This document shows, one piece after another, positions 1-7,046 of a DNA stretch of 7,046 bases. The translations under genes and the position numbers were made by a program. A model generated the notes under the pieces. The model worked only from the letters and a program-made list of their open reading frames with translations. It ran no database searches and was not told where the DNA came from. How positions within the stretch are numbered: the stretch's first letter is position 1; every line of letters begins with the position of its first letter. Source of the DNA: a virus (lineage: Duplodnaviria > Heunggongvirae > Uroviricota > Caudoviricetes); the IMG/VR virus record IMGVR_UViG_2609459803_000005. One strand, given 5' to 3'.

Positions 1-537
1 ATGGAACCCCTTCGTGAAATAAGAAATCGGCTGCTTAACGGCTGGCAATTATCAAAAATGCATACTTTTGAAGTGGCTGCCAGGCATCAGTCCTTCGCCC
101 TGGCGGCAGAGGAATTGTCGCTGAGCCCCAGTGCGGTAAGTCACCGTATCAATCAGCTGGAAGAAGAATTGGGCATTCAGTTGTTTGTTCGTTCCCATCG
201 CAAAGTGGAATTAACGCACGAGGGGAAACGTGTTTATTGGGCGCTAAAATCGTCGCTGGATACCCTGAACCAGGAAATTCTTGATATCAAAAATCAGGAG
301 TTATCGGGAACGTTAACTCTGTATTCCCGGCCCTCTATCGCCCAATGCTGGTTGGTGCCCGCATTAGGTGACTTTACACGCCGGTATCTAACAGTAAAAG
401 CCGCCGGGGTATGGGCGGGGGGCATTGAAACACCTTCGGTGGAAACTCCATCGGAAGGCTCTAAATTTTTTGGTTTTGACATGGATAACGAATTCATCAG
501 TGGTTTTGATGTAGGGGCATGGGGAGTATTACTCTGA
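1..537 (+). pseudogene. dsdC: LysR-family transcriptional regulator, dsdC-like (D-serine deaminase activator), N-terminal HTH domain retained, 3' part replaced by unrelated sequence
   Basis: The first ~130 codons carry a classic LysR helix-turn-helix signature (FEVAARHQSFALAAEELSLSPSAVSHRINQLEEELGIQLFVRSHRKVELTHEGKRVY) and match my recollection of E. coli DsdC. After about nt 390-410 the translation (LTVKAAGVWAGGIETPSVETPSEGSKFF...) no longer looks like a LysR co-inducer domain, and the frame stops at 537, whereas LysR regulators are about 300 aa. Symbol assigned from memory. Confidence 0.7.
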
Positions 538-1340
538 TGGCGAAAAATGACTTTAAAGCGTTTGCAACTGATCGAAATGCCAATGTTATGTCGCAGGAGG
601 AATGGGAAGCGTTGCCTGCGCTTATATCCGGATTTACAGCAGGGAAAGCATCCAGTGCGCAAGTCAATAAGGTTATTCGGCAGGCCAGCTTTATTGCTGC
701 AGCTCTGGCCCAGTTTGTAAGTGATAAAACGCAACGGGATGTGCTTGATAATGGTGATCTGCCCGGTTTTGTTGAATTGCTGGGATCGGGGTTTGCTGTT
801 GAATACCTGAGCCGCAAGAATCCGTTTGGTGATATCAAATCGGATGGCACGGTGAAAACAGCTCTCGAAAACCTTGGTTTGGGAGAAGGCTCTGCATTAC
901 CGGTTGGTGTGCCTGTTCCGTGGCCTTCAGCTACACCACCGACAGGCTGGTTGAAATGCAATGGTGCAGCTTTTTCTGCTGAAGAATACCCGGAGCTGGC
1001 AAAGGCTTACCCGACAAATAAATTGCCTGATTTACGTGGTGAGTTTATTCGTGGCTGGGATGATGGGCGTGGAGTGGACAGTGGGCGAGCGTTATTGAGT
1101 GCTCAGAGCGATACGCTGCAAAATATTACAGGTAGCTTTTTGGATATGACCACGGGGCCAAATAATAATACTGTCGGCGCATTTACCTCTTCAACATTGA
1201 CACCAAATCTCGCATCAATTGCGACAGGTGGTACATATAAACAGGCGAATTATTATTTTGATGCATCACGTGTTGCCAGAACATCAACGGAAACACGTGC
1301 GCGAAATATTGCATTTAACTTTATCGTGAGGGCTGCATAA
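519..1340 (+). CDS. Phage tail-fibre protein, C-terminal portion only (5'-truncated remnant: short constant part to ~nt 873 plus variable receptor-binding segment)
   Basis: Tail-fibre C-terminal (collar-type) motif string [54 protein letters not shown]. The same frame has stops at 486-488 and 507-509, so the N-terminal bulk of a normal fibre gene is missing and the ATG at 519 may be fortuitous. The stop overlaps the next gene's start (TAATG at 1338-1342). Confidence 0.8.
862..887. repeat. Left crossover site of the invertible segment (gix/pix-like; internal dyad AAACC-TT-GGTTT)
   Basis: 15 bp TTGGTTTGGGAGAAG at 874-888 is repeated exactly in inverted orientation at 2739-2753. The flanks also partly match (TCGAAAACC versus TCATAAACG in the reverse complement). 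The AAACC-NN-GGTTT layout is as I recall for Gin-family crossover sites. It lies in the codons for LGLGE of the fibre gene. Confidence 0.6.
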
Positions 1341-1942
1341 TGGATAACGCTGTATTAAATAGCGAGCTTATTGCCACGAAGGCGGGGAATATTACCGTCT
1401 ATAGCTATGATGGTGAAACTCGGGAATATATTTCCACTTCAAATGAATATCTTGCCGTTGGTGTTGGTATCCCGGCATATTCCTGTCTGGATGAACCTGG
1501 TATACATAAGGCTGGTTATGCAATCTGCCGTTCGGCAGATTTAAACTCATGGGAATATGTGCCAGACCATCGCGGTGAAATCGTCTATAACACCGAAACG
1601 GGAGACGCCAAAGAAATCACAACTCCGGGTGATTACCCCGAAAATACAACCACTATCGCCCCGTTAACGCCATACGATAAATGGGATGGTGAGAAATGGG
1701 TGACAGACACTGAGGCACAACACAGTGCCGCAGTAGACGCGGCAGAAGCACAGCGCCAGTCACTGATTGATGCAGCAATGGCTTCCATTAGTCTGATTCA
1801 GCTGAAATTACAGGCCGGGCGGAAACTGACGCAGGCAGAAACAACCCGACTTAACGTCGTGCTGGATTACATTGACGCGGTGACGGCAACAGATACCAGC
1901 ACCGCGCCTGATGTCATCTGGCCTGAGCTGCCGGAGGCGTAG
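1340..1942 (+). CDS. Tail-fibre assembly protein (Tfa/U-like chaperone)
   Basis: 200-aa ORF whose start is translationally coupled to the fibre gene (TAATG), with a GTGAGGG Shine-Dalgarno 7 nt upstream. Size and position are typical of Tfa, and the C-terminus carries DTSTAPDVIWP, a motif shared with the convergent second assembly gene. Confidence 0.85.
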   Translation: MDNAVLNSELIATKAGNITVYSYDGETREYISTSNEYLAVGVGIPAYSCLDEPGIHKAGYAICRSADLNSWEYVPDHRGEIVYNTETGDAKEITTPGDYPENTTTIAPLTPYDKWDGEKWVTDTEAQHSAAVDAAEAQRQSLIDAAMASISLIQLKLQAGRKLTQAETTRLNVVLDYIDAVTATDTSTAPDVIWPELPEA

Positions 1943-2357
1943 GCCATTCAATATCGGGTGCTGTTGACGTATCAACACGCATCAGCAGCACACGGTATTT
2001 CTTCCATTGGGTGAGAGTTGAAGTTTCTTCATCAGTTGCGATACCAGCATCAACAGCATCCTGACGCCAGGATATTTCACTGTCAGCTTTTGCACGAAAT
2101 GTGGCTTTCATGTTTTCTGCATCTGATATTTTCTGTTCTGGTGAAAGCGGCGGCTCATCAACCCATGCAAGGGTCCCTGAAACCATTCCCAGCATTTTTC
2201 CTGTTGGCTTATTTCCCCCATTAAATCTGACAGCATCCTCATCGCTGATTTCAATACCATCCTGCGGCCATGTCCCCTCCTTGATATAACTTTCATATAG
2301 CGCTGCGTTGTAGATTGCATTTTCGGACGGGCTGTAAACACTTTTAACTTTATTCAT
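1914..2357 (-). CDS. Alternative tail-fibre assembly protein (U'-like), convergent with the first
   Basis: 147-aa ORF with a GGGAGA Shine-Dalgarno 7 nt before its ATG (2357..2355). It sits directly downstream of the minus-strand alternative fibre segment, whose stop TAA (2364..2362) lies between that Shine-Dalgarno and the ATG. C-terminal DTSTAPDIEWP motif. Its 3' end overlaps the plus-strand assembly gene by 29 bp. Confidence 0.8.
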   Translation of the reverse strand: MNKVKSVYSPSENAIYNAALYESYIKEGTWPQDGIEISDEDAVRFNGGNKPTGKMLGMVSGTLAWVDEPPLSPEQKISDAENMKATFRAKADSEISWRQDAVDAGIATDEETSTLTQWKKYRVLLMRVDTSTAPDIEWPTPPAAQAR

Positions 2358-2361
2358 TCTG

Positions 2362-2748
2362 TTATCTCCCTTTCGCTATATAGCAAAGATTAAACCCACC
2401 GGCGCCTGACATACGGGCTGTAAAACCCGTTCTTGAAGTACCAGTTGAGTTAACTCCATAAGCAGGCATGGTTGCTGGAGAAAGCAGAGACTCCTGGATA
2501 TCTGCCATTGTCAGTGTAATTGATTCGACCCGCGCGGGGAAAGGTAGCGGGAAAACAACATTCGTCCCTGTCTGTCCAACGGGGAAACCGAAAATACCCC
2601 ATTGTGTAATTACCCCATCCGGCCCCTTACTCCATCCAGATTTAGGAATCGGCCAGTCTGCTGCTCCAGAGTGCCCCGTTGTAAAACTACTCATATCTGG
2701 TACTTGCCCGGTATCCGTTCCGACGTTCCTCGTTGCCGCTTCTCCCAA
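2362..2748 (-). CDS. Alternative tail-fibre C-terminal variable segment (Sv'-like), silent in this orientation, expressed only after inversion
   Basis: Minus-strand ORF 2362..2793. Residues 15-18 (GLGE) are encoded by the inverted copy of the crossover repeat, so inversion would fuse the upstream fibre remnant (...ENLGLGE) in frame to this segment. The ORF's first ~14 codons lie outside the invertible segment and are probably not coding. Confidence 0.65.
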   Translation of the reverse strand: MGEAATRNVGTDTGQVPDMSSFTTGHSGAADWPIPKSGWSKGPDGVITQWGIFGFPVGQTGTNVVFPLPFPARVESITLTMADIQESLLSPATMPAYGVNSTGTSRTGFTARMSGAGGFNLCYIAKGR

Positions 2749-2765
2749 ACCAACGTTTATGAAAA
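2740..2765. repeat. Right crossover site of the invertible segment (inverted relative to the left site; internal dyad AAACC-AA-CGTTT)
   Basis: CTTCTCCCAAACCAA at 2739-2753 is the exact reverse complement of 874-888. It lies 55-80 bp upstream of the invertase start, the usual arrangement in Gin/Cin/Pin systems. Confidence 0.6.
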
Positions 2766-2819
2766 TGCAGAAATAACGATCAAATGGCATCATTCCTGCT
2801 TTTGTCAGGGAGATCTACC

Positions 2820-3374
2820 ATGCTTATTGGCTATGTACGTGTGTCAACAAATGACCAGAACACAGATCTACAACGTAATGCGCTGAACTGTGCAGGATGC
2901 GAGCTTATTTTTGAAGACAAGATAAGCGGTACAAAGTCCGAAAGGCCGGGACTGAAAAAACTGCTCAGGACATTATCGGCAGGTGACACTCTGGTCGTCT
3001 GGAAGCTGGATCGGCTGGGGCGTAGTATGCGGCATCTTGTCGTGCTGGTGGAGGAGTTGCGCGAACGAGGCATCAACTTTCGTAGTCTGACGGATTCAAT
3101 TGATACCAGCACACCAATGGGACGCTTTTTCTTTCATGTGATGGGTGCCCTGGCTGAAATGGAGCGTGAACTGATTGTTGAACGAACAAAAGTTGGACTG
3201 GAAGCTGCTCGCGCACAGGGACGAATTGGTGGACGTCGCCCCAAACTTACACCAGAACAATGGGAGCAGGCCGGACGATTAATTGCAGCAGGAATTCCTC
3301 GCCAGAAGGTAGCGATCATCTATGATATTGGTGTATCGACTTTGTATAAGAGGTTTCCAGCCAGGATTATATAA
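2820..3374 (+). CDS. Serine recombinase, DNA invertase of the Gin/Pin/Cin/Hin family
   Basis: N-terminus MLIGYVRVSTNDQNTDLQRNAL carries the catalytic-serine motif (YVRVST), followed by DRLGRS and a C-terminal HTH, in a protein of about 185 aa. GGGAGA Shine-Dalgarno 6 nt upstream of the ATG at 2820. The ORF-track start at 2784 is an in-frame upstream extension without a ribosome-binding site. Closely resembles e14 Pin as I remember it. Confidence 0.92.
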   Translation: MLIGYVRVSTNDQNTDLQRNALNCAGCELIFEDKISGTKSERPGLKKLLRTLSAGDTLVVWKLDRLGRSMRHLVVLVEELRERGINFRSLTDSIDTSTPMGRFFFHVMGALAEMERELIVERTKVGLEAARAQGRIGGRRPKLTPEQWEQAGRLIAAGIPRQKVAIIYDIGVSTLYKRFPARII

Positions 3375-3411
3375 AACCGCAGACACGCCGTATGCAAGAC
3401 GTGCTGCGGTT
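3375..3411 (+). terminator. Stem-loop immediately after the invertase stop codon (possible terminator or RNA-stability element; no U-tract)
   Basis: AACCGCAGACACG ... CGTG-CTGCGGTT forms a stem of about 12-13 bp with one bulge, starting 1 nt after the TAA. No T-run follows, so intrinsic termination is doubtful. Confidence 0.25.
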
Positions 3412-3570
3412 GGCTGATGCACTTTCGAGAGTGTATGTATTGAATTATTTCCAGCCGTTACTGATTTTACGTATTTTTTGTATGAGAGGAGTTGCACCAC
3501 CTCTTAAGCATAATTTGTTAGAATCATGGCAGCACAATAGCCATATATCCAATATAAAATACTTAACCTT

Positions 3571-4470
3571 CTAATCATTATGGAGTATTTGATCGCCGTA
3601 TGGCCAGCCATTTTCCCCAGGAAGGGTCATACCTAACATTGGCATAATACTAAGTTGTCCAATGGTAAATCCTAGAGCACTTGTATTACTGATTCCGGCA
3701 TAGGTCATATCAAGGGGGTTAGACTCTGAGCTGGACATAAAAAGATTTCTTGTGCCAATTCTATTCGCCATTGAGAACTGAATATGCCCACCAATTGTAT
3801 TTACGGTGTCCTGAGATATCCAGTTGTTTAACGCGATAAATGGCGCCCGCCACCAGTTAAGCGTGCCATTCTCAAAACGCCCCCTCGTCATCTCAATATC
3901 TTCCCGAAACTGCTGCTTTCTGTCTCCCAAGACTACCGGGGTACCTGTTGTCAGGTCAAGGCAGTCCTCAATTACAAGATTAGTGGGGTTTGATGGGGTG
4001 TTGTAGATCTTAATGATTTTATGTACCTGTGTTCTGAAACAGAATCCGTAAATAATCATCTCCGTTGCTACAGAACGGGGAAAAAACTGGCCAATATCCA
4101 GTATAAATTTTTCCGCGATTCCCTTTGTTAAAACTGCAATTTCATAAAGACTCGGGTAACTATCATAAGTCAACTCCGGCTGCTGAACATCATAATAATT
4201 AACTTCATGTAATGAAGATAATGATACGGCAAGTAACTCCTTCACATTTATACCGATCATTGTTCCTCCTGCAAAGCCGAAACCAAACTCCATAATTTTT
4301 TCCGGAGATAGACGGTATATGTCATTGGAGCGAATAACTGATACCGGAATCGAGAATAGTTTAGGACAGTGATTTGTCATTACACTTTCATGCTGGGTGA
4401 TTCTTGAGTCGCTTACGGCCCAGATACTTTCCCCTTCTTCCCTGTTTAGCCAGCAGGCTATTGCTGTCAT
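3571..4470 (-). CDS. Hypothetical protein, 299 aa, unknown function (possible Ntn-hydrolase/HslV-like N-terminal region, unverified)
   Basis: Long minus-strand ORF (track 3571..4608). I place the start at the ATG at 4470 because it has a strong AAGGGGG Shine-Dalgarno 6 nt upstream. This gives MTAIACWLNREEGESIWAVSDSRIT... I recognise no family with certainty. Confidence 0.7.
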   Translation of the reverse strand: MTAIACWLNREEGESIWAVSDSRITQHESVMTNHCPKLFSIPVSVIRSNDIYRLSPEKIMEFGFGFAGGTMIGINVKELLAVSLSSLHEVNYYDVQQPELTYDSYPSLYEIAVLTKGIAEKFILDIGQFFPRSVATEMIIYGFCFRTQVHKIIKIYNTPSNPTNLVIEDCLDLTTGTPVVLGDRKQQFREDIEMTRGRFENGTLNWWRAPFIALNNWISQDTVNTIGGHIQFSMANRIGTRNLFMSSSESNPLDMTYAGISNTSALGFTIGQLSIMPMLGMTLPGENGWPYGDQILHND

Positions 4471-4872
4471 TGAAAACCCCCTTTTAAGTAAAAAAATCAG
4501 ATTCAGATAGTGCATACATAATTTAGTCAAGTCATCTCTTTTAAGACGCATTGAGAAATGGTTGCTCAAGGTGCGCCAGTGAACGCGCACGAAAATAACT
4601 TCTTGCATTTCCCATTACACTCTGACTTTAGGGCCGCGTTAGATTTTAACATGGTGGCCGTGCATCCATTTAAATTGGTAATCTGGAGAATGAGTAACGC
4701 TGAATAGATTAACAATCTATGCGACTAACGGCCCTTAAAAGCGCAGCTCATAACATCGAATTTTACCAGTTTAGTCATTTTTAAAAAGTGCCCGAAAAAT
4801 GTTGTCCACGATTTGTGCTCTACGTCCCATCTTGACCTACTCCCTGATAATTCACTCAGAAGGCGGTTAGCA

Positions 4873-4900
4873 ATGTCCGTTAAGTGCTCACAACGGACAT
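4873..4900. promoter_or_regulatory. Perfect 9-bp inverted repeat (ATGTCCGTT-N10-AACGGACAT) inside the cargo-cassette spacer; candidate operator or RNA hairpin
   Basis: Directly visible dyad symmetry. It lies between the two cargo genes, inside the questionable 78-aa ORF. Confidence 0.3.
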
Positions 4901-4951
4901 TCAGCCCACTAAATCCGACCGTGTCGCTCAATATGCGGACAGGTTGTAGTG

Positions 4952-5554
4952 CTAACTGCATTGTAGCTGTGAGATTTCACCATCGATGGCTTCTATAACC
5001 TGTTTATAGCGGAGCATGACCTCATCATGAATCATCATTAATCCGCGGCCGTACTCTGTGGCTAGGATTGTGTATCTTTTCAGGTGTGCAAGATGTTCTT
5101 TGTTGCCAGTAATGTCACTTGCAACCTGCGTGGAGTCCAGCCGTTCGATAAGCGCATTATTGCCGCGATAGGAATCAATTAGGCTTCTTGCGCTTGTATA
5201 AAAAGCCACAATTTTTGAGAGTGTTTCTCTATGAACTTCAGGTAGGGATGCCGAGTTGGCTTCATAGAACGTGAAGTAGTTTTGAGTAATGGGGAAAATG
5301 TTATCGAACGGTGAGTTCCGGTCGTATTTTTCGATTTCTTCTGCCATTCTGGCCTGATACAGTTTAATCAGTGAGTCTATTTCCTCTCTGACACCCAATA
5401 GCGTTGTTATACGCTTCTCTCTGGCCGCTGTTGCCTGCTGTTTTGCCTGCTGTTTCACCTGAGTTGTCACTCCTATCATCGTGAAACAGCCACCTAAAAG
5501 AGCTGCTAAAAATGCGGAGATGAGATCTGAATATTCGTGCCAGAAGGTTAGCAT
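4952..5554 (-). CDS. Hypothetical membrane-anchored protein, 200 aa (one N-terminal hydrophobic helix, then a charged, probably helical domain)
   Basis: Minus-strand ORF whose N-terminus has a hydrophobic stretch (LISAFLAALLGGCFTMIGV), followed by a K/Q/E/R-rich segment. No convincing Shine-Dalgarno before the first ATG (5554). An alternative internal start at 5479 has an AGGTGG upstream but would remove part of the hydrophobic helix, so the start is uncertain. Confidence 0.65.
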   Translation of the reverse strand: MLTFWHEYSDLISAFLAALLGGCFTMIGVTTQVKQQAKQQATAAREKRITTLLGVREEIDSLIKLYQARMAEEIEKYDRNSPFDNIFPITQNYFTFYEANSASLPEVHRETLSKIVAFYTSARSLIDSYRGNNALIERLDSTQVASDITGNKEHLAHLKRYTILATEYGRGLMMIHDEVMLRYKQVIEAIDGEISQLQCS

Positions 5555-5565
5555 GGCGAAAATTC

Positions 5566-5588
5566 CATTGGGTTAAATTATGTCTATT
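5566..5588. promoter_or_regulatory. Perfect palindrome GGTTAAAT-N7-ATTTAACC 12 bp upstream of the first cargo gene; candidate operator overlapping a -10-like hexamer (CATAAT on the minus strand, 5572-5577)
   Basis: Exact 8-bp inverted repeat read from the sequence. AT-rich, so more likely a protein-binding site than a stable hairpin. Confidence 0.3.
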
Positions 5589-5888
5589 TAACCACATAAT
5601 GATACGAAGATACCTTCCAAAATGTTGCTATGACCCCATCTGTTGTTGCCTGGCTGGTGACGTGTCTGGGTATTAGCACCGTGCTCTCTCATTATCTAAG
5701 TCTGGGCCAATCCTCGTTCATAACAGGCATTCACTTCAGTCATGGCAGAAAGGTATGCATGCTGGAGAAGTCATGAAAGAAAAGAAGACTTCTGCCTCGT
5801 TTGTCATCACTGTTATCTTCTCATTGATTATGCAGGTCATAGTGGGGACACACAAAGCTTTGTACTATCCGATAGTGGTTAAGGTGGA

Positions 5889-7046
5889 TCACTCCACCTT
5901 TTCATCAAGCCAATCCGCCCACCACTGCATCATTTCTCTGCGCTTATCGAGATACTGAGCATGGTTGTAAATACCGCGCACAGATCCGCCGTTGGCATGT
6001 GCCAGTTGCACTTCAATAGCGTCAGCAGGCCATTCGTGCTCGTTCATAATCGTGCTGAATTCATGCCTGAATCCGTGACCGCTTTCCAGACCCTCATAGC
6101 CGATTTGTTTGATCACAAGTAGCACCGCGTTCTCGCAAATTGGCTTCTTCTTATCGTTGCGCCCGGAAAAAACAAACTCTGATACTGGTTTAGTGATTGA
6201 GCTTAGTGTAGTGAGAAGTTCAACCACCTGGTCTGACATCGGGACCACATGAATTTTGCGTCCCTTCATTACACTGGCGTCGATGGTGATAATCCTGTTT
6301 TCAAAATCGACGTTCTTCCATAGCATGGAGCGAAGCTCTTTCGTTCTTAGGGCTGTGTAGCGCAAAACTTTAGTCGCAATGAGCGATACGATACTTCCTG
6401 AAAATGTTGCCAGTGCTTTATTGAATGCCGGGATCTGGTCTGCAGGAAGAAACGGGAAGTTTTTCTTGCGGTATCCCTTCATGGCGTCAGCAAGGTCAGG
6501 TGCCGGGTTATATTTAGCCCTACCAGTGACAATAGCGTAACGGAAAACCTCGCCGCATCTTCTGCGGGCTTTATTTGCTCGCTCCATTGCACCGCGATCT
6601 TCAAATCTGCGGATTACTTCCAGCAGTTGCATCGGCTCAATCTCCTGAATTTCAAGGCCGCCGATGATAGGTAAAATGTCGTCATCAAACATTTTTGCAA
6701 GTTCAGTCGCATACCCTACTGACCATACTTGCTTCTTGTGCTCGTACCATTCCTTGTAAATCGCACTAAATGAATTGTTGTTAGACGAAGCCTTTTTCGC
6801 CTTTACCGGATCGATGCCAACCGAGATGTCTTTCCTCGCAGTCCATGCCTTATCCCTTGCTTCCTGCAAAGTCATAAGCGGATATTTTCCGACGGTCAGG
6901 ATTTTCTCCTTACCGTCAATCTTGTAGCGAAGCTGCCATACCTTTTTCCCGGATACAGGAACATAAAGGTACAGGCCATTACCATCGAGAAGGCGGTATG
7001 GTTTTTCTTTCGGCTTTGCTGCTTCAATCTGCTTAACGGTGAGCAT
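5889..7046 (-). CDS. intS: Tyrosine recombinase, P4-type prophage integrase (IntS-like, CPS-53/KpLE1 family)
   Basis: Complete 385-aa ORF. Tyrosine-recombinase catalytic residues are visible near the C-terminus (HGFRHEFST with H-x-x-R, and VRGIYNHAQY with the catalytic Tyr). The start codon is the last triplet of the window, so the expected tRNA attachment site lies outside it. Symbol inferred from the dsdC-proximal context and my memory of K-12 IntS. Confidence 0.88.
   Translation of the reverse strand: MLTVKQIEAAKPKEKPYRLLDGNGLYLYVPVSGKKVWQLRYKIDGKEKILTVGKYPLMTLQEARDKAWTARKDISVGIDPVKAKKASSNNNSFSAIYKEWYEHKKQVWSVGYATELAKMFDDDILPIIGGLEIQEIEPMQLLEVIRRFEDRGAMERANKARRRCGEVFRYAIVTGRAKYNPAPDLADAMKGYRKKNFPFLPADQIPAFNKALATFSGSIVSLIATKVLRYTALRTKELRSMLWKNVDFENRIITIDASVMKGRKIHVVPMSDQVVELLTTLSSITKPVSEFVFSGRNDKKKPICENAVLLVIKQIGYEGLESGHGFRHEFSTIMNEHEWPADAIEVQLAHANGGSVRGIYNHAQYLDKRREMMQWWADWLDEKVE

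Follow-up and report, generated by a model that had tools for sequence, protein, structure and literature searches.

Identity of the locus

The locus raises the question of why a complete DNA-inversion switch should be kept on a tail-fibre gene that looks too short to work, in a prophage from which most genes are gone. An earlier note on this DNA had read the fibre gene as decapitated and the switch as either a relic or a co-opted device, and both of these options are still the live ones for the switch.

The window (the whole stretch analysed, IMGVR_UViG_2609459803_000005, 7,046 nt) was divided into its parts by means of Pfam and annotated relatives (Table 1). It is very probably the 6.8-kb surviving arm of a Brunovirus-like (SEN34-like) temperate myovirus that was integrated at the tRNA gene argW of E. 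coli, with the short fibre gene and the switch intact and about 40 kb of prophage deleted. Everything downstream of the deletion junction is intact, namely the fibre gene, the invertible segment, pin, two cargo genes and intS. The identity to dsdC, together with dsdX and dsdA upstream of the dsdC fragment in carrier contig L006, places the window in the argW-dsdCXA island, in the direction opposite to that of K-12. The complete head, tail, baseplate and regulatory genes and the two att sites that mark an intact Brunovirus-like prophage were not found here. The locus belongs to a kind of element that is already known: it is a cryptic remnant like e14, and its P segment is active.

Table 1. Features of the window, with positions counted from its first letter.
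Feature	Position	Strand	Evidence
Host dsdC 5' fragment, codons 1-129	1..388	+	Identity to K-12 dsdC through 388; HTH_1 domain
Deletion junction, microhomology GGTATC, 6 bp	383..388	.	Shared by dsdC and phage wedge gene
DUF2612 baseplate-wedge gene, last 49 codons and stop	389..537	+	Near-identical to Eco_23-2667 and S51 prophages
Tail-fibre gene, complete, 267 aa, collar-type C-terminus	537..1340	+	Shared start and TGATG overlap; collar domain
Constant (N-terminal) fibre region at its native length, 112 codons	537..873	+	98% to vB_EcoM-611R5 fibre; PHROG 11303
Left crossover site pixL, central TT 874-875	862..887	.	Identical to e14 left site
Invertible segment, 1878 bp	875..2752	.	In silico flip gives L006, L008 and L017, single SNPs elsewhere excepted
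Tail-fibre assembly gene, partner of the collar-type C-terminus, 200 aa	1340..1942	+	Caudo_TAP; 180/200 to e14 TfaE
Second tail-fibre assembly gene, partner of the alternative C-terminus, 147 aa	1914..2357	-	Caudo_TAP; annotation of L001 agrees
Alternative fibre C-terminus, gp53-like, 143-aa ORF as read	2362..2793	-	Gp53-like_C domain
Right crossover site pixR, central AA 2752-2753	2740..2765	.	Identical to e14 right site
pin, serine DNA invertase, 184 aa	2820..3374	+	Resolvase and HTH_7; 176/184 to K-12 PinE
Two cargo genes (3571-4608 and 4952-5554) between pin and intS	3571..5554	-	
intS, P4-type integrase beside argW	5889..7046	-	Integrase domains; tRNA-Arg adjoining in L001, S51 and GPT24-02

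Origin of the remnant

The window is identical to K-12 dsdC up to 388, and its match to phage DNA (the prophages of strains Eco_23-2667 and S51) begins at 383, so that the junction is the 6-bp microhomology GGTATC. The ORF that results (1-537, 178 aa) encodes DsdC residues 1-129 followed, in frame, by the 49 C-terminal residues of the wedge protein, and this fusion protein has been deposited as KDT73428.1 and KDU09644.1. It keeps the LysR-type HTH of DsdC and has lost the effector domain. By these alignments, it is the prophage that is truncated and not the fibre gene, the wedge gene having been cut and fused to dsdC.

A single deletion at the microhomology took the distal att site and the genes for head, tail, baseplate, lysis and regulation, and the same event took the 3' part of host dsdC. 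The loss is estimated at about 40 kb, on the assumption that the ancestor was like the S51 prophage. This prophage is flanked by two copies of the argW att core (CTGCAGGGGACACCA at 2909 and 45996 of its locus), with 43 kb from one to the other, and has full regulatory, lysis, head, tail and baseplate sets. The 20-kb remnant locus L006 has the 15-bp core once, at 17208, as the argW copy; no partner att site for IntS was found in this locus, and IntS itself is intact. The remnant is able neither to excise nor to make particles. In this respect the earlier note was right, as it had placed the cassette in a context that could not build a fibre-bearing particle; the rest of the prophage is deleted.

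In carrier strains, the deletion knocks out dsdC, the regulator for D-serine. With dsdX and dsdA intact upstream, these strains are expected to have lost D-serine induction.

The exact fusion protein was retrieved from 13 contigs by protein look-up, in two NCBI assemblies and several sequencing runs. The dsdC-phage junction was absent from 5,426 complete E. coli genomes, and an exact-match scan of species-representative genomes for the junction gave no match. Since no complete E. coli genome covers the junction, the remnant is rare. Its carriers are 0-1 SNPs apart, and only two SNPs were seen among them. One, at 3193, falls in pin codon 125 (V125 in the window; A125, as in K-12 PinE, in the ERR33288xx runs), and the other, at 5896, falls in intS codon 384 (V384 in the window; G384 in GCA_000700245.1).

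Relic or co-opted switch

No virion can be built from the locus, and the simplest view of the switch is therefore that it is a recent relic, comparable to the P segment of the cryptic prophage e14. With carriers this close to one another and a junction this rare, intact ORFs are expected without selection, which makes a recent relic the default.

Co-option of the orphan switch by the host is the strongest of the alternatives, and an unlikely one. The switch could serve as a receptor-masking or anti-phage phase-variable module like PinQ/StfE2, its invertase could act in trans on other prophage segments, or it could donate alternative fibres to a co-resident Brunovirus-like prophage. The first of these has a precedent. 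PinQ is reported to act in trans on the e14 P segment, and the inversion to give rise to StfE2, which consists of a stfE leader and a gp53-like C-terminus and is reported to block adsorption of T2 (Kirigo et al. 2025, PMC12529663). The window ORF at 2362-2793 (-) is built like StfE2, with a leader (MMPFDRYFCIFINVGLGE, compared with MPFACYFFIFINVGLGE in e14) followed by a gp53-like C-terminus. However, its gp53-like domain is just 28/129 identical to the counterpart in e14 StfP. For the second form, trans action is reported in the invertase family, by PinQ on e14 (PMC12529663) and in the title of a reference listed in PMC4272514. The five ORFs of the switch are all intact and the segment flips, but intactness needs no selection in a remnant that is both rare and recent (13 contigs, 0/5,426 complete E. 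coli genomes, 0-1 SNPs).

Transcription from the host side would be a further point for co-option. The fibre ATG overlaps the stop of the ORF that begins at the dsdC start codon, and a promoter and terminator scan of 1-3600 detected no + strand terminator-like site between them, ahead of the fibre gene; on these grounds, transcription of the phage genes may now start at the dsdC promoter. The promoter and terminator counts of the same scan were no better than those of shuffles, and otherwise lend expression no support in either direction. A more specific form of co-option, with a still smaller probability, would be a domesticated phase-variable module on the host dsdC promoter, with transcription and translational coupling extending through the DsdC-wedge fusion ORF to the fibre and chaperone genes. 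Flipping by Pin would then toggle the receptor-binding protein that is made; susceptibility to other phages would change, as is reported for e14 StfE2, or a co-resident prophage would be re-armed. If co-option were true, recombinase-activated phage inhibition would extend beyond e14. A recent relic remains the reading that we prefer.

The fibre gene and its native length

The claim that the fibre gene is decapitated started from correct observations. The fibre frame is closed upstream by TAA at 486-488 and TGA at 507-509; it is open from 519 to 1340 (frame 3), and 519-873 amounts to 118 codons ahead of the left crossover site, as had been said. The ATG at 537 is the more likely start, which reduces the count to 112 codons. 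GGAG lies 10 nt 5' of this ATG, and the stop of the upstream wedge gene (TGA 535-537) overlaps it (cTGATGg).

Intact relatives have the same arrangement. The window aligns near-perfectly with the intact prophage of strain Eco_23-2667 from 383 through the left crossover site, both stops included. These stops are triplets in a frame that the DUF2612 gene does not use, and they are conserved base for base within that gene in intact prophages. The DUF2612 baseplate-wedge gene is 681 nt long in the prophages of Eco_23-2667 and S51. The wedge/fibre junction TATTACTCTGATGGCGAAAA was found in the prophages of Eco_23-2667, S51 and GPT24-02 and in phage vB_EcoM-611R5, and Salmonella phage SEN34 carries it with two base differences. 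In all five of these relatives, the fibre starts at the ATG equivalent to 537, right after the DUF2612 stop. The comparison with intact relatives that had been proposed for sizing a missing 5' portion accordingly revealed none. Their fibres have lengths of 270 aa (prophage of Eco_23-2667), 277 aa (argW prophage of S51), 263 aa (argW prophage of GPT24-02), 264 aa (vB_EcoM-611R5) and 381 aa (SEN34, a Brunovirus).

Protein comparisons gave matching results at both ends of the fibre. Residues 1-122 align to profile positions 1-122 of PHROG family 11303, the constant region is 98% identical to residues 1-117 of the vB_EcoM-611R5 fibre, and in the best-matching phage records the constant module begins at the boundary with the upstream gene. 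The C-terminus (a 12-residue end) agrees with that of full-length homologues, and both alternative C-termini end likewise. In a homologue search with the 117-aa constant region, nearly all matches were partial proteins (<=205 aa), which are unsuited to a length distribution. Many homologues of the constant region stop at residues 112-113, that is, at the crossover site; mixed orientations or simply repeats could explain this.

Phage 923, whose best match is vB_EcoM-683R1 and whose nearest ICTV exemplar is SEN34, shows spontaneous induction, forms plaques and is a myovirus by electron microscopy (PMC12945033), which indicates that phages of the vB_EcoM-683R1 kind are viable. The characterised phage SfV has a 216-aa "short tail fiber", and it has the 26 residues directly before the crossover site in common with the window fibre.

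By these alignments, the constant part is natively about 112 codons long in the Brunovirus-like lineage, where fibres have by nature only about 265 residues, and the fibre gene is complete. A short constant region preceded by stops is no sign of a broken fibre gene in Brunovirus-like, SfV-like and e14-like phages, where native fibres have 210-380 residues.

The reading in which the fibre gene itself lost its 5' part, leaving a usable fibre in neither orientation, is very improbable. Besides the closed frame, it can draw on the invertible fibres of the Mu, P1 and P2 types, whose constant parts are far longer; the fibre of the P2-like phage 500465-1 has 502 aa and the same variable cassette. However, the likeness to the P2-like fibre is limited to the variable part, and the PHROG 11303 alignment begins at profile position 1. 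We regard this reading as refuted because intact prophages and phages of the same lineage have the identical ATG start and the identical upstream stops. Derivation of the constant region from a cut-down P2-type shaft was also considered and rejected, as the likeness starts only at the variable cassette. The idea of decapitation probably arose from the long constant regions of Mu, P1 or P2.

Crossover sites, invertase and proposed inversion mechanism

The left crossover site (862-887, CTCTCGAAAACCTTGGTTTGGGAGAA) and its inverted partner (2740-2765, TTCTCCCAAACCAACGTTTATGAAAA) are 26-bp sites of the form TTCTCCCAAACC-NN-GGTTT, with the conserved core AAACC-NN-GGTTT. They are identical to pixL and pixR of e14, and the inverted repeats at the segment ends are 20 bp long. 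A pattern search of the window with the 19-nt core gave two matches, just these two sites, with 0.00 expected by chance. One site lies inside the fibre ORF, and the two Caudo_TAP assembly genes stand in opposite orientations, one for each C-terminus.

The fibre ORF encodes 267 aa as read and 242 aa after reverse-complementing 875-2752, when the constant region is followed by the gp53-like C-terminus. Gene calls in carrier loci L006 and L017 include this 242-aa product. The contention that no full-length fibre is possible in either orientation does not agree with these two complete ORFs. As read, the gp53-like ORF (2362-2793) consists of a short leader outside pixR and the C-terminus. The C at 873 is unmoved in flipped copies, which leaves 874-888 for the exchange and agrees with the position of the central TT (874-875).

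Pin has a Resolvase domain (E 6e-51), an HTH_7 domain and the motif YVRVSTNDQ in its 184 aa. It is 96% identical to PinE of K-12 (176/184), with every difference after residue 124, and the first 373 nt of pin have five differences from K-12 pinE, all synonymous. That the invertase and both sites are intact had been noted before and is confirmed by the length and domains of the ORF and by the identity of the sites to those of e14.

The mechanism can be proposed from the Hin/Gin/Cin/Pin family. Pin dimers would bind the two pix sites, and a Fis-bound enhancer in the 5' part of the invertase gene would aid the synaptic complex. Ser10 would then make staggered cuts at the central TT/AA dinucleotide, the subunits would rotate and the DNA would be religated. 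In this way, the 151-residue collar-type C-terminus would be exchanged for the 126-residue gp53-like one, the 116-residue N-terminus remaining unchanged.

Inversion after the deletion

Both orientations occur among carriers of the junction. The window orientation is that of GCA_000700425.1 (identical to the window across the 3,537 bases compared), SRR1186636 and ERR3328832, and the flipped orientation is that of GCA_000700245.1, SRR1186469 and ERR3328823. An in silico flip of 875-2752 reproduces the flipped contigs, single SNPs elsewhere excepted. ERR3328832 and ERR3328823 have the private SNP at 3193 in common, and the flip of 875-2752 is the sole difference between them. Each of the two Pin alleles, V125 and A125, occurs with both segment orientations. 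As the deletion junction is unique, the flips postdate the deletion and happened at least twice. The comparison of assemblies argues that the segment inverted after the deletion, with the resident Pin or another invertase as the possible agent. The contig of ERR10419864 ends at 888, the last base common to both orientations; this is what a mixed population would give and suggests one, although it is no proof.

The chance that assembly errors produced the dsdC-phage junction or the differences in orientation is negligible. The junction is missing from every complete E. coli genome searched and also from the species-representative set, but 13 contigs, drawn from two NCBI assemblies and a number of independent sequencing runs, have it in identical form, and with repeats of just 20 bp an assembler should be unable to place the 1.9-kb segment either way without site-spanning reads.

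Cargo genes and sister prophages

No Pfam, PHROG or NCBIfam match was detected for the two cargo genes (3571-4608 and 4952-5554). The 200-aa cargo protein has a marginal ZorB-like match in PADLOC (E 0.002). The two genes are a candidate moron or defence pair in the hot spot between fibre and integrase. Copies of the cargo region (3377-5866) with 99% identity were found in other E. coli chromosomes. Plasmid pSM107_MCR carries a further copy, which follows tail-fibre and assembly genes at a distance of about 1.8 kb, one other gene lying between. In K-12 CPS-53, gtrABS holds the position that the cargo genes hold here.

The 26 residues before the crossover site (window 810-887) are 100% common to the short tail fibres of SfV, SfII, SfIV and SfI. 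The same linker is nearly identical in e14 StfP, and the N-termini are otherwise unrelated. In strain NADC1036, the SfV-like argW prophage matches window 810-7046 with 100% identity, the flip excepted. A linker common to otherwise unrelated N-termini, together with this identity, points to a mosaic joint just upstream of pixL, and to an arm of cassette, pin, cargo and intS that moves between phage families.

The argW prophage of GPT24-02 has decayed in the opposite way to the remnant. The annotation gives it intact genes for baseplate, wedge and fibre, but its invertase is a 123-nt pseudogene (L013 5493-5615) and its cargo region contains an IS3 fragment.

Comparison with known systems

The Mu G segment with Gin, the P1 C segment with Cin and the P2-like fibres resemble the window in their serine invertase family and in that the fibre C-terminus and the chaperone paired with it are exchanged as one unit. 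Over about 60 residues, the window has nearly the same variable cassette as the P2-like phage 500465-1. In contrast, the constant regions of the Mu, P1 and P2-like systems comprise several hundred residues (about 349 in 500465-1) and are unrelated to that of the window fibre.

PinQ/StfE2 is likewise a fibre inversion module of a cryptic prophage, and in both cases the ORF next to pin consists of a short leader and a gp53-like C-terminus. The gp53-like domain of the window is divergent, however, and its invertase is PinE-like and not PinQ-like.

The Brunovirus-like myoviruses (SEN34; vB_EcoM-611R5, -683R1 and -606R2; the S51 and GPT24-02 prophages) share with the window the overlap of the DUF2612 end with the fibre ATG. 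The N-terminal module of the fibre is 98% identical to that of the vB_EcoM phages and 67% identical to that of SEN34 over the first 90 residues, and the S51 and GPT24-02 prophages also have the argW attachment site with intS. Whereas these relatives have whole genomes of 33-43 kb, the remnant is the fibre-to-integrase arm only; SEN34 differs further in being without an invertase.

Of the known systems, the one nearest to the window is the P segment of e14 with PinE; this segment is documented to invert within a defective prophage (PMC4272514; PMC12529663). The 26-bp crossover sites of the two are identical, and the proteins show identities of 96% (Pin and PinE) and 90% (the TfaE-like chaperone). 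The order of parts is the same, with a constant region, a variable C-terminus and its chaperone, an inverted second pair and then pin. The constant region is short in both, e14 StfP having 209 aa in total, and in both a defective prophage harbours a segment that still inverts. They differ in that the constant region and the wedge gene are of the DUF2612/Brunovirus type in the window and of the YmfQ/Mu-gp48 type in e14, and in that e14 lies at icd and the remnant at argW-dsdC. The remnant is also smaller (6.8 kb) and fused to a host gene, and its gp53-like variable domain represents another allele (28/129 identical). As in e14, an inversion switch has here outlived its phage, and the uniqueness of the deletion junction allows the flips to be placed later than the deletion.

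Follow-up and report, generated by a model that had tools for sequence, protein, structure and literature searches.

A 6-bp microhomology deletion very probably removed most of an argW prophage together with the 3' part of dsdC in a rare Escherichia coli lineage

The stretch of DNA analysed here (the window, 7,046 nucleotides) runs from the start codon of dsdC (position 1, + strand) to the start codon of intS (position 7046, - strand), and near its left end a truncated dsdC is joined directly to a phage structural gene. The arrangement is very probably best explained by one microhomology deletion that took most of a prophage and the 3' part of dsdC, with truncation of the host gene as collateral. 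About 6.8 kb of phage DNA is kept, comprising a fibre gene, a Pin-invertible segment, pin, two unknown cargo genes and intS. This is prophage decay of an ordinary, recurrent kind in a rare E. coli lineage, and the allele, new and rare in itself, belongs to a class of event that recurs and is well understood. Its significance beyond annotation of the strain is little. It does offer a base-resolved example of argW prophage decay, in which one deletion would have taken attR, the excisionase gene and all lethal/virion genes and left behind a remnant locked in place, with its cargo genes and a Pin switch that is still active, damaging the neighbouring host gene on the way.

Alignment of the window with K-12 dsdC showed 100% identity over positions 1-388, which correspond to nt 1-388 of the gene, and the match ends there, with phage homology beginning at position 383 (97.7% identity to S51 and 98.0% to GPT24-02, in stretches that start at 383). 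In the three-way alignment with its printed flanks, the window tracks K-12 until ...CACGCCGGTATC and the phage gene from GGTATCTAACAG..., and the two parents overlap by 6 bp, GGTATC (383-388), with zero filler bases and each base assignable to one parent. The hexamer sits at nt 383-388 of the dsdC coding sequence and at nt 527-532 of the phage coding sequence, and an overlap of at least 6 bp at a random join has a probability of about 0.0013. A first-pass annotation of this DNA had placed a deletion junction near nt 390-410 and had suggested an alignment with K-12 and a search for microhomology as the check; the alignment located the breakpoint at that place and found the microhomology.

The identity of the phage partner departs from what had been proposed at first. 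In S51 and GPT24-02 the match falls at the 3' end of a gene for a DUF2612-domain protein, which carries the name "baseplate wedge 1 family protein" in some other matched E. coli genomes, and the tail-fibre gene follows directly after it. Window position 383 equals S51 locus position 3001 and the alignment is gap-free from there to the DUF2612 stop codon, so the dsdC frame runs on in the phage gene's own frame. The outcome is a chimeric ORF of 178 aa (1-537, + strand) that joins DsdC residues 1-129, encoded by the dsdC 5' fragment at 1-388, to the last 49 aa of the DUF2612 protein, encoded in their native frame by the last 149 nt of its gene (49 codons plus the stop, 389-537). The stop codon of the chimera (535-537) is the native DUF2612 stop and overlaps the ATG of the tail-fibre gene (537-539). 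The first-pass annotation had named tail-fibre DNA as the junction partner and had let the ORF terminate inside the fibre region; the partner is instead the baseplate-wedge gene directly upstream of the fibre, and the ORF ends at the stop of that remnant. A minus-strand terminator-like hairpin beside the junction (418-401) lies within conserved phage coding sequence and was judged to be chance, since five terminator-like sites were found in total against 3.3 +/- 2.1 in shuffled sequences.

The DsdC part of the chimera holds the winged HTH, the linker helix and the first strand and helix of the effector domain. The LysR winged HTH is retained (PF00126 HTH_1 at residues 18-76, E = 2e-22). The LysR substrate domain PF03466 is matched at no more than profile positions 2-35 of 209, with a score of 18 bits, below the cut-off of 28. 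The DsdC equivalogs NF007491 and TIGR02036 scored below their cut-offs (250.5 bits vs 316 and 247.6 vs 352.4), with the match confined to profile positions 3-134 of 313, and all alignments of LysR chains from the PDB to the chimera end by about residue 140. Its last 49 aa are identical to the GPT24-02 DUF2612 protein and differ by one residue from that of S51. The earlier description of a dsdC-like frame that keeps its HTH and then continues into sequence unlike LysR therefore holds, residues 130-178 being phage DUF2612. The opposite case that it had considered, a full-length dsdC with a divergent C-terminus, does not apply: K-12 DsdC has 311 aa compared with the 178 aa of the chimera, and neither the window nor the carrier loci (up to 20.5 kb) contain dsdC nt 389-936. 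GenBank entries for the chimera (KDT73428.1 and KDU09644.1) are annotated as 'lysR family protein'.

An exact-protein look-up placed the 178-aa protein on 13 draft or Logan contigs. Four of these 13 places are listed, from four samples: the NCBI draft GCA_000700245.1 and the Logan sets ERR3328832, SRR1186469 and SRR1186636. An identical junction on 13 contigs, with the listed places coming from four samples, rules out an assembly artefact. None of 5,426 complete E. coli genomes gave a junction-spanning match, and a 34-nt junction probe had no match in GTDB species representatives or JGI metagenome contigs. In the listed carrier loci the order is evgS-evgA-emrK-emrY-dsdA-dsdX-chimera-fibre...pin-two genes-intS-yfdC-mlaA, from which the locus can be identified as the argW/dsdC island; the first-pass assignment to the argW/dsdC region is thus supported by the neighbourhood, evgSA-emrKY-dsdA-dsdX on one side of the truncated dsdC and intS-yfdC-mlaA at the other end. 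The carriers have uninterrupted DsdX (445 aa) and DsdA (442 aa), the 217-nt dsdX-dsdC intergenic control region of the carrier is identical to that of K-12, and the 1,500 nt upstream of dsdC contain one difference from K-12. With dsdXA undamaged and the dsdC fragment free of substitutions when compared with K-12, the event looks recent.

What was lost can be read from the attachment sites and from related prophages. K-12 has two copies of the 16-nt att core ATGGTGTCCCCTGCAG: one lies 95 nt downstream of the dsdC stop and shortly before torI, the other in argW, and they represent attR and attL, respectively, of its argW prophage. In the 20.5-kb locus of carrier L005 the argW copy is the only one, 161 nt past the start of intS, and the window does not contain the core; lying beyond intS and upstream of yfdC and mlaA, the core of the carrier fits the K-12 argW position. 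The torI gene was not found between the truncated dsdC and intS, either in the ORF list of the window or in the carriers. Of the IntS/TorI-type (KplE1) module, intS adjoining argW with the attL core is therefore present, and the attR core and torI are absent, which would make the remnant non-excisable; it should be locked in place and unable to form particles.

An intact prophage that ends in this way, with DUF2612-fibre-invertible segment-pin-cargo-intS, is present in GPT24-02. Its att cores are 44.1 kb apart, and the part that lies towards torI from the position corresponding to the breakpoint amounts to 37.2 kb, of which an IS421 makes up 1.3 kb. The induced phages vB_EcoM-606R2 and vB_EcoM-611R5 (42.7 kb) are 96% identical in the junction-proximal DNA. 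These comparisons suggest that the parent was of the type of a 43-44 kb temperate myovirus at argW, like the GPT24-02 prophage and vB_EcoM-606R2. The host DNA between dsdC nt 389 and attR is 642 bp long, and, presuming a parent like the GPT24-02/606R2-type relatives, the deletion would amount to about 37 kb in total. The first-pass annotation was right in that a deletion fused dsdC to the tail end of the argW prophage, but the loss goes well beyond a distal end of the prophage, about 85% of which is gone, attR and torI included.

The search for relatives returned GPT24-02, S51 and NADC1036 and no isogenic undeleted strain. NADC1036 carries a full argW prophage that matches window positions 869-2758 at 99.7% (inverted), 2739-7046 at 99.98% and 810-888 at 98.7%. 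It was rejected as the parent of the junction-proximal part: its homology starts only at 810, it has a different fibre N-terminus and another baseplate module (YmfQ and gp53-like instead of DUF2612), and csc replaces dsdC-dsdX in this strain. Window positions 810-888 (L001 6001-6079) thus mark a mosaic boundary, which indicates that modules are exchanged just upstream of the pix-like crossover site. With 383-888 resembling S51/GPT24-02 and 869-7046 nearly that of NADC1036, the parent appears to be a mosaic of modules that are now found in separate complete genomes; because the closest matches are mosaic in this way, the size of the deletion and its single step are what we infer from them. The K-12 prophage CPS-53 was rejected as a parent as well. 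Beyond dsdC, the window shares with it only intS (95.8%), 79 bp at the fibre crossover site and a tfa fragment, and the remnant is not the K-12 CPS-53/KplE1 element with which it had first been compared.

Joins of this kind, with 6 bp of microhomology and no filler, are the hallmark of RecA-independent illegitimate recombination; whether the route was replication slippage, break-joining or aberrant excision of the lambda-gal/bio type, the scar would be identical. In the sequence of events that we propose, the ancestor would have combined an intact, K-12-like dsdCXA with a temperate myovirus of 43-44 kb that occupied the argW site, the order being dsdC-attR-torI-early, lysis, head, tail and baseplate genes-DUF2612-fibre/invertible segment-pin-two cargo genes-intS-attL/argW. 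One RecA-independent illegitimate recombination, presumably in a single step, would then have joined the GGTATC in dsdC to the GGTATC in the DUF2612 gene. On the host side this would have cost about 0.64 kb, made up of dsdC nt 389-936 and the spacer that precedes attR, and on the prophage side about 36-37 kb. The truncation of dsdC would be collateral damage of a deletion that inactivated the prophage, and not its target. The junction records the last event only, and earlier internal deletions may have preceded it.

Other origins of the junction have to be weighed against such a deletion. The remnant encodes two recombinases, IntS and Pin, and IS-bounded truncations of dsdC are found at this locus in other strains, so a deletion adjacent to an IS element, IntS action at a secondary att site or Pin action at a pseudo-site may be considered. 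The junction, on the other hand, shows no IS end, att core or pix-like site, and all of its bases are assigned to dsdC or to the phage gene; an IS sequence or even one extra base has no room there, since the dsdC and phage homologies overlap by 6 bp. The att core is absent from the window, the only pix-like sites lie at 869-888 and 2739-2758, and GGTATC resembles neither. A mobile-element or recombinase origin of the junction is largely refuted by these observations and we regard it as very improbable. That there was no rearrangement at all, the ORF being a naturally short or divergent DsdC paralogue or an assembly chimera, is scarcely credible: the GenBank product name is indeed simply that of a LysR family protein, but the C-terminal 49 aa are the phage DUF2612 C-terminus in its own frame and with its own stop, K-12 DsdC is far longer, and the junction recurs unchanged across contigs whose listed places represent four samples.

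A different question is whether loss of DsdC itself was selected, as a pathoadaptive or niche-adaptive step that inactivated D-serine catabolism, similar to the replacement of dsdCX in EHEC/EPEC, with loss of the prophage as a by-product. Certain lifestyles show a strong association with dsdCX loss (PMC4366372), and dsdC has been inactivated repeatedly and independently, by IS1 in NCTC9008, EC-07 and L9, by IS3 truncation in IH5 and by IS1 truncation in fS25a. This allele is nevertheless rare, being absent from the complete genomes, GTDB species representatives and JGI metagenomes searched, and it looks young, with no substitutions in the dsdC fragment relative to K-12 and with dsdX and dsdA intact. 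There is no link between the carriers and any pathotype, and a deletion that rids an inducible prophage of its genes for lysis, replication and excision would be beneficial in itself. Selected loss of DsdC is for these reasons unlikely, and the microhomology deletion with collateral truncation of dsdC is the reading that we retain.

The argW-dsdCXA locus is described as a hypervariable island in two papers that attribute its variability to phage integration (PMC13054288, PMC4366372, citing Moritz & Welch 2006 and Jahreis et al. 2002), and it has already been noted that argW prophages decay and that cargo genes thereby come to lie nearer to dsdC (PMC9659370). The K-12 prophage CPS-53/KplE1 uses the same argW site, the same type of integrase (IntS) and the same 16-nt att core as the remnant, and it is also decayed, with tail-fibre and tfa fragments and cargo next to intS. 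Unlike the window remnant, it keeps attR, torI and an intact dsdC, and its internal genes differ (gtr-type yfdGHI cargo and yfdK-T); the remnant belongs to another phage type, has retained an intact pin and invertible segment, and was produced by a deletion that crossed attR into dsdC. In other rearrangements of the island, including those in which csc stands in for dsdCX in EHEC and others, D-serine regulation or catabolism is likewise abolished at the same hotspot, beside argW prophages (PMC13054288, PMC4366372, PMC9659370). The csc form occurs in NADC1036, which has the right arm of the window, whereas the window allele has no csc insertion and keeps dsdX and dsdA. In comparison with the csc replacement, only the 3' 60% of dsdC is gone here, and the deletion came from the prophage side.

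Damage to dsdC is not restricted to this allele. Among the complete genomes, dsdC was found in 2,734, its 5' 388 nt in 2,733 and its 3' 548 nt in 2,712, and roughly 21 have the 5' part without the 3' part, two of which (fS25a and IH5) were inspected. The fS25a locus (NZ_CM176579.1, L014 8613-14549) has nearly the same architecture, dsdA-dsdX-dsdC 5' fragment-tail-end phage gene-cargo gene-intS-argW, with dsdX and dsdA intact. It represents an independent event, in which dsdC was cut at nt 429 by IS1, compared with the microhomology join at nt 388 here, and its remnant is of another phage type, P22-like, with a tailspike and an acyltransferase. In IH5 (NZ_CP168949.1, L013 5001-6272), dsdC breaks off after nt 79 at an IS3-family element. 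Many gene fragments (gsp, flagellar and portal pseudogenes) are annotated in the surrounding region, and the locus may be heavily rearranged or poorly assembled. As independent analogues, fS25a and IH5 illustrate that dsdC has been hit repeatedly from the prophage side. The dsdC match is also split into two pieces around IS1 in NCTC9008 (NZ_LR134236.1), EC-07 (NZ_CM192846.1) and L9 (NZ_CP142044.1), which we take as further independent inactivations of the gene.

The main functional consequence concerns D-serine. Some E. coli strains have two dsdCXA copies (PMC9659370), and a strain without both of its dsdC copies does not grow on D-serine (PMC9659370; PMC4366372). Judging from its domain content, the 178-aa product would be unable to activate dsdXA in response to D-serine because it has no LysR effector-binding and oligomerisation domain, and it is from the literature (PMC9659370) that we infer, on sound grounds, a loss of DsdC-dependent dsdXA activation in this lineage. 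Unless a second dsdC exists, the carriers would be D-serine non-utilisers despite their intact dsdX and dsdA, and they would probably be sensitive to D-serine on minimal medium. The lineage should accordingly be scored as dsdC-negative, and as probably D-serine-negative, though it has both dsdX and dsdA. Screens for these two genes, such as the triplex PCR of PMC13054288, would miss the truncation of dsdC.

The chimera might not be a null protein in every respect. The PDB lists BenM entries for a fragment consisting of the DNA-binding domain plus linker (3m1e, 4ihs and 4iht), and since such isolated LysR fragments can fold, the chimera might keep some DNA binding. With the dsdC promoter untouched and the winged HTH and linker helix kept, it could be a dimeric, D-serine-blind binder of DsdC operators that does not activate and that acts as a constitutive repressor or in a dominant-negative manner, but this seems improbable. 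DsdC is reported to have many chromosomal sites in NMEC, and these would then be among the possible targets of the chimera. The join could also have an effect downstream, on the phage genes. The + strand has no predicted terminator-like site from the start of dsdC to position 2189, and the stop of the chimera overlaps the fibre ATG, so the dsdC promoter may drive the switchable fibre and tfa genes.

The tail-fibre gene itself (537-1340, + strand) encodes 267 aa, with matches to PF07484 (Collar) and to the tail-fibre families phrog_3100, phrog_523 and phrog_11303, and it is predicted with the same length in carriers. It consists of a constant N-terminal part, up to the left crossover site of a Pin-type invertible segment (869-888, + strand, AAACCTTGGTTTGGGAGAAG), and of a variable C-terminus with the collar domain that lies within the invertible segment. 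Only two matches to crossover-type sites were found in the window, against 0.01 expected, and these are 20-bp inverted repeats at 869-888 and 2739-2758. Between them lie a tail-fibre assembly gene of 200 aa (1340-1942, + strand; PF02413 Caudo_TAP, E = 7e-32), paired with the expressed fibre C-terminus, and, on the opposite strand, an alternative assembly gene of 147 aa (1914-2357, - strand; PF02413, E = 1e-32), which would be silent in the orientation of the window. Beside the latter lies an alternative fibre C-terminus (Gp53-like_C, PF21882; 2362-2758, - strand, in an ORF at 2362-2793) that contains the right crossover site. The pin-type serine DNA invertase (184 aa, 2820-3374, + strand) matches PF00239 (7e-51) and PF02796 and has the catalytic-serine motif YVRVSTNDQ; its 100%-identical copy in NADC1036 is named pinE in RefSeq.

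The segment is not only complete but has been inverted among the carriers. The stretch 869-2758 is flipped in L005 and L007 relative to the window, L006 and L008, all of which share the identical junction, and the endpoints of the inversion fall within the 20-bp inverted repeats. In L005 and L007 the alternative C-terminus is joined to the constant part, giving a fibre of 242 aa. Both orientations among carriers of one identical junction indicate that the Pin invertase has been active since the deletion. Of the features of a Din-family switch (Pin/Gin/Cin/Hin), the remnant shows a serine invertase, inverted sites, two fibre C-termini with their tfa genes and an observed inversion. The cassettes of e14 (Pin), Mu (Gin), P1 (Cin) and P2-like phages likewise have a serine invertase beside two fibre C-termini with tfa genes, and short inverted crossover sites that flank the segment. 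What differs here is that the cassette persists in a 6.8-kb remnant without other virion genes.

The right end of the window is formed by intS (5889-7046, - strand), which encodes an argW-site (P4-type) tyrosine integrase of 385 aa with arm-binding, central and catalytic domains. An Rfam search of the window gave no matches. Between pin and intS lie the two cargo genes, both on the - strand: cargo gene 1 at 3571-4608, a 345-aa ORF that RefSeq gives as 299 aa, and cargo gene 2 at 4952-5554, with 200 aa. Neither protein had a match in Pfam, PHROGs, PADLOC or NCBIfam, and the product of cargo gene 1 had none in the PDB either. A weak ZorB/MotB-like match in cargo gene 2 (residues 4-54, E = 0.002) was dismissed as non-specific. 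The G+C content of the cargo cassette (3377-5866) is lower, at 41.7% for cargo gene 1 and 44.4% for cargo gene 2. The cassette is found at 99% identity in other chromosomes and on the plasmid pSM107_MCR (NZ_CP130669.1), where it follows the tail-fibre genes of a lambdoid region.

Follow-up and report, generated by a model that had tools for sequence, protein, structure and literature searches.

An e14 P-segment-type tail-fibre inversion system in a prophage stump between dsdC and intS, found in both orientations among natural isolates

The stretch of DNA analysed here (IMG/VR virus record IMGVR_UViG_2609459803_000005; 7,046 nt, called below the window) corresponds to the dsdC-intS(-argW) locus. 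It carries a truncated dsdC gene joined to the end of a baseplate gene, a tail-fibre gene, two convergent chaperone genes, an alternative fibre tip and the gene of a DNA invertase, arranged around two inverted crossover sites as follows.

1-382, plus strand: 5' part of dsdC, encoding the LysR-type activator of D-serine deaminase (Pfam HTH_1 and the first 35 positions of LysR_substrate)
383-537, plus strand: 3'-terminal 51 codons of a DUF2612 baseplate gene, forming an in-frame fusion with dsdC' (homology to a strain C1 CDS)
537-1340, plus strand: fibre gene in the state of the window, 267 aa (Pfam Collar)
537-875, plus strand: constant 5' part of the fibre gene (Sc), codons 1-113 of the ORF 537-1340
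862-887: left 26-bp crossover site (pixL-type), CTCTCGAAAACC-TT-GGTTTGGGAGAA, crossover dinucleotide 874-875
876-1340, plus strand: variable fibre tip now joined to Sc, StfE-like, with a phage tail collar domain (Pfam Collar, E 1.8e-15)
1340-1942, plus strand: TfaE-like tail-fibre assembly chaperone, 200 aa (Caudo_TAP, E 7e-32)
1914-2357, minus strand: alternative chaperone, 147 aa (Caudo_TAP, E 1e-32)
2362-2751, minus strand: alternative variable fibre tip, unjoined to Sc in the window (Pfam Gp53-like_C, E 1.4e-10)
2740-2765: right 26-bp crossover site (pixR-type), TTCTCCCAAACC-AA-CGTTTATGAAAA, crossover dinucleotide 2752-2753
2766-2793, minus strand: short leader, located beyond the right site (MMPFDRYFCIFI-NV..), part of the ORF 2362-2793 and counterpart of the e14 'stfE' leader
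2820-3374, plus strand: pin, serine DNA invertase, 184 aa (Resolvase, E 6e-51; HTH_7, E 9e-15)
2838-2909: stretch in the 5' end of pin that, by homology only, is presumed to be a recombinational enhancer dependent on Fis

The left part of the window, which gives the context of the switch and lies outside it, bears the mark of a deletion. The dsdC gene is truncated after about codon 127, and the bases that follow (383-537) are 99.6% identical, in the same frame, to the end of the annotated DUF2612 coding sequence of strain C1 (L006 6475-7155), a single ORF (1-537) spanning the resulting DsdC'-DUF2612' fusion. The TGA of this fusion (535-537) overlaps the ATG of the fibre gene (537-539) in a TGATG. 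Bases 1-382 and bases 383-900 each have matches in complete E. coli genomes, but nowhere side by side; none of 5,426 such genomes has the junction, which an exact-protein contig look-up did detect in 13 public contigs. No other structural genes were detected between dsdC and intS, the deletion having left the fibre genes, the invertase, two cargo genes and the integrase. With every other virion gene gone, there is no tail to which the fibre could be attached, and an alternating host range can no longer be exercised by this element. The preliminary description had called the switch complete, which holds for the switch module but not for the prophage, deleted leftward to the last 51 DUF2612 codons. 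An Rfam scan of the whole window gave no matches, nor did NCBIfam for the fibre, chaperone or two cargo proteins.

The cargo downstream of pin consists of a proteasome-like gene and a gene for a TM protein. The former encodes an unannotated proteasome-beta-like protein of 299 aa and is arguably more novel than the switch within the window. With PADLOC, neither the 299-aa protein nor Pin had a match, and the 200-aa protein had just a weak, ZorB/MotB-like one (E 2e-3). PHROGs gave no matches for the two cargo proteins, and a search of PDB sequences returned nothing meaningful for them.

The crossover sites lie in inverted-repeat arms (869-888 and 2739-2758; 20 nt with one mismatch) that share an exact 15-bp core, TTGGTTTGGGAGAAG (874-888) and CTTCTCCCAAACCAA (2739-2753). 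This core had been recognised in the preliminary description, and the boundaries given there, 862 and 2765, proved to be the exact outer coordinates of the two 26-bp sites. It had also proposed an alignment with known gix, cix and pix sites: the left and right sites show 100% identity to those of e14, a cryptic prophage of E. coli K-12 (pix; L002 3779-3804 and L002 5606-5631, respectively), and both are in register with the annotated P1 cixL/cixR and Mu gixL/gixR sites, crossover dinucleotide included. In P1 cixL, with which the left site aligns in register, the crossover is annotated between the two central T's. Each site of the window is made of imperfect 12-bp half-sites around the same TT/AA core, as in the invertase family. 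A degenerate invertase-site pattern allowing up to three mismatches matched the window just twice, at 862-887 and 2740-2765, and had zero matches in 200 dinucleotide-preserving shuffles. A multi-site system of the shufflon or Min-like kind was considered and ruled out, the window holding two sites only at this threshold. The crossover-to-crossover distance is 1878 bp, in line with the 1.9 kb estimated earlier, and the crossover dinucleotide falls within a Leu codon of E-N-L-G-L-G-E (gaa aac cTT ggt ttg gga gaa).

The crossover lies inside the fibre gene and exchanges C-termini in frame, each tip being followed by a Caudo_TAP gene. The N-terminal part of Sc is identical to the non-invertible fibre of strain C1 and shows 44% identity to the constant part of e14 and NADC1036, while its final ~27 residues are conserved in all four fibres compared (the present one and those of C1, e14 and NADC1036). 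The plus-strand tip is near-identical to e14 StfE over its first ~75 residues and diverges distally (55% over 172 aa), and the chaperone that follows shows 90% amino acid identity to e14 TfaE. On the minus strand, the tip is 27% identical to that of e14 StfP, and the 147-aa chaperone is just 39% identical to TfaP across the C-terminal 76 aa. The 3' ends of the two convergent chaperone genes overlap by 29 nt. Within each pair, fibre and chaperone are tightly coupled, by a TAATG (1338-1342) in which the fibre stop overlaps the chaperone start on the plus strand and by GGGAGA-TAA-CAGA-ATG, with the TAA between Shine-Dalgarno and ATG, on the minus strand. The mirror-image gene pairs, their coupling and the in-frame swap at the LGLGE codons, all proposed in the preliminary description, were thus borne out by the ORFs, by the Pfam domains and by natural inverted isolates: in L007 and L009 the alternative tip is in frame with Sc as a 242-aa fibre, and in L007 the gene of this fibre has been called. 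The 267-aa fibre has likewise been called in natural isolates. The minus-strand tip frame is also open beyond the right site, up to an ATG at 2793/2790, which yields a 143-aa ORF (2362-2793) in the window. The leader outside the right site (2766-2793), in a region 95% identical to e14, gives an open frame to whichever tip faces it, and the leader-tip ORFs called in natural isolates measure 142/143 aa in L008/L012 and 167 aa in L007, where the other tip faces the leader.

The pin gene starts 54 nt beyond the right site, just outside the segment as had been described, and automatic annotation already names the genes pinE and tfaE. The 184-aa Pin protein has the organisation of a Din-family recombinase, an N-terminal catalytic domain with Ser9 and a C-terminal HTH, and shares 96% identity with PinE, 82% with Cin and 78% with Gin. 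Residues Ser9, R7, D64, R65 and R68 are invariant between it and these three invertases; M114 is conserved too. The roles of two of these are known from Gin, in which S9 is catalytic and M114 is the Fis-dependence residue (PMC3575834). The last four residues of Pin are ARII, as against AGDK in PinE. The putative enhancer (72 nt, 2838-2909) is the counterpart of cin nt 19-90, annotated in P1 as 'enhancer of Cin-mediated C-segment inversion', with 95.8% identity to pinE, 76% to cin and 75% to gin. Within it, homology points to two Fis-like G-N13-C 15-mers, at pin nt 22-36 (shared by three of the four invertase genes) and nt 71-85 (shared by all four). In 1-3600, a scan for sigma-70 consensus promoters and terminators gave no more hits than shuffled sequences, none of them at a plausible place with respect to pin, the fibre operon or the leader ORF. 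It should be noted that the Gin, Cin, Pin and Hin invertases cross-complement, so that flipping could also come from another Pin, such as that of e14, where one is present.

Both orientations of the segment occur in nature, as judged by comparisons between isolates or assemblies rather than within one population, and mostly on short-read assemblies. The unique deletion junction recurs in five sequences (L007-L010 and L012), each with 0-1 SNP relative to the window, counted after in-silico inversion where the segment is inverted. L007 (GCA_000700245.1) is the window with 876-2751 precisely inverted and one SNP in 7046 nt; L009 (SRR1186469) is inverted as well, with 0 mismatches in 1754 nt. The orientation of the window is found in L008 (ERR3328832), with one SNP, and in L010 (SRR1186636) and L012 (GCA_000700425.1), with 0 mismatches. 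In the finished genome of E. coli NADC1036, the same right-hand DNA belongs to a full-length prophage whose segment is inverted, with 6 mismatches in 6237 nt after in-silico inversion. L007, L009 and NADC1036 therefore stand against L008, L010 and L012, with breakpoints inside the sites. Among complete genomes, the cassette pair next to pin was found 11 times in the orientation of the window and 23 times in the opposite one. The preliminary description had named the occurrence of one orientation only as evidence against a switch; instead, both are present among isolates with the same deletion junction. The contig breaks of L009 and L010 were considered as evidence of mixed orientation and rejected, as they fall in tfa genes, which we suspect to be repeated in other prophages, and not at the inverted repeat. 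The e14 P segment, whose sites are identical, inverts in culture (PMC4272514, PMC12529663).

Taken together, these results make it very probable that the region is a functional Pin/pix site-specific inversion switch of the e14 P-segment type acting on a phage tail-fibre gene. The anatomy is that of the proven system, the sites are identical to its own, the catalytic residues are intact and both orientations exist in natural isolates. The switch is most likely still flipping, as a recent relic in a young prophage stump. The assignment to the known type represented by Mu G, P1 C and e14 P was correct as to kind, the closest relative being e14 P and not Mu G. By analogy with Gin, Cin and Hin, Pin dimers would bind the two inverted 26-bp sites, which would then be brought into synapsis with an enhancer that lies in the 5' end of pin and is bound by Fis; Ser9 would cut with a 2-bp stagger at the central TT/AA (874-875 and 2752-2753), and one dimer pair would turn by 180 degrees before religation of the strands. 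Dependence on Fis and on the enhancer, the exact position of cleavage and flipping by the Pin encoded in cis are what we infer. Inversion of the 1878 bp would fuse Sc codons 1-113 in frame to either of the two tips. In state 1, that of the window, the collar-type, StfE-like tip would complete the 267-aa fibre, with read-through into the TfaE-like chaperone; in state 2, the gp53-like tip would give the 242-aa fibre, followed by its own 147-aa chaperone.

It is unlikely that the switch has instead been domesticated by the host, being kept since the fibre-derived protein of one orientation masks receptors against other phages. In e14, inversion of the P segment is reported to yield StfE2, a protein blocking T2 adsorption in which the pin-proximal leader is joined to a tip with a gp53-like domain (Kirigo et al. 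2025, PMC12529663), and the window has an e14-like leader and a gp53-like tip in this very configuration (the 143-aa minus-strand ORF). Furthermore, all four cassette ORFs and pin are intact, and with the end of the fusion ORF 1-537 overlapping the fibre start, the dsdC promoter could now drive the fibre operon across the DsdC'-DUF2612' fusion, which is in frame and translationally coupled. However, the stump is at most 0.1% diverged from a full prophage and is thus too young for intact genes to be a sign of selection; likewise, as its gp53-like tip is just 27% identical to that of e14, the activity reported for StfE2 is not transferable to it. The Shine-Dalgarno sequences of the leader ATGs are poorly spaced, an in-frame fusion is expected by chance in one case out of three, and the retained genes are simply those nearest to the integrase end. 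Quite doubtful, too, is the proposal that the stump forms a minimal host-retained phase-variable module which, with the proteasome-beta-like gene, modulates susceptibility to other phages. Expression of such a module would rely on the dsdC promoter via the fusion and/or on the leader, as an StfE2-like 143-aa protein; if true, the locus would be a recombinase-switched defence island that has been minimised in nature.

A frozen fossil, that is, the architecture of a switch that flips no more, with the orientations in databases being old and separately inherited states, is very improbable. It would fit with the reduction of the prophage to a deletion stump, with orientation differences known between samples and not within one, and with the lack of a promoter-like site for pin in the consensus scan, but the orientation variants with the common junction are separated by 0-1 SNP in as much as 7 kb, which places the inversion after the deletion and makes it very recent, and Pin, both sites and the enhancer-homologous region are all intact. 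Finally, it is hardly credible that the inversion arose from RecA-dependent recombination between short repeats or from an assembly artefact: any inverted repeat can in principle mediate inversion and the supporting sequences are mostly short-read assemblies, yet the exact homology of only 15 bp is probably not enough for RecA to recombine efficiently. The repeat has the form of a textbook invertase site, its sequence is that of a proven one and an invertase gene lies 54 nt from it. A sequencing read is longer than the 20-nt repeat, so that orientation is set by reads spanning it, and the finished NADC1036 genome is inverted as well.

Inversion systems of the Pin/pix kind favoured here have been understood since the 1980s. 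The switch is therefore ordinary, with little consequence for mechanism, and its value is the modest one of a natural minimal case, in which a switch would flip on after the phage has been deleted around it. The locus, argW/intS, is one at which a recent survey, with the K-12 CPS-53 prophage as BLAST query, had recorded no inversions (PMC12529663). It offers a clean substrate for asking whether the fibre switches of cryptic prophages serve the host, for example in phage defence.

Compared with known systems, the element is closest to the e14 P segment and PinE. The 26-bp sites are identical, the invertases are 96% identical, and the layout is the same (constant part of the fibre, site, tip and tfa, tfa' and tip', site, pin), with the same leader ORF beyond the right site. 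Homology holds for one cassette (TfaE 90% at the amino acid level, the proximal part of StfE near-identical), whereas in the second the tip shares only 27% identity with StfP and the chaperone 39% with TfaP. The segment measures 1797 bp in e14 (PMC12529663) as against 1878 bp in the window, and relative to the MG1655 reference it is the StfE-type tip that is joined to the constant part. Whereas e14 lies at icd, has a YmfQ-type module and carries mcrA after pinE, the window element lies at argW/intS-dsdC, takes its constant fibre N-terminus and baseplate gene from a DUF2612-type tail module and has the proteasome-like and TM protein genes after pin. The different locus, second cassette and downstream cargo make it a relative of e14 P and not e14 P itself; as both prophages are defective, the absence of baseplate genes does not separate the two.

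The P1 C/Cin and Mu G/Gin systems share the mechanism class and the gene logic (Sc, site, Sv-U, U'-Sv', site, invertase), and their sites align in register with those of the window, under a common half-site consensus (xTCxxxAAACC NN GGTTTxxxGAxAA). P1 cix has the same central TT/AA, and the enhancer lies inside the 5' end of the Cin gene, a placement presumed from sequence for pin. The cin gene is on the opposite side of the segment from Sc, as in the window, but is transcribed towards the segment. Both segments are longer, about 3 kb for Mu G (PMC3575834) and about 4.3 kb for P1 C by its annotated coordinates (32225-36480), and encode long S-type fibres (504 aa for the annotated Mu S), whereas the window has short fibres, of 242 and 267 aa, whose tips are unrelated. 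Unlike the stump described here, P1 and Mu are viable phages. In Min of p15B and in shufflons, site-specific inversion likewise shuffles C-terminal coding segments of a surface-recognition protein, through six or more sites and many permutations; the exactly two sites of the window allow two states only. Hin, acting on the H segment of Salmonella, belongs to the same invertase family, with 26-bp sites and a Fis enhancer within the recombinase gene, and flips a promoter, thereby switching flagellin expression, whereas it is a coding-sequence fusion that is swapped in the element of the window.

The 7046-nt window spans the interval between two start codons, that of dsdC at base 1 and that of intS, the prophage integrase gene on the minus strand, at base 7046. 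On public contigs the same DNA is found between dsdXA and intS-yfdC, and contig JNMQ01000016.1 of GCA_000700425.1 equals the window at all 5340 comparable bases. In the finished E. coli genome NADC1036, a tRNA-Arg lies between intS and yfdC.

Features of the window (coordinates, strand, description)
1-382, plus: truncated dsdC
383-537, plus: 3'-terminal 51 codons of a DUF2612 baseplate gene, joined to dsdC' in one reading frame
537-1340, plus: tail-fibre gene, Collar domain
862-887: left invertase site, CTCTCGAAAACC-TT-GGTTTGGGAGAA
1340-1942, plus: fibre-assembly chaperone
1914-2357, minus: second chaperone
2362-2751, minus: gp53-like fibre tip, the frame running on to ATG 2793
2740-2765: right invertase site, TTCTCCCAAACC-AA-CGTTTATGAAAA
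2820-3374, plus: serine recombinase gene
3571-4470, minus: ORF without family match
4952-5554, minus: ORF without family match
5889-7046, minus: intS

The preliminary description had read 862-2765 as a complete G-segment-like invertible tail-fibre switch, and what it observed there was confirmed in every detail. The repeat finder returned inverted arms of 20 nt at 869-888 and 2739-2758 (95% complementarity) and, with the pattern scan, bore out two inverted sites sharing an exact 15-bp core, TTGGTTTGGGAGAAG; the outer coordinates, 862 and 2765, coincide exactly with the outer ends of the two sites. A degenerate site pattern allowing up to 3 mismatches matched the window at 862-887 and 2740-2765 only, and gave 0 matches in 200 dinucleotide-preserving shuffles. 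Each gene pair is tightly coupled, through TAATG at 1338-1342 on the plus strand and through GGGAGA TAA CAGA ATG on the minus strand. The crossover falls in the LGLGE codons, the central TT lying within a Leu codon of E-N-L-G-L-G-E, and the C-terminus is swapped in frame, as the constant part of the fibre (codons 1-113) reads ...GLGEAATRNVG... after inversion. At 1914-1942 the 3' ends of the two convergent chaperone genes share 29 nt, and the two proteins carry a similar C-terminal motif, DTSTAPD[VI].WP..P, as do those of tfaP and tfaE in the cryptic prophage e14.

Three reference systems served for comparing the sites and the invertase: e14 in K-12 MG1655, phage P1 with its C segment (for which cix sites, crossover points and the enhancer are annotated), and phage Mu with its G segment. 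Each site matches its e14 counterpart at 100% identity and aligns in register with cixL (CAATCCTAAACC TT GGTTTAAGAGAA), cixR, gixL and gixR, so that the proposed kinship with gix, cix and pix sites holds. The annotated P1 crossover, between the two central T's, corresponds to window 874/875, and the annotated Mu G boundary stands on the same alignment column. The window invertase shares 96% identity with PinE, 82% with Cin and 78% with Gin, and keeps Ser9, the nucleophile in Gin (PMC3575834), as well as R7, D64, R65, R68 and M114. The P1 enhancer, annotated at cin nt 19-90, has its counterpart in the 72 nt at 2838-2909; this stretch shares 95.8% identity with pinE and, judging from the similarity, is the presumed Fis-bound enhancer. 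Pin-family invertases cross-complement one another, and the flipping enzyme may therefore be the cis-encoded Pin or another member of the family.

The deletion took the 3' part of dsdC and everything upstream of the last 51 DUF2612 codons, and the DsdC'-DUF2612' fusion protein served as the lineage marker for this deletion. The junction was present in 0 of 5,426 complete E. coli genomes, and an exact-sequence look-up found the fusion on 13 public contigs. Orientation was compared between the assemblies of isolates, and both orientations were found among those sharing the junction. Compared to the window, 876-2751 is precisely inverted in GCA_000700245.1 (1 mismatch in 7046), and the segment is also inverted in SRR1186469 (0 mismatches in 1754); the window's orientation is seen in ERR3328832 (1 mismatch), SRR1186636 and GCA_000700425.1 (0 mismatches each). 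Since both orientations occur on a shared deletion junction with near-zero other change, inversion took place later than the deletion, within that lineage. In NADC1036 the prophage is full-length and its segment is inverted; from window position 810 to the right its DNA is that of the window, with 6 mismatches in 6237 nt after in-silico inversion. In complete genomes, the cassette pair adjoining pin was found 11 times in the window's orientation and 23 times in the opposite one. Both orientations of the e14 segment have been shown experimentally to coexist in clonal cultures (PMC4272514; PMC12529663), and the segment used there has sites identical to those of the window. These results support the interpretation first given to the region and indicate that an e14-type site-specific inversion, carried out by Pin, is very probably active.

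The switch module deserves the word complete, having two sites, intact ORFs in both cassettes, an invertase and a presumed enhancer; the phage itself does not, as no head, tail or baseplate gene is left in the stump apart from the DUF2612 3' end. The stump is young, its divergence from a full prophage being 0.1% at most, so that the intactness of its genes is no evidence of selection. A recently orphaned switch, still flipping, is the parsimonious reading. dsdC is cut after about codon 127 while dsdX and dsdA are intact upstream, and the strain is therefore probably unable to induce D-serine deaminase.

The locus might instead have been domesticated, with a host role for a fibre-derived StfE2-like product. 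StfE2, according to a 2025 paper (PMC12529663), arises in e14 when the P segment inverts: the gp53-like tip is then preceded by a short leader from outside the pin-proximal site, and the product is reported to prevent T2 and other phages from adsorbing. In its present orientation the window has an analogous 143-aa ORF with the same leader (2362-2793, minus strand), but the tip shares only 27% identity with its e14 counterpart, the ribosome-binding context is poor and a promoter scan found none. The dsdC promoter could in principle drive the fibre operon, the TGA of the DsdC'-DUF2612' fusion overlapping the fibre ATG (TGATG), yet an in-frame junction is expected by chance in 1 case out of 3. 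We consider domestication quite unlikely and retain the orphaned switch.

Downstream of pin, the minus strand carries a 299-aa ORF (3571-4470) that matched no Pfam, PHROG, NCBIfam or PADLOC family. Among 5.8 billion proteins its own family makes up only 27 clusters, every one labelled hypothetical and without a Pfam domain; the N-terminal Met1-Thr2, Asp21 and Lys37 are invariant in the family; some annotations give 345 aa from ATG 4608, whereas the family alignment favours the start at 4470. A Foldseek search with the AlphaFold model (pLDDT 80.5, pTM 0.83) hit 20S proteasome beta subunits (probability 1.00, E 1e-8), the ORF having a further C-terminal part of about 90 aa. Three further types of mobile element carry homologues as solo cargo where accessory genes sit: a P2-like prophage of Providencia (between ogr and gpD), a P4-int island of Citrobacter (beside CbtA/CbeA) and a lambdoid prophage of Serratia (beside a RelA_SpoT gene and the repressor). 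The ORF has the look of a proteasome-like cargo gene of the N-terminal-nucleophile type, so far undescribed, and is a candidate for a new Ntn-hydrolase accessory or defence gene. The 200-aa ORF (4952-5554, minus strand) has an N-terminal transmembrane-looking segment, and its sole family match was a weak one in PADLOC, ZorB/MotB-like (E 2e-3); its place next to the proteasome-like gene is not conserved in the other elements. Both ORFs lie in an AT-richer 2.5-kb block (3377-5866; GC 0.375-0.47, below 0.44 in most 400-nt windows) of which copies with 99% identity occur elsewhere, both on chromosomes of other E. coli and on the 111-kb plasmid NZ_CP130669.1. Given this recurrence and its position, where e14 has mcrA, the block appears to be a mobile cargo module.

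Among known systems, the P segment of e14 is the closest. The plus-strand pair corresponds to its StfE/TfaE: the chaperones share 90% protein identity and the first ~75 tip residues are nearly identical to StfE, whereas the distal end has diverged. This pair faces away from the constant part in the MG1655 reference but is the expressed pair in the window. By contrast, nothing in e14 matches the minus-strand pair at the nucleotide level; its tip and chaperone are 27% and 39% identical to StfP and TfaP, respectively, although the tip shares the gp53-like fold family with StfP. Residues 1-88 of the constant part are, like the baseplate gene upstream, part of a DUF2612-type tail module, in place of which e14 and NADC1036 have a YmfQ-type module. 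These residues and the baseplate gene are identical to those of the strain C1 prophage, whose fibre is non-invertible; C1 has the same constant part and a single left-site sequence, but neither invertase nor second cassette. A mosaic joint lies at about 810, inside the constant part: the DNA to its right is common to e14, NADC1036 and many other prophages, and that to its left alternates between the two module types. Tail-fibre, tail-fibre-assembly and DUF2612 proteins were among the annotations most enriched at loci of this sort in a systematic survey of programmed inversions (PMC9881135). The last ~27 residues before the crossover are the only stretch of the constant part common to the window, C1, e14 and NADC1036, which places the site in a conserved linker where fibre modules are exchanged. 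Compared to e14, the locus, the second cassette and the constant part are new, while the sites are identical and the enzyme is nearly so.

Follow-up and report, generated by a model that had tools for sequence, protein, structure and literature searches.

HslV (ClpQ; MEROPS family T1) is the bacterial proteasome-like threonine peptidase, and subunits of the proteasome type are usually inactive unless assembled. Bacterial proteasome homologues were catalogued in 2021, most of them without a known function (PMC8665760). The PPH and AAH homologues in that catalogue are already phage-borne, with unknown roles, and RPC and DPH occur in Proteobacteria only; PPH is ~140 aa long, PPH and RPC were described from 2021 tFold models as lacking helix H2, and the PPH, RPC and DPH families have neither a known function nor a reported link to defence hotspots (PMC8665760). 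In the e14 prophage, the zinc metalloprotease Lit (HExxH) brings about abortive infection by cleavage of EF-Tu; its single gene occupies a cargo slot next to an invertase/tail-fibre module. To our knowledge, no known bacterial anti-phage system has a threonine (proteasome-type) protease as its effector. The locus described here carries, in a prophage cargo slot beside a module of the same kind, a single gene (gene B) whose product is very probably a stand-alone N-terminal-threonine hydrolase resembling proteasome β subunits and HslV, as judged from its predicted fold and conserved residues.

The window analysed, a stretch of 7,046 nucleotides, comes from an argW prophage remnant in which gene B and a second gene, gene A, lie between intS and the pin/tail-fibre module (Table 1). 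RefSeq names the integrase "prophage integrase IntS", and it adjoins tRNA-Arg; the Pin-type invertase adjoins tail-fibre and assembly genes. A preliminary description made from the sequence alone had placed here two co-oriented genes, one for a 200-aa protein with an N-terminal hydrophobic helix and then one for a 299-aa soluble protein, separated by ~480 bp and flanked by the integrase and the tail-fibre/invertase module. Both ORFs were recovered at those coordinates, the spacer measured 481 bp and Pfam identified the flanking genes. Its view of the pair as accessory "moron" cargo in a variable slot agrees with the differing content of this slot among related prophages, and the equivalent position of K-12 CPS-53 does hold gtrABS, as yfdGHI. 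The GC content is 0.38–0.46 over the cassette and 0.48–0.53 in the pin and intS flanks, which marks the cassette as foreign in origin. Given their conservation and, for B, a confident fold, both are real genes.

Table 1. Features of the 7,046-nucleotide window and of the gene B product
Feature	Position	Strand	Basis or remark
Invertible tail-fibre segment of the Pin invertase	869–2758		Inverted relative to strain NADC1036, 99.7% identity, flanks collinear
Pin-type serine invertase	2784–3374	plus	Pfam Resolvase and HTH_7
Gene B	3571–4470	minus	299-aa soluble protein
A–B spacer	4471–4951		481 bp
B-proximal part of spacer	4471–4829	minus	Travels with B; carries Shine-Dalgarno AAAGGGGG just before 4470
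Two-hairpin cassette-boundary element	4830–4940	minus	Recurrent motif, homology breakpoints
Tail of boundary element	to ~4830		CATTGCTAAC...GGGAGTAGGTCA
HP2 of boundary element	4872–4901		Perfect 10-bp arms (4872–4881 / 4892–4901)
HP1-like hairpin of boundary element	4917–4940		
Gene A	4952–5554	minus	200-aa protein
Conserved A-module leader	5555–5728	minus	Cross-genus alignment of upstream regions and motif scan
intS, P4-type tyrosine integrase of the argW prophage	5889–7046	minus	Pfam Phage_integrase, Phage_int_M and Arm-DNA-bind_3
Gene B core fold	residues 1–246		
Gene B C-terminal extension	residues 247–299		Low confidence; conserved G...GM motif
Gene B helices	H1, residues 70–84; H2, residues 108–129		AF2 model
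Gene B proposed triad	Thr2, Asp21, Lys37		Gly68 within GFAGGT motif

The ATG of gene B at 4470 is preceded closely by a strong Shine-Dalgarno sequence, and since 95% of relatives start with Met-Thr at this point, 299 aa is the correct length; an extended ORF of 345 aa (ATG at 4608) was rejected on the same N-terminus. The family comprises 869 clusters at E ≤ 1e-3, mostly of 270–300 aa, and relatives were matched over their full length down to 20% identity. The preliminary description could name neither protein. This stands as far as profiles are concerned, with no match for gene B in Pfam, NCBIfam, PHROGs or PADLOC profiles, no Pfam family for B or 53 diverse relatives, and no component of PADLOC-DB 2.0 (PADLOC 2023) matched by B or these relatives. 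Searches of PDB sequence profiles with B alignments of 20 and 53 sequences returned spurious helical-repeat matches only and no proteasome chains, and tblastn against 50,697 deposited phage genomes gave no match to gene B.

The structure searches that had been suggested for both proteins gave a different outcome for B, which has an N-terminal-nucleophile (Ntn) hydrolase fold of the proteasome-β/HslV type and was placed with proteasome subunits by Foldseek; A was left without a fold match. The AF2 model of B (pLDDT 80.5, pTM 0.83) contains the α-β-β-α sandwich of proteasome subunits and produced 345 PDB matches at E ≤ 1e-3, and the 50 of the 345 that were listed are all proteasome subunits. Structural alignments with 20S proteasome β subunits, Anbu and BPH gave 6–17% sequence identity. 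Position 2, directly after the start codon, is Thr in 151 of the 159 full-length representatives and Ser in 3, and D21, K37 and G68 are conserved in 99%, 100% and 99% of this set. The spacing of 16 between D21 and K37 equals that of Asp17 and Lys33 in the proteasome-β/HslV superfamily, and by sequence position these residues correspond to the superfamily triad (Asp/Glu17, Lys33) together with the Gly47 oxyanion hole. The B profile was also aligned by hhalign with E. coli HslV and the T. acidophilum β subunit; the alignments were non-significant (probability ~1% or less) and put D21 on residue 17, K37 on Lys33, and the GFAGGT of B on the GFAGGT of HslV. Profile membership in the proteasome family (Pfam PF00227 or PDB chains) was not found for B. 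Because sequence searches linked B to no proteasome family, Pfam entry or PDB chain, the active-site assignment rests on the fold and the conserved positions. From these we infer that B is a hydrolase, and a protease rather than another amidase.

Methionine aminopeptidase has an established specificity by which it takes off an initiator Met that precedes Thr. In gene B this processing would expose Thr2 as a free N-terminal nucleophile, with Asp21 and Lys37 completing the proposed triad and Gly68 the likely oxyanion hole; the protein has neither a propeptide nor an AAA+ partner, and its C-terminal tail, which is particular to the family, probably governs how it assembles or how substrates reach the active site. 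HslV shares no detectable sequence homology with B, which is ~120 residues longer, has a C-terminal extension and is encoded on mobile elements rather than at a housekeeping locus. No gene for an HslU-type AAA+ unfoldase was found in the window or beside B in either its argW or its lambdoid setting, and in contrast to 20S β subunits, Anbu and BPH, no α subunits or ring partners are encoded near B. B also resembles the PPH/RPC/DPH group of proteasome homologues, which are Group I-like, stand alone in bacteria or phages and, like B, have no propeptide; B also shares a C-terminal extension with RPC (representative sequence WP_140207863). By the published descriptions B is nevertheless set apart from PPH and RPC, being 299 aa long with both H1 and H2 in its model, and the DPH representative, WP_074989469.1, was absent from the accessions listed for ten B-family clusters. 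With Lit, B has in common the single prophage-borne gene for a protease (a predicted one for B) and the type of cargo slot. This likeness is a functional analogy only, as B has no HExxH motif and an unrelated fold.

The only strongly hydrophobic stretch of gene A comprises residues 11–29 (Kyte-Doolittle 19-residue mean 2.16). Its AF2 model is all-α (pLDDT 74), and the helical domain after the transmembrane helix is probably cytoplasmic. A fold search returned generic helical bundles alone (best E = 0.26), and no functional inference was drawn from them. No meaningful family was found in Pfam, NCBIfam, PHROGs or PADLOC, and tblastn against the 50,697 phage genomes gave no match. A weak match of A to ZorB (E 0.002), with ZorA absent from the vicinity, was rejected because it covers the transmembrane segment only. 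The protein is 85–97% identical across six genera, which include Kluyvera, Buttiauxella, Serratia, Dickeya and Cronobacter, and its conserved leader holds the palindrome GGTTAAAT-N7-ATTTAACC at 5571–5593. Homology of the intS flank ends at ~5714 among the 11 matches listed of ~1300 matching E. coli genomes, and a degenerate copy of the boundary motif lies at the upstream edge of the leader (5706–5728). DNA homology of the ~835-bp A module breaks at this motif on both sides. Gene A would be a small helical protein anchored in the inner membrane by its N-terminus, carried by an autonomous and highly mobile module with its own leader.

The spacer between the genes had been described as rich in dyad symmetries, which is weakly true: it contains one perfect 10-bp palindrome and several weak ones, with an RNA folding z-score of -1.7. 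The strong dyad is meaningful because it belongs to a recurrent, conserved two-hairpin element. DNA homology with loci that carry A alone breaks off between 4833 and 4949; it stops at 4833 for loci carrying A with the HExxH-protein gene and at 4886, within HP2, for Kluyvera, Dickeya and one E. coli locus. An RNA-structure role for the element is not supported, as the alignment showed no covariation (86.9% of cells pair, vs 86.2% in shuffles), and an Rfam search of the window and seven element-bearing loci found no family over the spacer or the element. The B-proximal part of the spacer presumably holds the promoter and 5′ UTR of B. The promoter is placed there by inference, as the spacer yielded no consensus sigma-70 promoter directed towards B and a consensus scan for promoters and terminators gave sites no more frequent than in shuffled sequence. 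A 78-aa ORF (4725–4961) is probably not a third gene, given that it had no homologue and no meaningful match in Pfam, NCBIfam, PHROGs or PADLOC, and that the regions upstream of other B genes share no conserved small ORF.

The preliminary description had proposed a two-gene module, to be abandoned if the pair were not conserved together in other genomes, and the comparison across genomes went against it. At least six contexts have a relative of B but no A, and they span lambdoid and P2-like prophages, an ICE, genomic islands and viral contigs: a Serratia lambdoid prophage (between recT and cI), a Providencia P2-like prophage, a Photobacterium island, a Citrobacter island adjoining a P4-like element, two high-GC viral contigs and, as a paralogue in 37 E. 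coli genomes, the transfer region of an ICE directly after the conjugative transfer ATPase. The ICE position is as compatible with a general function in mobile elements as with defence. For gene A, at least eight contexts lack B, with A standing by itself or next to unrelated genes, and the two genes co-occur in a single E. coli cassette lineage only (7/5426 genomes). Conserved co-occurrence and adjacency, as in an obligate A+B system, were not found across the contexts examined. These data make it likely that A and B are independent cassettes, which the two-hairpin element would join in the cargo slot of the argW/IntS prophage. A single two-component defence system, with A as the sensor or target site and B as the effector or activator, would agree with their common orientation and with the position of A directly upstream in all seven complete E. 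coli genomes with this B allele. Cooperation within this lineage is also conceivable in that a 2490-bp block (3377–5866) has moved as a unit, being 99% identical in the argW prophage, at a lambdoid prophage end beside torT, and on an IncI plasmid. We nonetheless consider such a system very unlikely in view of the separate occurrences, a spacing far larger than in typical defence operons, and the presence within that spacing of an element at which homology breaks. Another arrangement would make A a conserved adaptor or sensor with interchangeable effectors, for its near-constancy over six genera is accompanied by a varying co-oriented gene immediately on its 3′ side, usually nuclease- or protease-like: HEPN_Toprim_N in Serratia, DUF4238 in Cronobacter, an HNH-like gene in Kluyvera, and in E. 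coli either a 447-aa HExxH protein or B, an Ntn protease. However, A has no co-oriented downstream partner in Dickeya, a Cronobacter-like viral contig or a plasmid-like contig, and the B and DUF4238 families are widespread without A. The spacers of 200–480 bp between A and its partners hold the boundary element, and a third copy follows the partner gene, so that the partners themselves look like separate cassettes. An adaptor role for A is, on this evidence, improbable.

What the two cassettes do is suggested mainly by where they occur. Neighbours of A and B relatives are often known or candidate defence genes; they include an Mrr-like nuclease and the PADLOC candidates PDC-S33, PDC-S59 and PDC-S37/Hhe. 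In related prophages this slot is occupied by a PD-T4-6-like kinase (E 9e-24) and, in sister prophages, by the 447-aa HExxH protein, which matches Lit weakly (E 6e-4). Its location makes it plausible that B, as a single-gene threonine protease, has a role in defence. We consider it most probable that B works on its own as a threonine protease, to the advantage of the mobile element. Of the ways in which it could do so, the best supported, though still a guess, is the blocking of superinfecting phages: B would cleave either a phage protein or, after sensing of the infection, a host protein that is essential, the latter as in Lit-like abortive infection. Taken by itself, an anti-phage role for B has slightly less than even chances in our judgement, and the most likely role for A, exclusion or defence at the membrane independently of B, is possible but tentative. 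B might instead serve its element outside defence, in counter-defence, in the processing or turnover of a regulator of the host or encoded by the element, or in establishment after transfer, with A an unrelated membrane protein of lysogenic conversion. The ICE paralogue, the spread of the family over prophages, ICEs, islands and a plasmid, and the record of phage-borne PPH and AAH of unknown role (PMC8665760) agree with this. Against it, prophage copies of B lie in lysogeny-type cargo slots near defence candidates and outside lytic modules, and the collection of deposited phage genomes has no match to B; we regard this alternative as unlikely, though a serious contender. It is highly improbable that B keeps the Ntn fold without being a protease, as a connectase-like ligase or transpeptidase or as an amidase acting on a small-molecule, cell-wall or lipid substrate. 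The reading that we favour, by a little over even chances, is that of two independent single-gene accessory cassettes, with B a threonine protease that may be anti-phage and A possibly a membrane exclusion or defence protein.

B is compact and propeptide-free, has a near-invariant triad, and occupies prophage slots in which validated defence genes are found elsewhere. If it is anti-phage, this would be the first biological role for its branch of the proteasome superfamily. A broader proposal, which we offer as a speculation with the chances well against it, is that the B family (~870 unannotated clusters) forms a new class of single-gene anti-phage systems with a proteasome-type threonine protease as effector and, in addition, that the two-hairpin element is a DNA site devoted to the swapping of defence cassettes among enterobacterial prophages and islands, whether as a target of recombination or as a portable patch of homology, in the manner of an integron but with no recognisable integron integrase. 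Apart from this proposal, the two-hairpin element may explain the shuffling of defence cassettes and could serve as a sequence tag for finding new ones. Literature searches on proteasome-like proteins in phage defence and on the boundary motif returned nothing relevant beyond the 2021 catalogue (PMC8665760). Next to defence genes, the element is present in over 120 viral contigs and in 39% of complete E. coli genomes. Genes flanking it in viral contigs include LmuB, PifA, BovA, TIR-NLR, DRT, a CBASS cyclase, ThsB and PtuA, and control ORFs gave weaker matches, mostly of the regulator type; this enrichment is a count of matched families, not of proteins, and is not a controlled statistic.

Gene B had no match among Pfam, NCBIfam, PHROG, and PADLOC models. 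A word-indexed search of 5.8 billion proteins returned relatives in only 27 clusters, all unnamed and from Enterobacterales and Photobacterium, and a HMMER profile search of 1.84 billion representatives gave 869 clusters (E ≤ 1e-3), mostly of 270–300 aa with full-length matches. The start codon is the ATG at 4470, with a strong ribosome-binding site in front of it. A 345-aa extended ORF, called mechanically and in some RefSeq annotations, was rejected because 95% of relatives start with Met-Thr at the position of the 299-aa product. In the alignment, the Met-Thr start, Asp21, Lys37, and a GFAGGT motif are all invariant, a pattern resembling that of HslV. The AlphaFold model built from this alignment was confident (pLDDT 80.5, pTM 0.83), and Foldseek comparison with the PDB gave 345 matches at E ≤ 1e-3, the best 50 of which were proteasome subunits throughout. 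Homology to proteasomes was not detectable at the sequence level by profile and sequence searches.

Thr occupies position 2 in 95% of 159 full-length representatives (Ser in 2%), and the conserved sites among them are D21 (99%), K37 (100%), G68 (99%), G142 (99%), C144 (96%), G182 (100%), P210 (97%), and G227/G228 (98/97%). The Asp-Lys spacing of 16 is the same as that of proteasome Asp17 and Lys33. Judging from the order of secondary-structure elements in the model, G182 (just before helix H3) would match the position of the proteasome Gly-Ser129-Gly motif and G227-G228 (just before the last strands) that of Ser169-Gly-Gly. Methionine aminopeptidase removes the initiator Met to expose a following residue such as Thr; because of this established specificity, the N-terminal nucleophile of B is predicted to be exposed, and loss of the initiator Met would bare it as in HslV. 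Residues 247–299 make up a family-specific tail, modeled with low confidence, in which Gly and Met positions are conserved. Gene B very probably encodes a proteasome-type N-terminal-threonine hydrolase, modeled with a family-T1 threonine peptidase fold and a conserved catalytic set, and its product has no propeptide. The predicted fold is a solid assignment, and the function putative.

Among known systems, HslV is the closest characterized bacterial enzyme to B in N-terminal architecture, and 20S β subunits are the closest in structure. Among the 22 uncharacterized proteasome homologues catalogued by Fuchs, Alva and Lupas, PPH is phage-borne, and RPC, which has a C-terminal extension, and DPH are restricted to Proteobacteria (PMC8665760). 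B may be a member or a neighbor of RPC or DPH; PPH and RPC are described as lacking helix H2 (PMC8665760), whereas the B model has it. A literature search found no work that ties any proteasome homologue to phage defense, and gene B is not among the PADLOC 2023 systems.

Features of the window and copies of the two-hairpin element at other loci compared with it (L numbers)
Feature	Position	Strand	Remarks
dsdC, truncated	1 to ~383		left end of window
Invertible tail-fiber/assembly segment	869-2758
Pin-type invertase	2784-3374	+
Gene B	3571-4470	-
A-B spacer			481 bp, between gene B and gene A
Full two-hairpin element	4830-4940		7-bp stem identical in both hairpins, ~20 nt apart; tail common
Boundary motif copy 1	4876-4898		inside perfect palindrome 4872-4901, just after A
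Gene A	4952-5554	-
Palindrome	5571-5593	-	GGTTAAAT-AGACATA-ATTTAACC (GGTTAAAT-N7-ATTTAACC), perfect, in 160-bp A leader
Boundary motif copy 2	5706-5728		degenerate, upstream of A
intS	5889-7046	-
Element copies at other loci	L012 5861/6657/8334; L015 5827/6654/8045; L018 5826/6657/7666; L005 6539/5991/4675; L034-L153

The window, an entire IMG/VR contig, is the remnant of an E. coli prophage of the argW/IntS (CPS-53) type. Strain NADC1036 is 99.98% identical over 2739–7046, annotated there as pinE, hypothetical, hypothetical, intS, and tRNA-Arg. The preliminary description had placed gtrABS in this slot in K-12, and gtrABS (yfdGHI) does occupy it; both genes were also present as described, with a single hydrophobic helix in A (residues 11–29) and none in B. 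GC content is 0.38–0.46 in the cassette versus 0.48–0.53 in the pin and intS flanks. The tail-fiber segment lies in opposite orientation in NADC1036 (99.7% identity, both flanks collinear), with 20-bp overlaps at 869–888 and 2739–2758 flanking it; it is a Pin-invertible host-range segment with its crossover sites within the two overlaps. At the left end, the 5′ part of dsdC (a LysR-type regulator) passes straight into the C-terminal region of the tail fiber near 383–519. The bulk of the prophage has therefore been lost by deletion, and ~6.6 kb remains (tail-fiber switch, pin, B, A, and intS); this junction was not found in any complete E. coli genome searched.

The two genes had been read as one two-gene anti-phage or exclusion module. 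The A+B block (3377–5866) occurs in 7 of 5,426 complete E. coli genomes and is 99% identical in an argW prophage, at a lambdoid prophage end beside torT, and on IncI plasmid pSM107_MCR; within E. coli it has therefore been mobilized as one unit. Relatives of B occur without A in several settings. In a lambdoid prophage of Serratia, one sits between recT and cI and adjoins a RelA/SpoT gene with a match to PADLOC candidate PDC-S33; in a P2-like prophage of Providencia, one lies beside ogr and adjoins PDC-S59. Others are in a Photobacterium island that also carries HNH and Mrr-like nucleases, in a Citrobacter island that has CbtA/CbeA and lies beside a P4-like integrase, and in two high-GC viral contigs, one behind a HigBA pair. 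Gene A is in turn followed by a 447-aa HExxH protein (E. coli TL20 and an IMG/VR contig), HEPN_Toprim_N plus a 323-aa protein (Serratia), DUF4238 (Cronobacter), or an HNH-like 269-aa protein (Kluyvera), and has no co-oriented downstream gene in Dickeya, a Cronobacter-like contig, and a plasmid-like contig. An obligate pair is unlikely, with the block confined to E. coli and the two genes apart in the other contexts examined, an outcome that the preliminary description had itself named as refuting its two-gene model. The range of partners would suit a modular A serving an interchangeable effector, an improbable reading given the loci where A stands without a co-oriented downstream gene. In Serratia, Cronobacter, Kluyvera, and E. 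coli PSS-04, a third copy of the boundary motif lies 3′ of the variable partner gene, and the partners therefore look like separate cassettes.

Several neighboring genes were observed at these loci. The 447-aa protein fills the B slot of sister prophages, at L020 (1488–2831) and in E. coli TL20 (L004, 4296–5633), and carries HEIAHHILEH; it had no Pfam match and matched Lit and PD-Lambda-2_B weakly around HExxH (E ~6e-4). It is a further candidate protease cassette, uncharacterized, that follows the same A module and boundary element. On pSM107_MCR, a 111-kb IncI-type mcr plasmid (L003, 65052–85518), the block lies with lambdoid tail genes (gpJ, lom, and tail fiber) and adjoins the shufflon/PilV region; this conjugative plasmid appears to have captured a prophage end. 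In a lambdoid context (L002), the gene just downstream of B (7505–8737, minus strand) is another cargo gene, encoding the 410-aa hypothetical protein WP_104769331.1, which had no Pfam or PADLOC match.

The gene A family comprises 39 clusters, even with a profile search. The model is all-helical, predicting a transmembrane helix that continues into a long helix (residues 2–71), a loop, and three helices, and a fold search gave no informative match. Identity is 85–97% among E. coli, Kluyvera, Buttiauxella, Serratia, Dickeya, and Cronobacter, and the surrounding DNA module (~4886–5720) is 84–95% identical across these six genera in unrelated surroundings. All six retain the leader palindrome, 16 nt upstream of the A start codon, which may serve as the operator of a dimeric regulator or form a hairpin that acts on translation. 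Distant relatives (30–42% identity) occur in a lambdoid prophage of Providencia, where cI and an HSDR_N gene precede them, and in Pantoea at the argW/yfdC locus. The predicted product of gene A is an autonomous membrane protein.

At A-bearing loci, homology stops on both sides of A at a shared motif (consensus GTCCGCT-N-TGAGCGA-NN-AGCGGAC). At least 120 IMG/VR contigs carry a strict 21-mer version with 18 bases fixed, against a rough chance expectation of only a few. The motif belongs to a larger element, GTCCGCTCCTGGCACGAAGCGGAC, ~20 nt, GGTCCGCTGTGAGCGAnnAGCGGAC, often with the tail CATTGCTAAC...GGGAGCAGGTCA, in which the loops TGGCAC and TGAGCGA are conserved. The A-B spacer had been described as rich in dyad symmetries; that richness was statistically weak, but the principal dyad proved relevant as part of this element. 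Copies are 90% intergenic, and in 43% of loci there are two to four, 0.5–4 kb apart in either orientation. The element is present in 2,109 of 5,426 complete E. coli genomes (39%), at one to five places per genome, and lacks annotation in 30 of 30 hits among the matches listed for these genomes. It matched no Rfam family, and no report of it was found in a literature search. The stems showed no covariation, which is the behavior of a DNA dyad site and not of an RNA; the element may be a recombination site, homology patch, or insulator. Flanking genes gave strong matches to LmuB, BovA, PifA, HEC-06, TIR-NLR, a DRT reverse transcriptase, CBASS cyclases, ThsB, PtuA, and Tmn, and to GmrSD, HEPN, and TIR domains. 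ORFs at least 3 kb away on the same contigs matched 185 families versus 316 for flanking genes, a rough comparison and not a controlled enrichment; the distant matches were mostly weak and regulator-type, plus one type I restriction-modification system.

Gene B is predicted to encode a stand-alone proteasome-type hydrolase that forms mobile-element cargo in defense hotspots. Members of its family are single-gene cargo on many kinds of mobile element, and no AAA+ partner was found for gene B. B would be an active protease working alone, its activity probably gated by assembly or by the C-terminal tail. Its prophage slots are lysogeny-type cargo slots that otherwise hold a PD-T4-6-like kinase (E 9e-24) or the weakly Lit-like HExxH protein. 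The most likely phenotype would be protection against superinfecting phage, by abortive infection or direct attack on a phage protein, and this anti-phage role is proposed tentatively, as a distinct possibility. A general benefit to mobile elements, rather unlikely as the explanation, is supported by a B paralogue found without A directly 3′ of a conjugative ATPase in an ICE in 37 E. coli genomes. For A, an exclusion or defense role is a guess, conceivable but doubtful.

The ICE paralogue has 306 aa (L154, 5332–6252, in E. coli 2012C-4502), and the element is of the PFL_4703 type, with the conjugative transfer ATPase upstream. Within the window, a 67-aa ORF (5755–5958, plus strand) lies antisense to the intS 3′ end, with a hydrophobic N-terminal half (MKEKKTSASFVITVIFSLIMQVIVG...). 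The surrounding segment is ~90% conserved in roughly 1,300 E. coli genomes, and RefSeq leaves the ORF unannotated in NADC1036; it may encode a small membrane or toxic peptide or be a chance ORF. A sub-threshold Rfam match to IS009 (1963–2152, minus strand; 47 bits versus a gathering score of 117, E 1e-8) falls where two convergent tail-fiber assembly genes overlap.

Follow-up and report, generated by a model that had tools for sequence, protein, structure and literature searches.

The window (the whole stretch of DNA that we analyzed, 7,046 nucleotides) reaches the argW end of a prophage, where a gene on the minus strand (5889-7046) encodes an IntS-type (P4-like) tyrosine integrase; it matches the Pfam families Phage_integrase, Phage_int_M, and Arm-DNA-bind_3 and is annotated in RefSeq as intS next to a tRNA-Arg. 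The other flank of the cargo slot is formed by a plus-strand gene for a Pin-type serine invertase (2820-3374; Pfam Resolvase and HTH_7; pinE in RefSeq, 184 aa). Between these two genes lies a 2.49-kb cargo block (3377-5866) that is found elsewhere at 99% identity and consists of the gene studied here, a 481-bp spacer, and a gene for a 200-aa protein (4952-5554, minus strand) with one N-terminal transmembrane helix, for which family scans returned only weak matches to the N-terminal part of ZorB. Scans of the cargo region for promoters and terminators, Rfam families, and repeats yielded nothing above background except the Pin inversion sites.

The target gene occupies 3571-4470 on the minus strand, stop codon included, and encodes a 299-aa protein that we describe below as proteasome-beta/HslV-like. 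Read from the sequence, the ORF opens M-T-A-I-A-C-W, with the ATG at 4470-4468 and the ACA codon for Thr2 at 4467-4465; inspection also reveals a Shine-Dalgarno-like AAGGGGG on the same strand (4477-4483), 6 nt 5' of the ATG. The original prediction drew attention to this start because it sets Thr directly after Met, and the MT dipeptide is indeed shared across the family: most homologues are 296-306 aa long and begin at MT, which makes up the first two residues in 145 of 174 retrieved proteins. A longer ORF of 345 aa, starting at 4608, was rejected since both the lengths of the homologues and the AAGGGGG ribosome-binding site favor the 299-aa start. Wrong starts are common among gene calls for this family; some E. 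coli records carry the 345-aa form, and records from Duganella and Burkholderia contain forms of 204-208 aa that lack Thr1, so that the putative catalytic N-terminus is hidden. Comparison with the Pantoea orthologue gives a dN/dS of 0.14, showing that purifying selection acts on the gene. This value and the size of the family, 869 clusters at 50% identity (E <= 1e-3), argue that the gene is real.

Another prophage, of lambdoid type, and the plasmid pSM107_MCR carry copies of the cargo block that are 99% identical. The cargo is present in only 7 of 5426 complete E. coli genomes, distributed over two unrelated prophages and one plasmid, and in strain TL20 the same slot is occupied by a different cargo. 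Other members of the family sit at the moron positions of P2-like prophages and on six plasmids; a tblastn search of 50,697 genomes of cultured phages returned no match. We considered whether the target and its 200-aa transmembrane neighbor might form a two-gene system and rejected this idea, given that in TL20 the neighbor sits by intS without the target. A homologue of the neighbor is also missing from all the other family loci examined. All-against-all BLAST of the neighbors from 13 loci, together with 23 candidate neighbors, found no conserved partner, and no gene for an AAA+ unfoldase adjoins the target in the window or its relatives at ~23 related loci. The target gene is single-gene cargo of prophage accessory slots and plasmids.

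The resemblance to HslV and proteasome-type Ntn hydrolases was originally proposed from a handful of N-terminal motifs, all of which are found in the sequence. WAVSDS spans residues 17-22 and contains Asp21 (codon 4408-4410), SVMTNHCPK ends with Lys37 (codon 4360-4362), and GFAGG lies within a longer GFGFAGG at residues 63-69 (4264-4284), all on the minus strand. The reference positions quoted for E. coli HslV (Thr1, Asp17, Lys33, and GFAGG at 45-49) agree with PDB entries 1E94 and 1NED. A further motif, TTGTPVV, is present at residues 200-206 but does not appear to be the counterpart of HslV ITGNGDVV with which it had been compared, since it falls in a loop immediately ahead of the strand and Gly182 that, judging from secondary structure, replace IAIGSGG of HslV. 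The reservations attached to the proposal, namely the large insertions, the missing GSGG motif, and the missing AAA+ partner, are all correct.

We next asked how well these residues are kept, counting them in 146 full-length members. Although mean column identity across the family is 23%, Met1 and Thr2 are each found in 141 of the 146 (three more have Ser in place of Thr2), Trp7 in 143, Asp21 in 145, and Lys37 in every one. The glycines are similarly stable, with Gly182 present in all members, Gly68 in 145, Gly227 and Gly228 in 144 each, and Gly63 in 136; Ala67 is found in 123. Near-invariance of this kind in the alignment argues that the N-terminal residue pattern is not due to chance.

Searches at the level of sequence place the protein only marginally near the proteasome. 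We scanned the 299-aa query against Pfam, NCBIfam, PHROGs, and PADLOC without obtaining a match that could be used; PF00227 had no match to the query at E <= 1 and matched one of 125 members at E = 0.08. A PDB profile search built from close homologues found nothing relevant, and one built from 125 diverse members returned a proteasome beta subunit as its best match, at a marginal E = 0.039. Pairwise comparison of the family with hhalign was not significant against single sequences of E. coli HslV (probability 0.3%) or the T. acidophilum beta subunit. Against a small archaeal beta profile, built from close relatives only (58-98% identity), it gave a full-length, co-linear register with Thr2 on Thr1, at a non-significant E = 0.067. 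As judged by these profiles, sequence homology to proteasomes is marginal and below significance; because of this, the proteasome-like assignment rests on structure prediction.

The predicted structure is far clearer. AlphaFold2 models reached a pLDDT of 83.5 and a pTM of 0.86 with an alignment of 21 sequences, and 94.7 and 0.92 with one of 125 sequences. In a Foldseek search of the PDB the top matches were all proteasome beta subunits (E = 5e-8, target-normalized TM-score 0.62-0.71), and beta subunits ranked above alpha subunits. The predicted fold is a four-layer alpha-beta-beta-alpha sandwich with proteasome topology, which is the Ntn sandwich that had been proposed as a check on the model; in both models the elements run S1-S5, H1, H2, S6-S9, H3, H4, S10-S11, as in 20S beta subunits. 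To this core are added a long hairpin between S3 and S4 (residues 38-68), a loop of 23 residues joining H1 to H2, a WWRxP element that is conserved and falls between H3 and H4, and a C-terminal extension of ~55 residues. The Ntn-hydrolase proposal thus finds strong support in the fold, with a family profile signal that is marginal. These models indicate that the 299-aa protein, which carries no annotation, has diverged very far from the proteasome beta subunit and HslV but is related to both; it lies inside the superfamily by fold and outside the Pfam family PF00227.

The conserved residues fall at telling places in this fold. Thr2 (codon 4465-4467), the predicted N-terminal nucleophile, directly precedes strand S1 in both models, and hhalign sets it on Thr1 of the proteasome. 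In the PDB profile match Asp21 pairs with Asp17 of a proteasome beta subunit, and in hhalign with Glu17 of the T. acidophilum beta subunit, and Lys37 falls on Lys33 in both alignments; by topological equivalence to the proteasome, the three residues are predicted to cluster. GFGFAGG terminates the strand ahead of helix H1, in the region of the oxyanion-hole glycine (Gly47 in the proteasome, GFAGG in HslV). Which residue corresponds to Gly47 is subject to a three-residue register ambiguity, as hhalign pairs Ala67-Gly68 with Ala46-Gly47 and the GFAGG register pairs Gly65 with Gly45 of HslV; position 65 is always small (Ala, Gly, Cys, or Ser) in the 146 members.

Two further turns can be matched. 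Gly182-Asp183 (3922-3927, minus strand), at the turn from a strand into helix H3, would correspond by secondary structure to Gly128-Ser129 of the proteasome and GSGG of HslV, and position 183 is always polar among the 146 members (Asp in 74, Ser in 31, Asn in 13, Thr in 10). Ile226-Gly227-Gly228 (3787-3795, minus strand) follows helix H4 like the Ser169-Gly170-Gly171 turn of the proteasome; position 226 is Ile or Val in all 146 members, and hhalign pairs IGG with SGG. The catalytic pentad proposed for the proteasome includes a second pair, Ser129/Asp166 (PMC11947121). In the 146-member alignment this pair shows no clear conservation, and there is no invariant Asp after H4.

Taken together, these correspondences suggest how the protein could work. 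Judging from the specificity of methionine aminopeptidase and from the example of HslV, Met1 would be stripped and Thr2 exposed as the nucleophile, with no propeptide, like E. coli HslV. Asp21 and Lys37 would act as the Asp17/Lys33 pair of proteasome-type sites, and the GFAGG segment would supply the backbone of the oxyanion hole, with Gly182-Asp183 and Ile226-Gly227-Gly228 standing at the Gly128-Ser129 and Ser169-Gly170-Gly171 turns, respectively. The hairpin, the H1/H2 loop, the WWRxP element, and the C-terminal extension probably take over the control of substrates for which HslV and the 20S proteasome rely on an AAA+ unfoldase.

The neighborhoods of the family offer a hint of what such an enzyme might be for. 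Six loci (L010, L018, L019, L030, L041, and L043) have a CBASS operon within ~3 kb. One family member lies 22 bp from an upstream Shango SngABC operon, accompanied by a Mokosh-like helicase, and other neighbors include PDC-M27, a DRT reverse transcriptase with SLATT, Wadjet JetCD, PDC-S33, and Mrr and HNH genes. Altogether ~9 of 23 loci adjoin defense genes, a qualitative figure that has no genome-wide background rate behind it. Nothing defense-like surrounds the gene at L015, L020, L044, or L047, the last of which places it beside the RNA-repair genes RtcR/RtcB/Ro60. The link to defense is guilt by association from ~23 loci. No described defense model in PADLOC v2.0.0 matched at E <= 1, and in the literature, searched by accession and by concept, we found no description of this protein, no link between proteasome-like proteins and phage defense, and no mention of the RefSeq accessions.

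Given that the gene travels alone as cargo of prophages, plasmids, and defense islands, its most likely role is in conflict between phage and host or between mobile elements. The reading that we prefer, to which we give about an even chance, is that its product acts alone in the cytoplasm as an N-terminal-threonine hydrolase of the proteasome-beta/HslV fold, most likely a protease active in such conflicts; as far as function can be judged from context, it is probably a conflict or defense effector of mobile elements. During infection, the protease might cut a protein of the phage or of the host, as an exclusion or abortive-infection protease does. A bolder version, which we put forward tentatively, is that it is a single-gene defense effector against phages or mobile elements with a proteasome-type N-terminal-Thr active site, its own insertions and C-terminal extension supplying the sensing or gating that comes from an AAA+ unfoldase in HslV and the 20S proteasome. 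To our knowledge, no described bacterial immune system uses a protease of the proteasome-type N-terminal-threonine class.

The same fold and catalytic residues are equally compatible with an orphan proteasome homologue that has no part in defense, for example in removing damaged or unfolded proteins without ATP when the cell is stressed, with mobile elements merely spreading the gene. The suggestion has been made before, for Anbu and BPH. The loci L015, L020, and L044, without defense genes, and L047, with its RNA-repair neighbors, are consistent with a role of this kind, as is the survey of Fuchs, Alva and Lupas (2021), in which many proteasome homologues lack partners and no informative gene context was found (PMC8665760). 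In contrast, the patchy presence in E. coli, the swappable prophage slots, and the CBASS, Shango, DRT, and Wadjet surroundings are unlike a housekeeping pattern, and we consider this alternative unlikely. We give a somewhat smaller chance to an active enzyme that is not a degradative protease, such as a connectase-like, sequence-specific transpeptidase or ligase, or an amidase whose target is a non-protein amide, for instance in a cell-wall, lipid, or signaling molecule.

The CBASS operons raise the question of whether the protein is an effector or accessory component of those systems and not an independent gene. Six operons lie within ~3 kb, and two of these loci are suggestive: at L018, from Burkholderia, the same strand carries a second CD-NTase, with an AGS-C domain, that ends 59 bp upstream and is served by no other effector, and on a Vibrio plasmid (L041) a cyclase begins 60 bp downstream. 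However, most family loci, the present window included, have no cyclase; the six operons are all of different CBASS types, and five already own an effector (Cap15, patatin, 2TM, or HNH-SAVED); and the domain scan detected no nucleotide-sensor domain. As a general rule the idea is largely refuted by the loci without cyclases and the operons with their own effectors, and we regard it as very improbable.

Proteasome alpha subunits show that this fold can also serve as a catalytically dead scaffold. That the 299-aa protein is one is highly improbable, given that its N-terminal Thr, Asp21, and Lys37 hardly vary in so diverse a family, that the Thr is not covered by an N-terminal extension, and that beta subunits outrank alpha subunits in the fold matches. 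Finally, the original prediction raised an alternative in which SDSRIT would be block I of a GDSL/SGNH-type esterase. It has only the local D-S-R motif in its favor and can be dismissed, as the libraries gave no such match and the predicted fold is that of the proteasome, not the alpha/beta/alpha fold of SGNH hydrolases with their blocks I, II, III, and V.

Proteasome-type threonine proteases are usually viewed as housekeeping machinery that works only with an unfoldase. Here, a family of 869 clusters, called 'hypothetical protein' by standard annotation, keeps the active-site residues and lacks the partner. If the conflict protease that we favor does protect against phages, it would represent a new catalytic class in bacterial immunity and the first functional lead for proteasome homologues without partners. 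Proteasome inhibitors and activity-based probes already exist and could serve directly as tools on this family.

How does the protein compare with its known relatives? It shares with 20S beta subunits (MEROPS T1, PF00227) the order of strands and helices, the matching placement of an N-terminal Thr, an Asp, and a Lys, and a putatively equivalent GG turn after H4. In contrast to them, it has no propeptide and no alpha-subunit partner, it is only 10-17% identical in sequence, and its family is carried on mobile elements of Proteobacteria and has an extended S3/S4 hairpin, a long H1/H2 loop, the WWRxP insertion, and the ~55-residue C-terminal extension. HslV (ClpQ) resembles it in the Thr1/Asp17/Lys33 pattern, in an identical GFAGG pentapeptide, and, as we infer for the 299-aa protein, in a mature N-terminus generated by plain Met removal (MT...). 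HslV differs in having 175 aa instead of 299, without the insertions, and GSGG (Ser124) where our protein has LGDR; nor does hslU or any other AAA+ gene adjoin the family at the ~23 loci. The protein is not HslV itself but belongs to a separate proteasome-like family, no nearer to HslV than to 20S beta subunits.

Closer in character are Anbu, BPH, and the 22 subfamilies of proteasome homologues described by Fuchs et al. 2021, which include PPH, RPC, DPH, GPH, and PMI-1 to PMI-6 (PMC8665760). These proteasome-like proteins come from bacteria or phages and, as in our family, conserve Thr1, Asp17, and Lys33 and have neither a propeptide nor an AAA+ partner; they also conserve Gly47, for which GFGFAGG of our family offers candidate equivalents. 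DPH, GPH, and PMI-5 are restricted to Proteobacteria and compatible with the 299-aa family in taxonomy and architecture (PMC8665760): PMI-5 has insertions between S3 and S4 and between H3 and H4, and GPH ('DGH' in the text of that paper) has an extra C-terminal region, both of which are features of our family. PPH and RPC, in contrast, lack helix H2, which the 299-aa protein has. None of the listed family accessions coincides with the representatives of DPH, GPH, and PMI-5 (WP_074989469.1, WP_152342571.1, and WP_179179973.1). Our family may be one of the 22. The gene context, uninformative in that survey, is here evident in defense islands and prophage hotspots.

The nearest functional analogy lies outside the superfamily altogether. 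Lit of prophage e14 is a single-gene exclusion or abortive-infection protease; it is a zinc metalloprotease and has no fold relationship to the 299-aa protein. Even so, the genes for Lit and for this putative protease both travel alone as cargo close to one end of a defective prophage of E. coli, by a Pin-type invertase and an integrase, and by this analogy the 299-aa protein may, like Lit, attack a protein target during infection.

The predicted structure of the target protein, the 299-aa product of the minus-strand gene at 3571-4470, supports the proteasome/HslV-type Ntn fold put forward in the original prediction. AlphaFold2 models built from 21 sequences (pLDDT 83.5, pTM 0.86) and from 125 diverse sequences (pLDDT 94.7, pTM 0.92) have the same order of elements: five N-terminal strands, two helices, four strands, two helices, two strands, and a C-terminal extension. 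When the better model was searched with Foldseek, the top matches were exclusively proteasome beta subunits and Anbu (E 5e-8, target-normalised TM 0.62-0.71), and the BFVD viral library yielded only distant phage proteasome/HslV-like proteins. In a fold comparison, the scores were 19.1-16 for 20S proteasome beta subunits (about 190 residues, 10-17% identity), 16.9 for Anbu, about 16-13 for proteasome alpha subunits, 15.3 for HslV, 13.6 for BPH, 10.7-10.8 for acid ceramidase/NAAA, and 10.2 for connectase. As modelled, the protein almost certainly has a proteasome-beta-like fold; the alternative reading as a GDSL/SGNH hydrolase is excluded.

At the sequence level, comparison with proteasome/HslV profiles gives a weak but consistent signal. 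The protein itself matches nothing in Pfam, NCBIfam, PHROGs, or PADLOC, and PF00227 is touched by only 1 of 125 family members (E = 0.08). The best match of the 125-member profile in the PDB is a proteasome beta subunit (E = 0.039); 'WAVaDSRiS...KIF' is aligned with 'ILAADTRLS...KIS', placing D21 on D17 and K37 on K33. An hhalign comparison with a small archaeal beta profile is non-significant (E = 0.067) and co-linear across 197 columns, pairing T2 with T1, D21 with E17, K37 with K33, A67-G68 with A46-G47, and IGG (226-228) with SGG (169-171). Neither E. coli HslV (sequence verified) nor T. acidophilum beta, each compared as a single sequence, was informative. Given this weak signal, we base the proteasome-like assignment on the predicted structure and the conserved active-site pattern.

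A word-indexed search found 27 relatives, every one labelled 'hypothetical protein', and an exhaustive profile search reached 869 clusters at 50% identity (E <= 1e-3), 524 of them at E <= 1e-10. Mean column identity in the family is only 23%. When 146 full-length members are aligned, the positions that barely vary are M1, T2 (141, plus 3 Ser), W7, W17, D21 (145), and K37 (146) at the N-terminus; G63, A67, G68 (145), P106, E137, G142, and C144 (140) in the middle; and G182 (146), R208, P210, I/V226, G227, G228, and Q231 towards the C-terminus. The Thr, Asp, Lys, and Gly singled out in the original prediction are thus the most conserved residues of the family. Reading the sequence, we find them where they had been placed: M-T-A-I-A-C-W from the ATG at 4470, with AAGGGGG upstream; Asp21 in WAVSDS; Lys37 in SVMTNHCPK; and GFAGG within GFGFAGG (63-69). 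A dN/dS of 0.14 against an 80%-identical Pantoea orthologue shows that the gene is under purifying selection. A second clade, 32% identical and 291 aa long, occurs in E. coli, Atlantibacter, and Enterobacter hormaechei (locus L030, 8001-8876; proteins P0032 and P0295, the latter observed on 107 contigs).

The 299-aa start is the correct one, because homologues are 296-306 aa long and start at the same MT; an MT start is present in 145 of 174 retrieved proteins. Start-codon calls are inconsistent among RefSeq records of the family (E. coli WP_233337191.1, Duganella WP_211482711.1, Burkholderia WP_423368604.1). One E. coli record has 345 aa, an annotation variant seen in some RefSeq records; homologue lengths and the shared MT favour 299 aa. 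The Duganella and Burkholderia forms (204-208 aa) start further downstream and lack the predicted catalytic Thr. Wrong starts of this kind would conceal the Ntn signature from annotation pipelines.

The window, identical to IMG/VR record IMGVR_UViG_2619619133_000005, is a fragment of an E. coli prophage and derives from its argW end. Starting from the right, its genes are those of an IntS-type integrase (5889-7046, minus), of a 200-aa protein (4952-5554, minus) whose single transmembrane helix is N-terminal and whose remainder is helical, the target gene, and a Pin-type invertase gene (2820-3374, plus) with an invertible tail-fibre segment to its left; the left edge holds dsdC in truncated form (1 to about 385). 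In strain NADC1036, the right-hand part is 100% identical and lies within a complete prophage adjoining tRNA-Arg. By the invertase, the arms of a 20-nt inverted repeat (869-888 and 2739-2758, 95% complementary, 1850 nt between) enclose two sets of genes in opposed orientation, for the tail-fibre C-terminus and for tail-fibre assembly; the arrangement is that of a classic host-range segment of the Gin/Cin/Pin invertible type. At the left end, the LysR regulator DsdC is cut down to its N-terminal ~128 residues and joined, out of frame, to a tail-fibre gene that is itself truncated, and other E. coli prophages match only from 383-385 onward; it therefore seems that the source strain lost most of the prophage, together with part of dsdC, by deletion. 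Among complete E. coli genomes, none holds at least 80% of the window in one place.

The target gene is rare and mobile. It is present in only 7 of 5426 complete E. coli genomes, at the argW/IntS prophage, at a lambdoid prophage end near torT, and on plasmid pSM107_MCR. Relatives are carried by six plasmids, and a search of 50,697 cultured phage genomes gave no match. In other hosts the gene occurs as a singleton: at moron sites of P2-like prophages (between gpV and gpS in Rahnella, beside ogr in Providencia), in a Serratia lambdoid prophage adjoining the cI repressor and a PDC-S33 gene of RelA/SpoT type, and in islands with restriction-type or immunity genes (a Photobacterium island with integrase, HNH, and Mrr; a chromosomal islet with Imm63). 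Locus comparisons revealed no neighbour conserved between loci and, as the original prediction had remarked for the window, no adjacent AAA+ unfoldase.

The AT-rich 481-bp spacer (4471-4951) between the 200-aa gene and the target gene moves with both. It holds an unconserved 78-aa ORF (4725-4961) with no matches in Pfam, NCBIfam, PHROGs, or PADLOC scans, and its promoter/terminator signal is not above shuffled expectation. For the 200-aa protein, PADLOC gives only weak ZorB N-terminal matches (E = 0.002). Since strains without the target gene keep its gene beside intS, the 200-aa protein may be prophage cargo in its own right. In E. coli TL20 (L029, 3296-4633), the place of the target gene between pin and the 200-aa gene is taken by an IS3 fragment and the gene for an unrelated hypothetical protein of 445 aa; the slot is thus a cargo-exchange hotspot, and the 200-aa gene, kept there without the target, is ruled out as an obligatory partner. 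In lambdoid-prophage and plasmid copies of the block formed by target gene, spacer, and 200-aa gene, the target and the tail-fibre assembly gene are separated by a 410-aa hypothetical protein (L002, 8528-9760, minus; also L003), which has no PADLOC match and may be further cargo.

Defence genes are frequent neighbours, and CBASS operons of differing types adjoin the gene in six loci, one of them the Burkholderia locus described below. Pantoea has Cap15 and a CD-NTase, Herminiimonas a patatin and a CD-NTase, and the Atlantibacter/E. coli clade (L030, an island flanked by serine recombinases) a 2TM effector, cyclase, and KAP NTPase. A Vibrio conjugative plasmid has the order PDC-M27, gene, cyclase with 2TM effector, and UG17 reverse transcriptase with SLATT, and in a metagenomic locus type II CBASS adjoins Wadjet. 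In another locus, the gene follows Shango SngABC by 22 bp and precedes a Mokosh-like helicase; on an Acinetobacter plasmid, it lies among a reverse transcriptase, IS3, integrase, and zeta toxin. Gene context in L015, L020, L044, and L047 is uninformative. In a distant, GC-rich viral contig from IMG/VR (L039, with ORFs called in a six-frame scan and not annotated), a HigA-like HTH protein (2552-3142) ends 3 nt before the proteasome-like gene (3145-3975), a hint that the two may pair as regulator and effector, or in the manner of toxin and antitoxin, within this clade.

We conclude that the gene is real and conserved, a single-gene mobile cargo with frequent defence-island neighbours. A part in phage or mobile-element defence or conflict is a tentative reading, with chances approaching even. 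A CBASS-linked role may exist in one sub-clade: in Burkholderia sp. LMG 32019 (L018), a cyclase with a 4TM effector is followed by a second CD-NTase (6394-7941), which has an AGS-C sensor domain but no effector of its own, and the proteasome-like gene (8001-8867) begins 59 bp after it on the same strand. No other locus makes a functional link to CBASS look plausible. That the protein is an orphan protease outside defence is unlikely. In the models, the near-invariant Thr, Asp, and Lys occupy positions topologically equivalent to those of the proteasome. Methionine aminopeptidase specificity and the precedent of HslV lead us to expect that Met1 would be removed and Thr become the nucleophile. 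The protein is probably an active Thr1 hydrolase, its substrate presumably a protein; a transpeptidase or amidase is an unlikely alternative.

In 2021, Fuchs, Alva and Lupas introduced 22 new subfamilies of proteasome homologues without a partner, the phage-borne PPH among them, and reported no genomic context suggestive of function (PMC8665760). By taxonomy and architecture descriptions, our family could be their DPH, GPH, or PMI-5; its listed accessions coincide with none of their subfamily representatives. Our literature search found no paper tying a proteasome-like protein to anti-phage defence or mentioning the protein's RefSeq accessions; it is thus new, or at least functionally undescribed, and the new element is the association with defence islands.

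Like HslV, where Met removal suffices, the target protein has no propeptide. As anticipated, the HslV GSGG motif is absent; the corresponding strand-to-H3 turn reads L-G182-(D/S/N/T). The suggested echo of HslV ITGNGDVV in TTGTPVV is out of register, this being the loop directly before the Gly182 strand. A catalytic pentad with a second Ser129/Asp166 pair was recently proposed for the proteasome (PMC11947121), and this pair is without clear conservation in the family. The predicted large insertions relative to HslV are present: unlike HslV and 20S beta subunits, the family has a 23-residue H1/H2 connection, a conserved WWRxP element between H3 and H4, a C-terminal extension of roughly 55 residues with conserved glycines, and a long S3/S4 hairpin (38-46 and 57-68), the site at which connectase carries its specificity insertion (PMC8665760).

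Follow-up and report, generated by a model that had tools for sequence, protein, structure and literature searches.

The interval between the pin and int genes of an E. coli prophage remnant carries rare, mobile cargo that is AT-rich relative to its surroundings. Taking the evidence as a whole, we consider it probable that this cargo comprises two mobile modules, one with a gene (orfA) for a candidate defense-type hydrolase effector and the other with a gene (orfB) for a separate membrane factor. In the mechanism that we propose, the interval (~3375–5888) would have been assembled from two independently mobile single-gene modules, each with its own upstream region. Removal of Met1 would expose the following threonine of OrfA as an N-terminal nucleophile, Asp21 and Lys37 would supply the remaining residues of an active site of the proteasome/HslV type, and upon infection the enzyme would cut a target from the host or the phage at a peptide or amide bond. 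In enterobacterial elements, OrfA would act by itself; in other Proteobacteria, it might be controlled by cyclic nucleotides (CBASS). OrfB would be a separate membrane-acting factor in exclusion or abortive infection.

The DNA analyzed (7,046 nucleotides, hereafter the window) is part of a deleted E. coli prophage remnant with a dsdC'-tail-fiber fusion. In the full genome of strain NADC1036, the integrase gene adjoins tRNA-Arg (argW), and the window plus 12 kb on either side contained no cyclase and no other recognized defense gene. The host element is an argW-integrated prophage remnant with a contractile tail, and the cargo lies at its integrase-proximal end. The RefSeq start of pin is the Met that matches window position 2820.

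Table 1. Features of the window discussed in the text.
Feature	Position	Strand	Basis or remark
pin-type serine invertase gene, left flank	2784–3374	+	Pfam Resolvase (7e-51) and HTH_7; annotated pinE in NADC1036
AT-rich accessory-cargo interval, pin stop codon to int stop codon	3375–5888	.	Composition, change-point analysis, recurrence elsewhere
orfA, 299 aa, candidate proteasome β-subunit-like N-terminal-nucleophile hydrolase	3571–4470	-	Homologs, AF2 model, Foldseek
orfA upstream leader	4471–4890	-	Travels with orfA in closest relatives
Shine-Dalgarno-like AAGGGGG, 6 nt upstream of ATG 4470	4477–4483	-	Sequence; AAAGGRG in close homologs
Perfect 10-bp inverted repeat with 10-nt loop (AATGTCCGTT...AACGGACATT)	4872–4901	.	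Sequence; just downstream of orfB, at module junction
orfB, 200 aa, orphan family	4952–5554	-	AF2 model, cluster search
orfB upstream region, abuts int 3' end	5555–5888	-	Shared mobile block ends at 5866
intS-type tyrosine integrase gene, right flank	5889–7046	-	Pfam Phage_integrase, Phage_int_M, and Arm-DNA-bind_3; NADC1036 annotation

Predicted fold and putative active site of OrfA

Judged from sequence comparison, orfA starts at the ATG at 4470 (MTAIACW...) and not at ATG 4608 of the 345-residue annotation, because homologs are 275–306 residues long and begin with Met-Thr. RefSeq versions that use the upstream ATG (345 residues) would bury the putative nucleophile. Met1-Thr2 was invariant in 26 close homologs and at least 90% conserved in 96 sequences with 20–60% identity, and this conserved pair, preceded by the Shine-Dalgarno-like motif, supplies the N-terminal Thr or Ser of such hydrolases at the sequence level. 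Asp21 and Lys37 were invariant across the same 96 family sequences, and their 16-residue spacing is that of Asp17 and Lys33 in HslV. Aligned to E. coli HslV with hhalign, the family gave a single local match, which placed Asp21 on Asp17 and Lys37 on Lys33 but was not significant (E = 0.16), and neither was the alignment as a whole.

The AF2 model of OrfA (pLDDT 84, pTM 0.86) contained both the H1 and H2 helices. Comparison of this model with the PDB using Foldseek gave 258 matches at E ≤ 0.001, and the top matches were all 20S proteasome β subunits (best match E = 2.5e-8, probability 1.0; TM on target 0.6–0.72). With confidence, we predict that OrfA adopts the four-layer αββα fold of proteasome β subunits. 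Predicted fold and conserved residues together suggest the catalytic assignment of Thr2, Asp21, and Lys37.

Profile searches gave a different picture. OrfA matched no Pfam model at E ≤ 0.01 and no NCBIfam, PHROG, or PADLOC model, and a profile search of PDB sequences returned chance matches only. When the 96 family members were compared with PF00227, a single one scored at E = 0.08, which is noise. As there was no significant match to the PF00227 profile, we file OrfA as a proteasome-fold homolog and not as a PF00227 member. Its family is sizeable (865 clusters at 50% identity) and has no Pfam model, annotation, or literature, and yet its predicted proteasome fold is a confident one.

Genomic neighborhoods of orfA relatives

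About 24 distinct contexts of orfA relatives, a small and nonrandom sample, consisted of prophage hotspots, integrative elements, and defense islands; broad family alignments were too divergent to serve as seeds for locus searches. One relative lay between ogr and gpD in a P2-type hotspot, another between a PDC-S33 gene and cI in a lambdoid prophage, and others adjoined DarTG, Borvo, or genes for Mrr, OLD, SIR2, and TIR proteins. In the literature, we found no link between the family and defense, and nothing relevant on proteasome-like or Ntn proteins in CBASS or phage defense beyond a catalog of divergent bacterial proteasome homologs (Fuchs et al., 2021; PMC8665760). The recurrent location of the family in hotspots and defense islands, in combination with the predicted fold, is consistent with orfA being accessory cargo of the defense type that encodes a candidate N-terminal-threonine hydrolase effector.

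CBASS genes were present within 6 kb in 9 of the ~24 contexts, and orfA might instead be a dedicated CBASS-type component, a tentative alternative in which OrfA would serve either as an effector or as an accessory protease with the cyclase as its target, above all a cyclase with an AGS-C domain. The E. coli copy would then be an orphan, working with a CBASS system encoded elsewhere in the host or having become autonomous. In Burkholderia, Pseudomonas, and Massilia and on a Vibrio plasmid, a relative sits directly beside a cyclase gene, and a metagenomic relative directly adjoins capP. First, orfA-like genes were found 22–320 nt downstream of SMODS/AGS_C cyclase genes on the same strand in Burkholderia (L017), Pseudomonas (L018), and Massilia (L054), and 1.6 kb downstream of a cyclase gene in Herminiimonas (L020); in L017, three cyclase operons lie in tandem, and the orfA-like gene stands where the effector gene of the third would be expected. 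Second, an orfA-like gene was located 61 nt upstream of genes for a CD-NTase and 2TM effector on a Vibrio conjugative plasmid, and another directly after capH-capP at a metagenomic locus. Third, the adjoining cyclases matched differing PADLOC models (PDLC00793, 00796, 00824, and 00801), and the linkage to CBASS is therefore not one inherited arrangement.

Several results argue against this assignment. No CBASS gene was present within 6–7 kb in ~15 of the 24 contexts, including all E. coli copies, the P2-type hotspot, an ICE, and the DarTG and Borvo neighbors. At L054, L020, L026, and L057, the CBASS was already complete with an effector of its own. Searches with Pfam and PADLOC models detected no SAVED, STING, or other nucleotide-sensing domain in OrfA or its 96 relatives; a novel sensor may reside in the C-terminal 75 residues of OrfA. 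Finally, some adjacency is expected by chance, because CBASS systems are among the commonest residents of defense islands.

A broader proposal, which we advance only as a possibility, is that OrfA represents a new class of immune effector or accessory, a proteasome-fold N-terminal-threonine hydrolase that CBASS operons have taken up repeatedly, in particular where the cyclase bears an AGS-C domain, and that also serves as an autonomous single-gene defense on enterobacterial prophages, ICEs, and plasmids. As a defense effector or CBASS accessory, the protein would introduce hydrolysis by a threonine nucleophile, which would be new to bacterial immunity as an enzymatic principle. If the proposal is correct, OrfA would be the first enzyme of the proteasome type with a part in immunity to phages, and it might regulate or execute cyclic-nucleotide signaling in a new manner; in addition, a function would be assigned to one orphan bacterial proteasome homolog, and E. 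coli orfA would provide a compact and easily testable single-gene system.

Mobility and modular structure of the cargo

Mobility of the cargo is directly supported by its recurrence elsewhere. Positions 3377–5866 of the window, from 3 nt past the pin stop codon to 23 nt before the int stop codon, formed a block with 99.0% identity to DNA at the end of an unrelated lambdoid prophage, which adjoins torT in strain EC5502 and four other genomes. The same block was present on plasmid pSM107_MCR, and the sequences flanking the block in the window had nothing in common with those in the lambdoid prophage or plasmid copies. At least 80% of the interval was found in only 7 of 5,426 complete E. coli genomes, 1,403 of which match parts of pin or int. 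In strain TL20, a related argW/intS prophage carried other cargo at the same site, namely orfB, an IS3 fragment, and an unrelated 445-residue gene. The pin-int site lies between conserved backbone genes and varies in occupancy, as TL20 and the EC5502-type copy illustrate. These results, chiefly the block elsewhere, its rarity, and the cargo swap in TL20, support separate horizontal acquisition, as the first-pass annotation had proposed. That annotation took the acquired unit to be a single cassette at 3571–5554; the unit is instead the entire pin-int interval, and within it two single-gene modules that assort independently are juxtaposed at ~4835–4905.

Multiple comparisons document this independent assortment. 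Homologs of orfA with 45–80% identity occurred without orfB in Pantoea, Serratia, Providencia, a Citrobacter ICE, and other settings, and no hidden orfB was detected upstream of the Pantoea gene. Conversely, orfB was present without orfA in Serratia, a Cronobacter-type prophage, a ParAB plasmid-like contig, and 34 plasmids. Homologs of orfB (85–97% identity) stood alone or with unrelated genes of 261 residues, 445 residues, or 163 residues plus an HNH gene. The 261-residue gene downstream of Serratia orfB was considered as a diverged orfA and rejected (BLASTP E = 0.44). The two genes were seen together only in E. coli and elsewhere each occurred without the other.

Homology breakpoints of both modules met at ~4835–4905. 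On the orfA side, window positions 3586–4838 had 79.5% DNA identity to a Pantoea prophage, and one locus (L036) shared the orfA leader up to ~4890 but lacked orfB. On the other side, similarity to the Serratia orfB locus reached 5658. The orfA leader is probably noncoding. It was conserved only among the closest relatives and not in the 58–60% clade, and it matched no Rfam family and no promoter above chance. A conserved RNA or small ORF in the leader was rejected as a general element, and a 49-residue ORF there was less conserved as protein than as DNA. A 78-residue ORF at 4725–4961 gave nothing usable in Pfam, NCBIfam, PHROG, and PADLOC scans. No run of T followed the inverted repeat at the junction, and a scan for promoter and terminator consensus sequences found no more sites than in shuffled sequence and gave no support to separate transcription of the cargo.

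The orfB product is predicted to be a membrane-anchored helical protein. Its AF2 model was all-helical (pLDDT 75), with an N-terminal hydrophobic helix at residues ~11–29 (LISAFLAALLGGCFTMIGV) followed by an all-helical body. Foldseek comparison with the PDB found nothing at E ≤ 0.001 and only generic helical bundles at E > 0.03. Among 5.8 billion proteins, the family formed 26 clusters, with no Pfam domain in any of them, and searches of Pfam, NCBIfam, and PHROGs gave nothing usable. Defense-protein searches of orfA and orfB used PADLOC-DB v2.0.0 (2023), which gave no accepted defense-model match for either protein; matches of OrfB to ZorB (E = 0.002–0.006) covered the transmembrane helix only and were at chance level, and a ZorB relationship was rejected. 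OrfB was 85–96% identical in Serratia, Cronobacter, and Dickeya, and the Serratia gene adjoins Septu.

It is unlikely that orfB and orfA form one two-gene system acquired as a single cassette, as the first-pass annotation had assumed, whether as an operon for a membrane sensor or anchor and a protease or as a toxin-antitoxin pair. The genes do lie on the same strand with no terminator consensus between them, and the pair occurs at 99% identity in two different E. coli prophages and a plasmid. However, a 481-nt gap and the 10-bp hairpin separate the genes, the homologs of each stand alone or, for orfB, beside unrelated genes, the breakpoints of the two modules coincide, and the pair is restricted to E. 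coli.

We consider it still less likely that orfA serves the mobile element against its host, for example as an anti-defense protease that eliminates immune proteins of the host, CBASS components among them, once these are conjugated or activated. The family is indeed carried by prophages, an ICE, and conjugative plasmids and lies repeatedly near CBASS genes, and phages encode small proteasome/HslV homologs, as seen in Foldseek matches of the OrfA model to viral structures (BFVD), which include phage HslV/proteasome-like proteins, and in a published survey (Fuchs et al., 2021; PMC8665760). However, in Massilia, Burkholderia, and Pseudomonas, the gene lies within a chromosomal CBASS operon or follows one immediately in the same orientation, where an inhibitor of that system would hardly be expected, and the P2-hotspot and cI-adjacent positions are typical of prophage defense cargo. 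Moreover, tblastn searches detected neither orfA nor orfB in 50,697 sequenced phage genomes. This absence, the lack of an accepted PADLOC match, and the lack of recognized defense genes around the NADC1036 copy also count against our main reading of orfA and orfB.

Base composition and likeness to known systems

The first-pass annotation had drawn its compositional contrast from three hand-counted 60-base stretches. These counts were exact (58.3% GC at 901–960, 33.3% at 4081–4140, and 38.3% at 5281–5340), but the stretches are extremes and not typical of their regions, as 60-base GC has a standard deviation of 6–7 points and a range of 25–67% in the window; the whole tail-fiber gene (519–1340) has 47.1% GC, not ~58%. 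By regional values, GC was 42.9% for 3571–5554 compared to 47.6% for the left flank (1–3570) and 46.4% for the right flank (5555–7046; chi-square p = 0.001), and 42.6% for the whole pin-int cargo compared to 48.1% (1–3374) and 47.4% (integrase). The cargo is therefore AT-richer than its flanks, as claimed, and the drop is significant and the GC minimum of the window, but the true contrast is 4–6 points and not ~20. Scan-corrected p values for the drop were 0.008 under a first-order Markov null and 0.03 under a 300-nt block shuffle. The best two-change-point segmentation was 3421–5630 on a 10-nt grid and 3301–5900 on a 50-nt grid; the AT-rich segment is the entire interval from the pin stop codon to the int stop codon, wider than 3571–5554. 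Among the nine genes of the window, orfA (42.3% GC) and orfB (44.4% GC) were the lowest two, 4.9 and 3.1 standard deviations, respectively, below the seven flanking genes.

Codon usage, the other proposed check, did not separate the cargo from its flanks. GC3 was 0.42 and 0.46 for the cargo genes compared to 0.38 for the tail fiber, 0.38 for tfa, 0.44 for pin, and 0.52 for int, and pseudo-CAI against seven flanking host genes was 0.53–0.56 for the cargo as well as for pin and int. The cargo deficit in GC was located at codon positions 1 and 2. Because the cargo and its flanks did not differ in GC3, part of the AT shift stems from amino-acid composition. The contrast is larger in the complete prophage copy of strain NADC1036, where structural genes have 55.8% GC (GC3 0.56–0.66), the invertible segment plus pin 48.9%, the cargo 42.6%, and int 47.4%. 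The genes right beside the cargo in the window belong to mosaic modules that also have an AT shift, and the deviation of the cargo from these flanks (47–49% GC) is modest and absent in GC3. With a drop of 4–6 points and no distinct GC3, composition alone is weak evidence for acquisition. Across hosts of 39–67% GC, orfA relatives were AT-richer than their own locus in 17 of 18 cases. Accessory cargo with an AT shift is a well-known and ordinary feature of prophage ends, and AT-richness here would be the usual signature of fast-moving accessory genes.

It is very unlikely that the AT shift carries no information on origin (reflecting amino-acid composition and ordinary scatter among genes at a mosaic prophage end that was AT-shifted already) and that the ORFs are neutral or decaying hitchhikers; the cargo GC3 inside the flank range of 0.38–0.52 with the deficit at positions 1 and 2, 300-nt windows of the tail-fiber region that drop as low as 42.7% GC, the block-shuffle p of only 0.03, and the deleted state of the remnant would fit, but both ORFs are intact and conserved across genera, orfA belongs to a large family with invariant catalytic-type residues and relatives that are AT-richer than their surroundings, and the comparative data prove independent mobility.

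Prophage morons and defense hotspots include P2 old/tin and Z/fun, lambda rexAB beside cI, and gtrABS beside intS in E. coli K-12 CPS-53. The pin-int cargo is likewise variable, AT-shifted, and located between conserved backbone genes at a prophage end, related prophages likewise hold different occupants, and orfA homologs occur at P2-type ogr/gpD and cI-adjacent positions. It differs in that its occupants belong to no described defense or lysogenic-conversion family and in that the host prophage is a deletion remnant. Single-pass membrane proteins of prophages that act in superinfection exclusion or abortive infection include P22 SieA/SieB and HK97 gp15. OrfB is likewise small, has an N-terminal transmembrane helix, and is encoded at prophage ends and on plasmids, and beside Septu in Serratia; it has no sequence or fold similarity to any of them, and the resemblance is one of kind only.

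With CBASS, orfA shares the presence of relatives in or beside operons in 9 of ~24 contexts, several at operon-like distance from the cyclase gene. It differs in that neither the window nor the surrounding 12 kb in NADC1036 encodes a cyclase, in that most family contexts are without CBASS, and in that OrfA has no recognized nucleotide-sensing domain; our literature search found no described CBASS type with a proteasome-like protein.

Divergent bacterial proteasome homologs have been cataloged as PPH, RPC, and DPH, with the group I homologs RPC and DPH mainly in Proteobacteria and their mobile elements (Fuchs et al., 2021; PMC8665760). The orfA family, compared with RPC and DPH by description and by accession, is likewise mainly found in Proteobacteria and mobile elements. 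The accessions that represent RPC (WP_140207863) and DPH (WP_074989469.1) in that catalog were absent from the orfA-family cluster members that were read. RPC is described with an unassigned C-terminal extension, and PPH and RPC are said to lack the H2 helix (PMC8665760). The presence of both H1 and H2 in the OrfA model is thus a weak argument against OrfA being an RPC.

OrfA differs from proteasome β subunits and HslV (MEROPS T1, PF00227) in having no significant PF00227 profile match or PDB-chain sequence match, ~75 extra C-terminal residues (~225–299) past the core, no adjacent gene for an AAA+ unfoldase, and a setting in accessory or defense islands instead of a housekeeping one. With these enzymes, it shares the predicted αββα fold, a Thr right behind Met1 with no propeptide, as in E. 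coli HslV, and an invariant Asp and Lys that have the 16-residue spacing of HslV Asp17 and Lys33 and are their putative equivalents.

Content of the prophage remnant

The 7,046-nt window was an E. coli prophage remnant. Its right-hand 4.3 kb was 99.98% identical in E. coli NADC1036, where it belongs to a complete contractile-tail prophage at tRNA-Arg beside yfdC; this strain carries the full prophage where the window has a regulator–fiber fusion. The ORF at the left end of the window looks like a deletion product in which a host regulator gene, possibly dsdC, became joined to the middle of the prophage while most of the prophage was lost. This ORF continues into the tail-fiber region and overlaps the start of the fiber ORF at 519.

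Features of the window and their positions
Feature	Position	Strand	Remarks
LysR-type regulator ORF, truncated	1-537		HTH_1 intact; substrate domain cut after ~residue 130
Tail-fiber gene	519-1340		Collar domain
Pin-type invertible tail-fiber segment	869-2758
Inverted repeat, 20 nt	869-888		AAACCTTGGTTTGGGAGAAG
Tail-fiber assembly gene 1	1340-1942	+	Opposed to gene 2
Tail-fiber assembly gene 2	1914-2357	-	Opposed to gene 1
Alternative C-terminal exon of tail fiber	2362-2793	-
Inverted repeat, 20 nt	2739-2758		CTTCTCCCAAACCAACGTTT
pin-type invertase	2784-3374	+
orfA, unannotated	3571-4470 (3571-4608 from upstream ATG)	-
orfB, unannotated	4952-5554	-
intS-type integrase	5889-7046	-

Inversion of the repeat-bounded segment exchanges the fiber C-terminus (889-1340 vs. 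2362-2738) and its assembly gene. The orientation in the window was opposite to that in NADC1036 and in UViG_2619619133_000005, an IMG/VR record that differs from the window only by inversion of 889-2738 and by one base at 5896; both orientations thus occur among near-identical sequences. The single-base difference falls close to the int 3' end, where it alters 1 of 385 residues. Within the overlapping tail-fiber-assembly genes, the Rfam family IS009 matched 1963-2152 (-) below threshold, with 47 bits where the gathering score is 117 (E = 1e-8).

A proteasome-like family encoded by orfA

Homologs of orfA are 275-306 residues long and begin with Met-Thr, and the ATG at 4470 is preceded by a good Shine-Dalgarno sequence, AAGGGGG, with a 6-nt spacer. 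The product therefore has 299 residues, as some records give it, and the 345-residue RefSeq variants that start at ATG 4608 (WP_233337191.1, WP_248785139.1) are over-extended, probably through a start-site error; the long form would bury the conserved N-terminal Thr.

No model in Pfam, NCBIfam, PHROG, or PADLOC (a library of defense-gene models) matched orfA, none in Pfam matched 96 diverse relatives, and PF00227 membership by sequence profile was absent for orfA and the relatives scanned. When 1.84 billion representatives were searched with a profile, 865 clusters passed E ≤ 0.001 and 115 passed E ≤ 1e-30; almost all are 265-300 residues long. The AF2 model of orfA was confident (pLDDT 84, pTM 0.86), and Foldseek matched it to bacterial, archaeal, and eukaryotic proteasome beta subunits (E = 2.5e-8, probability 1.0; 258 matches at E ≤ 0.001) and, separately, to phage HslV and proteasome-like proteins. 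Among 96 family sequences of 20-60% identity, D21, K37, G182, P210, G227, and G228 were invariant, and M1, T2, W7, W17, G63, G68, P106, G142, C144, and G271 were at least 90% conserved. The sole local match between the orfA family and HslV in hhalign, not significant alone, paired Asp21 with Asp17 and Lys37 with Lys33. The orfA protein has a predicted proteasome fold with conserved catalytic-type residues. Because this fold is combined with the conserved Thr/Asp/Lys arrangement, we read orfA as probably an active N-terminal-threonine hydrolase that carries ~75 additional residues at its C-terminus.

A catalog of 22 uncharacterized proteasome homologs (Fuchs, Alva and Lupas 2021; PMC8665760) includes RPC and DPH, both proteobacteria-restricted and the former extended at its C-terminus; orfA may belong to this set. 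A distant paralog of 291 residues and ~32% identity (cluster P0058; E. coli, Enterobacter, Atlantibacter) occurred in many more E. coli assemblies than orfA, with one member on 107 contigs. Distant relatives (26-29% identity, 276 residues) were encoded by two high-GC IMG/VR phage contigs, L044 (2552-3975) and L045 (4977-5807). In L044, a 196-residue HTH gene, HigA/Xre-like by sequence, stops 3 nt ahead of the orfA relative, an arrangement that hints at a regulator-plus-hydrolase pair in this clade.

The orfA family was embedded in defense-rich accessory regions, often attached to CBASS, an anti-phage system built on a CD-NTase cyclase. In a small, non-random sample of ~24 distinct contexts, none was a housekeeping setting. 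In Enterobacterales and Vibrionaceae, the orfA-like gene was a solitary passenger of mobile elements. E. coli had it at the pin/int end and at the lambdoid end. A P2-like prophage of Providencia carried it between gpD and copies of ogr, a lambdoid prophage of Serratia between the cI repressor gene and a PDC-S33 (RelA/SpoT) gene, and an ICE of Citrobacter after traC; other copies shared islands with integrases, DarTG, and Mrr-type nucleases. Elsewhere, its neighbors were Borvo (Cupriavidus) or, in a metagenome, SIR2, Mrr, OLD, and TIR genes. CBASS genes lay within 6 kb in nine of the ~24 contexts, several on the same strand with operon-like spacing. The orfA-like gene followed a SMODS/AGS_C cyclase by 60 nt in Burkholderia (third of three tandem cyclase operons), ~320 nt in Pseudomonas, 22 nt in Massilia (in the order patatin, cyclase, orfA-like), and 1.6 kb in Herminiimonas. 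On a conjugative plasmid of Vibrio it preceded a CD-NTase and 2TM effector by 61 nt, and at a metagenomic locus it came immediately after capH-capP. Because the neighboring cyclases matched different PADLOC cyclase models, the linkage is not one inherited arrangement. The array in Burkholderia sp. LMG 32019 (locus L017, 1695-7867) comprised a cyclase with E2, a cyclase with a 4TM effector, and an AGS_C cyclase with the orfA-like gene, an unusually dense CBASS array with a proteasome-like gene in effector position.

We consider a defense role for orfA itself slightly more likely than not, and a genuine functional tie to CBASS less likely than not. Against the defense reading, the window and 12 kb on either side in NADC1036 contained no cyclase and no recognized defense gene, a literature search on the orfA family in defense found nothing, and neither the orfA nor the orfB protein turned up among 50,697 sequenced phage genomes. 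The missing PF00227 profile match, a promoter/terminator scan at chance level, and the small context sample also count against it. An anti-defense role is an unlikely rival: carriage on prophages, an ICE, and plasmids and repeated proximity to CBASS would suit it, but the absence of orfA from the sequenced phage genomes speaks against it, as does its position inside or right after chromosomal CBASS operons on the same strand, an improbable place for an inhibitor of CBASS.

Composition and modular structure of the cargo

The first-pass annotation held that a cassette at 3571-5554 is AT-richer than the flanking tail-fiber and integrase genes. Its three 60-nt counts were arithmetically correct (58.3, 33.3, and 38.3% GC) but were extremes rather than representative values (SD 6-7 points). 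Windowed analysis bore out the drop, which is the GC minimum of the window (chi-square p = 0.001): the cassette had 42.9% GC, compared to 47.6% in the left flank, 46.4% in the right flank, 47.1% in the tail-fiber gene, and 47.4% in the integrase gene. Of nine genes, orfA (42.3%) and orfB (44.4%) were lowest, 4.9 and 3.1 SD under the other seven. The best two-change-point segmentation was 3421-5630 on a 10-nt grid and 3301-5900 on a 50-nt grid, the latter with scan-corrected p = 0.008 (first-order Markov null) or 0.03 (300-nt block shuffle), so the AT-rich unit takes in everything between the stop codons of pin and int and is wider than first proposed. In the intact prophage the contrast was much larger, with 55.8% GC in structural genes and 42.6% in the cargo; the invertible segment plus pin had 48.9% and int 47.4%. 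Together, these results confirm the direction of the AT shift, although its size was exaggerated and its limits were set slightly off; as originally put, it is an ordinary phenomenon.

Could the shift be meaningless scatter and the ORFs functionless hitch-hikers? Codon usage would allow it, as the cargo was not set apart (GC3 0.42 and 0.46 vs. 0.38-0.52 in the flanks) and pin and int were as low in pseudo-CAI (reference, seven neighboring host genes). However, at 17 of 18 loci, in hosts of 39-67% GC, the orfA-family gene had a higher AT content than the DNA around it (mean difference 7.9 points; sign test p = 1.4e-4), and we regard the scatter reading as improbable. The shift is a trait of the orfA family, not of this insertion. 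The chromosomal surroundings of argW are themselves compositionally patchy. In the host flank of NADC1036, yfdF (locus L001, 18222-19280) had 35.1% GC and GC3 0.30, far under the prophage cargo.

Separate horizontal acquisition, as originally suggested, is the correct interpretation, and comparison demonstrates it better than composition. A 99.0% identical copy of 3377-5866 was present in an unrelated lambdoid prophage of EC5502 and four other genomes, at the extreme prophage end, after a tail-fiber assembly gene and adjoining torT; plasmid pSM107_MCR carried the block as well, and similarity to these copies was absent outside 3377 and 5866. At least 80% of the interval was present in only 7 of 5,426 complete E. 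coli genomes. At the same place, the related argW/intS prophage of TL20 carried orfB, an IS3 fragment, and an unrelated 445-residue gene.

Sequence comparison indicates that the cargo is two modules rather than a single cassette. A segment comprising orfA and ~370-420 nt upstream (3586-4838) was 79.5% identical to a Pantoea prophage segment without orfB, and an enterobacterial metagenomic contig shared the orfA module up to ~4890, again without orfB. Conversely, orfB with its own flanks (4906-5658) was 89% identical to a Serratia chromosomal island, in which an unrelated 261-residue gene and a Septu system follow. The orfB gene also lay downstream of umuC in a Cronobacter-type prophage and of parAB in a plasmid-like contig, was truncated beside an HNH gene in E. 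coli PSS-04, and was 96-98% identical on 34 non-mobilizable plasmids (L056 and 33 others; ~106-122 kb; Enterobacter, Citrobacter, Salmonella). These may be phage-plasmids; the single one inspected, pG6809-1, was typed IncFIB and encodes a phage N-6-adenine methyltransferase. Module breakpoints converged at ~4835-4905. This junction contains a perfect hairpin (4872-4901; 10-bp stem, 10-nt loop), which lies ~50 nt past the orfB stop, has no T-run after it, and may serve as a weak terminator or as a processing site, or be the scar of a recombination event. A promoter/terminator scan gave no signal above chance. A two-gene operon, suggested by the shared strand, is an unlikely rival, given the 481-nt intergenic gap, the independent occurrence of each module, and a pairing seen in E. 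coli only. The cargo is thus mobile, rare, modestly AT-shifted, and composite.

Proposed roles and related systems

The content of the cargo is of more interest than its composition, as it includes an unannotated family of probable proteasome-fold hydrolases with a defense-island and CBASS-linked lifestyle, represented in the window by a compact, testable single gene. Methionine aminopeptidase would expose Thr1 of OrfA, which during infection might then cleave a target of host or phage origin at a peptide or amide bond. OrfA would act autonomously in enterobacterial elements and perhaps be wired to cyclic-nucleotide signaling in other Proteobacteria, as an effector or cyclase processor, and OrfB would act separately at the membrane. 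We consider the overall picture, a mobile composite cargo with orfA a defense-type hydrolase and orfB separate, reasonably probable.

The 200-residue OrfB starts with a hydrophobic helix (LISAFLAALLGGCFTMIGV), after which come a stretch rich in K, Q, and R and a body that is helical throughout (AF2 pLDDT 75). Its tiny enterobacterial family comprised 26 clusters among 5.8 billion proteins, no Pfam domain was found in these clusters, and a fold search returned generic helical bundles only. Identification as ZorB was rejected, as the PADLOC matches (E ~0.002-0.006) were confined to the TM region. OrfB can be classified by kind only, as a small accessory protein that is anchored in the membrane and carried by mobile elements, in the same class as superinfection-exclusion and abortive-infection factors, with no specific mechanism supported. 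OrfA, by its predicted active site, resembles HslV and 20S beta subunits: the Thr next to the initiator Met, together with an Asp and, 16 residues further on, a Lys, would correspond to the Thr1/Asp17/Lys33 layout of those enzymes.

Follow-up and report, generated by a model that had tools for sequence, protein, structure and literature searches.

The closest described relatives of the locus analysed here are the phage 'morons' and the conserved module-boundary linkers of lambdoid/temperate phages, reportedly concepts of Hendrix/Juhala and Susskind-Botstein. The cargo of this locus resembles them: independent units formed by a leader, a gene and a 3' hairpin are located between tail-fibre genes and the integration module, related prophages have different units in that position, and short shared sequences are found at the seams. 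The difference is that here one site of ~28 nt with an asymmetric conserved centre is found at many seams and in several genera. A second comparison is offered by integrons, whose attC sites possess GTTRRRY core sites and are elsewhere conserved in structure only. As with attC/attI, imperfect palindromes are placed between single-gene units, the half-sites segregate with their neighbours, and folding is strand-biased. In contrast to integrons, there is no IntI-type integrase, several loci are without a recombinase within 3 kb, the cassettes have their own leaders, and the boundary site is conserved in sequence (TGAGCGA, with arms GTCCGCT/AGCGGAC) and not in structure only; by reading, it contains no GTTRRRY, and we take it to be unlike the dif or attC consensus. 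Finally, ToxI, the retron msr-msd and similar RNAs are required in other defence systems. The present locus shares with ToxIN type III systems and retrons a non-coding stretch beside a gene in a defence-type hotspot, whereas it has no tandem repeats, no reverse transcriptase that we could find, no Rfam match and no conserved structure.

The window, that is, the whole stretch of 7,046 nucleotides analysed, is identical to a prophage remnant at tRNA-Arg/intS of E. coli NADC1036. The order on the minus strand is IntS (7046-5889), a 200-aa gene (5554-4952), a spacer of 481 nt and a 299-aa gene (4470-3571), the array heading toward the convergent Pin invertase and the invertible tail-fibre genes. 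IntS is a tyrosine integrase of 385 aa, assigned from its open reading frame and the RefSeq annotation of the identical NADC1036 locus, and in that complete genome tRNA-Arg adjoins intS. The cargo hotspot of the prophage remnant is localised between the tail-fibre/Pin region and the integrase; the P4-type IntS and the Pin invertase are the only recombinases in the window. A 2.5-kb block containing both cargo genes is present at 99-100% identity in seven of 5426 complete E. coli genomes and sits in at least three different elements, which are the argW prophage, a lambda-like prophage at torT and a prophage-like segment of pSM107_MCR with tail-tip J and tail-fibre genes. pSM107_MCR is a conjugative plasmid bearing a shufflon.

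A first-pass annotation of the window had described the spacer as unusually long and dyad-rich, and had considered it a possible structured RNA or multi-operator region within a cassette of two cargo genes. We propose instead, with considerable confidence and as the best explanation overall, that the spacer is not one functional unit but the seam where two gene modules, each inherited on its own, meet. Read along the minus strand, it begins with the ~50-nt trailer of the 200-aa gene (4951-4902), followed by a stem-loop (4901-4872), a linker of 26 nt, the antisense remains of a lost divergent gene, of which the first ~24 codons persist in decayed form (4845-4783), and ~310 nt of DNA upstream of the 299-aa gene, most likely holding its promoter and leader. 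This last stretch, 4471-4782, was formerly the region shared between two divergent genes. The length of the spacer is thus accounted for by its nature as a seam, where a formerly bidirectional intergenic region and the relic of a gene adjoin a boundary hairpin and a trailer. As an RNA or operator array between partner genes the stretch would be ordinary, its mosaic ancestry and a normal upstream control region explaining the gap.

The breakpoints of homology show this mosaic anatomy directly. On the side of the 200-aa gene, a deleted copy of this gene in PSS-04 and its trailer match the window as far as the centre of the hairpin, from where the sequence continues into a different gene pair encoding a 163-aa protein and an HNH endonuclease. 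On the side of the 299-aa gene, the homologue in L024 is 93% identical at the protein level and is flanked by two MFS transporter genes; L024 has no 200-aa gene and shares positions 4473-4890 at 88%. Pantoea L017 and the contig L018, with 80-81% protein identity and also no 200-aa gene, share 4473-4838/4845 at 73-74% by BLAST (74-76% in the alignment). Since these three relatives share it and lack the 200-aa gene, ~370 nt of upstream DNA travel with the 299-aa gene; homology ends immediately 3' of the stop codon of the latter. The match to TL20 reaches 4833 and ends at an IS3 relic. The linker (4846-4871, no strand assigned) is common to the window, L024 and TL20/L093 and absent from L017/L018. 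The relic next to it (4783-4845, plus strand) corresponds to the start of a 337-aa gene, as indicated by a tblastn match to residues 4-24 (13/21 identical) and a colinear nucleotide alignment. This gene is intact only in L018 (2387-3400), where it is divergent and located 308 nt upstream of the 299-aa homologue; the copy in L017 is truncated, with 127 codons kept, and in the window the start ATG has become ATT and the Shine-Dalgarno sequence is lost. The best-conserved block of the spacer (~4800-4815) is former coding sequence of the 337-aa gene.

The gap itself is genuine, and runs for 481 nt from the stop of the 200-aa gene (4952) to the start of the 299-aa gene (4470). The ATG at 4470 and the Thr following it are kept in 22 aligned homologues and in ~35 loci, some with ATC or TTG starts, so the 345-aa RefSeq model, which in some genomes extends into the spacer, is over-extended. 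Re-checking of the sequence placed all the features named in the first-pass annotation where they had been reported: the palindrome ATAGATT-AAC-AATCTAT (4704-4720), the near-palindrome CCATTTAAATTGG (4666-4678), the imperfect outer inverted repeat (4627-4642 and 4725-4739), the -35-like TTGACT on the minus strand (4525-4530) and the G-rich Shine-Dalgarno sequence ahead of the 299-aa gene (4477-4483). The hairpin is also real and had been slightly under-reported, with 9 bp at 4873-4900; its perfect arms are of 10 bp (4872-4881 and 4892-4901) and enclose a loop of 10 nt. Such a perfect 10-bp arm arises in 0.4% of dinucleotide shuffles (P~0.004), and it is this element alone, at 4872-4901, for which the term dyad-rich holds. 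Once the hairpin is left aside, the number of perfect stems of 7 bp or more in 4471-4838 is two, with 0.6 expected (P=0.15, dinucleotide shuffles), and the best imperfect inverted repeat, with a score of 18 against a shuffle mean of 17.9 (P=0.52), lies at the level of chance. The inner dyads are chance features of AT-rich upstream DNA.

These results bear on the two readings in which the spacer itself would encode a product. According to the first, 4620-4745 would specify a structured RNA of ~110 nt, closed by the outer repeat and needed by both flanking proteins. The dyads do exist and the surrounding DNA is moderately conserved along with the 299-aa gene; against this, the outer repeat is at chance level, 4471-4845 folds with a slightly less favourable minimum free energy than shuffled sequences on either strand (minus strand, z +0.5; plus strand, z +0.8), and an alignment of the window with L024, L017 and L018, the only distinct sequences sharing the upstream DNA, contains no compensatory pair, although four sequences give this analysis little power, and several broken pairs among these relatives. 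The paired cells of the proposed structure amount to 79% on this alignment, a value reached by 290 of 500 column shuffles, and for the same four sequences the RNAalifold consensus is weak and mostly invariant, its covariation term being -2 kcal/mol. Neither the perfect palindrome nor the outer arm GCGGCCC is kept in the relatives. Searching the whole window with Rfam 15 (cmscan, E<=1) gave no match in the spacer and two weak IS009 matches elsewhere. Tandem Repeats Finder (minimum score 30) detected no tandem repeats in 4400-5000, and the direct repeats of ~30-40 nt that precede the toxin gene in type III toxin-antitoxin systems are thus absent from it. As for a retron, the Pfam scan of the products of the 299-aa, 200-aa and 78-aa open reading frames gave nothing above threshold, and the other open reading frames of the window are annotated as tail-fibre, invertase and integrase genes in the RefSeq record of the identical locus. 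Also, a profile made from the region finds nothing upstream of homologues with 60% identity, and neither of the 299-aa and 200-aa proteins is an obligate partner of the other. The proposed RNA has no positive evidence in its favour, is already largely refuted, and is in our view highly improbable. As the upstream region is represented by only four distinct sequences, it may nevertheless harbour a small structured element or a protein-binding site. No more credible is the second reading, in which the spacer hides a small protein gene, the candidates being a 78-aa frame (4725-4961, minus strand), a 28-49-aa frame (4566-4715, minus strand) and a 49-aa frame (4558-4707, plus strand). Two antisense-overlapping frames are open in all four related sequences; however, their amino-acid identity of ~50% is that expected from the nucleotide identity without selection, starts and lengths vary among the relatives, L024 is frameshifted in the first half, and no family is matched. 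The 78-aa frame furthermore crosses the module seam and, in the aligned sequences, is interrupted by a stop codon after 15 codons in the trailer of Serratia.

The seam reading leaves 4471-4782 (minus strand) as the native upstream region of the 299-aa gene, presumably its leader and promoter, which holds the inner dyads, is inherited with the gene and gives no structure signal. Some 310-370 nt upstream of the 299-aa gene are co-inherited into loci without a same-strand upstream gene (L017, L018, L024), the identity across 4471-4782 being 88% with L024 and 74-76% with L017/L018. Compared with L017, the upstream DNA of the window is 76% identical, against 58% at the four-fold degenerate sites of the gene (58-60% for L017/L018), which indicates that 4471-4782 is probably under moderate purifying selection, as would be expected of promoter or leader DNA. 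The constraint would be only moderate, because between close relatives the upstream DNA diverges at nearly the rate of the four-fold sites (88% against 86-88% identity). The idea that the 299-aa gene has its own promoter is favoured by this co-inherited, moderately conserved control region, and the TTGA of the -35-like TTGACT and the Shine-Dalgarno sequence are conserved; on the other side, a consensus scan of the coding strand of the spacer found no sigma-70 promoter, so that the promoter can only be postulated. The 299-aa gene may be transcribed by read-through from the 200-aa gene. When the upstream region was compared by BLAST with plasmid, phage and E. coli collections, only the same locus was returned. 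An nhmmer profile found no match in the DNA upstream of 60%-identity and more distant homologues, and the element is consequently traceable only within the clade of at least 80% identity. The operator set that had been suggested on the basis of the inner dyads is not supported, the dyads being no more frequent than by chance and the palindromes not being kept. A different version, somewhat unlikely in our opinion, is that 4471-4782 is bound by proteins at short blocks, and not at the dyads, as operators of a repressor or activator for the 299-aa gene and its former divergent neighbour. The slower change relative to the four-fold sites, near-invariant blocks such as GATGTYATGAGCTGCG and ATGCACKGMCACCATG, and the position of the region between divergent genes in L018 would agree with it, and the missing sigma-70 consensus would fit a dependence on an activator; yet no regulator gene co-travels with the region, the palindromes first noticed are not conserved, and four sequences cannot tell binding sites from shared ancestry.

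The 200-aa gene (4952-5554, minus strand), defined by its open reading frame, encodes a coiled-coil-like protein with an N-terminal membrane helix, for which only weak ZorB/MotB-like N-terminal matches (E 0.002) and homologues in 26 clusters were found. Its leader (5555-5701, minus strand) is co-inherited, as seen in the alignment of 10 contexts, in which homology begins at the core of the boundary site. The gene that comes next downstream differs with the context: HEPN-Toprim in Serratia; DUF4238 in Cronobacter; a small open reading frame followed by a convergent giant helicase gene in Dickeya; GNATs, an oxidoreductase or small open reading frames in ~110-kb IncFIB plasmids with phage-type genes; and an HNH pair or an IS relic in other E. 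coli. The description of the window as one cassette with two cargo genes is thus correct in that the pair moves as a 2.5-kb block in seven E. coli genomes, and fails in that elsewhere each gene is found without the other. We also rejected a two-gene system made of the 200-aa and 299-aa proteins: the genes occur together only in the seven near-identical E. coli copies, and in all other genera examined they are separate.

The 3' trailer of the 200-aa gene (4902-4951, minus strand) contains a first, weaker stem-loop at ~4918-4944 and is kept with the gene in Serratia, Dickeya, Cronobacter and phage-plasmids. The junction stem-loop that follows (4872-4901, minus strand), with arms of 10 bp and the 10-nt centre GTGAGCACTT, is one copy of the recurrent boundary site, which is present after the 200-aa gene in 11 of 11 contexts. 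Its folding energy is -16.4 to -16.8 kcal/mol on the sense strand (z -4.4). Across the 11 trailers, from five genera, ~85 nt past the stop codon are conserved and end in a stem-loop formed by UCCGCU, the loop nUGAGCGAnn and AGCGGA, and the sequences diverge beyond it. Four of the six pairs of this stem are invariant in all 11 trailers, and the other two can form in 8 and 10 of them, respectively. Trailers of 90 nt fold better than shuffled sequences (z -2.5 to -4.8). Compensatory changes are limited to three pairs, and 26 of 500 shuffles attain the covariation score. A REP/ERIC-type dispersed repeat was ruled out, the trailer being found in only 11 E. coli genomes and always with the 200-aa gene. 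The hairpin 4872-4901 has the G+C-rich stem of an intrinsic terminator; in place of a U-run, GCUAACCGCC directly follows the stem, a T-run is present after it in only one of the 11 relatives (L095), and a terminator scan of the spacer found none. The boundary site in general differs from an intrinsic terminator in being mostly without a U-run. The significant hairpin of the spacer is part of a conserved structured element belonging to the 3' trailer of the upstream gene and to a module boundary, and not an RNA between the partners of a system.

The boundary site spans ~28 nt, with the consensus ATGTCYGYT-nTGAGCGAnn-ARCGGAM, in which inverted arms surround an asymmetric TGAGCGA core. In ~25 copies the centre is near-invariant and the arms are of 6-10 bp, an arrangement of the kind that characterises recombination sites. 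The window contains a second, degenerate copy (5702-5729, minus strand) with the core TGAACGA, which does not fold into a hairpin and marks the seam of an integrase-side element and the module of the 200-aa gene. The next cargo unit is followed by a further copy in Cronobacter (L088, 5047), Serratia (L086, 5334), PSS-04 (L004, 4673) and L024 (5484), and L018 has one between small genes. The integrase-side element is a non-coding stretch of ~130 nt, whose main part occupies 5730-5841 on the minus strand (5711-5841 by BLAST) and which ends in the boundary site. It is matched in 2014 of 5426 complete E. coli genomes, where it adjoins the integration module or the att end of prophages and islands, at loci such as argW-intS, pao/yagP, icd, the bioA-ybhB region and the ends of CP4-57-like islands. 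At eight loci the site that terminates this element is followed by eight different continuations, and the identity across them falls from 0.80 up to the end of the core to 0.55-0.59 in the next 10 nt and to 0.21-0.32, equivalent to random, beyond. Each cargo past the core opens with its own ARCGGAM-like arm. Single half-sites are found as well, PSS-04 retaining the gene-proximal arm and the core only, and L024 the core and the distal arm only. The sense strand of the copies folds more strongly than the antisense strand (-9.2 vs -7.2 kcal/mol; 21 of 29 sites, P=0.001), a bias produced through G-U pairs, and folding on the sense strand exceeds that of shuffles except in about one third of the copies. 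These non-folding copies are typically hybrid junctions, in which the core is still kept. All these statistics overstate independence, because the copies are related by descent. A shallow search of the literature on boundary hairpins found no description of the site.

As to its function, the site may act on the sense transcript as a 3'-end hairpin, in a terminator-like or stabilising manner, and, because it is common to many modules, it would also be a linker where modules exchange. The best account, in our judgement, is that a 3'-end hairpin, being shared, would double as module-exchange linker. The sense orientation at the 3' end of units and the stronger folding of the sense strand fit an action as RNA; against it stand the U-run in one relative only, the approximately one third of copies that cannot fold and the centre more conserved than the arms. 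Precisely these opposing features, together with the segregation of half-sites, are what a DNA site for recombination would show. The boundary stem-loop and its copies could then be a site-specific recombination site, like attC/attI or the Xer-dependent dif modules, with strand exchange in TGAGCGA. Inverted arms flanking an asymmetric centre, the latter conserved more than the arms, agree with this explanation, as do the copies flanking single cargo units, the eight different cargos that begin right after the same core, and the non-folding hybrid junctions that retain it; in PSS-04, L024 and the window, which share different halves of the site, the gene-proximal arm and the core accompany the upstream module, and the distal arm stays with the downstream one. 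We nevertheless regard it as unlikely, as the various contexts do not have any one recombinase in common, the Serratia, Dickeya and phage-plasmid loci lack an integrase within 3 kb, the leaders carried by the cassettes set them apart from integron cassettes, and homologous recombination at conserved linkers would look similar.

Beyond the shared 3'-end hairpin that we favour, it is conceivable, if doubtful, that the hairpin is a copy of a dedicated cassette-exchange site, with TGAGCGA as its crossover core, by which temperate phages, phage-plasmids and integrative islands of Enterobacterales take up and swap single-gene cargo units, many of them defence-like. If true, this would amount to an integron-like platform beside the integration module in about two in five E. 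coli genomes. The shuffling of cargo and defence genes in prophage hotspots is poorly understood, and the boundary site could matter for it: a short site marking the exact seam in thousands of genomes would delimit cargo units automatically, and would permit a direct test of site-specific exchange. The recurrent boundary site may thus be worth pursuing, and the stand-alone proteasome-like gene described below may likewise be worth following up.

The 299-aa gene (3571-4470, minus strand) encodes a stand-alone proteasome-beta-like protein with an N-terminal-Thr hydrolase fold, an assignment that combines an AlphaFold model, Foldseek and conserved residues. The model (pLDDT 84, pTM 0.87) gave 277 PDB matches at E<=0.001 in Foldseek, the top ones being beta subunits of the 20S proteasome (E~1e-8). 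On the other hand, Pfam, PADLOC, PHROG and NCBIfam gave no match to the protein, and a sequence search of the PDB with the family profile found none. All homologues checked start with Met-Thr, and D21, S22 and K37 are invariant. Judging from the model, the protein would be an Ntn-hydrolase, with an alpha-beta-beta-alpha sandwich and an N-terminal nucleophile exposed after removal of the Met. It shares with proteasome beta and HslV-type hydrolases the fold and the Thr directly after the start Met, and its conserved Asp and Lys are 16 residues apart, presumably the same spacing as that of Asp17 and Lys33 in the proteasome. It differs from them in its identity of ~12%, the lack of a Pfam match and ~60 extra residues at the C-terminus, and also in that no partner ATPase or alpha subunit is encoded nearby and the genes lie in cargo sites of mobile elements. 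A shallow search of the literature on proteasome-like defence genes found nothing relevant. The family comprises 866 clusters at 50% identity, and the gene defines a sizeable uncharacterised group of stand-alone proteasome-like proteins in satellite and prophage cargo sites. The upstream neighbours of 25 homologues are mutually unrelated, save for two pairs of related loci, and no conserved upstream partner gene was found among them; the upstream gaps go from an overlap to 610 nt. The settings of the homologues include a position after a P4-like satellite primase, one beside CBASS-type genes and one next to a HEPN gene.

The 299-aa gene (3571-4470, minus strand) encodes a stand-alone proteasome-beta-like protein with homologues in the comparison loci L007-L085, and we regard it as a candidate for a new defence or accessory gene. 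The protein starts with a Met followed by a Thr, an Asp, a Ser and a Lys are invariant, and no model was found for it in Pfam, PADLOC, PHROG or NCBIfam. The family comprises 866 clusters at 50% identity, its members occupy cargo sites in a P4-like satellite, in prophages and in small islands, and CBASS-type and HEPN genes are found among their neighbours. A former divergent neighbour, since lost, was a gene for a 337-aa protein with C-terminal motifs rich in Cys and without any family match (2387-3400 of the metagenome contig L018, minus strand). That one contig has an intact copy, Pantoea carries a truncated one, and in E. coli and locus L024 about 24 codons are left.

The second cargo gene encodes a 200-aa membrane/coiled-coil protein (4952-5554, minus strand; relatives in L086-L099) and behaves, together with its leader and trailer, as a discrete unit with the boundary site, a recurrent site around a TGAGCGA core, at either side. 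In Enterobacter, Citrobacter and Salmonella, ~110-kb IncFIB plasmids that bear phage-type genes have the 200-aa gene as the fixed flank of a cargo slot whose content varies. Its product resembles ZorB/MotB only weakly and only at the N-terminus (E 0.002). The boundary site is also terminal in a non-coding element of ~130 nt (5702-5841; loci L006 and L100-L107). About 2000 of the 5426 complete E. coli genomes contain this element, which is unannotated in the records examined. In prophages and islands, at several different attachment sites, it borders the integration module or the att end on the side that faces the cargo. The cargo block adjoins two further unannotated minus-strand cargo genes without a Pfam match, one of 410 aa in the lambda-like prophage (5434-6666 of L001/L002) and one of 445 aa in strain TL20 (4296-5633 of L005).

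Two minus-strand matches to Rfam IS009 are weak, both scoring below the gathering score of 117: one at 1963-2152 (47 bits, E 1e-8), in the stretch of the invertible segment where its convergent tail-fibre assembly genes overlap, and another at 5066-5234 (18 bits). The first ORF (1-537, plus strand) has an N-terminus that looks like that of a LysR-type, DsdC-like regulator and continues as phage tail-fibre sequence, which suggests the fusion of the prophage remnant to a truncated chromosomal gene. In E. coli NADC1036 the same cargo block lies inside a fuller prophage with baseplate genes.

Follow-up and report, generated by a model that had tools for sequence, protein, structure and literature searches.

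Does a perfect palindrome just upstream of a cargo gene, at the end of a prophage, act as an operator, and if so for which regulator? A preliminary description of this locus saw in it a repressor-controlled moron promoter, in which the palindrome overlapped a −10-like CATAAT ahead of the first gene of a cargo cassette and could be bound by a dimeric regulator of the prophage or of the host. We have analyzed the complete stretch of DNA, 7,046 nucleotides long and called the window here, together with the homologous loci found in other prophages, plasmids and genomic islands. The features on which the argument depends are collected in Table 1.

Table 1. Features of the window around the palindrome and the cargo genes
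Feature	Positions	Strand	Remarks
Second 'cargo' gene, 345 aa (NADC1036 annotation: 299 aa)	3571..4608	minus	no family match; outside the portable unit
Conserved 3' region with two hairpins, including a perfect 10-bp repeat (4872-4901)	4868..4951	minus	no U-tract; cross-genus homology ends near 4868
200-aa protein gene	4952..5554	minus	N-terminal transmembrane helix, all-helical C-terminal domain; no family, no helix-turn-helix
Weak Shine-Dalgarno GGAA in conserved block ATGGAATT	5563..5566	minus	8 nt before ATG
Palindrome GGTTAAAT-N7-ATTTAACC	arms 5571-5578 and 5586-5593	minus (gene strand)	-39..-17 relative to ATG; 8+7+8, perfect
−10-like CATAAT of the preliminary description	5577..5582	minus	spans spacer and right arm; alternative or second promoter candidate
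Predicted transcription start, G	5592	minus	invariant; 7 nt beyond the final T of the −10; base 2 of the palindrome
Best-supported −10 candidate TATCAT (TAnnnT)	5599..5604	minus	-50..-45 relative to ATG; Fitch events per column 0,0,2,2,2,0
Conserved block GGAAGGTA	5611..5618	minus	plus strand reads TACCTT, 17 nt from TTAACC (5588-5593)
−35-like GCAACA	5623..5628	minus	weak, 3/6 consensus matches; 17-18 nt upstream of TAnnnT; predicted
5' boundary block of the unit (block A)	5703..5725	minus	cross-genus homology starts here; direct-repeat likeness to the 3' hairpin
IntS-type tyrosine integrase	5889..7046	minus	argW just past the window end in the related genome

The portable unit in a prophage remnant at argW

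The window, which corresponds to IMG/VR contig UViG_2619619133_000005, is a remnant, about 7 kb long, of an Escherichia coli prophage at argW. The order of its parts is a truncated dsdC fused to tail-fibre genes, an invertible segment with Pin, the 345-aa gene, the 200-aa gene and intS. From 3400 to 6000 the sequence is identical to that of E. coli NADC1036, in which it forms the end of a complete prophage of some 40 kb. This related prophage occupies the same argW site, and beyond its far end are found cscA (sucrose genes), a truncated dsdX-type permease gene and dsdA. In the window the first ORF (1-537) starts as the LysR-type DsdC, for about 128 residues judged by eye, and continues as sequence of the tail-fibre region; the prophage of this strain is deleted to the remnant of about 7 kb fused to dsdC. 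The invertible tail-fibre cassette extends from 519 to 3374, with tail-fibre and assembly genes on the plus strand (519-1942), an alternative set on the minus strand (1914-2793) and the Pin-type serine invertase at 2784-3374.

Two observations concern the surroundings of intS. Directly downstream of this gene there is an unannotated module of about 150 nt (5711-5866). Of 5,426 complete E. coli genomes about 2,000 have it, at 77-92% identity and always at the ends of prophages or islands, such as beside ybhB (the lambda DE3 end), beside an icd fragment (ST131) or near an integrase (O157:H7). One frame of the module encodes a recurrent small hydrophobic peptide, (M/V)KEKKTAAPFVVTFIFIGYASRNTRWDKTETHKASQWLARLYMF, and this frame is shifted in the window. 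The module may encode a small membrane protein that has escaped annotation, or it may be a regulatory region distal to int, comparable to sib/tI. Across the intS stop codon (5889) lies a perfect 8-bp inverted repeat, AAGGTGGA-N4-TCCACCTT (5881-5900), without a U-tract, that could serve intS as a terminator-like or processing hairpin.

When the 200-aa gene was compared across genera, homology comprised about 170 nt upstream, the gene itself and about 85 nt downstream with two hairpins, and nothing more. The portable unit thus measures about 850 bp (a 5' region of about 170 nt, the gene and the 3' hairpins). It was found in at least eight genera, in unrelated prophages, phage-plasmid-like plasmids and islands. 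Orthologues with 82-98% identity are located at a lambdoid prophage end at torT, on an E. coli plasmid, in Buttiauxella and Kluyvera, in islands of Serratia, Dickeya and Cronobacter, in a P2-like hotspot and on small Rep3 and ParM plasmids. Others in this range of identity are carried by about 30 'non-mobilizable' IncFIB plasmids from Enterobacter, Citrobacter and Salmonella, each of roughly 110 kb. The gene that follows changes with the context (345-aa, 261-aa, DUF4238, 445-aa and GNAT genes). Since the downstream gene varies and the homology is limited to the unit, the cargo 'cassette' of the preliminary description does not hold as one operon: the 345-aa gene is swapped for unrelated genes elsewhere, the conserved hairpins follow the 200-aa gene, and the latter appears to be a self-contained moron. 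Independent mobility and conserved non-coding 5' and 3' ends were both seen; a consensus scan of 4800-6100 found neither a promoter nor a terminator.

The start codon of the 200-aa gene is invariant among the orthologues. The AlphaFold model of its product is all-helical (pLDDT 72). No match was found in Pfam, PHROG or NCBIfam, nor any significant match in the PDB by sequence or by fold, and two marginal PADLOC matches of ZorB/MotB type (E=0.002-0.006) covered the transmembrane segment only. The neighbours of the gene elsewhere are typical cargo of defence islands, among them a DUF4238 protein, an AAA_15/AAA_21 ATPase with its partner, an HNH endonuclease and, in a P2 gpA-side hotspot, large hypothetical proteins (L007 4795-7708; L011 4887-5867; L017 867-4376; L004 4750-5777). 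As the gene is found in cargo or hotspot positions of prophages beside such variable genes (DUF4238, AAA_15/21), the 200-aa membrane protein may itself be a defence or exclusion factor, in which case its regulation would be of practical interest.

A direct repeat of about 24 nt brackets the unit. In the window its copies are block A and the perfect repeat of the 3' region (Table 1), and it was also detected at L011, L027, L007 and L021. The two copies read GTCCGCTTTGAGCGAGGAACGGA and GTCCGCTATGAGCGAAAAGCGGA in Cronobacter, and TGAATGCCTGTTATGA and TGAATGTCCGTTGTGA in this window. In most lineages the best local alignment between the 5' and 3' ends corresponds to this same pair of elements, with scores that are marginal except in Cronobacter, and the copies look more alike within than between lineages (by eye, from pairwise alignments). 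The repeat could mark a recombination-based mechanism of mobility. It is a long shot that the unit is a previously undescribed mobile single-gene cassette bracketed by a hairpin-forming repeat, with the palindrome among its expression or mobility signals and not a conventional operator.

Conservation of the palindrome arms

An exact search of the whole window gave a single match to GGTTAAAT-TATGTCT-ATTTAACC, at 5571-5593. The perfect palindrome therefore exists as described, but 5 bp to the right of the coordinates first assigned to it (5566-5588), and it is separated from the minus-strand ATG at 5554 by 16 nt (5555-5570) and not by 12 bp. The order on the gene strand is TATCATTATGT-GGTTAAAT-AGACATA-ATTTAACC-CAATGGAATTTTCGCC-ATG. 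By itself such an inverted repeat is weak evidence, being marginally unusual. Perfect 8-bp inverted repeats with spacers of up to 12 nt produced six seed matches (four distinct repeats) in the window, against 1.7 ± 1.4 in shuffled sequence, and the probability of at least one was, from shuffles, 0.06 in the 334-nt intergenic stretch and 0.03 when only the 80 nt ahead of the ATG are considered. IMG/VR contains 46 instances of the exact pattern, which is about chance level, and the flanks are common to homologous loci only. It is conservation that lifts the palindrome above chance.

In order to compare rates of change we used a set of 10 orthologues with a pairwise difference of 0.246 at four-fold degenerate sites. 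The pairwise differences were 0.069 and 0.075 in the two arms, 0.210 in the spacer, 0.242 in the 16 nt before the ATG and 0.236 in the 38 nt upstream. Fitch event counts on the coding-sequence tree, taking the four-fold rate of 1.27 events per site as the neutral reference, gave 5 events in the 16 columns of the arms where 20.3 would be expected at that rate (Poisson P=6e-5), 8 events in the 7 columns of the spacer and 20 in the 17 columns of the 17 nt upstream. The arms are thus about four-fold less substituted than four-fold degenerate sites, and they are the two most conserved 8-mers of the entire 5' region. The length of the spacer is fixed in 13 of 14 orthologues and its sequence is neutral. 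More distant homologues (56% and 43% identity) do not have the palindrome.

These rates indicate that the spacer and the flanks evolve neutrally and that both arms are under purifying selection, and we take the palindrome to be a selectively maintained, functional cis element of an ordinary kind within the 5' control region. It is very improbable that it is functionless, a chance inverted repeat apparently conserved by the recent spread of the unit. Inverted repeats of 8 bp are indeed frequent in the window and many carriers are more than 95% identical, but chance would not single out the arms, with 0.31 events per site versus 1.14 in the spacer and 1.27 at four-fold sites. Two constrained 8-mers around a free 7-mer fit either the binding site of a dimer or a stem-loop.

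The 5' region is also found alone. Five loci (including L031 9930-10150, L053 and L078; E. coli M8, MS 119-7 and CFIAFB20190172) have this region with the perfect palindrome and without the 200-aa gene. In loci of the L031 type the homology stops directly after CCCAATGG, 8 nt past the right arm, and beyond the breakpoint come a 205-aa gene in convergent orientation and a gene for a protein kinase. As these loci keep the 5' region without the gene, the control region can be separated from the gene by recombination beside the palindrome.

Stem-loop and operator readings of the palindrome

Where the palindrome lies relative to the start of transcription depends on the promoter. A PWM scan gave no sigma-70 candidate above shuffled sequence and had no discriminating power: the best scores were 7.3 bits in sense and 8.5 bits in antisense orientation, reached by 69% and 45% of shuffled 180-mers, and CATAAT scored 5.0 bits. 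The overlap of CATAAT with the palindrome is as originally reported, on the gene strand from 5582 to 5577 across the spacer and the right arm. As a −10 this hexamer is less convincing, since the best-conserved −10 candidate is an invariant TAnnnT situated 22 nt further upstream. The CATAAT site reads TATAAT in Serratia and L027 and CATGAT, CTTAGT (L017) or CATAAC (L018) in others, and its Fitch events by position (2,1,0,1,1,1) do not follow the pattern expected of a −10. The TAnnnT from 5604 to 5599 is the one TAnnnT, on either strand, that is invariant in all 12 gene-bearing orthologues, where it appears as TATCAT, TAGAAT, TAGCGT, TAGTGT or TAGCCT, with positions 1, 2 and 6 invariant and 3-5 free. 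In these 12 orthologues a nearly invariant (G/A)CAACA precedes it by 17-18 nt. CATAAT is a possible second promoter. Another CATAAT on the plus strand (5595-5600), just outside the palindrome, is not conserved. At L022 a 5' hairpin was seen after a TATAAT, a suggestive but weak observation.

From the TAnnnT the predicted start is G5592, which would place the palindrome at about +1..+23 of the mRNA. We infer this to be the best-supported placement, the start itself being predicted; the palindrome also lies over the CATAAT candidate, and the scores of both promoters are no better than chance.

Our best reading, which we hold tentatively, is that the palindrome forms a stem-loop at the very 5' end of the mRNA, with a promoter, a start site and a function at the RNA level that are all predicted. 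A weak promoter made of GCAACA, 17-18 nt and TAnnnT (5604 to 5599) would drive transcription from G5592. The first 22-23 nt of the mRNA would then be the palindrome, folded into a 5'-terminal stem-loop with a stem of 7-8 bp and a loop of 7 nt, with the Shine-Dalgarno 4 nt and the AUG 16 nt downstream of it. A hairpin flush with the 5' end would protect the mRNA from decay that depends on this end (RppH, RNase E), and the protected mRNA would allow a weakly transcribed moron to be expressed in any host or mobile element without a trans-acting factor.

The folding predictions are consistent with this stem-loop. The 23-mer has a free energy of -5.1 kcal/mol (z=-4.4), when the predicted 5' UTRs of 14 orthologues were folded the hairpin was part of the minimum-energy structure in 13 (mean pair probabilities 0.5-0.99), and it is present in the RNAalifold consensus. 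The invariant TAnnnT puts +1 on the invariant G near the outer edge of the left arm, so that the 5' edge of the hairpin coincides with the predicted start, a coincidence that is relevant for a 5' stabiliser hairpin and not for an operator. Besides, the element moves with the gene through elements that share no regulator, which favours a cis element independent of any factor, and a complete related prophage has no further copy of it. Some changes in the arms preserve pairing: a G-C became A-U in Cronobacter L011, G.U wobbles appear in L015 and L017, and L016 has a re-registered palindrome, GATTAATT-N6-AATTCATC, near the same place and with two double changes.

Other data speak against the stem-loop. 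The arms are conserved as sequence and not merely as pairing, the stem is AU-rich and marginally stable (two G-C pairs), the best −10 candidate of L016 overlaps the palindrome, a better fit to an operator, and no promoter candidate is above shuffles, the start being predicted. Covariation is not significant: the alignment has a single pair with a double change, a result equalled by 112 of 500 shuffles. Uncompensated mismatches occur in the arms of three lineages (A.A in Dickeya, A.C in L018 and L082), and the transitions in the arms show no strand bias, two giving G.U in the sense RNA and three A.C. An RNA hairpin accounts for the same data no less well than an operator.

The lack of both significant covariation and strand bias is also what favours the alternative that the palindrome is a putative operator, bound by a dimeric DNA-binding protein supplied by the host (from the core genome of Enterobacterales) that represses or modulates the moron. 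We regard this as a close rival of the stem-loop, possible if somewhat unlikely. The operator would be centred near +11 of the TAnnnT promoter or would lie over the alternative CATAAT −10. Its half-sites of 8 bp are conserved, more so than the spacer, which is neutral but length-fixed in 13 of 14 orthologues, and this dyad is the classical signature of an operator. Each arm is moreover identical to one half of the information-theory consensus for Fis, ATTGGTTAAATTTTAACCAAT (PMC2018646), and that paper was the only relevant match in a literature search for the two octamers. The range given there for verified Fis sites is 4.9-5.4 bits (PMC2018646). According to a rough estimate of our own, not made from the matrix, one perfect half could bring a site to about 5 bits, within this range. 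However, a single Fis dimer could not span both arms, whose spacing exceeds that of its site by 8 bp (a 15-bp core versus 23 bp): against the 15-bp core G-N13-C matching GGTTAAATTTTAACC, the half-sites match and the outer G and C are separated by 22 bp. The arms also resemble the nucleation motif of H-NS, TCGATAAATT. Fis and H-NS are leads only.

Several points weigh against any host operator. The window encodes no regulator, none accompanies the unit from place to place, and the product of the gene itself does not have a DNA-binding fold. There is a single copy of the palindrome in the window and a single one in the 49-kb prophage region, and no regulator is shared across contexts. From centre to centre the half-sites are separated by 15 bp (about 1.5 helical turns), a spacing that a simple HTH dimer would accommodate poorly. 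L016 retains the dyad symmetry with a changed half-site sequence, unexpected for a conserved host factor. As for individual regulators, CRP, DnaA box, IHF, Fur, MqsA and TyrR, and likewise IclR, PdhR, NagC/Mlc, LTTR T-N11-A and hix/gix, either gave no fit to their consensus sequences or matched in non-conserved positions. Autoregulation by the 200-aa product was rejected on the basis of its all-helical model, with no HTH and no PDB match.

An operator for a repressor encoded by the prophage itself is hardly credible. The place beside a cargo gene at the prophage end and the dyad symmetry would be compatible with it, but the window is a 7-kb remnant with neither immunity region nor repressor. 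The second copy that such a repressor might have in a related prophage was looked for in the 49 kb of NADC1036 that include the complete prophage and was not found, even when as many as 3 mismatches were allowed, and the cI-cro interval there carries different, unrelated repeats. The element is also found in Mu-tail/lambdoid, lambdoid (torT), P2-like, phage-plasmid-like, plasmid and island contexts of other genera. Of the repressor-controlled moron promoter originally proposed, what stands is a maintained dyad in the 5' region of a self-contained moron; control by a prophage regulator is unlikely from these comparisons, and the promoter is not above chance.

Upstream of the palindrome, GGAAGGTA is the third most conserved 8-mer of the 5' region and its GGAA has zero substitution events. 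This block (5611-5618) and the one at 5623-5630 are strongly conserved between the predicted −35 and −10, and neither of the leading mechanisms accounts for them; an activator site and the −10 of a divergent promoter are possibilities. In the latter case the arms would be core promoter elements, with TTAACC (5588-5593, plus strand) as −35 and TACCTT (5611-5616) as −10 of a transcript, antisense or divergent, that would cross the conserved 5' region; the right arm would be kept as a sense −10 (CATAAT/TAATTT). We consider this improbable. Of 12 orthologues 11 have TTAACC-N17-TACCTT, which in most is the top-scoring candidate, the rank of GGAAGGTA among the conserved 8-mers agrees with it, and the L031-type loci retain the region without the 200-aa gene, with an intact 93-aa ORF on the plus strand. 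Yet its 8.5 bits are reached by 45% of shuffled 180-mers, the strongest conservation in the block falls on GGAA and not on the T-A...T positions, and the last four bases of the right arm (AACC) stay unexplained. The plus-strand ORF from 5630 has stops in TL20, Kluyvera, Serratia and Dickeya, and indels of 1 nt exclude coding. The divergent small ORF 5630-5776 was for these same reasons rejected as the cause of the conservation; it has no family matches, and its homologues, in E. coli, E. albertii and Salmonella, are short ORFs that differ in length.

Other structures were considered and rejected. A long-range helix between UUGGAAGGU (-66..-58) and ACCUUCUGG (+7..+15) is predicted in E. coli and is broken in Dickeya, L021 and L017 (by inspection), and its 3' side is conserved because of coding constraint. 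A helix of block A with the GATGAGTTCA block had one covarying pair in a set of 8 sequences, and the pairing is broken in L081 and L031. Rfam families gave only chance-level matches in 4800-6000 (E 0.1-1, far below gathering scores). No terminator-like site, for intS or otherwise, was found in 4800-6100; the element has two G-C pairs and no adjacent T-run, and it is conserved without intS. The arms fit the GTTRRRY and RYYYAAC of an integron attC in reverse order and with no L boxes (by inspection). A Xer dif-like site, with 11-bp XerC/XerD arms around a centre of 6-8 bp, does not fit either: the XerD-arm-like GTTAAAT points inward, and the L031 junction is 8 nt outside the arm, not in the spacer.

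Comparison with known systems

If the stem-loop reading is true, an accessory gene carries its own compact expression signal, independent of the host, between prophages and plasmids of different genera. No new class of mechanism is opened by the palindrome. It would provide a clean natural test case of an RNA hairpin versus an operator, because compensatory mutations in the arms tell them apart.

The hairpin in the 5' UTR of ompA is the classic 5' stabiliser, in which a hairpin within a few nucleotides of the 5' end blocks decay by RNase E and RppH. Like such stabilisers, the palindrome hairpin is predicted at +1/+2, has a conserved stem and a free loop, needs no trans factor, and lies upstream of the ribosome-binding site without sequestering it. 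Unlike them, its stem is short and AU-rich (-5 kcal/mol) and conserved in sequence, not covarying, and the 5' end is predicted.

The lac O1 operator is a promoter-proximal dyad centred near +11. The palindrome is similarly a perfect dyad with conserved half-sites, a spacer of fixed length and free sequence, and a centre near +11 of the predicted start. It differs from lac O1 in having no cognate regulator and no auxiliary operators, in being a single copy, and in its half-sites, which are 15 bp apart from centre to centre. With Fis sites the similarity is that each arm, GGTTAAA(T), equals one consensus half-site; the difference lies in the distance between the outer G and C, 22 bp and not 14. 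One dimer could not use both arms, and at best there would be two overlapping half-perfect sites 8 bp apart.

A phage moron consists of a promoter, a gene and a terminator inserted between conserved phage genes and is expressed from the prophage. The unit described here resembles morons in being compact, with its own 5' region and 3' hairpins, in moving independently of its neighbours, and in its place between the tail-fibre and invertase genes and the prophage end. It departs from them in that its promoter is weak and putative and its 3' hairpins have no U-tract, and in that it is also found on plasmids and chromosomal islands, flanked by a direct repeat of about 24 nt.
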